A stretch of 28,782 bases of DNA from a virus (Duplodnaviria; Caudoviricetes), in IMG/VR virus record IMGVR_UViG_3300008255_000382, positions 1 to 28,782 of that record; one strand, 5' to 3'. The notes beneath the pieces are model-generated. The model worked only from the letters and a program-made list of their open reading frames with translations, was not told where the DNA came from and did not search any database. A program made the translations under genes and the position numbers. Shown in pieces: positions 1-28,782 of this stretch. How positions within the stretch are numbered: the first letter of the stretch is position 1; every line of letters starts with the position of its first letter.

Positions 1-199
1 CATTATTACGACGCGTAGCAAAAGGCGAGACATAGGTCACCACTCCCGATATAGGGCACACAACGGGATTGCCAAGGTCTGCGTTGCCTTTCCCCTTGTT
101 CAAATCCCAGCCGGGATGAAATACGTTGTGTGGCTGGTAGTATTGTAACCATTCATTGCCTTTGTGGGGGGTGTCGAACTCAACGGGATATGTTGCCAT
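1..199 (-). CDS. M23-family peptidase, probable endolysin (5' part; runs off the window)
   Basis: Not in ORF track. Manual translation from ATG at 199: MATYPVEFDTPHKGNEWLQYYQPHNVFHPGWDLNKGKGNADLGNPVVCPISGVVTYVSPFATRRNN..., open to the edge. HPGWD is the M23 HxxxD motif, followed by G-x-P-V-x-x-P-x-x-G-x-V. Confidence 0.8.
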   Translation of the reverse strand, partial: MATYPVEFDTPHKGNEWLQYYQPHNVFHPGWDLNKGKGNADLGNPVVCPISGVVTYVSPFATRRNN

Positions 200-238
200 A
201 GTCAGTATACATTATATAAATCGCAATTCTGTTATGCT
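193..238 (+). promoter_or_regulatory. Candidate sigma70 promoter(s) for the plus-strand membrane gene
   Basis: TTGCCA(193-198)-N16-TATAAA(215-220), and extended -10 TGtTATGCT (230-238) upstream of ATG 251. Confidence 0.4.
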
Positions 239-250
239 AAAATATTTATT

Positions 251-424
251 ATGGATATAAAAAATCTTTGGAAAGGTGTTAAAAAAATCTTGGTTGTCCT
301 TTTCGCTATTACCCTTATCTCATTTGTTCTAATTACGGAAATCTCATATTTTAGAGAAGGGTTTAACGTAATTGGTCGTATAACTGTTCTACTTATTCTG
401 GCAAAGTTATTTGGGATTAAGTGA
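251..424 (+). CDS. Small 2-TM membrane protein (57 aa); superinfection-exclusion/immunity-like or holin-like
   Basis: ATG at 251 preferred over GTG 164, which overlaps the endolysin. MDIKNLWKGVKK, then two hydrophobic stretches. AT-rich, the only credible plus-strand gene, convergent with the 1724-aa gene. Confidence 0.6.
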   Translation: MDIKNLWKGVKKILVVLFAITLISFVLITEISYFREGFNVIGRITVLLILAKLFGIK

Positions 425-429
425 AGTAA

Positions 430-3400
430 TTAATACCCTTTAATCAACTTTTCAGCGGTTGTTTTATTGATTCTCTCCTCAAGATATGCCTTTGTAGCAC
501 GCTCTTTTACCTCTTCTTTTGACAATCCCTCATCCTTAAATTGCTTTATCTTCTTGGCTATTTGTTGATTCTTCTTCATATTATCCCATTTTGTATCTGC
601 CTGCTTTTCTGTCAACTTCCCTTCTGCCACGGCTTCATCAAGCTCCGCATTTAACTCGCTAAGTTCTTCTTTGGTTAAAACATTTATATATTCTGATGCT
701 GCTTCGTATGGTTCTTTTTTCCCCGGAAGTAATGGTTTTACCGATGCCGGTGTGAATATCCGTTTAGCACTTTCAGGTGCTTTTAACCCTCCTTCATATT
801 TGCCTGATTCTGCATATCGCTCCATAGTAAGGGCTTGTTTTAACATCACAGCGACATCCAAAGCAAAGTCACCTACGCGTGTTTTCACCCATAACGTGGG
901 GTCAAATGCGCCAAATAGAGTCAATGAGTCTCGTATACCTTTGTAAATTACATTTTCCGCAAAACTTCTATTCTTCTTCTTTCCCAACTCCTCGTAATAC
1001 TCACTTGTAAGTGCGTATATTGTGAGCCCTGAAGCGATGGAAAAGAAAAGTTTACCCGCTTCCTTTGACTGTGCTGCTGTAACAAATCCATATTTTACAC
1101 CTCCTGCTTTCGTTGCTTTTGCAGTCAACTTATAGAGGTCTTTTGCATTGCGTATCGTTGCCGTTGCAACAGGGATAGCCCAGCCTTTGTATTGTTTAAA
1201 TGCCTGTGCCTCTCCGGTCTTCCCTATAATTGATTCCATACCTCTAACCTGCCTATATTCAGCCATCTCCAACTGAATATCCGCCAGACGTTTAGTTGTT
1301 ATCTTTCCTGTTTTAAATTCCTCAGCCGTCATCTTACCCAACAAGAAAATCTCATTAGCACTCTTCGTTGCTAAGTGATAAAGAGGGAACATAGTATTGC
1401 GTAATTGACTACCCAGATTCTCCGATGGGTCGGTTAAATCTTTCCAAAAACTACGTCCCACAAAATTCTCATAAGTACTTACGATTTTCTGCCCCTGCTT
1501 ACTCGCTCTCCGTGCTACCGCCTTTGCATAATCTGTTTTCTTTAGCATGGTCAAAGTCATCATATGTTCACCTATTGGTGATATCACTTGTGTTGGAAAA
1601 TTCCATGCAAGATCAAGCGTGCGTGTGACAACTACACCTGCCCTAATTGTTGAATCGACCACACCACCAGGCTCAAACGCCAGCGTCGGCACTCTACCCT
1701 TATTAGTGTTAATCCACTTCTTTACAAATTCTTTTAATTGCGAATCAAGTTCTAATCCTCTAGGTGTTAACCCTTTAGGGCTTAGAACATGGACATAAGC
1801 CATAATTTCAGGAACCAAAGAATCTAAATACCGTGCACGTTCAAGGGTCTTTACATAAACAGAAAATGCCTTTGCTGTGTTTTCAGTTGGCACTAACTTA
1901 CCCGTACGCTTTTGCTCAAATGGTATCCATTTTTCATAAGGTAAAATTTCACCCGTCTGATTATTTAAAATATTCTTCACAGCCTTATTATCTTCAAACT
2001 CTTTACGGGTCTCCTTAAACGCTTTGATCAAACCGTCATCTTTCCAATTTTCCAAAAAGTCCTTTCGGATATGGGGGAAGTATTTATCCTCAAACCGTGA
2101 AAACTTTTTACCTGCTGCATCAATAACCATCTCATCGTAATAAGCACGGTAAACACTATCTTGATAACTTGCAGCGTCCAATTGCTCGGGAGTCATCTTC
2201 TTGCCCAACTCCGCGCGATTATCCACATTTTCTATCCACTCTTTTATTTGTGGATCTTCGGGAATCAACTTATCCAATACGCCCCGTTGGACAGAAGCCC
2301 GTGCCTTGCGTACCAACGCATTATTCTTATCAATCAACTCATATGCGCGTGCATCAGCTTCTAAAAATCCTTCTACCTTACGCCTCACCAATAAATCAAA
2401 GAATGGATTTTGTTTGCTCAATGCATAATCACCCCTAAATCCATCAAACTCACCCATCTCTATTATATTCATTTCAGACAATGGTTTTCCGGTTTTCTTT
2501 GCCAATATTTCAATCACTTCACGGTTCGTTTTAACACCCTTCAAGTCGGTGTTTTTAATCGTCTCCAACATACGCACCGGCAAAAACTCATCCCCCTTAG
2601 CATAAGGTTTCAATGCGTCTTCTAATTGTTGTAGCTGCTTTACTGTCATCTCTTCAATAGGGGGTAGCTTCATAGCCTCCTGCAAATTCTCCCACTTAAT
2701 AAATTCCCTCTCCCTAATAAATGCCTGTACTTGGTTTTTTGCGTCTCTGGTAATTGAAATGTCCGCAGCCTTTGAGTCAACATCCCTTAAAAAAGTTGCA
2801 TATTCTTCCTTTGTCATAGCAGTTAAGTCTTTACCTTGTCTCAATTTCGATAATTCAAAATCAGTAAGATTGTAATGATCTTTTATCGCTGCCAGTTTTT
2901 TACGCCTTGAATCTACAGCGATAGCCATTAAAGCCTCACCCTTTGCAATAGCTCCCCGCTCTTTTCGCACTTCTTTAAGTTTATCCTGCAAGCGTGCCAG
3001 TTTATCCTTTTGCACTAAATATCGTTGGTATGCCTCTCTAGCCTCTTCAGAATCCTTAAACCCTAGTTCTTGCATTTTTTGGTCTCCCATTCTTGCAAAA
3101 TCTCCTTTACCCTTTCCGGTCACTTCAGCCAGCTCACCAGTAGTACGTGACTCATATTTAGAAAGCTCTCGAACGGGGTTAGATTCCACTATTTCCCTCA
3201 TCATTGCCACCTCTATAGAAGCTTCGTAAAATTCTTTTTCTGTGGCGTTCTTATTCTCTATCTTTTTGGCAAGCTCTATAAAATCATCCTCTGTAATGTC
3301 TTTGGTTTTTTTGATTCTTTCTGAAACGGCTTTAAGTGGTGACATTAAATCGACATTCTCTTTTACTCGTTGGGTAATACTTTTAACTTCACCCTTTGGC

Positions 3401-5604
3401 TTAGCCTTCTTGTCTAATTTAGCTCCTGCCTTTCCTTTTCGGGCTTCCACTCTAGTTTCAGCCCTTATTGATTCAATCTCCGCCCTCGTTCTAGCCTCCT
3501 CCGGCAGTCCTCCTTCCCTAAATTTTTCTTTTGTTGATACCTTATCCCACTCTGCTTTTAGTTGGGAGCGGGTTTTAGAAGACTGATATTGGAATGCCCC
3601 CCATTTGTTTAATGACGGTAATTCCTTGAACCCCTCAATAGTTTTTGGATAAAACAAGTCTTCCGCTTTCACAGTGTGCTCATAAACCTTGCCACCATTC
3701 TGTCTCTTAATATCATTGGCGTAATCTTTATCAATAGTTACCCAATCTCCATCATTCAATTCATTTTTTGGAGAAGCTCTATAGATCTTAATGTCTGCTT
3801 CTGGATTAGAGATAATGGATTTCAACTTGTTTACCTCTTTTGATTTTAATGCAGGATAGCCATATTGACGCTTAAACTCATCAACAAAGGAGTTTAATGT
3901 TCCATCGGCAATTTTAGTTATAGGAGAGGTTGTTTTTGAATTAACTTGGTGTGCAGATCTGTAGCTCTGTTCCCCCTGCCCCTTCACCCACTCATCAAAA
4001 GACTGGCCAGAGGCTTTGGCTTTGGAGATTGATTGTTGGAGGTCTGTTTGCGGTAATGGCGCTGGCTTCTCAATACCTGGTCTGCCTTCCCCTGGCTCCT
4101 TCAAATATGCAAACCGCGTATCCCGATACCACGCGTCAAGCTTACGCCCTTCAAAATCCAATTCACGCAACGAATCAAACGAATCAATAACACGGTTTGT
4201 ACTTAGCTGGTTCTCCATTTGCTGTACAAGCTTGCGTGCCTGTACTGCACTAATCACCTTACCAACAACTTGAATTGAGCCACCCAATGCAGCACCCCAT
4301 TTCAAGCTGTTGACAAAATCATTAAAAGTGTATTCCTGCCCGGCGGTTTTCCTGATGATTGCTTCTGCGGTTTCTTCCATCAAATTAAAGGCTGTGAGCT
4401 CTGTAAGTATCGGTGCTTTCTTTTGCGCCCATAAAATGCCCTTAGCGAGCTTGCTAAACCCTTGTGCTACCTTTGAGGTACTTGCTGTTTTTGCCAAAAC
4501 TCCAATGCCTGTTTCAATCAATCCAGCACCGGCAAAATAGGTTGGAGCAGCACCAAGAAAGCGTGAAGCCATATCGCCGGCTTCCTGCACGTTTTGTGCA
4601 GCTGTTGTTAAGTACTCATCACCAATTTCAAAACCTTTGTAATAAAGCTTGCCTCCTTTGGTATAAACGCTCTGTCCAAGATTCGCCAAATCCTCACCGT
4701 CAATAATATCCAGAGTGAGCCCCGATAACATTTTCTTAGGGTCTAGGAAATGTAACGTTGCTTGAGCTACTTCACGACGTGCACGCTCTTCATCACCACC
4801 AATACGTTCAGTTATATCCTTATCAAACGCCTGCACAACTGCACCTAAAAAACCCGATACTCTACGGTTTGATTCATATTCGTTTTCAGCCTTTTTCACC
4901 GCTTCGGGGAACTGATATTTTAAGTCACTATATTGCACAGGCCCATACATAGGCCTTGGAGTGAGCGGCTTTTTACGTGGTTTATACATAAGCGTAATGT
5001 CCGAGTCTAGCTTCTTTCGTACCCACTGCTCTTTTCGCTCCTGCGCGGCAAGTAACGACTCCTCCTGCTCTTGTTGCTGTTGTTTGTAGTAATCCTCCGC
5101 ACCCTGCCTGTTTTTTCCGTACTGGTCTACACCAATTTCGCTAATAATTTGATTATACGTTTTCTGCTCACTAGAAGGAGCGGAAATATAGGTTTGACGG
5201 AAGTTTCTCTTATGTTCCTCGATAAGTTTTGCCTTCTGCTGCTCCACAGGACTAAGCATCTTTTTACCTGGATACCAGATATCCCTAAATTCAGGCCCCA
5301 TTTTTGGCCGTAAATCTACCCCCCCTAAAAATCCGTAAGTCCCGGGGGCACGGCCAAAGCCATTGAATGTACTCAAGGTAGGCTGTACTTGTTGTACGTT
5401 GGCCTGAATACGCGGGTCATTGGTAAGTTTCGGGCGGTTTACCGTAGGTTTTTCGGGGTTAAACAAAGTCAAATTCTTGCTCATCTCATCGACATTCGCG
5501 AGCACTGTTCTTGCCTTTGGATCTTTAGACTTTTCCAAATCGCGCTTCATTTTCTGAAACGCGTTACCTATAGTAAATGCTTCTTGTAAGTAGGGGAGTG
5601 GCAT
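430..5604 (-). CDS. Giant DNA-ejection/internal virion protein (polyvalent-protein-like) with an internal ART-like domain
   Basis: 1724 aa, helical and charged, with Gly/Ala-rich hydrophobic segments at about aa 345-460. Last structural gene, as with T7 gp16/P22 gp16-type ejection proteins. YRA...DWVT...YA motif at about aa 610-635. Confidence 0.7.
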   Translation of the reverse strand: MPLPYLQEAFTIGNAFQKMKRDLEKSKDPKARTVLANVDEMSKNLTLFNPEKPTVNRPKLTNDPRIQANVQQVQPTLSTFNGFGRAPGTYGFLGGVDLRPKMGPEFRDIWYPGKKMLSPVEQQKAKLIEEHKRNFRQTYISAPSSEQKTYNQIISEIGVDQYGKNRQGAEDYYKQQQQEQEESLLAAQERKEQWVRKKLDSDITLMYKPRKKPLTPRPMYGPVQYSDLKYQFPEAVKKAENEYESNRRVSGFLGAVVQAFDKDITERIGGDEERARREVAQATLHFLDPKKMLSGLTLDIIDGEDLANLGQSVYTKGGKLYYKGFEIGDEYLTTAAQNVQEAGDMASRFLGAAPTYFAGAGLIETGIGVLAKTASTSKVAQGFSKLAKGILWAQKKAPILTELTAFNLMEETAEAIIRKTAGQEYTFNDFVNSLKWGAALGGSIQVVGKVISAVQARKLVQQMENQLSTNRVIDSFDSLRELDFEGRKLDAWYRDTRFAYLKEPGEGRPGIEKPAPLPQTDLQQSISKAKASGQSFDEWVKGQGEQSYRSAHQVNSKTTSPITKIADGTLNSFVDEFKRQYGYPALKSKEVNKLKSIISNPEADIKIYRASPKNELNDGDWVTIDKDYANDIKRQNGGKVYEHTVKAEDLFYPKTIEGFKELPSLNKWGAFQYQSSKTRSQLKAEWDKVSTKEKFREGGLPEEARTRAEIESIRAETRVEARKGKAGAKLDKKAKPKGEVKSITQRVKENVDLMSPLKAVSERIKKTKDITEDDFIELAKKIENKNATEKEFYEASIEVAMMREIVESNPVRELSKYESRTTGELAEVTGKGKGDFARMGDQKMQELGFKDSEEAREAYQRYLVQKDKLARLQDKLKEVRKERGAIAKGEALMAIAVDSRRKKLAAIKDHYNLTDFELSKLRQGKDLTAMTKEEYATFLRDVDSKAADISITRDAKNQVQAFIREREFIKWENLQEAMKLPPIEEMTVKQLQQLEDALKPYAKGDEFLPVRMLETIKNTDLKGVKTNREVIEILAKKTGKPLSEMNIIEMGEFDGFRGDYALSKQNPFFDLLVRRKVEGFLEADARAYELIDKNNALVRKARASVQRGVLDKLIPEDPQIKEWIENVDNRAELGKKMTPEQLDAASYQDSVYRAYYDEMVIDAAGKKFSRFEDKYFPHIRKDFLENWKDDGLIKAFKETRKEFEDNKAVKNILNNQTGEILPYEKWIPFEQKRTGKLVPTENTAKAFSVYVKTLERARYLDSLVPEIMAYVHVLSPKGLTPRGLELDSQLKEFVKKWINTNKGRVPTLAFEPGGVVDSTIRAGVVVTRTLDLAWNFPTQVISPIGEHMMTLTMLKKTDYAKAVARRASKQGQKIVSTYENFVGRSFWKDLTDPSENLGSQLRNTMFPLYHLATKSANEIFLLGKMTAEEFKTGKITTKRLADIQLEMAEYRQVRGMESIIGKTGEAQAFKQYKGWAIPVATATIRNAKDLYKLTAKATKAGGVKYGFVTAAQSKEAGKLFFSIASGLTIYALTSEYYEELGKKKNRSFAENVIYKGIRDSLTLFGAFDPTLWVKTRVGDFALDVAVMLKQALTMERYAESGKYEGGLKAPESAKRIFTPASVKPLLPGKKEPYEAASEYINVLTKEELSELNAELDEAVAEGKLTEKQADTKWDNMKKNQQIAKKIKQFKDEGLSKEEVKERATKAYLEERINKTTAEKLIKGY

Positions 5605-5624
5605 AATTTAAGCGTATGGGAATA

Positions 5625-8015
5625 TTAAATATCCAAATCATCAAGGTCATCTAAACTCCTTCCAGAATTCTTTGGCTCCTTAAAATATAAAGATTTACCC
5701 GTTGCTTTCTGCACTGCTTCATCGAGCTTTTTTAAATAATTTGCTTGTTGTGTGGTGTTAATAATTGTATCTTTCAATGAGGTTATTGCCGATGCACGAT
5801 CAAGCTTTCCGTCCCTAATTTGTTTTGCTAAATTCTGTACCGTATCAGGATATTTAGCCAAATCTTTATCGGTTCCCATTTCGCCAATTTTAGTAGTCGT
5901 GGCTATCCCTGTATCGTCAATTCCAGCCTTGGCTTCCTCCTTTTTAATCCCTCCCGGGTCAATAAGCTTTCCAGCAGAATCTTTAACCTCAATATGTAGG
6001 TGGGAACCATCACCACCTTCACCCTTAATAACATTTCCCGTATTGCCCATAGGTCCCAAAAACTGCCCATTTGAAACCTGATCGCCGACATTAAGTTTCT
6101 CAAGAGAATCAAAATGTGCAAGCCTCCACTGATTACCCTGCGCGTCTTCGATCACGACGGTATTACCCCAACCGCCTTTATTCCCAATTTCGACAATCTT
6201 GCCAGCAACAGGCGCATTTACCGGATCACCGATTGCCCCATCAATATCATAAGCACTATGTGTCTTACGGCCATCTTTGAAATAAGAAACTGGTGTGTTA
6301 AAATCTTGCGTTACTTCGCCACTACCAACTGTGGATGACCAGCCATTGAAATCTGCATTAGTTTGTCCCGCCTGTCCGGGAGGTCCCAAGTATACATTCC
6401 GGTCTTTGTCATAAACCTCCTCTTCACCAGATACAGGATTATAGCGTAGTTCAGTGTTAGTCTTTTGCGCGGTTTCTTTAAATCCTTTACCGATAGTACC
6501 AAGCTCCATAGTTTCAATTGTGCCCGTATCAAAGTTGTAGCGTACCACCGTTACATTTCCGTCTTCATCTTCTTTAACAAGCTCCTTGTTCTCCTTTGCA
6601 GCATTTGCCTCTTTGACCATTTCTATAGTTGACTGGACAAAGTCTTTCGGTAAACCTGACTCTTTGGTAAGCTCCTCCATTCTTTTCTGCACATCCTCTG
6701 AAAGAGTTGACCAGTCCTTATTCGCATAAGTGTTCATTAAAAGATCAAGGTTTGCTCTAGATTCATTAATACTATTCATGCGCTGGGTATCCTTAAAGCT
6801 TTCTGCTGATCTCTTCTCGGCTTCCTGTGCCCTGAACTCTTGCTGTGATCGTAGTTGATTGTCAAAGTTACGCTGTGCAATCTCCTCTGACCGCTGAATA
6901 ATCTGCTGCGATAGCTGATAGCGCATCGTTGCAGTTGATGCATTCACCTCAGCAACCTTGTTATTATACTGGCTAACTGCGTCTGATATACGGTTGTTCT
7001 TATCGACCGTGGCCATCATCTCATCCTTCCTCACCCCCATAATGTACTCTTGTAGTTGAGCATAGTTGTCGAAGATCTTTTCTGATTTCCACTGTTCAAT
7101 TTTCGCAATATCCGTTCCATACGATTGCCGTAAATCGGTGATCTCATTCTGGATTTCCGTATCCGCATTTATGGCATCTTTCTTGAGTTTAACAACGGCA
7201 CGTTCACCCTGCATAATTGTGTCCTCCAAATTCTTATTAGCGGCAACACTTCCAAACCCTCCATACACCATACCAAGCGTGGTCTCCTCGCGAACTTTCC
7301 TTTGCCTATTGAGCAGTTCCTGCTCATCAAGCATGTCCTCATATGCTTCTGATACCTTCTTGCGCTGCAATTCAACATCACGCATGTTCGAATCAAATTG
7401 ATTCTGTACTTCTTGCTTTTGTACATCTGCACTGGAACTGATAATGGAGTCTCGTTTACCAGCAAGCTCCGTTTGTTTCGCCTCCAAATCAGCAAGTAGC
7501 TTTTGCTGTGCTGCAAAATTATCATTCGCTACCTGAATTTGCTGCTCCTGGTTCCTCTCGTAAAAAGGAATCACATTGCCTTGAACATCCTTTTGAAAGT
7601 CACCAAAAGCACCCTCCATCTGTTCTTTCTCTTTTGCTGCATCTATTACAGGCGGCACGCCTACCCCTGGTTGTGCAGGCAATGGTTGCTGTTGAACAGG
7701 CTGAACAGGAGGGGGCGTAACCGCTCCCTGTTGTTTCCGCATTTCGTAATCAAGTATGTGTTGTCCGGTGGGCGTTAAATCCTTTCCACTCTCAACCTTT
7801 GCGGCTACTTTGGAAAAGTTACTGCCCGCTGCTGCTGCTTGTTCTTGGGGGTTAAACTGCCGCGCTCCCAAGGAAGACGGTGCTTTAGGTGGCAGTGCGG
7901 CAACATTCGCTGCTGCAACTTTCACCGGATCATTGGCTTGTGCTTTTTGCATATTCGCAACATTCGCTGCTGCAACTGCTACGGGGTCTGTGGCTTTTTT
8001 GGGTCCTGTTTGCAT
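5625..8015 (-). CDS. Ejection protein with long coiled coil and C-terminal M23 peptidase (virion-associated peptidoglycan hydrolase)
   Basis: Gln/Glu-rich coiled coil. C-terminal HSAYD (HxxxD), GDPVNAPVAGKIV, GWGNTVVI, LAHF, GNTG and HLH are the canonical M23 zinc-site motifs. Confidence 0.85.
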   Translation of the reverse strand: MQTGPKKATDPVAVAAANVANMQKAQANDPVKVAAANVAALPPKAPSSLGARQFNPQEQAAAAGSNFSKVAAKVESGKDLTPTGQHILDYEMRKQQGAVTPPPVQPVQQQPLPAQPGVGVPPVIDAAKEKEQMEGAFGDFQKDVQGNVIPFYERNQEQQIQVANDNFAAQQKLLADLEAKQTELAGKRDSIISSSADVQKQEVQNQFDSNMRDVELQRKKVSEAYEDMLDEQELLNRQRKVREETTLGMVYGGFGSVAANKNLEDTIMQGERAVVKLKKDAINADTEIQNEITDLRQSYGTDIAKIEQWKSEKIFDNYAQLQEYIMGVRKDEMMATVDKNNRISDAVSQYNNKVAEVNASTATMRYQLSQQIIQRSEEIAQRNFDNQLRSQQEFRAQEAEKRSAESFKDTQRMNSINESRANLDLLMNTYANKDWSTLSEDVQKRMEELTKESGLPKDFVQSTIEMVKEANAAKENKELVKEDEDGNVTVVRYNFDTGTIETMELGTIGKGFKETAQKTNTELRYNPVSGEEEVYDKDRNVYLGPPGQAGQTNADFNGWSSTVGSGEVTQDFNTPVSYFKDGRKTHSAYDIDGAIGDPVNAPVAGKIVEIGNKGGWGNTVVIEDAQGNQWRLAHFDSLEKLNVGDQVSNGQFLGPMGNTGNVIKGEGGDGSHLHIEVKDSAGKLIDPGGIKKEEAKAGIDDTGIATTTKIGEMGTDKDLAKYPDTVQNLAKQIRDGKLDRASAITSLKDTIINTTQQANYLKKLDEAVQKATGKSLYFKEPKNSGRSLDDLDDLDI
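7900..7977. repeat. 21-bp exact direct repeat with 57-bp period (DPVxVAAANVA x2)
   Basis: gcaacattcgctgctgcaact at 7900-7920 and 7957-7977. Confidence 0.9.
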
Positions 8016-8027
8016 GTGAGTTTATTG

Positions 8028-9911
8028 TTAAGTTCCGAGGGCTTCCCAGTACAATCTATCTATCAATGAGCTTGTGTTCTGAGTTCGTATTGTTACCTCA
8101 AAGCCGCTATCATAGATCGTTCCGACTTTAATGTAATCAGTATCACCAGAACCCTGTATCGCATTGTTTAGGTGTATCTCGGACTGAGCCGTGATGATAT
8201 TATTTGCTGAACCATCTGCTAAGTCGGCGACAATTGCATCATATGACTCAACTCCTTCTAGTGCTACTATCTGCCCAACAAAATCCTGGTTGGTAGCTGC
8301 GGCGGCTTGACCTGCTGCAACGAGACGGATTCTGTTTGGTCTAAAACCTGTTTCTATAAAAATGCTGGTCTCCTTGCTGCTGCCCGACGTATCAAGAAGG
8401 ATACTTGTAAGTGTACCGCCAGCCATCATAGGGCCGTGTTTCACTGCCAGAGAGGTTGTACCAAATGCTTTGCCCACAGGTACAACTATCTCGGGAAACG
8501 CACTCGCCGTGCCGTGGGCGGCAGTTGGTGATTGCGTCAAGCTACCTGCGGTTGTGCTCGCATAGACGCTTTGGCCTGCCGTGAGCCCTGATAGTCCCGT
8601 AATGATACCAACAGGTTGAACTGTGACCGCTGCGTCTGCCGCTGCACTCGTAGTTACAAAACCATCGCAGCGGGATACAGGTGGATTATTGGCATCTGTC
8701 AAGAACACCTTGCCTCCGTAACTCTTCGTGAGAATCATCTCGTAGAAGATGTCAGAAGTCGTTGTAATGGCTGCCCATGTCGTCGTAGACGCTGTATAGG
8801 TCGTAGAACCTCCCTCGACAACGGATGCCGCATTACTCCGTCCAAGCTGATAGTAGTTTGTTCCGTCGTTGACTCCACTTCTCCTGAAAACGAAGGCGTA
8901 AGTCGTCCCGGAAACTATTGTCGGAGGTGTGCTAAATGTGTAAGTAAAAGTATCTCTATTGCCACTTGTTACGCTAGTTTTCGTAGCCGACGTGCCATCG
9001 GCCACGACTGTACCGTTGGGTAGACCGCCAGCCGTTTCTTGAATTTCAAGATAGTGATTATCCACTGGTGAGCCTTGATCGGCGACCGCTATAGTTATTT
9101 GTGTAATAGTAATAGAATCAGCAAGCGCATCAGTTATTGTAAATTGCTGTGCTACTTGAGAAGTAGCGTCTGCGTTCCCAACGTTTTGGGTAGTAGCACC
9201 TGAACCAGCAACCCAGTTGTTTTCTGTAACACGGCGGGCTGCACGGTAACTTGTCGAACCAACACAAACTGGCTGAGGTGCCGTAGCACCCGTAACGGTC
9301 TCACCGGCAGTCATCGAGACCACTGAATTTAGTGCTCCGGCTATTTCATCATCCACATACTTCTTATTTGTAAGTTTCTTATCAGAGGTTGGAGCTGCAT
9401 CGGTTAGATTTTCTGCACCATCATCATCAAAAATCTGCACACCAGTAAATGTATTTCCTCCTGCTAAATTGGCTTTTAAATTGTCAGCCGTATCTACATA
9501 AACCTTTGTAGTCAGCTCCGCATTAGCCCCTGGTGTATCCGTAGAAGTAGGTAATTGTGTGTTAAACGTCCATGCGCCTGTAATGGCCTCATTGTCATCA
9601 ACGTCAGCTTTGTTGTTGATAATGTAATGCAAGAGCGTACCCTCAAAACTCACACCATCAACGTGTGCTTTCTTGTTTCCTGCTACTTCCGTATTCGTAA
9701 GAGCGGTCTGCGAAAGTCCTCTTAACATGCCGGTAAGCTGCAAACCAGTTAGTCCAGCCCAGTAAACATCCTCCTCGCTTGCATCGCCACGTTCAAGCGT
9801 ACCGTAACCAGTAGTCTGTGCCGGTGCGTCATCTAAAATAGCTGTTGTTTGAACATCAGTTATTGCACCATTTAAGGTTGTGTCAAATCTAGTCTGTGTT
9901 TGGACTCCCAT
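8028..9911 (-). CDS. Tail fibre / receptor-binding protein
   Basis: 627 aa, Thr/Ala/Gly-rich. TKxYVD-type fibre repeats (LTTKVYVD, LTNKKYVD), ANLAGGNTFTG, GLSGLTAGQSVYAS. Follows the nozzle gene. Confidence 0.75.
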   Translation of the reverse strand: MGVQTQTRFDTTLNGAITDVQTTAILDDAPAQTTGYGTLERGDASEEDVYWAGLTGLQLTGMLRGLSQTALTNTEVAGNKKAHVDGVSFEGTLLHYIINNKADVDDNEAITGAWTFNTQLPTSTDTPGANAELTTKVYVDTADNLKANLAGGNTFTGVQIFDDDGAENLTDAAPTSDKKLTNKKYVDDEIAGALNSVVSMTAGETVTGATAPQPVCVGSTSYRAARRVTENNWVAGSGATTQNVGNADATSQVAQQFTITDALADSITITQITIAVADQGSPVDNHYLEIQETAGGLPNGTVVADGTSATKTSVTSGNRDTFTYTFSTPPTIVSGTTYAFVFRRSGVNDGTNYYQLGRSNAASVVEGGSTTYTASTTTWAAITTTSDIFYEMILTKSYGGKVFLTDANNPPVSRCDGFVTTSAAADAAVTVQPVGIITGLSGLTAGQSVYASTTAGSLTQSPTAAHGTASAFPEIVVPVGKAFGTTSLAVKHGPMMAGGTLTSILLDTSGSSKETSIFIETGFRPNRIRLVAAGQAAAATNQDFVGQIVALEGVESYDAIVADLADGSANNIITAQSEIHLNNAIQGSGDTDYIKVGTIYDSGFEVTIRTQNTSSLIDRLYWEALGT

Positions 9912-9923
9912 AAAAGTATTTGG

Positions 9924-11501
9924 TTATTGATCTATCAATGTGTACCTCTCGCTGCGAGGTATGTATTTAAGCTTCACTTGGTCTATAAAAACCCTTTGTA
10001 CCGTGAGTGAACTTTCAAACTCCACGCCAAACATCCTGTCAGTTGAACCCACGCTAATCATCTTATTGAATCTATAGACAGGTGGCGCACCGGCTTCTGC
10101 ACCTGTATATCCACCACCACCAACTACATCACCAACCATTCCCCAGTCATCATCTACCACCGTATCACCGGCGGCTATCTCTGCTGCCGTAGGAACTGCA
10201 ATTGTGTGAGTTTCTAGTCTGGCAAAATCCTCACCCAACAAATAAACCGTAATAACCGTGTTCTCACTTCGCGCACCCCGCACATACAAATAACGTCCAT
10301 ACTTGTAAAGGTCAGGCGCGCCATCATCCCTAAGTCCTGTTTTACCACCCCATGACATCGGAAAACCATTGTCTGAGAAACCGTTCTCATCTCTGTAAAC
10401 TTGTCCGGTATTCCCACCAACGGCAAAAAATGATTTACCGTCAACACTACAAGCCACCTGTGGGGAGGTAGACTTATCAAACCCCCAACCGCCTGTATCA
10501 CGATCATAAGTGAATAACAGATTGTTTTGATTTGAGCCGTTTTCTTTGAGAGCAAGTTTGTAAATCCCATCCTGATACCAAGAAACCGCGTCTGTTTGGT
10601 CTGGGTCTAAATCCCGTTTATGCCGCTGAATTACATACGACAAATCTTTAGTGCGCTCTTCCTCAAAATAGTTAGCTTCTCGCCCTAAACTTCGTATCTC
10701 CAAGTTTGGAGCGAGAAACCAAATATCATTCTCTACAACTGTTACAGCTCTGTGATTGATAGAACCTGTATTTTTAGTAATTGGCTGTACATTAACCACC
10801 GGAGCAGCTGCATCCGTGTAAAAGTTCGTAAATACATCAATCTGATCTCTCTTAAATACATACAATTTTTCATTCAAATTCTGCAATGATTCAATCCTTC
10901 CACCCTTACCAAGCAACTGCGCTCCACTTCCTGCACCTGTCCAGTCCTCAATATTTGCAGGCGTTCCAGAGGTAGCAGTCACGGTATACTGAACCGTCGC
11001 CGGAGCCACATTGTCCACCGCCCACATCTTCTCTGCCCATGTTGCCAGTAGGCGAGCGTTTGGAGAATCTGCCACCGTTGACCAAGTAGTGTCAGCAATC
11101 TTCCCAATATCATCCGTTCCATTACCAACATAAAAGGAACCGTTGTAACTCACTCCCTCAACATCAACATCACCAGCAGTCCACCCCGCCGCTACAATCG
11201 TTGAAGTAGTTTCAGGATCATCAACCTCAAAACGGGTAAACTCGCTGTCGTAATATGCCACAAGGTAATTTGTCTCCACGCCTGATGGAAAACGAATATA
11301 TGGAGAAAGCCCTTTTACGTTAGTGCCATCTTCCAACTCATCGCCAAAGGCTGTATATCCTTTCCGACTACCCCAACGACCACCAGCAAAGCGTGAATTT
11401 TCAGCATAAAATAATGCGTCCTTTGGTATTCTATTGCCTTCCATAAAAGCATCAACACCGTTGAAGAGAAAAAAATCTGATTTAGATAACCCTTTTTGCA
11501 T
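9924..11501 (-). CDS. Tail nozzle / DNA stabilisation protein (P22 gp10 / T7 gp12-like)
   Basis: 525 aa, beta-propeller-like. N-terminal AENSRF..GRWGSRKGY, LYVFKRDQI, and GSINHRAVTVVENDIWFL. Follows the adaptor gene. Confidence 0.75.
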   Translation of the reverse strand: MQKGLSKSDFFLFNGVDAFMEGNRIPKDALFYAENSRFAGGRWGSRKGYTAFGDELEDGTNVKGLSPYIRFPSGVETNYLVAYYDSEFTRFEVDDPETTSTIVAAGWTAGDVDVEGVSYNGSFYVGNGTDDIGKIADTTWSTVADSPNARLLATWAEKMWAVDNVAPATVQYTVTATSGTPANIEDWTGAGSGAQLLGKGGRIESLQNLNEKLYVFKRDQIDVFTNFYTDAAAPVVNVQPITKNTGSINHRAVTVVENDIWFLAPNLEIRSLGREANYFEEERTKDLSYVIQRHKRDLDPDQTDAVSWYQDGIYKLALKENGSNQNNLLFTYDRDTGGWGFDKSTSPQVACSVDGKSFFAVGGNTGQVYRDENGFSDNGFPMSWGGKTGLRDDGAPDLYKYGRYLYVRGARSENTVITVYLLGEDFARLETHTIAVPTAAEIAAGDTVVDDDWGMVGDVVGGGGYTGAEAGAPPVYRFNKMISVGSTDRMFGVEFESSLTVQRVFIDQVKLKYIPRSERYTLIDQ

Positions 11502-11504
11502 AAA

Positions 11505-12350
11505 TTAATCGTAAATTGACGGGCGCATAATCGGTCCTTTTGTTTTAATGCGATTATTTGCAAACGAATAAAACTTTTTAAGTTCCCTATAATATCGTTT
11601 CTCATGCCATTCAAACCCAGAACGCATGTCATCTCTTACCCCTATTCTCATAATTGCACCACTCACTAGCAAAGCTTCTCTAAACTTCCCGGGAATCAAA
11701 GATGGTTTGTCCCCCGTAGCGGTCATTAAAGTAAGCTCCTTGTTGTAAATAATCCCCACTTTCTGTGCCGCCGACGTTTCGGGGAAAAAGAAATAACCGT
11801 CAAAGATCGTGTAATTTCTATATTGGCTATCGGCTACGTTGAGCCAAACAGCTGGCTGTTTGAATTTATACAAAAGACCATCTATGTAAACGGCATTTAT
11901 TTCCTGTTCATCTATATCGGTTATAGAGGAGAGAGGATAACCCAGCCTCACCTTCACACCATCGGCATGTGCATGCTGTATGCCTGTAACTACGGTCAGA
12001 TCAGTGACTAAATCATTAGTTGTATATTGCGCCCAATCCTTGCTATCAATGAGTATTTTCCTTGTAGCATTTGGAAAGTCAGAAGAGTCCTCAAGCGTGA
12101 TCGTAGTATCTCCTACCACCAATGCGCCATTTGTGGTAGCGTCCGCGACAGTGGCAAATTCAAAGTTAGCCTCCCGAAGATATGCATCATCCTCAGGCTC
12201 GTTGAAAATATCCATATACACAGAATTAACTGCATCTTCCACCACATCTAAGGGAATGGCGTTACTCCCAGCCACAGGTTCCTTGTACTCTGTCAGCACC
12301 GCAGAACAAATCTGGGTGAAGGTCATATCTAAATTTATGTAGTTTGTCAT
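11505..12350 (-). CDS. Head-tail adaptor/connector protein
   Basis: N-terminal helical hairpin, C-terminal DKPSLIPGKFREALLVSGA typical of podovirus adaptor rings, directly upstream of the nozzle gene. Confidence 0.7.
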   Translation of the reverse strand: MTNYINLDMTFTQICSAVLTEYKEPVAGSNAIPLDVVEDAVNSVYMDIFNEPEDDAYLREANFEFATVADATTNGALVVGDTTITLEDSSDFPNATRKILIDSKDWAQYTTNDLVTDLTVVTGIQHAHADGVKVRLGYPLSSITDIDEQEINAVYIDGLLYKFKQPAVWLNVADSQYRNYTIFDGYFFFPETSAAQKVGIIYNKELTLMTATGDKPSLIPGKFREALLVSGAIMRIGVRDDMRSGFEWHEKRYYRELKKFYSFANNRIKTKGPIMRPSIYD

Positions 12351-12353
12351 AAT

Positions 12354-12719
12354 TTAAGGTCTTTTAGGGATTCTTTCTTCAATAATCCGTGTTAGATCAG
12401 TGATTCTATTTGTAATTGCTAGGTTCATTTCATAAACGTCAGTTGTGAGCTTTGTGACCTTGATGTCCACCGTATGCGTGTGATTCTGCGCCAAAGTAAA
12501 CGCATCATCTAATCTCTTTCCAAAGTCGAGAAACTTTCTGTCGTTAGCCTCTCTCTCAATAGTCACCTGCTGGGCAAGAAGTGCAGCCCTGCCATCCGTT
12601 TCAGTGTTTTCTCTCGCAAGTTTTTCCTGTGGGTTACGAAAGAAGAAGAAAACTGAGAATACAATCCCGACAAGAGTCGTTATTCCCAGTATGTAATTGA
12701 TTGTTTCTGCCTCTGGCAT
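12354..12719 (-). CDS. Single-TM protein with coiled coil (holin/hemolysin XhlA-like architecture)
   Basis: N-terminal TM segment ILGITTLVGIVFSVFFFF, then a heptad-like region. ATG at 12719 preferred over TTG 12725. Confidence 0.6.
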   Translation of the reverse strand: MPEAETINYILGITTLVGIVFSVFFFFRNPQEKLARENTETDGRAALLAQQVTIEREANDRKFLDFGKRLDDAFTLAQNHTHTVDIKVTKLTTDVYEMNLAITNRITDLTRIIEERIPKRP

Positions 12720-12734
12720 TTTCAAAAAGTTAAA

Positions 12735-13706
12735 TTACCCCACTCCCAACAACAACAACTTGCGGAATGATCCAGTCGGTAAAGTGTAGGTTATAGTTAG
12801 TTTTGGATCATTATCTGTACCTGCCTGATCTGCGGAAAAAACTTGTGCATTGTAGCTCAATCCTGCGCCAGCTTCTACATTACCAATATCGTGTTCCACC
12901 TCACGGAATCCAAATTTAGATATTCCAGTCAATGAAATATTCCCTAGCCCTGTTGCGTTCATTGTCATGTCGTTATAGGCAACGGTCGAGAATGACCCCG
13001 ATGGATAATCGTCTGCTTGTCCCACTTCACCTATTTGATCAAAATCACCCAATGCGATAGCGGTATCAGAAGCTGGCGTTGTTGTCACCATCCTGATATT
13101 AAACGCAGCGGGAGCACCCAATAGCGAGCCATAAACACTGTAGACACCAGCAGAGATAACAGCATCGGCGGTCAAAGCACTGGTATCAAACAGCGTGTAT
13201 GCCCTATGTATTTCGTGACTTGTGGTGAAATTCCGTGCTCTTGCTCTAATCACCGCCGCACTATCATCAATCGCCGTACCATCAGTAGCGTTGCGGACAT
13301 CTTCCCATGCGACACCAACCAATTGAGTATTGGCAATAAGCCCGTCAAAAGAAGTCACCTCTACATTTGGATCAGGGTAAACCACTAAACTGTCAAAGCC
13401 TAAATTCCACGCTGGATTGATGGGATTGGCTATCAATACATCCCATGCATGGAACAAATACCACAAAGGCTTCAAACCATAAAAAAGCCGTTTTCCAAAT
13501 TTATTGTGAGTACGAAATTCAGTACTAAATCCCCCCTCTTCTTGCCATGTGATTGCGTTAGGAGTGATATTGAGAATCTTATTCTTACCAACGCTCGAAC
13601 CCTCCCCCCAAATACGGAAAAACCACCTTCCTATCAGCGTGTTGACAAAGAAAAGCAGTATTTTCTGATGTTTCTCGAACCATTCTTTGCTGAATACTTG
13701 AATCAT
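12735..13706 (-). CDS. Virion accessory protein with DNRLRE/CBM96-like beta-sandwich domain
   Basis: IHRAYTLFDTSAL..AVISAG and FSAD...DPKLTITY fit the R-x-Y-x-x-F-D and PKL-x-I-x-Y pattern. The first ~105 aa are aromatic and basic. Confidence 0.6.
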   Translation of the reverse strand: MIQVFSKEWFEKHQKILLFFVNTLIGRWFFRIWGEGSSVGKNKILNITPNAITWQEEGGFSTEFRTHNKFGKRLFYGLKPLWYLFHAWDVLIANPINPAWNLGFDSLVVYPDPNVEVTSFDGLIANTQLVGVAWEDVRNATDGTAIDDSAAVIRARARNFTTSHEIHRAYTLFDTSALTADAVISAGVYSVYGSLLGAPAAFNIRMVTTTPASDTAIALGDFDQIGEVGQADDYPSGSFSTVAYNDMTMNATGLGNISLTGISKFGFREVEHDIGNVEAGAGLSYNAQVFSADQAGTDNDPKLTITYTLPTGSFRKLLLLGVG

Positions 13707-13900
13707 TTGCGTTGGGTTAGTTCTTTGTCTACAAACGAGCGGATCACCTTGTCGGTTTTGTTGCGTTTGTAAAATTTATGAGTTTTTTGCTCAATCAATC
13801 TCATCTCGGGTGGTTCAGTGCTGATAACTTCGTATGTCCTAACCAGCACTTTCGTTTGTGCGCCCACCCTGTTTATATAGCTAATATGTTTTTCAATCAT
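13703..13900 (-). CDS. Small basic hypothetical protein
   Basis: ATG at 13900 (MIEKHISY...) fills the gap. Its TGA overlaps the next ATG (ATGA coupling at 13703-13706). Confidence 0.65.
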   Translation of the reverse strand: MIEKHISYINRVGAQTKVLVRTYEVISTEPPEMRLIEQKTHKFYKRNKTDKVIRSFVDKELTQRK

Positions 13901-13908
13901 AAGAAAAA

Positions 13909-15060
13909 TTAAACGGATACAAGTGCGTAGCATAGGAAGCCGTCAACATCCCCTCCAGTGATATCAATCTCCAAATCTTTGTCGGTGGCGAGTTTTAACA
14001 CTGGCATTGAGAAGTTCCCACTCGGAGGTACGGAGATACCGCCATATTGCCCAAACTCCATAATTCCAGTCAATGCGGTGTCATCCTCATCTTGCAAGCT
14101 CACCGTTTGGCCATCAGCGTCACCACAAGTAAATCCATACCCATAAACCCAGATTTGTTTGCTTGCTGCACTGGCAACAAGAACTTGATTAGCCCCTGTA
14201 GTTAGATTGATCGCCACTTGCTGATATGAATCAATAACTGGAGCACTGGGACCAGTGATTGAGGCTGCAATGTCCTCCAAATCTGCGGAATCAATTAAAG
14301 CCGTAGCATTAGCCTTGGTTTTATATGTGGCAACTTCGCTATTATCCGCATCCAACTTCCTCGCATAAATTCTCCCCTCATTATAATCAACAGCATATTG
14401 ACCATCTGTTAATGAAGCCAAGAGCCTGAACTCTGATTGACCTGTATGATCTGGGTTCTCCGGCTCATTCCAAGGAACCTCCTCACTGAAAGTATCTGAC
14501 GCACTCCACGTTAAAGATGTTGTGTATCTGTAGATTTCTACGGTAAAGCCAGTAGCTGCATCAAAAGTTGTTGCGTCACCCTGAAACCAGTTCTGCGTAC
14601 CCAACACTACATTAGTATGAACCGCAAAAGTATAGACATCAGAAGCGACACTCACTGCACCAATCCACCCATAAAGGACTTTTCCTGCCCCGTCCGTAAC
14701 TTTTGCCACGTATCTACCGTTCGTGCTGGATTCAAAAATATCTTCTAAATTGATTGCTGAATCATAAACGTCAAAAGTGGCTGAACCGTCCGTCTCTACA
14801 AGAGTTTGCCCCTTAGCTTTATATTGTAGGTTTTTCTGATTGCCCCAATAAGAGCCAACTAAACCAGTATTCAGCTCCAATATTGGCGATTCAGTTAATT
14901 GGATAATAACCGTCCTGCTGGCTTCGTCCACTACATAAACATTGGTATCAATGTTCACGGTCTCACTAGCCGATACTATTTTTGACCCCTGTCCTACATC
15001 TTCCGTGAACATTGGTCTTTGTGGTGACATTATCGTGCCACCCATTTCATATGATCTCAT
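13909..15060 (-). CDS. Virion structural protein, beta-rich (unknown function)
   Basis: 383 aa, acidic and Thr/Ser-rich, with a jelly-roll-like C-terminal ~110 aa; lies within the structural operon. Confidence 0.6.
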   Translation of the reverse strand: MRSYEMGGTIMSPQRPMFTEDVGQGSKIVSASETVNIDTNVYVVDEASRTVIIQLTESPILELNTGLVGSYWGNQKNLQYKAKGQTLVETDGSATFDVYDSAINLEDIFESSTNGRYVAKVTDGAGKVLYGWIGAVSVASDVYTFAVHTNVVLGTQNWFQGDATTFDAATGFTVEIYRYTTSLTWSASDTFSEEVPWNEPENPDHTGQSEFRLLASLTDGQYAVDYNEGRIYARKLDADNSEVATYKTKANATALIDSADLEDIAASITGPSAPVIDSYQQVAINLTTGANQVLVASAASKQIWVYGYGFTCGDADGQTVSLQDEDDTALTGIMEFGQYGGISVPPSGNFSMPVLKLATDKDLEIDITGGDVDGFLCYALVSV

Positions 15061-15107
15061 AACGTATTAGGTTAGATTCGCTGTATTAGAGCGATTAAAT
15101 AAAACTA

Positions 15108-15218
15108 TTATCTGTAAGACTTTTTCTCCATCATCTTCTTCGTGGGCATTTTCGCTTTATCCATCGGTGTTTTTACCTTATCCATTGTTGCCTTAAATTT
15201 TTCTCGTCGTGTTGGCAT
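15108..15218 (-). CDS. 36-aa Lys/Met-rich basic peptide
   Basis: Below the ORF-track size cutoff. MPTRREKFKATMDKVKTPMDKAKMPTKKMMEKKSYR*. Starts 12 nt after the upstream stop and fills most of the intergenic gap. Confidence 0.65.
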   Translation of the reverse strand: MPTRREKFKATMDKVKTPMDKAKMPTKKMMEKKSYR

Positions 15219-15230
15219 GGTTGAGTAGTA

Positions 15231-15830
15231 TTAAGATTTAAAACGTTGTGCTACAACCGGTCCTATTAATTGTTGCTTTTGTTCGTAAGACAAAGCCATA
15301 AACTCACTGGCATTTTTGATTCCCGCTTCGTTTAGCTTCTGGATTGATTTAGTGCCAAGTCCATTAATTTGCAATAAAGAATCCTCGCCAGGAGTAATCA
15401 CCTTATCGGATGGCACGGAATCAAGTTGAGATTTTTCAATTCCAAACTGTTTAGCTCTACGCTCCTTTTCAGCTTCAATTCGTTCTCTATCCTTCTGTCT
15501 CGCTGCCTCAAGTTTAGCCTCCCATTCAGCTTCCATTTGTGGATTATCAATTTCAATTCCTTTCTGCGCCATTTCCGCAAGCTCACGCCGTACTCTGCTT
15601 TCTTCTGTGTTAGAGATCTTCACGGTCTCATACCGATCAATAGCCATTTGCAAAAACGCCTCAACAGTTGGAGAAATAAAACCACTCCATGATCTAAGGA
15701 CAATCACCTTATCCCTACCCTTTGCTACATCGAACATACCCATATAAGAAGGGTCGATTTTTCGCAACTCCTCAACGGGGTCGAGTTCTGCAAAGTTTAT
15801 CTCACTAATTGGTCGTTCTAAAATGTGCAT
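15231..15830 (-). CDS. Protein with coiled coil and C-terminal helix-hairpin-helix DNA-binding motif
   Basis: DSLLQINGLGTKSIQKLNEAGI matches the HhH consensus (L-x-x-I-x-G-h-G-x-K...L-x-x-x-G-I). Confidence 0.7.
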   Translation of the reverse strand: MHILERPISEINFAELDPVEELRKIDPSYMGMFDVAKGRDKVIVLRSWSGFISPTVEAFLQMAIDRYETVKISNTEESRVRRELAEMAQKGIEIDNPQMEAEWEAKLEAARQKDRERIEAEKERRAKQFGIEKSQLDSVPSDKVITPGEDSLLQINGLGTKSIQKLNEAGIKNASEFMALSYEQKQQLIGPVVAQRFKS

Positions 15831-15846
15831 ATGATTGTGATTAAAT

Positions 15847-15883
15847 GCTAGCGGGAAGGGGTATAAACCCCCTCCACGTCAGC
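15847..15883 (-). terminator. GC-rich stem-loop after the head genes (terminator/attenuator or processing site)
   Basis: Minus strand GGAGGGGGT-TTAT-ACCCCTTCC (one G-U pair) with an extended outer stem. Only a weak U-tract follows (AUUU). Confidence 0.55.
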
Positions 15884-15900
15884 CTTTAATAATTTAATTA

Positions 15901-17388
15901 TTAAGCTGCTGCTGTTACCACACTCAAAGGTGATAACGGCTCAAACGTCATATACCACGCTATTACGCCAGTTTGCGCTGCGGAGCCGCGAGCATGAACC
16001 GTGCCAATAGGTAGAATAAAATACGTTTCATCTACTGTTACAGGGTCAAGAATAACCGCCCCTGCTGTTACGGGAGTGAACACACTAGTCGCCCCTACGT
16101 TGTAGTAGGAAGTACCAGCTGCATCATCGTTAATCGCCACCGGAGCAGCGTTCAGATTAACAGTCGCTGCAGGAGTGGTCGTTACGATCTGCAAGTCCAT
16201 ATTAGAAGCACCACCAATAATGGTAGTCACAACTCCAACGATTCTTGCACGAACCGGACCACCAGTAATAACGAAAAGATCATCATTACCAGTAAGGACA
16301 GCTCCATCTACTTTAGCCACACATTGTGGTAAAGCTGCCAATGTAGCCGGTAAGGTTGTTCCTGTATCTACCAAAATATCATCAACAATACCGTCGATTG
16401 TAGCAAGAGTTGCTGGAAGGGTTGTCCCAGTATCAGTAAGAATCTCGCTAACATCATCCTCAATAGAACCTGTATTAGCTGTACCAATTCTTTGGCCTGC
16501 TTCGCCACTATTATCAGCACCAAAGGATTCGTAGATGGTAATACCACCCACGTTATTAATCCATGTGGTTTGACCATCTGTAGCGATACGACAAGAACAA
16601 TTTCTAATCCAGCCTGTACTTGAAAGCGAGTTGCCCTCGATATTAACATCGACAGCATTTGCGTTTTCGAGAGTACAATCCTCGATCAAGATATCACTAG
16701 TCAGCGTGGTTAGTATGCGGATATTAGCCGCAGAAAAATCACCATTAGACTTGAGCCCTTTCACAACGTGCTTTGAACCACCTACGAAGGTGACAAAAGC
16801 CGTTGCTCCTGCTGTGTCAGAACCGACATGTCGGCAATCAAGAATCTGCAAATTAGTATTTGTCGCAGCTGTTACAAACCAAGCGTCAGTTTGTTTTGCT
16901 GCTGTATCATCTCTAAATTCACAATTCCTAAATGTGACATTATCAACACTCGCTTCGATATCAAGTGGCTCGTTCAATCCATCAACATCATTTACGAAAA
17001 TAATGTTTTCAACGAGAAGATTGTCAGCGCCAAAATCCATATCCGCCGTGTCCACCGTGTCAAAGGTGATTTTTGGTCGGGCATCGCCCACACCAAGACC
17101 AATAAGTTTTGAACCTGCAACATCAAAATCAATGTCACCAGCTGCACTTACTGTCTCCGTATATCCAGATGACAAAAGAATTTCATCACCTAGACCTGAT
17201 CGTAGAACTCCAATAGCGGAATCTAGATCAGTAAAAATCAATGTACTACCGTCAATTGGGTCAGTCTTATAGCCAAAGGTATCCCTTAGCGTAGCAGTAT
17301 CCGCAGCAGTAATGTTCTTACAAAGAACACGTTTGCCAGGATGTCCACCCGCCGCTGTTCCCAATTCTAATCCGTTTTTGTCTACCAT
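15901..17388 (-). CDS. Pectin-lyase-like parallel beta-helix virion protein (head fibre/spike)
   Basis: GDEILLSSGYTE, LIGLGVGDARPKITF, ADNLLVENIIF, NVTFRNCEF and ILIEDCTL are beta-helix rungs. Directly after the MCP gene. Confidence 0.7.
   Translation of the reverse strand: MVDKNGLELGTAAGGHPGKRVLCKNITAADTATLRDTFGYKTDPIDGSTLIFTDLDSAIGVLRSGLGDEILLSSGYTETVSAAGDIDFDVAGSKLIGLGVGDARPKITFDTVDTADMDFGADNLLVENIIFVNDVDGLNEPLDIEASVDNVTFRNCEFRDDTAAKQTDAWFVTAATNTNLQILDCRHVGSDTAGATAFVTFVGGSKHVVKGLKSNGDFSAANIRILTTLTSDILIEDCTLENANAVDVNIEGNSLSSTGWIRNCSCRIATDGQTTWINNVGGITIYESFGADNSGEAGQRIGTANTGSIEDDVSEILTDTGTTLPATLATIDGIVDDILVDTGTTLPATLAALPQCVAKVDGAVLTGNDDLFVITGGPVRARIVGVVTTIIGGASNMDLQIVTTTPAATVNLNAAPVAINDDAAGTSYYNVGATSVFTPVTAGAVILDPVTVDETYFILPIGTVHARGSAAQTGVIAWYMTFEPLSPLSVVTAAA
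16330..16460 (-). repeat. Tandem 21-aa repeat (ILxDTGTTLPATLA x2)
   Basis: EILTDTGTTLPATLATIDGIVDDILVDTGTTLPATLAAL; degenerate at the DNA level. Confidence 0.85.
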
Positions 17389-17407
17389 TTTATAGTTGGG
17401 TTAAAAG

Positions 17408-18367
17408 TTAAGAAGCGGACGAATCACCTTTACTAAAGTAGCCCCAGTGCCAATCGCGGAAGCCGGTCTGCATATAAGTTGAGAATGTTTTGTAAAAAGT
17501 TCCATTCTTATATTCAGTTTCATTCTCGACGCGTGGCTTCCAGCCCCAAACTGCCTTAACAGACTTTTTCATACGAGCAGGGTCAACCAATGCCCAGTAG
17601 GTGCTGTAAGTTGAGGTCTGCCAGTCAACAACTTCGTAGTCGATACTACCGATAGTGTTGATGTCGTTAAGATCAGTTCCTGGTACTTTGGTACTCTTAG
17701 TCAATCTGATCGCTGTATCTTCAAGTTCCAAAGGAATAAGAAGTTTTAGGCGAGGAGATCGGCGGAGCTGTACACCCTTGAGATCGTAAAAACGATTAAG
17801 TCTATTTCGAGCATTTACCAAAGCGGCATAGCTCAAAGGCACATGTCCTTCCGCTGTTGGTGGGATGTTTCGTTGTGTAGCTACACCTGGTTCTGTTGAA
17901 GGATGTGCGTCATCCGCAACCGCTACTGCGTCACCACCTGTTTGGTGGGTAGTAGTATGTGCAAGATAAAGAAGTCTTGCAGCCTGTGTATCAATACGTT
18001 CATAAGTCGATTGGATACCAGCCTGTGCAGTCTCTTTAAATTCTTGCGCTTTTTCTTTGTTACCCTCCATAATCCAGTGGACCAACTCTTCAGTATAAGT
18101 ACATTGCTTAGTCCATTTCTGAACTGTGATCTGTACATCATATCCTTGTGTTCGATCTTCTTTGGAATATGGAGCGCCTTCAAGCGTAAGTTGAGCTGCG
18201 CTCAAGCCTGAAACGCTTGAAAACTTTGGATCGGGGATTGAAGGACTGTAGTCTTCAAAACCCAATTTGCCGTATTTGAGGTCTGCGGATAGTTGATCTT
18301 TCGTTTGGTCGAATATTTCTACAATTTCGGGATCAATTATATCCGGCAACCTAGTTAATGAATCCAT
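17408..18367 (-). CDS. Major capsid protein (HK97 fold, Mu gpT-like family)
   Basis: 319 aa. SGLS....EG, TEEL, GGD.......HP, LSYAAL, DLKG and LLIP.ELE..A motifs; position after the scaffold and cement genes. Confidence 0.85.
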   Translation of the reverse strand: MDSLTRLPDIIDPEIVEIFDQTKDQLSADLKYGKLGFEDYSPSIPDPKFSSVSGLSAAQLTLEGAPYSKEDRTQGYDVQITVQKWTKQCTYTEELVHWIMEGNKEKAQEFKETAQAGIQSTYERIDTQAARLLYLAHTTTHQTGGDAVAVADDAHPSTEPGVATQRNIPPTAEGHVPLSYAALVNARNRLNRFYDLKGVQLRRSPRLKLLIPLELEDTAIRLTKSTKVPGTDLNDINTIGSIDYEVVDWQTSTYSTYWALVDPARMKKSVKAVWGWKPRVENETEYKNGTFYKTFSTYMQTGFRDWHWGYFSKGDSSAS

Positions 18368-18385
18368 TTTAAATTAGGTTAAAAA

Positions 18386-18847
18386 TTAGTTCTGTGTATG
18401 TGCTAGCTGTTCTGGTTCAGCGATATTGACAAGTACACGAGTTGTTGAACTCTCTTGACGTGGGTCAAGCATTGCAATTCTGAACTGCGCTGTGTTATCA
18501 GCAACCGTGCCAAAATCCATCTGTACCGCTCCTGTACCACCTGTGAGATCGCAGTATTGTGATCTGTTAGTTGCAGTTACTGCCGCACTCATGTCAGCTT
18601 CGTAGTAGTCGTAAATATTACCTACGATATATGAAACTTTTGCAGCTGCTACAGTTTCGTTATTTGCCGCTGCTGTGACTGCCTGATTTGATACACCAAT
18701 GACTCGAGTTCCCGCCGTAGCGACAATTACGAATCCATCCGTGTCGTATGTAAGTGGGTCGCCGATAGCGAACACTTCGCTATTAGCCATAATCCCACCG
18801 TCCATGTTCTGTGTGCCAAAGCACATTCTAAGATGTAATCCAAACAT
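18386..18847 (-). CDS. Capsid cement/decoration-like protein
   Basis: 153 aa, FAIGDPL...GFVIVATAG..VIGV pattern; lies between scaffold and MCP. Confidence 0.65.
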   Translation of the reverse strand: MFGLHLRMCFGTQNMDGGIMANSEVFAIGDPLTYDTDGFVIVATAGTRVIGVSNQAVTAAANNETVAAAKVSYIVGNIYDYYEADMSAAVTATNRSQYCDLTGGTGAVQMDFGTVADNTAQFRIAMLDPRQESSTTRVLVNIAEPEQLAHTQN

Positions 18848-18870
18848 GTTTAGTTTGTTAGTAAAATATA

Positions 18871-19629
18871 TTATGCCGTCAGCTCTCGGAATCTACTTGA
18901 GAACGCTTGAGCTTCTGGACTTTTGTTAGACCCTGAATGGTCTATCTTTGCGGACATATTTCCACCTCTTTTGGTCGTATTACCTGCAAGAAAACTTGCT
19001 TTTTTCTCCTCTCCTGTGTCTGCTTTGGCTGGAAACGCTAGATTGTAAGCCATCTCCCATGCCCTTTCGGGATTTTCCTCAACAAACTTGGGATTGAAGA
19101 CATCGAGCTGCGCTTTCACGCTCTTGTAGGCTGGGTCAAATTCGTTCTCCTTAATGCCCTTTTCCTTTAGGAAGGATTTTTGGGCATTTTCGGCACGAGC
19201 CTGTTCCCGTTCTTCAAGCATACGTAAACGCTTTTCCTGTTCATATCTCTCAGGGTTTTCCTCCCGTATCTCCTCAAGCTCCAAGTTCTTCTTATATTCG
19301 CTATAAGATTTACCGTGGATTTTTTGCGTTACCTTATCCGCTAAAGCGGGATCGGTTTCCGCCAAGTCTTCAAGTAGATCAGGATTTTTCTCCACCAACT
19401 TGACGTTGGTTTCGACTACCCTTTGATGCTCCTCGCTCAACTGTTTGTGCGCTTTGGCAGTTCCGTCATAACGGTTCTTCCAGTCATCCTGTCCCTTTTC
19501 GGGGAGTTCGGTATGTTCGCTTTCAGTCGGTTTTTGTTCAGAGGTTGACTCCTCATTGCCTGGTAAGTTCCCCTCAGTGGGTGTTACGGGCACTTCACTG
19601 TCTGCGTTTGCAGAGTTCGTGATATCCAT
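18871..19629 (-). CDS. Capsid scaffolding protein
   Basis: Acidic disordered N-terminus, DWKNRY followed by a coiled coil; two genes upstream of MCP. Confidence 0.75.
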   Translation of the reverse strand: MDITNSANADSEVPVTPTEGNLPGNEESTSEQKPTESEHTELPEKGQDDWKNRYDGTAKAHKQLSEEHQRVVETNVKLVEKNPDLLEDLAETDPALADKVTQKIHGKSYSEYKKNLELEEIREENPERYEQEKRLRMLEEREQARAENAQKSFLKEKGIKENEFDPAYKSVKAQLDVFNPKFVEENPERAWEMAYNLAFPAKADTGEEKKASFLAGNTTKRGGNMSAKIDHSGSNKSPEAQAFSSRFRELTA

Positions 19630-19656
19630 AAGATATGAATTAAGTAATACGTGGGT

Positions 19657-19708
19657 GGAAATGCCACCTTATCAACCCACACGAATGAGCTGATAGCGAG
19701 GCACTTCC
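19657..19708 (-). promoter_or_regulatory. Structured RNA hairpin in the scaffold gene leader
   Basis: Minus strand GGAAGUGCC/GGCAUUUCC outer stem and UAUCAGCUCA/UGGGUUGAUA inner stem; the three non-Watson-Crick positions are all G-U pairs on this strand. Confidence 0.7.
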
Positions 19709-19723
19709 CTAATTGTTAATGAT

Positions 19724-20113
19724 CTAGTATCCGAGTCCGTCCAGTGTTTCTTCCTGCATGTCTGCGTTCATTCTCTGTGTGTATTTTTGATTAAATTCGT
19801 CTTCGATCTGTCGCTCTAACATCTGTAAAATCATTATTCCGCCTCTTTTCACGTCTTCATCGTCGCACTTCTTATAAAACATCTGCTGTAGCCATTGAGC
19901 CTTTAGATTTGCGGTCAACTTCACAAAGCTGTGGTACTTGCTGTCAACGATTAGACTTGCAATATTCTTTCTATCTTCATCACTCAGACGGGATACATAC
20001 ACACCAATTGACCTATACAGCCCCAGCAGTCGGTACGCCTGCTCCTTCTCCTGCTGCTCCCATAGCTGCTGCGCCTTCCTCTCCTTCCACCATGTTTTGA
20101 TTGATTTGAGCAT
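19724..20113 (-). CDS. Hypothetical protein after portal
   Basis: Likely start MLKSIKTWW (ATG 20113); helical; overlaps the portal 3' end by 101 nt. Confidence 0.6.
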   Translation of the reverse strand: MLKSIKTWWKERKAQQLWEQQEKEQAYRLLGLYRSIGVYVSRLSDEDRKNIASLIVDSKYHSFVKLTANLKAQWLQQMFYKKCDDEDVKRGGIMILQMLERQIEDEFNQKYTQRMNADMQEETLDGLGY

Positions 20114-21977
20114 TTTTATAATTGTTAATGGCTTGCTGTTGTTCGGGTATGATTCCACCTGCTTGCTGAATTAGTCTGGCTACTTCGTCCTCCTCCGTCA
20201 TTGGTGACACATCTGTCATCCCTTCATCTGGCCGTTTCATCAGTACGGTTGTTGGCAATTTTTGTCTCTCTCTGATAAACTCAGCCATGCCAAACTGATC
20301 TATAGCTTGTGGCGTTACATTTGACATAAGCTCTATACCCTCCATCTCAAGCGCCTTTTGAATCTGTTCAGATATGGCGATGTTGCCAACTTTCAATATC
20401 GGCTGGAAATCATAATCAATATCTTCACCTTTGAATTTGAATGTATGCACGCCCTGATTTTCTTCTTCAACAAATTTATGTTTCTCAGATCTGAATATCT
20501 GCTTGCCTTCGGTAACAACTTCCCGATCTTTCTTTTTACCGTCCTTGCCAAATTCAGGAACTTTTAGATTAAGCAAAAGAATATTTGCGTTGATTCTGTG
20601 CAGCCTCTTAAATCCAGCAATTGTGTTTAGGTGTAGACCTAAGTCAATAATCGCTATTTGTGATTCCTTGCGTATTACCGTCTTCGTTGCCGTCTCATCG
20701 CTTGGCGGTGCTGCTGTATCAGTAATATTCACACCGGTAGAAATAACAATATCCCGATCAGTCATCTCATCTAGTCGTAATGGTGCGTCAAGATTAGCCT
20801 GCACAGGGATAGGAGCCATGTCATTTGGTGCGACTCGTACAAAGTCTTGCCCCCATGTATAAGTCTCCTCGTTGAATGTAGAAAGCGGGTCAATCGCCAG
20901 TGTTGGCTTTGCTGCTTTTTTGGTTACGTCATAGATAAGGTTTCGATTCTTATTCTTAATTTCCCTAAACGCCTTAACAATTGCAGGTTCACCGTATCCA
21001 TAAGGCTGTCCGGGTATTTTATGATCGACAAATAGAGCAAGAGGTAAATCCTTCTTACCCCTAAAGCTCCTCATTGGTATTGGTGATTCACGTACGATCT
21101 TACCGTTCATCATCACCACATATTGATCTTTTACCTTTGAGTAGCAGTGCATGACTTCATAGAAATTTTTCTGATTGCCACCGTTGAGATCATTCACATC
21201 CTGAAACATCTCATTCTTTGCGACTGGCTTGATTCCCAATCCCTCGAAATCAACATCACTATAGACAACCTCGCCTTTGTCCTTTGAGTAATATTCAAAA
21301 ACAATAGCTTCCTCACAATCCGAAAGGTCAGACTCACGGCAACCTTCATCAAGCAGTACATGCCTAAGATCAACAGTTGAGCTTTTGAACTCTTTAACCG
21401 TTGTTTTAACTTCCTTAAAAGTCATTTCTCCATCATCGTCCACTTCCGGCTCTTGTATGACATTTTCATATTCAACCATCCGTGACCAACGAATAGCCGT
21501 GCCAAATACATTCTTTTGCAACCATGTCTCAAAATCTTCATACTCTCCACCCGCCTCACTAATCATCTGGTTGTACACATTGCGCCACAGTAACGCCGGG
21601 CTTTGATCTTCACTACCAATAACCATCCAATCAGGGATCGGAAGATTCTTAATCTCCGTTGCCAGTTTTCGCATGACTACGGCAAATTCCAACGGATAAC
21701 GCACATCAGTGAATCTGAATCCGTAAGTTGTGAATTTATTATTGAAGTACCCCTGTAGCTCCGGTGCGGTGTCAGGGTCAAACGATCTCTTTGTCCCGGT
21801 ATCGCCATAAACGGCAAAAGCCACAAACGCAAACAGTGAGTTACGCCACATAGTCTCAAAATACGATCTACGCGCATACATATCAGTTGCGCGTTGTAAC
21901 CAATAATGAGCGTCTTTCTCGCCTTCCGCATAACTCGAAAGGCTCTTGCCGTAAAATTTAGGCACGTGCTTTCTCAA
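20013..21977 (-). CDS. Portal protein (P22-like podoviral type)
   Basis: 654 aa. VFGTAI, NGKIVRESPIP, PGQPYGYGEP, STGVN and ETAT motifs; lies between TerL and scaffold. Confidence 0.85.
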   Translation of the reverse strand: MRKHVPKFYGKSLSSYAEGEKDAHYWLQRATDMYARRSYFETMWRNSLFAFVAFAVYGDTGTKRSFDPDTAPELQGYFNNKFTTYGFRFTDVRYPLEFAVVMRKLATEIKNLPIPDWMVIGSEDQSPALLWRNVYNQMISEAGGEYEDFETWLQKNVFGTAIRWSRMVEYENVIQEPEVDDDGEMTFKEVKTTVKEFKSSTVDLRHVLLDEGCRESDLSDCEEAIVFEYYSKDKGEVVYSDVDFEGLGIKPVAKNEMFQDVNDLNGGNQKNFYEVMHCYSKVKDQYVVMMNGKIVRESPIPMRSFRGKKDLPLALFVDHKIPGQPYGYGEPAIVKAFREIKNKNRNLIYDVTKKAAKPTLAIDPLSTFNEETYTWGQDFVRVAPNDMAPIPVQANLDAPLRLDEMTDRDIVISTGVNITDTAAPPSDETATKTVIRKESQIAIIDLGLHLNTIAGFKRLHRINANILLLNLKVPEFGKDGKKKDREVVTEGKQIFRSEKHKFVEEENQGVHTFKFKGEDIDYDFQPILKVGNIAISEQIQKALEMEGIELMSNVTPQAIDQFGMAEFIRERQKLPTTVLMKRPDEGMTDVSPMTEEDEVARLIQQAGGIIPEQQQAINNYKNAQINQNMVEGEEGAAAMGAAGEGAGVPTAGAV

Positions 21978-22398
21978 GTCGGAATGGGGTTACGGGTACG
22001 TTTTTAAGGTGTTCGCTAACTTTGACACGTTCACTTTTGGTGAGGTGCTGAAATTTATTTAAACCAATATCGTCAATCTCTTTTTCAGGGATGATGATTA
22101 AAACCGGAATACCTTTAGAGTTGAAAACGGTTTGCTTCGGAAGGTCATTCACACTATCAAAAACAAACTGCTCTCCGGTATCGGCTAAATCCCACAATGC
22201 TAATAATGGCAAGTGTTCGTATTCTTTCGATCTATTTGGTGTGTAGGTTTTATTACATTGCCTGATCTCTTTCTCAATATAATCAGCAAGCTTTGAAGCT
22301 TTTATCGACAACACTCTAGGCGAAACAACCCCACGTGTAGTGGTGATGGTGTTGGTAATCCGTATCTGTGCGACGTACTCCTGAGCGGAAGCCTGCAT
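21958..22398 (-). CDS. Hypothetical protein (146 aa), first gene after an internal promoter
   Basis: ORF fills the TerL-portal gap and overlaps the portal start by 20 nt; no recognised motif. Confidence 0.6.
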   Translation of the reverse strand: MQASAQEYVAQIRITNTITTTRGVVSPRVLSIKASKLADYIEKEIRQCNKTYTPNRSKEYEHLPLLALWDLADTGEQFVFDSVNDLPKQTVFNSKGIPVLIIIPEKEIDDIGLNKFQHLTKSERVKVSEHLKNVPVTPFRLEKARA

Positions 22399-22445
22399 AG
22401 TTATTAGTTAGTTCGGACCGATAAAAACTAACTAAACTAATAACT
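22399..22445. repeat. AT-rich inverted repeat spanning the predicted 5' UTR
   Basis: AGTTATTAGTT (22399-22409) and AACTAATAACT (22435-22445) are perfect complements, with additional inner AGTT/AACT units. Confidence 0.8.
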
Positions 22446-22451
22446 GCAAAT

Positions 22452-22480
22452 ATTATGCGTAGGTATTGTTAGAATGTAAA
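22452..22480 (-). promoter_or_regulatory. sigma70-type promoter for the portal/head operon
   Basis: TTTACA(22480-22475)-N17-CATAAT(22457-22452), each box 5/6 to consensus, in the intergenic gap. Confidence 0.65.
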
Positions 22481-22485
22481 GCAAA

Positions 22486-25284
22486 TCACCACTTTGGGAT
22501 TTGTTGTTTTACTTTCAACATCTCTTTCAATTTTTCTTCCTGTGTTTTCTGCGGTTGAACCATAATATTATAATCAAATATGTGTAGGGCTATCGCCAGT
22601 GACATAACTAAATCATCGTAACACCCCTCTTGGGCTTGTGCCTTTCCTTTATCATCATACACAAACGTCATGCACTCCATGATCGTGGCTTCATCGACAA
22701 GCGCGAACTCTCCTTCAATAATCCAGCGTGCGAGCTTGTTGAGTATGAGCTCCCTTGATCTTTCATTGGTGTGAAAGCCTAGCTTCATTTCATATTTTTC
22801 GGTCGTACGATCAACTGAACGTCTACGATATAATCGTGGGTATTGAATCTCTGAATGCAGAATCTTGTTCGTGGTGATTCCGTCCTTGTTGACCTCAATA
22901 CCGATCAGCGCGCAATCCTGCCCGCCTCGATAGAAGTATCCCAATCGTGCCGCAAGATATGCCAGCTTAGTCGGGTCAATCTTCCCATGCCATACAGCCA
23001 CTTGATCGCCTGTGTGCTTGTCAATCACCTGTAAGCATGAGTAGTCACTCCATACCGTGCCCTTGGCGGTATCACCGCCAATAACATAGCTGTGCTTGAT
23101 ACTCGGTAGTTTGTAGAGTTTTAGGCATCCCTTGGCTGATTTAACCAGTTCCGGCTGTTTGATTCCCTCCTTGGTGTCTACGGAGACAAGCTCACCTTGG
23201 AATATTGGCTTAGGTACGTTTTGCCTGTAAAGCTGTAAATTATCGAGATTGAATCGCGGAAGACCGGAAGTAATAAAAGCCTCAATGTCGCAATTATGAA
23301 CTATTATACCGTTTGCAATGAACTCGTGTGAATCGGTAGCAATATCATAAACTTCCTCATTCCCCTTAAACATAACCCCTACCACCTTATCACATAACTC
23401 TAACTTTCTCATTTTAGCCCCCACACCTCTTGGTGTGTTGTTTGACAATGCAATTCTCTCTTTTTTCTTTTGAGAGATAAACCCTAATTCTTTTTTATAC
23501 TGATAAGCCTCAGCCCTCCTAAATATTAACTCATATCCAATATACTCATGCCCACCGCTAGACCTTTTGTTCGCCGTCCTTAGCCTTGCCGTAATGCCAA
23601 ATCCCAACAAAAGAAACTGAACATCCCTTAAAAACTTCTTATATTTAGAAAACAAAACAACCCTATTGCCGTTCCTATCTACAAAACCATCTGCCTCAAA
23701 CAAACCAATTAAGAACTGCCTAATAACATTCTTTGGCGAAAACTTAATAAATGAAGGAACGCAAACCTTTCGCATATATCCACTTGCTCTTTTTCTCACT
23801 ATTCCCATTTCCTTAAAAGCCTTAGTAAATAGCTTGTTAGCCTTCCTAACCTCTACACACCCTTTTTTTGTACCTGTTATTCGAGTGTGATGTCCGCCCA
23901 AATATTTATCAAACAACCTTTCCACCTCATTAACTACTTCTGGACAGGCTCTATCACAAGCCACGCTAACCACTCCATCACCACTAGCAAAACTTCCATC
24001 ACCCATGAATATACCAAGAAACCTTGCGAAATCATTACTAATCTTTATTTCATTTTCAATAAAATTCGTACTATATTTTATTGATTGTTTGTTTGTATTG
24101 AAACTAGGCATACCCAACTGCACAACATCGCCCTCCTTAATATTACTCAACTCTTTAAACCCATTATTCATTAATATCTTATGGTCTAAAGTACAATCAA
24201 CCTCGTACCCCATTTCCGTCTTAATAGTGTACACGTCCTTTTTTCCCTTAAACCAATGCCCTAAAATGCCTCTTTGGTTAGATTGTATATCTTTAATCTT
24301 CATTATTCCATCTAATGTAGCCACCTCTGTATCGCCGCTAACACATGACGGAAACTCTTGACGAAACTTGATCTCGTCACCTCCACACTTATTGGCAATA
24401 CAATACCGCCTCCAATTGAGTTGTGCGTCAGTGAGTGAGTATAAAGTCTTCAACTCCTCCTCTTGTGGCGTAAGGATGAATTCACCAACCACTTCACGAG
24501 AATATTCAGGAAATATCCACCACGGAAGGAAAATAGCTTCAAAATCATTCTTCCCGTTCTTCGCAGCCCAATATGTATCGCAAAAATAACCTCCTATTCC
24601 GTTCGCGGTGGATTCAAGAACGATCATTGTATCGTTATGATCCGGTATCATCTGCATCGCCGCGATCATCAAATCCTCTGCATTCACCCAAAAAGCAACC
24701 TCACTCCCATGAAAGTTCTGGATTGTTCTTGATCTGGCTTCCGTTTTGGACGCTGTCTGCACTTCGATCTGTGAGCCTAATCCTCTCGTCTCTGGATTCA
24801 TTCGCTTCTTTTCGTCAGGATTCTCAAACACTAATTCTTGCCTGTTGGAGTACCGCTTCATCGGTCGAACATCTGCTAATAAATTTTCATAAAAAAACTT
24901 CGCCATCTTGAAAATTGCCTTTGTTGATTCCGGGTCATGAGAAATAATCAGAGAGTTACGATTGAATCGTGTCGCGGTATCGTGAAATATTAGACCTTCC
25001 GTCATTGTAGATATACCCTGCTGTCTTGCCTTGAGAATTACCAGCTTCACAGGTCTACCCTGCGCCTTTATCTGCTTAATTTTTTCATAAACTATTTTTT
25101 GCGTTGAATTAAAAATAAGCGGTAACTCCTTACCCGCTTTATCCTTAATCCGTAGAACCTCCTCACAATACCTTTCAGGGTCAACCAATATATCATCAAT
25201 CTCCTTATCAATCTTCTCCTGTAGCTTTCTTTCTGATTCTTCCTTCGAGAGTGCGCGCGGTGATTTGAATTCGTTCTGGGGCAT
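22486..25284 (-). CDS. terL: Terminase large subunit, intein-containing
   Basis: Walker A KARQQGIST, Walker B FHGSEVAFW, coupling motif ESTANG, and RNase H-like nuclease motifs IGGDTAKG, DYS, IEVN, DDLVMS. Confidence 0.95.
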   Translation of the reverse strand: MPQNEFKSPRALSKEESERKLQEKIDKEIDDILVDPERYCEEVLRIKDKAGKELPLIFNSTQKIVYEKIKQIKAQGRPVKLVILKARQQGISTMTEGLIFHDTATRFNRNSLIISHDPESTKAIFKMAKFFYENLLADVRPMKRYSNRQELVFENPDEKKRMNPETRGLGSQIEVQTASKTEARSRTIQNFHGSEVAFWVNAEDLMIAAMQMIPDHNDTMIVLESTANGIGGYFCDTYWAAKNGKNDFEAIFLPWWIFPEYSREVVGEFILTPQEEELKTLYSLTDAQLNWRRYCIANKCGGDEIKFRQEFPSCVSGDTEVATLDGIMKIKDIQSNQRGILGHWFKGKKDVYTIKTEMGYEVDCTLDHKILMNNGFKELSNIKEGDVVQLGMPSFNTNKQSIKYSTNFIENEIKISNDFARFLGIFMGDGSFASGDGVVSVACDRACPEVVNEVERLFDKYLGGHHTRITGTKKGCVEVRKANKLFTKAFKEMGIVRKRASGYMRKVCVPSFIKFSPKNVIRQFLIGLFEADGFVDRNGNRVVLFSKYKKFLRDVQFLLLGFGITARLRTANKRSSGGHEYIGYELIFRRAEAYQYKKELGFISQKKKERIALSNNTPRGVGAKMRKLELCDKVVGVMFKGNEEVYDIATDSHEFIANGIIVHNCDIEAFITSGLPRFNLDNLQLYRQNVPKPIFQGELVSVDTKEGIKQPELVKSAKGCLKLYKLPSIKHSYVIGGDTAKGTVWSDYSCLQVIDKHTGDQVAVWHGKIDPTKLAYLAARLGYFYRGGQDCALIGIEVNKDGITTNKILHSEIQYPRLYRRRSVDRTTEKYEMKLGFHTNERSRELILNKLARWIIEGEFALVDEATIMECMTFVYDDKGKAQAQEGCYDDLVMSLAIALHIFDYNIMVQPQKTQEEKLKEMLKVKQQIPKW
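23293..24345 (-). mobile_element. Intein (351 aa) with LAGLIDADG homing endonuclease
   Basis: QEFPS|CVSGDTEV (block A), CTLDHKIL (block B), FLGIFMGDGS and FLIGLFEADG (LAGLIDADG motifs), VYDIA..SHEFIANGIIVHN|C (blocks F/G, +1 Cys). Visibly AT-richer than the exteins. Confidence 0.95.
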
Positions 25285-25609
25285 ATTTGGCTGTTAATTT
25301 GTATCCCATATCCAGCGCGGCTTTTACGGCGTTGGGGTCAATCTCTCCTGTCTTGATGACTTCAACTTTTCCCTCTTCATCTTTTTTAATCACAACTTCC
25401 TGTTTTTCGAAAAGTTCCCTGTGTTTCTTCGCCATATACTCGTCAGGAAAATACTCACGCATGATGTCTTGCCATCCCTTCGATCCGGTAAGCTTTTGGG
25501 GTGTTTTTGCGGTTCCCCTCCCGTAACCCGCTTTCCGCATGGCATTGCCTATATTTCCGCCGTTTTCCACTAGGATTTTTGCGGCTTTTAGCTGTTTAGG
25601 AGTTGGCAT
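25208..25609 (-). CDS. terS: Terminase small subunit
   Basis: PTPKQLKAAKIL..NGGNIGNAMRKAGY HTH and VKAALDMGYKL; immediately upstream of and overlapping TerL. Confidence 0.8.
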   Translation of the reverse strand: MPTPKQLKAAKILVENGGNIGNAMRKAGYGRGTAKTPQKLTGSKGWQDIMREYFPDEYMAKKHRELFEKQEVVIKKDEEGKVEVIKTGEIDPNAVKAALDMGYKLTAKYAPERIQITARTLEGRIRKKATGED

Positions 25610-25621
25610 AAAAAATCAAAA

Positions 25622-25816
25622 TTAAACCAAAAACATAATTTTAGAAACATTTTTGGCCGATAAACCTCTCTCCGTATTCTGCACTTCATATTCAACCATA
25701 TCGCCTTGGTTGGGTAATTCGCCTACTACATTTTTACGATGGAAGAATACATCGGGCGTACCTTCGATGAATCCATAGTTGTTTTCAATCTTATAAGATT
25801 TTACTTTTCCGCGCAT
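25622..25816 (-). CDS. Cold-shock domain protein (CspA family)
   Basis: 64 aa. GKVK, YGFI (RNP1), DVFFH (RNP2), GDMVEYEV and RGLSAKNV. Confidence 0.92.
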   Translation of the reverse strand: MRGKVKSYKIENNYGFIEGTPDVFFHRKNVVGELPNQGDMVEYEVQNTERGLSAKNVSKIMFLV

Positions 25817-26073
25817 GGTAGTTTTATAATTAATTTAGCGTCGAACATTCCTTCTTTGATAATGTGATCGACTTGATTCATAAGGTCTGTGATATTGACT
25901 CCTTTCTGTTCACATACTCTCATTTGGATGATTAAACCGTTGAGAATTGTGTTGAGATCAGAGAGATATGGAGGAAGCCCGTCAGTATCTATGGCTAGGT
26001 TATTAACCTTGCCGAGACGTACTGTTGGATTCCTCCCATCCTCTATATCAATGATTATATTATTTTTCATCAT
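25801..26073 (-). CDS. Hypothetical protein (90 aa)
   Basis: ORF overlaps both neighbours by short stretches; no recognised motif. Confidence 0.55.
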   Translation of the reverse strand: MMKNNIIIDIEDGRNPTVRLGKVNNLAIDTDGLPPYLSDLNTILNGLIIQMRVCEQKGVNITDLMNQVDHIIKEGMFDAKLIIKLPCAEK

Positions 26074-26203
26074 TTCTTAATTTACGGCATTTTTTAGAGC
26101 AGTATTTGATCTGCTGCTGTGGGTTATTCTTGGCAATATCTTTACCGCAAACGTGGCAAGTCGTAACGCATAATCTTATTGTATTACTTTTTTTTGCCTT
26201 CAC
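26060..26203 (-). CDS. Small zinc-finger protein (C-x2-C...YCS-x2-C)
   Basis: TCHVCGKDI...KYCSKKCR. Start uncertain; a GTG at about 26203, inside the groEL 3' end, is assumed. Confidence 0.5.
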   Translation of the reverse strand: MKAKKSNTIRLCVTTCHVCGKDIAKNNPQQQIKYCSKKCRKLRNDEK

Positions 26204-27812
26204 AAACTGATTCTTCAACTTCGTTGGTAATTGCACATTCAGTAGTGATAAGTGTACCAGCTGCACTGATGGCATTTTCAAGCGAGAGGCGCACAACTCG
26301 ATAAGGGTCAATCACGCCTTGGGGAATCATGGCGACTAGTTCATTCGTCTTCACATCCATTCCATCACCAGAGGCAAGCATTTCCTTCACTACGGTATCA
26401 ATATCCTCAATGCCAGCATTCTCAAGTATCTGTCTCGCAGGCTTCTCACATGCTGCCCTGAGAATTGTAAACGCAACCTGCTCGTCTTTATCTTTGGAAT
26501 TGTTTTTGAGCTTGTTGACGGCACGTAAAAGCGCAAGTCCTCCACCTTCAACGTAACCTTCCTGCAACGTAGCCTTAGCGGCAAAAACAGCGTCTTCTAG
26601 TCTGTACTTGAGTTCCTTTTTGTCAACGTCCGTAGGAGCTGAGTACTTGATTGTTGCAAGCCCTCCACGTAGCGCACTGATTCGAGCGTTGATATTGAGT
26701 ATTTCACTCTCATCACTACTCTTTGCTCGTGTCTCCTCCAAGAAGCTTACGCGTGCGTCAATAGCCTCCTGCTGTCCTGCGGGACACATCACGGTGTGAT
26801 CTTTGTTAGAGTAGACCGACTTAACAGTTCCAAGATCAGCAAGCTTGTGATGGCGTACGTAGTTACCCTTATCGCCATCCACGATCTTTGCGCCGGTAGC
26901 AATCGCCATATCCTCAAGAATATCATCTCTCTTACCTCCGAATGATGGAGGTTGTACCCATATCCACTCAAGCGGACCGCCATTGATAGTGGAATTCTTA
27001 AGTAGGAATTGAATAATCGTAGCGTGTAGAAGCTCTGATACGATCACGAGCTTAGTGCAGTGAATCTTGTTAACTTGTCCTTTCTCGTCCACATCGGCAA
27101 ATTGTCTTGCCAAAGGCAAAAAGTCCGTGAATGAGCTCAATTTGTCCTTGCATAAAAGAACACGTGCGTCATCCATGCTGTATTCCCAGCGCGTGCGTGA
27201 GATAAGACCTTCTTTGAGTCCACAGTCCCACTTGAAGCCGTTTTGACGTTCCACCTTGATCTCATTCCCCAGACCTTCCTCAAAATTCACAGTCGCGTCC
27301 TTCCCAAGGTCGAACATGAGCTTCCCAATCATAGTACCGATCTCTTCATCCTGAGCCGATATTGAAGCGATGTTGACCAATTCCGCTTCTGTTTTTACTT
27401 CCACTCTATTCTTCTTCACCTCGTCGGTGATCTCCCTACCAAGGCGAAGGAGGTGTTTTTTAACATTCACCGGATTAAAATCTTTTTGCGCGAATGCGGC
27501 TTTCACAAGTTCCCGGGCAATGACGATAGATGACGTTGTTCCGTCACCCGCAAGATCATTCGTGCGAAATGAAGCCTGCTTGATAAGTTGGCAACCCATA
27601 TTCTCGAATGGGTCTTTGAGGTTCGCTTCGCGCGCAATGCTAACACCATCGTTTGTTATTTGCGGTTTTTGAAAAATCGTAGACTCAAAAATAACGTTAC
27701 GCCCCTTGGCTCCAAGGGTAACGGCCACTGAGTCGGCCAGCTTGTCGACGCCAGCCATAAGCTTCTTACGTGCTGCGGAGCCATAAAGATATTCTTTGAA
27801 CGGAATTTTCAT
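26184..27812 (-). CDS. groEL: Phage-encoded GroEL-like chaperonin (Cpn60)
   Basis: VAVTLGAKGRNV, ITNDGVSIA, AGDGTTS, RLEDA, GGG.ALL and GVIDP..V motifs; 542 aa; no GGM tail. Confidence 0.95.
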   Translation of the reverse strand: MKIPFKEYLYGSAARKKLMAGVDKLADSVAVTLGAKGRNVIFESTIFQKPQITNDGVSIAREANLKDPFENMGCQLIKQASFRTNDLAGDGTTSSIVIARELVKAAFAQKDFNPVNVKKHLLRLGREITDEVKKNRVEVKTEAELVNIASISAQDEEIGTMIGKLMFDLGKDATVNFEEGLGNEIKVERQNGFKWDCGLKEGLISRTRWEYSMDDARVLLCKDKLSSFTDFLPLARQFADVDEKGQVNKIHCTKLVIVSELLHATIIQFLLKNSTINGGPLEWIWVQPPSFGGKRDDILEDMAIATGAKIVDGDKGNYVRHHKLADLGTVKSVYSNKDHTVMCPAGQQEAIDARVSFLEETRAKSSDESEILNINARISALRGGLATIKYSAPTDVDKKELKYRLEDAVFAAKATLQEGYVEGGGLALLRAVNKLKNNSKDKDEQVAFTILRAACEKPARQILENAGIEDIDTVVKEMLASGDGMDVKTNELVAMIPQGVIDPYRVVRLSLENAISAAGTLITTECAITNEVEESVCEGKKK

Positions 27813-27829
27813 AATAAAAAATTAAATAA

Positions 27830-28339
27830 TTAAATTGTTATATGTTTCCAGCTAATGCCTTTGTCAATTTGCACAATCGTCTGCCTCGCCACCCGAAAAA
27901 TGTCCGCTATGGTTTGTATCGAAATTCTGTTTGGAATAGTTAAAATATGTTTAATAACACGAACCTGCTTATCGTTAAGCTTACTTTGCGCTCGCGCCGT
28001 TCCTAGCGTATAAAGACCCGTCCTAACCGCATGCTCCTGATTTTCCTTGTGGGTACACCATTCTAAATTTTCAGCATTATTATTCGCCTTATTTCCGTCC
28101 TTATGATTTATAAACCGCTTTCTGCTTGACGGAATAAATGTCTTCGCGACAACCCTATGCACTAAAAGTTGTTCTATAACCTTATTTTTAGCCAAAATCA
28201 CACCAATATACCCATCTTTTCTGTAGTGCAATTTGCGAAGACCCCCCTTGGCGTGTGGTCTTCTAAAACTATAAATTCTTCCAAGATTACTAACTTGATA
28301 TAATCCTTCGTAGCCTTTGATATCTTTCCATATTTCCAT
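27830..28339 (-). CDS. Free-standing NUMOD4-HNH homing endonuclease with C-terminal HTH
   Basis: EIWKDIKGYEGLYQVSNLGRI (NUMOD4), VHRVVA..F, INHKDGNKANN...NLEWCT..EN..HA (HNH), and SKL...IADIFRVARQTI (HTH). Confidence 0.93.
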   Translation of the reverse strand: MEIWKDIKGYEGLYQVSNLGRIYSFRRPHAKGGLRKLHYRKDGYIGVILAKNKVIEQLLVHRVVAKTFIPSSRKRFINHKDGNKANNNAENLEWCTHKENQEHAVRTGLYTLGTARAQSKLNDKQVRVIKHILTIPNRISIQTIADIFRVARQTIVQIDKGISWKHITI

Positions 28340-28345
28340 AAATAA

Positions 28346-28633
28346 CTATTTAACTTGTATCCCCAAGATGTTATCGAGTTCGATATAAATTATTTCATAG
28401 TCTGTTGTACTGATCTTGACCGGGGAGTATCTCGTGAAGTGTATCTGTTTTCCTGGACGAATCCCACGTACCCATTTATTCCAGAATCCGATTTGACCAA
28501 CCTGCAAAATGTCGCCTATGTCGGGATGTGACTCGCGCTTCATCTCTTCCGTAAGTTCAAAACCGCCAGCGTCAGGAACGTGGCGGGATACTACTACTCT
28601 TTTTCCGAAAGGCTTAAAGGTGATTTTTTCCAT
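28346..28633 (-). CDS. groES: GroES-like co-chaperonin (Cpn10)
   Basis: From ATG 28633 (95 aa): FKPFGKRVVV, mobile loop AGGFEL, GDILQVG, IRPGKQIHFTRYS, DNILG. Confidence 0.85.
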   Translation of the reverse strand: MEKITFKPFGKRVVVSRHVPDAGGFELTEEMKRESHPDIGDILQVGQIGFWNKWVRGIRPGKQIHFTRYSPVKISTTDYEIIYIELDNILGIQVK

Positions 28634-28656
28634 AAATTTAATTAAAAATAAACAGG

Positions 28657-28685
28657 AGTATATTACCACAATCACAATTACTCAA
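28657..28685 (-). promoter_or_regulatory. sigma70-type promoter for the groES-HNH-groEL-csp-ter operon
   Basis: TTGAGT(28685-28680)-N17-TATACT(28662-28657), with the -10 box ending 23 nt upstream of the groES ATG. Confidence 0.65.
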
Positions 28686-28695
28686 CAATACGTTA

Positions 28696-28709
28696 TGTAT
28701 GTCCATACA
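28696..28709. promoter_or_regulatory. Palindromic operator candidate between divergent promoters
   Basis: TGTATG-TC-CATACA, located between the two -35 boxes. Confidence 0.45.
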
Positions 28710-28715
28710 ATGGTA

Positions 28716-28744
28716 TTGACTCGGCATGTACACCGTGATACACT
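28716..28744 (+). promoter_or_regulatory. Divergent sigma70-type promoter pointing out of the window
   Basis: TTGACT(28716-28721)-N17-TACACT(28739-28744), with an extended -10 TG. Confidence 0.6.
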
Positions 28745-28782
28745 GAAATCGTTCAGTTAGCTAATCCAGCCGCTTGGCACTA

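Follow-up and report, generated by a model that had tools for sequence, protein, structure and literature searches.

A predicted split three-helix clasp frames probably exchangeable domains in a probable ejection protein of uncultured phages

Short helical brackets frame one domain of a large, likely injected phage protein; as they are conserved even in silent DNA around dozens of unrelated domains, they are likely to be shared recombination arms. We read the pair as a split clasp whose coding DNA provides short homology arms for payload swaps between co-infecting phages, and assign this reading a probability of about 0.63. The cassette studied here spans positions 3538-4044 (minus strand) of the window, i.e., the whole 28,782-nt stretch of viral DNA analyzed (Caudoviricetes, IMGVR_UViG_3300008255_000382), and encodes aa 521-689 of a 1724-aa open reading frame.

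The cassette and its carrier gene

Translation confirmed the bracketed cassette that an earlier note had proposed from the letters alone (DLQQSISKAKASGQSFDEWVKGQG...IKIYRA...LNDGDWVT...GGKVYEHTVKAEDL...NKWG...KTRSQLKAEWDKV; Table 1). Low-complexity linkers flanked it on both sides, and the conserved helical core of the protein began about 220 aa downstream. The AT-richness judged by eye in that note was real though modest. Payload GC was 36.8% (42.0% for the gene), and only 1.2% of 1289 overlapping 399-nt windows from elsewhere in the gene were as low. This contrast was mostly with the 5' flank (46%), the 3' flank being at 40%; GC3 was identical in the payload and the downstream linker (0.34 each), and the brackets were GC-rich (52% and 46%).

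Table 1. Coordinates of the features in the window (all on the minus strand)
Feature	Position	Strand	Evidence
1724-aa scaffold protein, likely internal virion (ejection) polyvalent protein	430..5604	-	ORF, 63 C-terminal-part homologues
Helical core in the C-terminal part of the scaffold, conserved, ~aa 896-1630, resembling LPD38/LPD39 in language-model features	715..2919	-	
Right bracket, dialect A, aa 677-689, predicted clasp helix 3	3538..3576	-	model helix, conserved codons
8-mer TCCCAACT common to both dialects	3560..3567	-	crossover point of the L020, L251 reciprocal chimeras
Payload, aa 545-676, ART-like alpha/beta, phrog_2579 'ParB C-terminal' family, Glu-less subfamily	3577..3972	-	
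Left bracket, dialect A, aa 521-544, predicted clasp helices 1 and 2	3973..4044	-	
Left-bracket DNA core	3976..4008	-	every base at least ~80-90% conserved, 45 dialect-A cassettes
796-aa neighbor, likely second ejection protein	5625..8015	-	M23 peptidase PF01551

The scaffold gene was the final late gene, preceded on the same strand by terminase, portal-like, virion structural (phrog_3287) and M23-peptidase genes, the peptidase match of the 796-aa neighbor covering aa 585-687 (E 3e-19). The terminase in the window scored an intein profile. By ESM features, the scaffold C-terminal core scored 0.95-0.96 against clusters in which 63% of the members have LPD38 and 28% LPD39, and scaffold homologues carried PF18760, PF06414, PF13489 and PF05838. 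A Pfam search with this core gave no match, the scaffold profile found no relative in the PDB, a peptide-pattern search of viral contigs found none for the scaffold C-terminus, and Pfam, NCBIfam and PDB sequence searches with cassette, clasp and scaffold gave nothing usable. Being large, with variable effector domains, and located among late/virion genes, the scaffold resembles phage polyvalent proteins, likewise large late-gene products with ART, ParB, GNAT and peptidase domains; passages of their description propose that they are injected and list LPD38 as phage-specific (Iyer et al. 2017, PMC5512222). Gene context suggests that the 1724-aa protein is virion-borne and injected with the DNA, and that the cassette may serve host takeover or anti-defence. 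A prophage check with the capsid-like protein gave one of five binned genomes.

Recurrence of the brackets around unrelated payloads

The statement in the earlier note that similar brackets surround unrelated domains was borne out by 131 non-redundant cassettes, whose payloads formed 51 BLAST clusters. Two bracket dialects, A and B, had 8-11 nt cores in common and otherwise differed. Left-right pairs were A-A in 48 cassettes, B-B in 80, A-B in one and other in two, cassettes not being independent samples and many A-A pairs having been fetched by a query containing both A brackets. A DNA pattern of the left bracket only retrieved 20 viral loci, of which 19 had a matching A-right bracket 100-200 codons downstream, the 20th being cut by the contig end; the domains enclosed differed among these 19. 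The brackets lay well above chance expectation, bracket profiles giving no match of at least 8 bits in the reversed set of all 215 proteins. Scaffolds fell into 46 (or 24) components among 95, a count that overstates independence because scaffolds are only partly in view, and brackets were patchily distributed on the scaffold tree (43 of 64 homologues scored without them). No description of the bracket pair was found in the literature searched, most subscription papers lying outside it.

Enclosed domains included ART-PolyVal, GNAT, ParB-like and peptidase-like types. Pfam named 24 of 80 payloads ART-PolyVal (15 over cut-off), 3 GNAT, 3 ParB-like (weak) and 1 SprT-like (weak), and about 46 had no Pfam name. 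The nearest relatives of payload, brackets and scaffold disagreed. The window payload core was 72-83% identical in ten long proteins without BLAST match to the window C-terminal scaffold, and 0/63 scaffold homologues matched it at E<=1e-5. Six loci had payload DNA of 76-79% identity, the alignments stopping in or near the brackets, and left-bracket DNA was 89-97% identical over 60-65 nt with four loci bearing other or distantly related payloads. Eight of the payload clusters contained both dialects. A payload framed by A brackets recurred within B brackets at identities of 86, 80, 71 and 68%, and cassettes 90-95% identical lay in unrelated flanks (L201/L207, L223/L212). Presence, replacement and absence at the cassette site, which the earlier note proposed to look for among homologues, were all seen: one site in scaffolds 58-69% identical held a ParB-like payload (P0010), a near-empty clasp (P0009) or no brackets (P0012).

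Silent-site conservation and probable exchange points

Synonymous-codon identity of brackets around unrelated payloads was 0.87 for dialect A (774 pairs) and 0.67 for dialect B (2559 pairs), against a chance level of 0.47/0.50; homologous payloads of 40-80% identity gave 0.46-0.52. Silent fixation was position-specific, GAG occurring in 75/76 and 75/78 sequences at two Glu codons and in 12/74 at a third, and was uneven inside one bracket, counter to the local A/T codon bias. Within the bracket core, some silent sites were loose (GCG 41/77) and adjacent ones fixed, which is not what simple homogenisation predicts. An internal Shine-Dalgarno motif with a GTG start behind the fixed GAG GAG was rejected, the 24 gene starts inspected by eye having no SD-like motif at the usual distance and the Val codon being less fixed than the Glu codons.

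Three clean chimeric brackets were found, one in the left bracket (L242) and two, reciprocal, in the right (L020 and L251). The reciprocal pair crossed at the shared 8-mer, and the left chimera crossed elsewhere. In none of the 41 A and 71 B cassettes did the best-partner DNA match outside the left anchor exceed 70 nt. Among loci with at least two cassettes, 8/13 had head-to-tail arrays spaced 24-29 codons.

Rare codons fixed position by position, sharp outer ends, reciprocal crossovers at a single 8-mer and arrays of this spacing would also suit a pair of sequence-specific recombination sites recognized in trans by a dedicated enzyme of the host or of a helper, the helices being incidental and the cassettes an integron-like in-frame pool. 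We hold this to be unlikely, since no cis recombinase or reverse transcriptase (RT) was common to carriers, att-like hairpins or symmetry were not found, the dialects have just short cores in common, the bracket peptides are predicted as a well-packed domain, and the L242 crossover lies at another point. A broader version, an in-frame, community-wide effector-cassette system, is given a small chance. It would combine standard DNA ends, a self-assembling clasp encoded by them and a dedicated trans-acting recombination activity, so that phages unrelated to one another and even differing in genetic code, all with Patescibacteria-like hosts, could trade injected enzymes within a gene in the manner of integron cassettes. 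Among 40 carrier genomes (25 at least 90% complete), integrase PF00589 was found in six and RT PF00078 in none; ERF was found in 2/25 and Rad52/Sak in 0/25, RecT and Sak4 being outside this search. Integron, shufflon and DGR were rejected on the lack of a linked tyrosine recombinase/RT and of a conserved hairpin site, and an intein on a bracket consensus without N-terminal Cys/Ser and C-terminal His-Asn and the lack of an intein profile on the cassette.

A model in which the two brackets base-pair as DNA or RNA, so that the payload loops out and is excised, skipped or subject to template switching, was considered very improbable. Dialect A allowed 8-bp and 6-bp left-right helices, duplex energies exceeded codon-usage nulls (mean z -2.6 for A, -1.5 for B), and one silent-site pair covaried in B (T-A 50, C-G 14, T-G 12 of 79). 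However, GC-matched nulls lowered z to -1.4 and -0.6, own pairs were no better than permuted ones (p 0.07-0.78), the covarying pair fell in no helix and B had no common register, while the whole cassette fold gave z 0.33 with no left-right pairing. Base pairing and hairpins were rejected on these GC-matched, permutation and folding results.

Predicted structure of the clasp

AlphaFold placed both brackets in one three-helix bundle, with and without the payload, the left bracket giving helices at model residues 2-11 and 16-23 (pLDDT about 90) and the right one at 156-168. Many structural rows of the cassette model (residues 1-169) aligned just 36-45 residues onto continuous three-helix domains, as for 1tc3_C 210-246 (Z 3.3, rmsd 1.7, 36 aligned), all structural Z values being below 5. 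The natural near-empty clasp L111 folded alone (pLDDT 86), and matched some targets of the full-cassette model, among them 6e6q_A (Z 4.3, rmsd 2.0, 44 aligned). VIA-align gave no row of Z>=5 for the cassette and L111 models, which indicates neither a new nor a different fold; HTH rows for the cassette model reached Z 3.2-3.9, and the isolated clasp fitted generic three-helix bundles equally (Z<=4.3). On this prediction, the two brackets complete each other to a small, split three-helix domain that would hold the payload ends together. Both roles considered in the earlier note, 'clasp or recombination anchor', appear to apply, the clasp from the predicted fold and the anchor from exchange points and chimeras.

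The clasp could instead be a protein module alone, as a folding aid or as a handle used in packaging, in ejection or by a host partner, payloads arriving by illegitimate recombination and selection and DNA likeness being merely the recent spread of two bracket lineages. Confident three-helix models, persisting near-empty clasps (L111, P0009), strict dialect pairing, which fits co-evolving contact surfaces, and the apparently young and uniform dialect A would agree with it. We judge it distinctly unlikely, as silent sites of a single bracket are conserved unevenly and counter to local A/T codon bias, payloads with a common bracket are saturated at silent sites, and 51 payload clusters would require very many independent in-frame captures.

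Proposed exchange mechanism

According to the homology-arm reading, any domain with termini close together could be grafted into the clasp loop, leaving the scaffold undisturbed. Short-homology recombination, at a left arm of ~45-50 nt and a right arm of ~35-40 nt or at the 8-11 nt cores shared by dialects, would swap payloads and build tandem arrays. Arms drifting off the consensus would drop out of the pool, so that silent sites would stay fixed. The payload would enter the host cytoplasm together with the DNA and, in the weakest step, that of the window would most likely bind NAD/ADP-ribose, or transfer it without Glu, on a host defence target. Exchange between phages is made likely by sequence comparison; none of the recombinases searched for was common to carriers. 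The route by which brackets first enter a new scaffold lies outside this mechanism.

Comparison with known systems

The polyvalent-protein description mentions cassette recombination a single time, as an option for one Verrucomicrobium locus. Unlike the window cassette, the systems in its passages have nothing described as a bracket pair, a split domain or arms for exchange, and whole words 'linker' and 'repeat' gave 0 matches in the main text (PMC5512222). Bracket exchange would provide a testable mechanism for how polyvalent proteins acquire and shuffle domains, left open by this founding description.

In target-recognition-domain movement (DoMo) of Type I/III restriction-modification systems, non-orthologous genes exchange a variable domain through recombination within similar flanks of 8-117 bp that code for conserved motifs, as reported in passages of Furuta and Kobayashi (2012, PMC3467074). 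Bracket DNA likewise constitutes similar flanks encoding conserved motifs at exchange points. As far as those passages describe it, however, DoMo flanks form part of a constant enzyme, with recognition domains as the only kind of cargo, whereas the brackets form a split mini-domain that is mobile and occurs in many scaffolds; in the window system, cargoes also have unrelated folds and arrays form. Tetart et al. reportedly described in 1998 the exchange of T-even adhesins at conserved motifs, and in the cassette exchange of polymorphic toxins conserved motif DNA is the crossover point for a specificity module. Both resemble the brackets in using conserved motif DNA for crossovers and differ in being one-sided or within one protein family, whereas the bracket slot is two-sided, internal and common to unrelated genes.

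The brackets provide a search handle, their inserts being candidate injected effectors with exact domain boundaries. The 40-residue split clasp accepts inserts of ~10 to 260 residues and could serve as a grafting scaffold.

The ART-like payload of the window

The payload matched phrog_2579 (E 3e-12), named 'ParB C-terminal domain' in mycobacteriophages, and belongs to the same family as 31 cultured-phage records (27-38% identity); unlike in the window cassette, no clasp match was found in that cultured-phage collection. The ART-PolyVal label of the earlier note did not hold, with no PF18760 match at E<=0.1 or 0.01, the 24 sibling payloads matching this profile not including that of the window. 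ART-PolyVal is described with an H-Y-D active-site set (in passages of PMC5512222), which the payload does not have, its first core strand carrying an invariant Arg (IYRA) and its second DWVT. H32, R89, N97, D100, Y108 and A109 were invariant in 45 payload sequences, and T103 was present in at least 90%. R89 and T103 lie on predicted strands and may be equivalent to the ART-fold R and S/T positions, the R-S/T-E clade having an Arg on its first strand and a Ser or Thr on its second.

The ART-like core fold suggested in that note was weakly supported. Structural matches were weak throughout (6yhn_A, Z 4.4, rmsd 2.5, 76 aligned; 9ld3_A, Z 3.7, rmsd 2.9, 66 aligned; 8s2m_B, Z 3.5, rmsd 2.5, 67 aligned; overall Z 3.5-4.4), and Foldseek (E 0.3-1.9) gave no PDB match at E<=0.001, ExoS (E 0.32) and ART2.2 (E 0.46) converging with the other rows below significance. 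The best structured matches, all weak, were R-S-E clade ARTs and ART folds with a variant Glu, namely CNFy D4 (PMC7883292), a KptA-like ADPR complex, TreX (PMC11606950), ExoS and ART2.2, which, as far as the passages used go, share with the payload the Arg on the first strand and the Thr on the second.

The expected catalytic Glu was indeed missing (NKWG), as it was in 76/150 payload relatives, 51/150 keeping it. Since Glu loss is a trait of a whole conserved subfamily, inactivity of the payload does not follow. The ART-type fold of KptA can work without Glu. That of CNFy domain D4 may have no detectable activity, according to passages of PMC7883292. Sequence and model together suggest a Glu-less R/T-type ART-like subfamily, its fold being weakly supported. 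Such a subfamily would be a well-delimited target in the search for new NAD biochemistry in conflicts between phages and hosts. Both brackets were found, at strict thresholds, with just 10/76 Glu-less and 12/51 Glu-bearing relatives, so the payload needs no clasp.

Bracketed cassettes across loci

The bracketed cassette is a genuine, recurrent system. Degenerate DNA scans with the left bracket recovered 20 loci of dialect A, the bracket sequence type of the window, and 122 of dialect B (KYKSAEEFV ... KTKSQLTDIWN). The right bracket was detected in 91 of 148 matches, the 57 dropped ones being mostly short or cut loci, with a few that had no clear right end. After loci were added, the pooled 173 cassettes were reduced to 131 non-redundant ones (L171 representing that of the window), of which 80 were paired B-B, 48 A-A (a count inflated by the query used), one A-B and two otherwise; in the left-only scan, all 19 scorable dialect-A loci were A-A pairs. 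Thirteen loci held two or three cassettes (8 of 13 head to tail), and in mixed B + A arrays each cassette retained its own-dialect bracket pair.

Payloads measured 53 to 260 aa and fell into 51 BLAST clusters, which bears out the claim of the earlier note that such brackets surround unrelated domains. Pfam searches on 80 payloads returned ART-PolyVal (24), GNAT (3), ParB-like (3, weak) and SprT-like (1, weak) families, and many payloads had no Pfam name. The payload at L044:467-898 displayed a phosphoribosyltransferase-like motif by eye, and that of L016 was a plain coiled coil. A stop codon or locus end lay within 10 residues of the cassette end in 31 of 131 cassettes, so the clasp that the brackets are predicted to form often caps the C-terminus of the protein. 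P0066, a free ORF of 177 aa, was nearly all cassette, 92% identical to that of the window, and is either an orphan cassette or a fragment.

Probable payload exchange and bracket DNA

The search with aa 700-1650 of the 1724-aa scaffold protein yielded 63 homologues, among which the payload core of the window had no match at E<=1e-5; P0047 carried, by eye, a distant relative of this core. Among 64 scaffold proteins, that of the window included, both brackets were scored in 11, one in 10 (several of these show both by eye) and none in 43, scattered over the core tree. A swappable slot had been proposed, and the slot did differ among scaffold relatives: at the same site of proteins 58-69% identical, P0010 carried a ParB-like payload, P0009 a clasp enclosing about 22 residues, and P0012 no bracket. 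None of ten long proteins with a 72-83% identical payload core matched the C-terminal scaffold of the window, and only 2 of 150 payload relatives did so. In five scaffold homologues (P0017, P0022, P0030, P0039, P0041), the variable region harbored a Zeta-toxin-like domain (PF06414) and no brackets.

Silent sites were analyzed in 124 of the 131 cassettes, the scan patterns having permitted every synonymous codon. Between brackets of unrelated payloads, synonymous-codon identity reached 0.87 in A (0.47 expected by chance) and 0.67 in B (0.50 expected by chance). Homologous payloads that are 40-80% identical gave 0.46-0.52. Because of relatedness among the samples, these trials are not independent. 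Fixation was position-specific and favoured rare codons. When tested, base pairing was rejected, as was an internal ribosome-binding site.

Six loci, three of them shown to be B-bracketed, matched the payload DNA of the window at 76-79% identity, and the alignments stopped inside or close to the brackets. The left bracket DNA of the window was instead 89-97% identical to four loci whose payloads are other or distantly related. One payload was found in both dialects, and near-identical cassettes occurred in unrelated flanks. Three clean chimeras were present: L242 switched from A to B within the left bracket; in the right bracket, L020 and L251 changed dialect reciprocally at TCCCAACT. No recombinase or RT was common to the carrier genomes in a search that covered ERF, Rad52/Sak, integrase and RT. 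We favour homology arms plus a split clasp as the mechanism (probability of about 0.63).

Predicted fold of the brackets

The cassette model reached a pLDDT of 87.7 overall and about 90 across both brackets; the link at 27-29 was of low confidence. In many VIA-align rows, model residues 1-169 were spanned with only 36-45 aligned, at 1.6-2 A, on continuous three-helix domains, so the two ends must pack as one bundle in the model. The left and right brackets are thus predicted to fold together, as the structural clasp of the earlier note supposed. L111, a natural near-empty clasp of 46 aa, folded alone (pLDDT 86) and shared some VIA-align targets with the cassette model. All structural Z values were at most 4.4; the bundle is therefore generic, and DNA binding is not implied. 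P0038, P0052 and P0055 displayed, at about aa 330-520, a second clasp-like repeat that is not split. It lies downstream of the bracket site and may be an ancestral contiguous form.

Payload identity and function

The payload of the window belongs to phrog_2579 and, according to Pfam, is not ART-PolyVal as first labelled, though 24 of 80 scanned payloads match that family. Its predicted relatives lie in viral proteins labelled LPD, MuF and minor-capsid. ART-fold proteins recurred among the best structured matches of two programs, but all below significance. Among 150 payload relatives, 51 kept NE[FW]GY, 76 (including that of the window) had a different, conserved end lacking the Glu already noticed as missing, 13 were of another type or cut, and the core pattern was missing from 10. 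The invariance of His, Arg, Asp and Tyr speaks for a retained function, and the payload may bind NAD/ADP-ribose or perform Glu-independent transfer. Most payload relatives were bracket-free, which indicates that the clasp is a vehicle rather than part of the domain.

Gene context, hosts and known systems

Both bracket peptides and the core motifs were present in the translation as first read. The AT-richness seen by eye was modest: GC was 36.8% in the payload and 42.0% in the gene as a whole. The brackets, unlike the payload, were GC-rich. The gene for the 1724-aa protein closes a late operon that also carries terminase, portal-like, virion structural and M23-peptidase genes. Podovirus ejection proteins are usually encoded at this place. 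This position, and a likeness of its C-terminal core to LPD38/LPD39 clusters by language-model features only, suggest an ejection protein.

The B-left pattern matched 19 genome contigs, eight in Patescibacteria bins and one in a Woesearchaeota bin, all from metagenome bins that may include mis-binned phage. Gene starts in the window had no SD motifs, and upstream regions were G-poor and A/C/T-rich; a Patescibacteria host is likely. Six payload relatives (P0079, P0080, P0081, P0082, P0132, P0141) had Trp at a conserved Gly, the signature of TGA=Gly hosts, and P0079 had Arg at a conserved Trp, a sign of Arg-codon reassignment. By these residues the six likely come from recoded hosts, and the cassette thus seems to cross genetic codes.

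The system resembles domain movement in restriction-modification genes (PMC3467074), but inside polyvalent proteins (PMC5512222, PMC9503650), and differs from both in that its arms themselves form a mobile split domain, with unrelated folds as cargoes; looser parallels are PMC13277306 and 10.1101/2025.07.23.666291. No description of the bracket system was found in the literature searched; the supplements of PMC5512222 may include the bracket among the LPDs. The bracket system is a variant of known domain-exchange systems.

A NUMOD4-HNH endonuclease gene separates the GroEL and GroES-like ORFs.

Coordinates of the cassette and of other genes in the window
Feature	Position	Strand	Basis
Bracketed cassette	3538-4044	-	aa 521-689 of 1724-aa ORF; translation
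Terminase large subunit with intein and LAGLIDADG endonuclease	22486-25284	-	PF14890 aa 329-664, PF14528
Cold-shock-like ORF	25622-25816		by eye
Phage-encoded GroEL	26184-27812	-	PF00118, E 2e-46
GroES-like ORF	28346-28675	-	by eye
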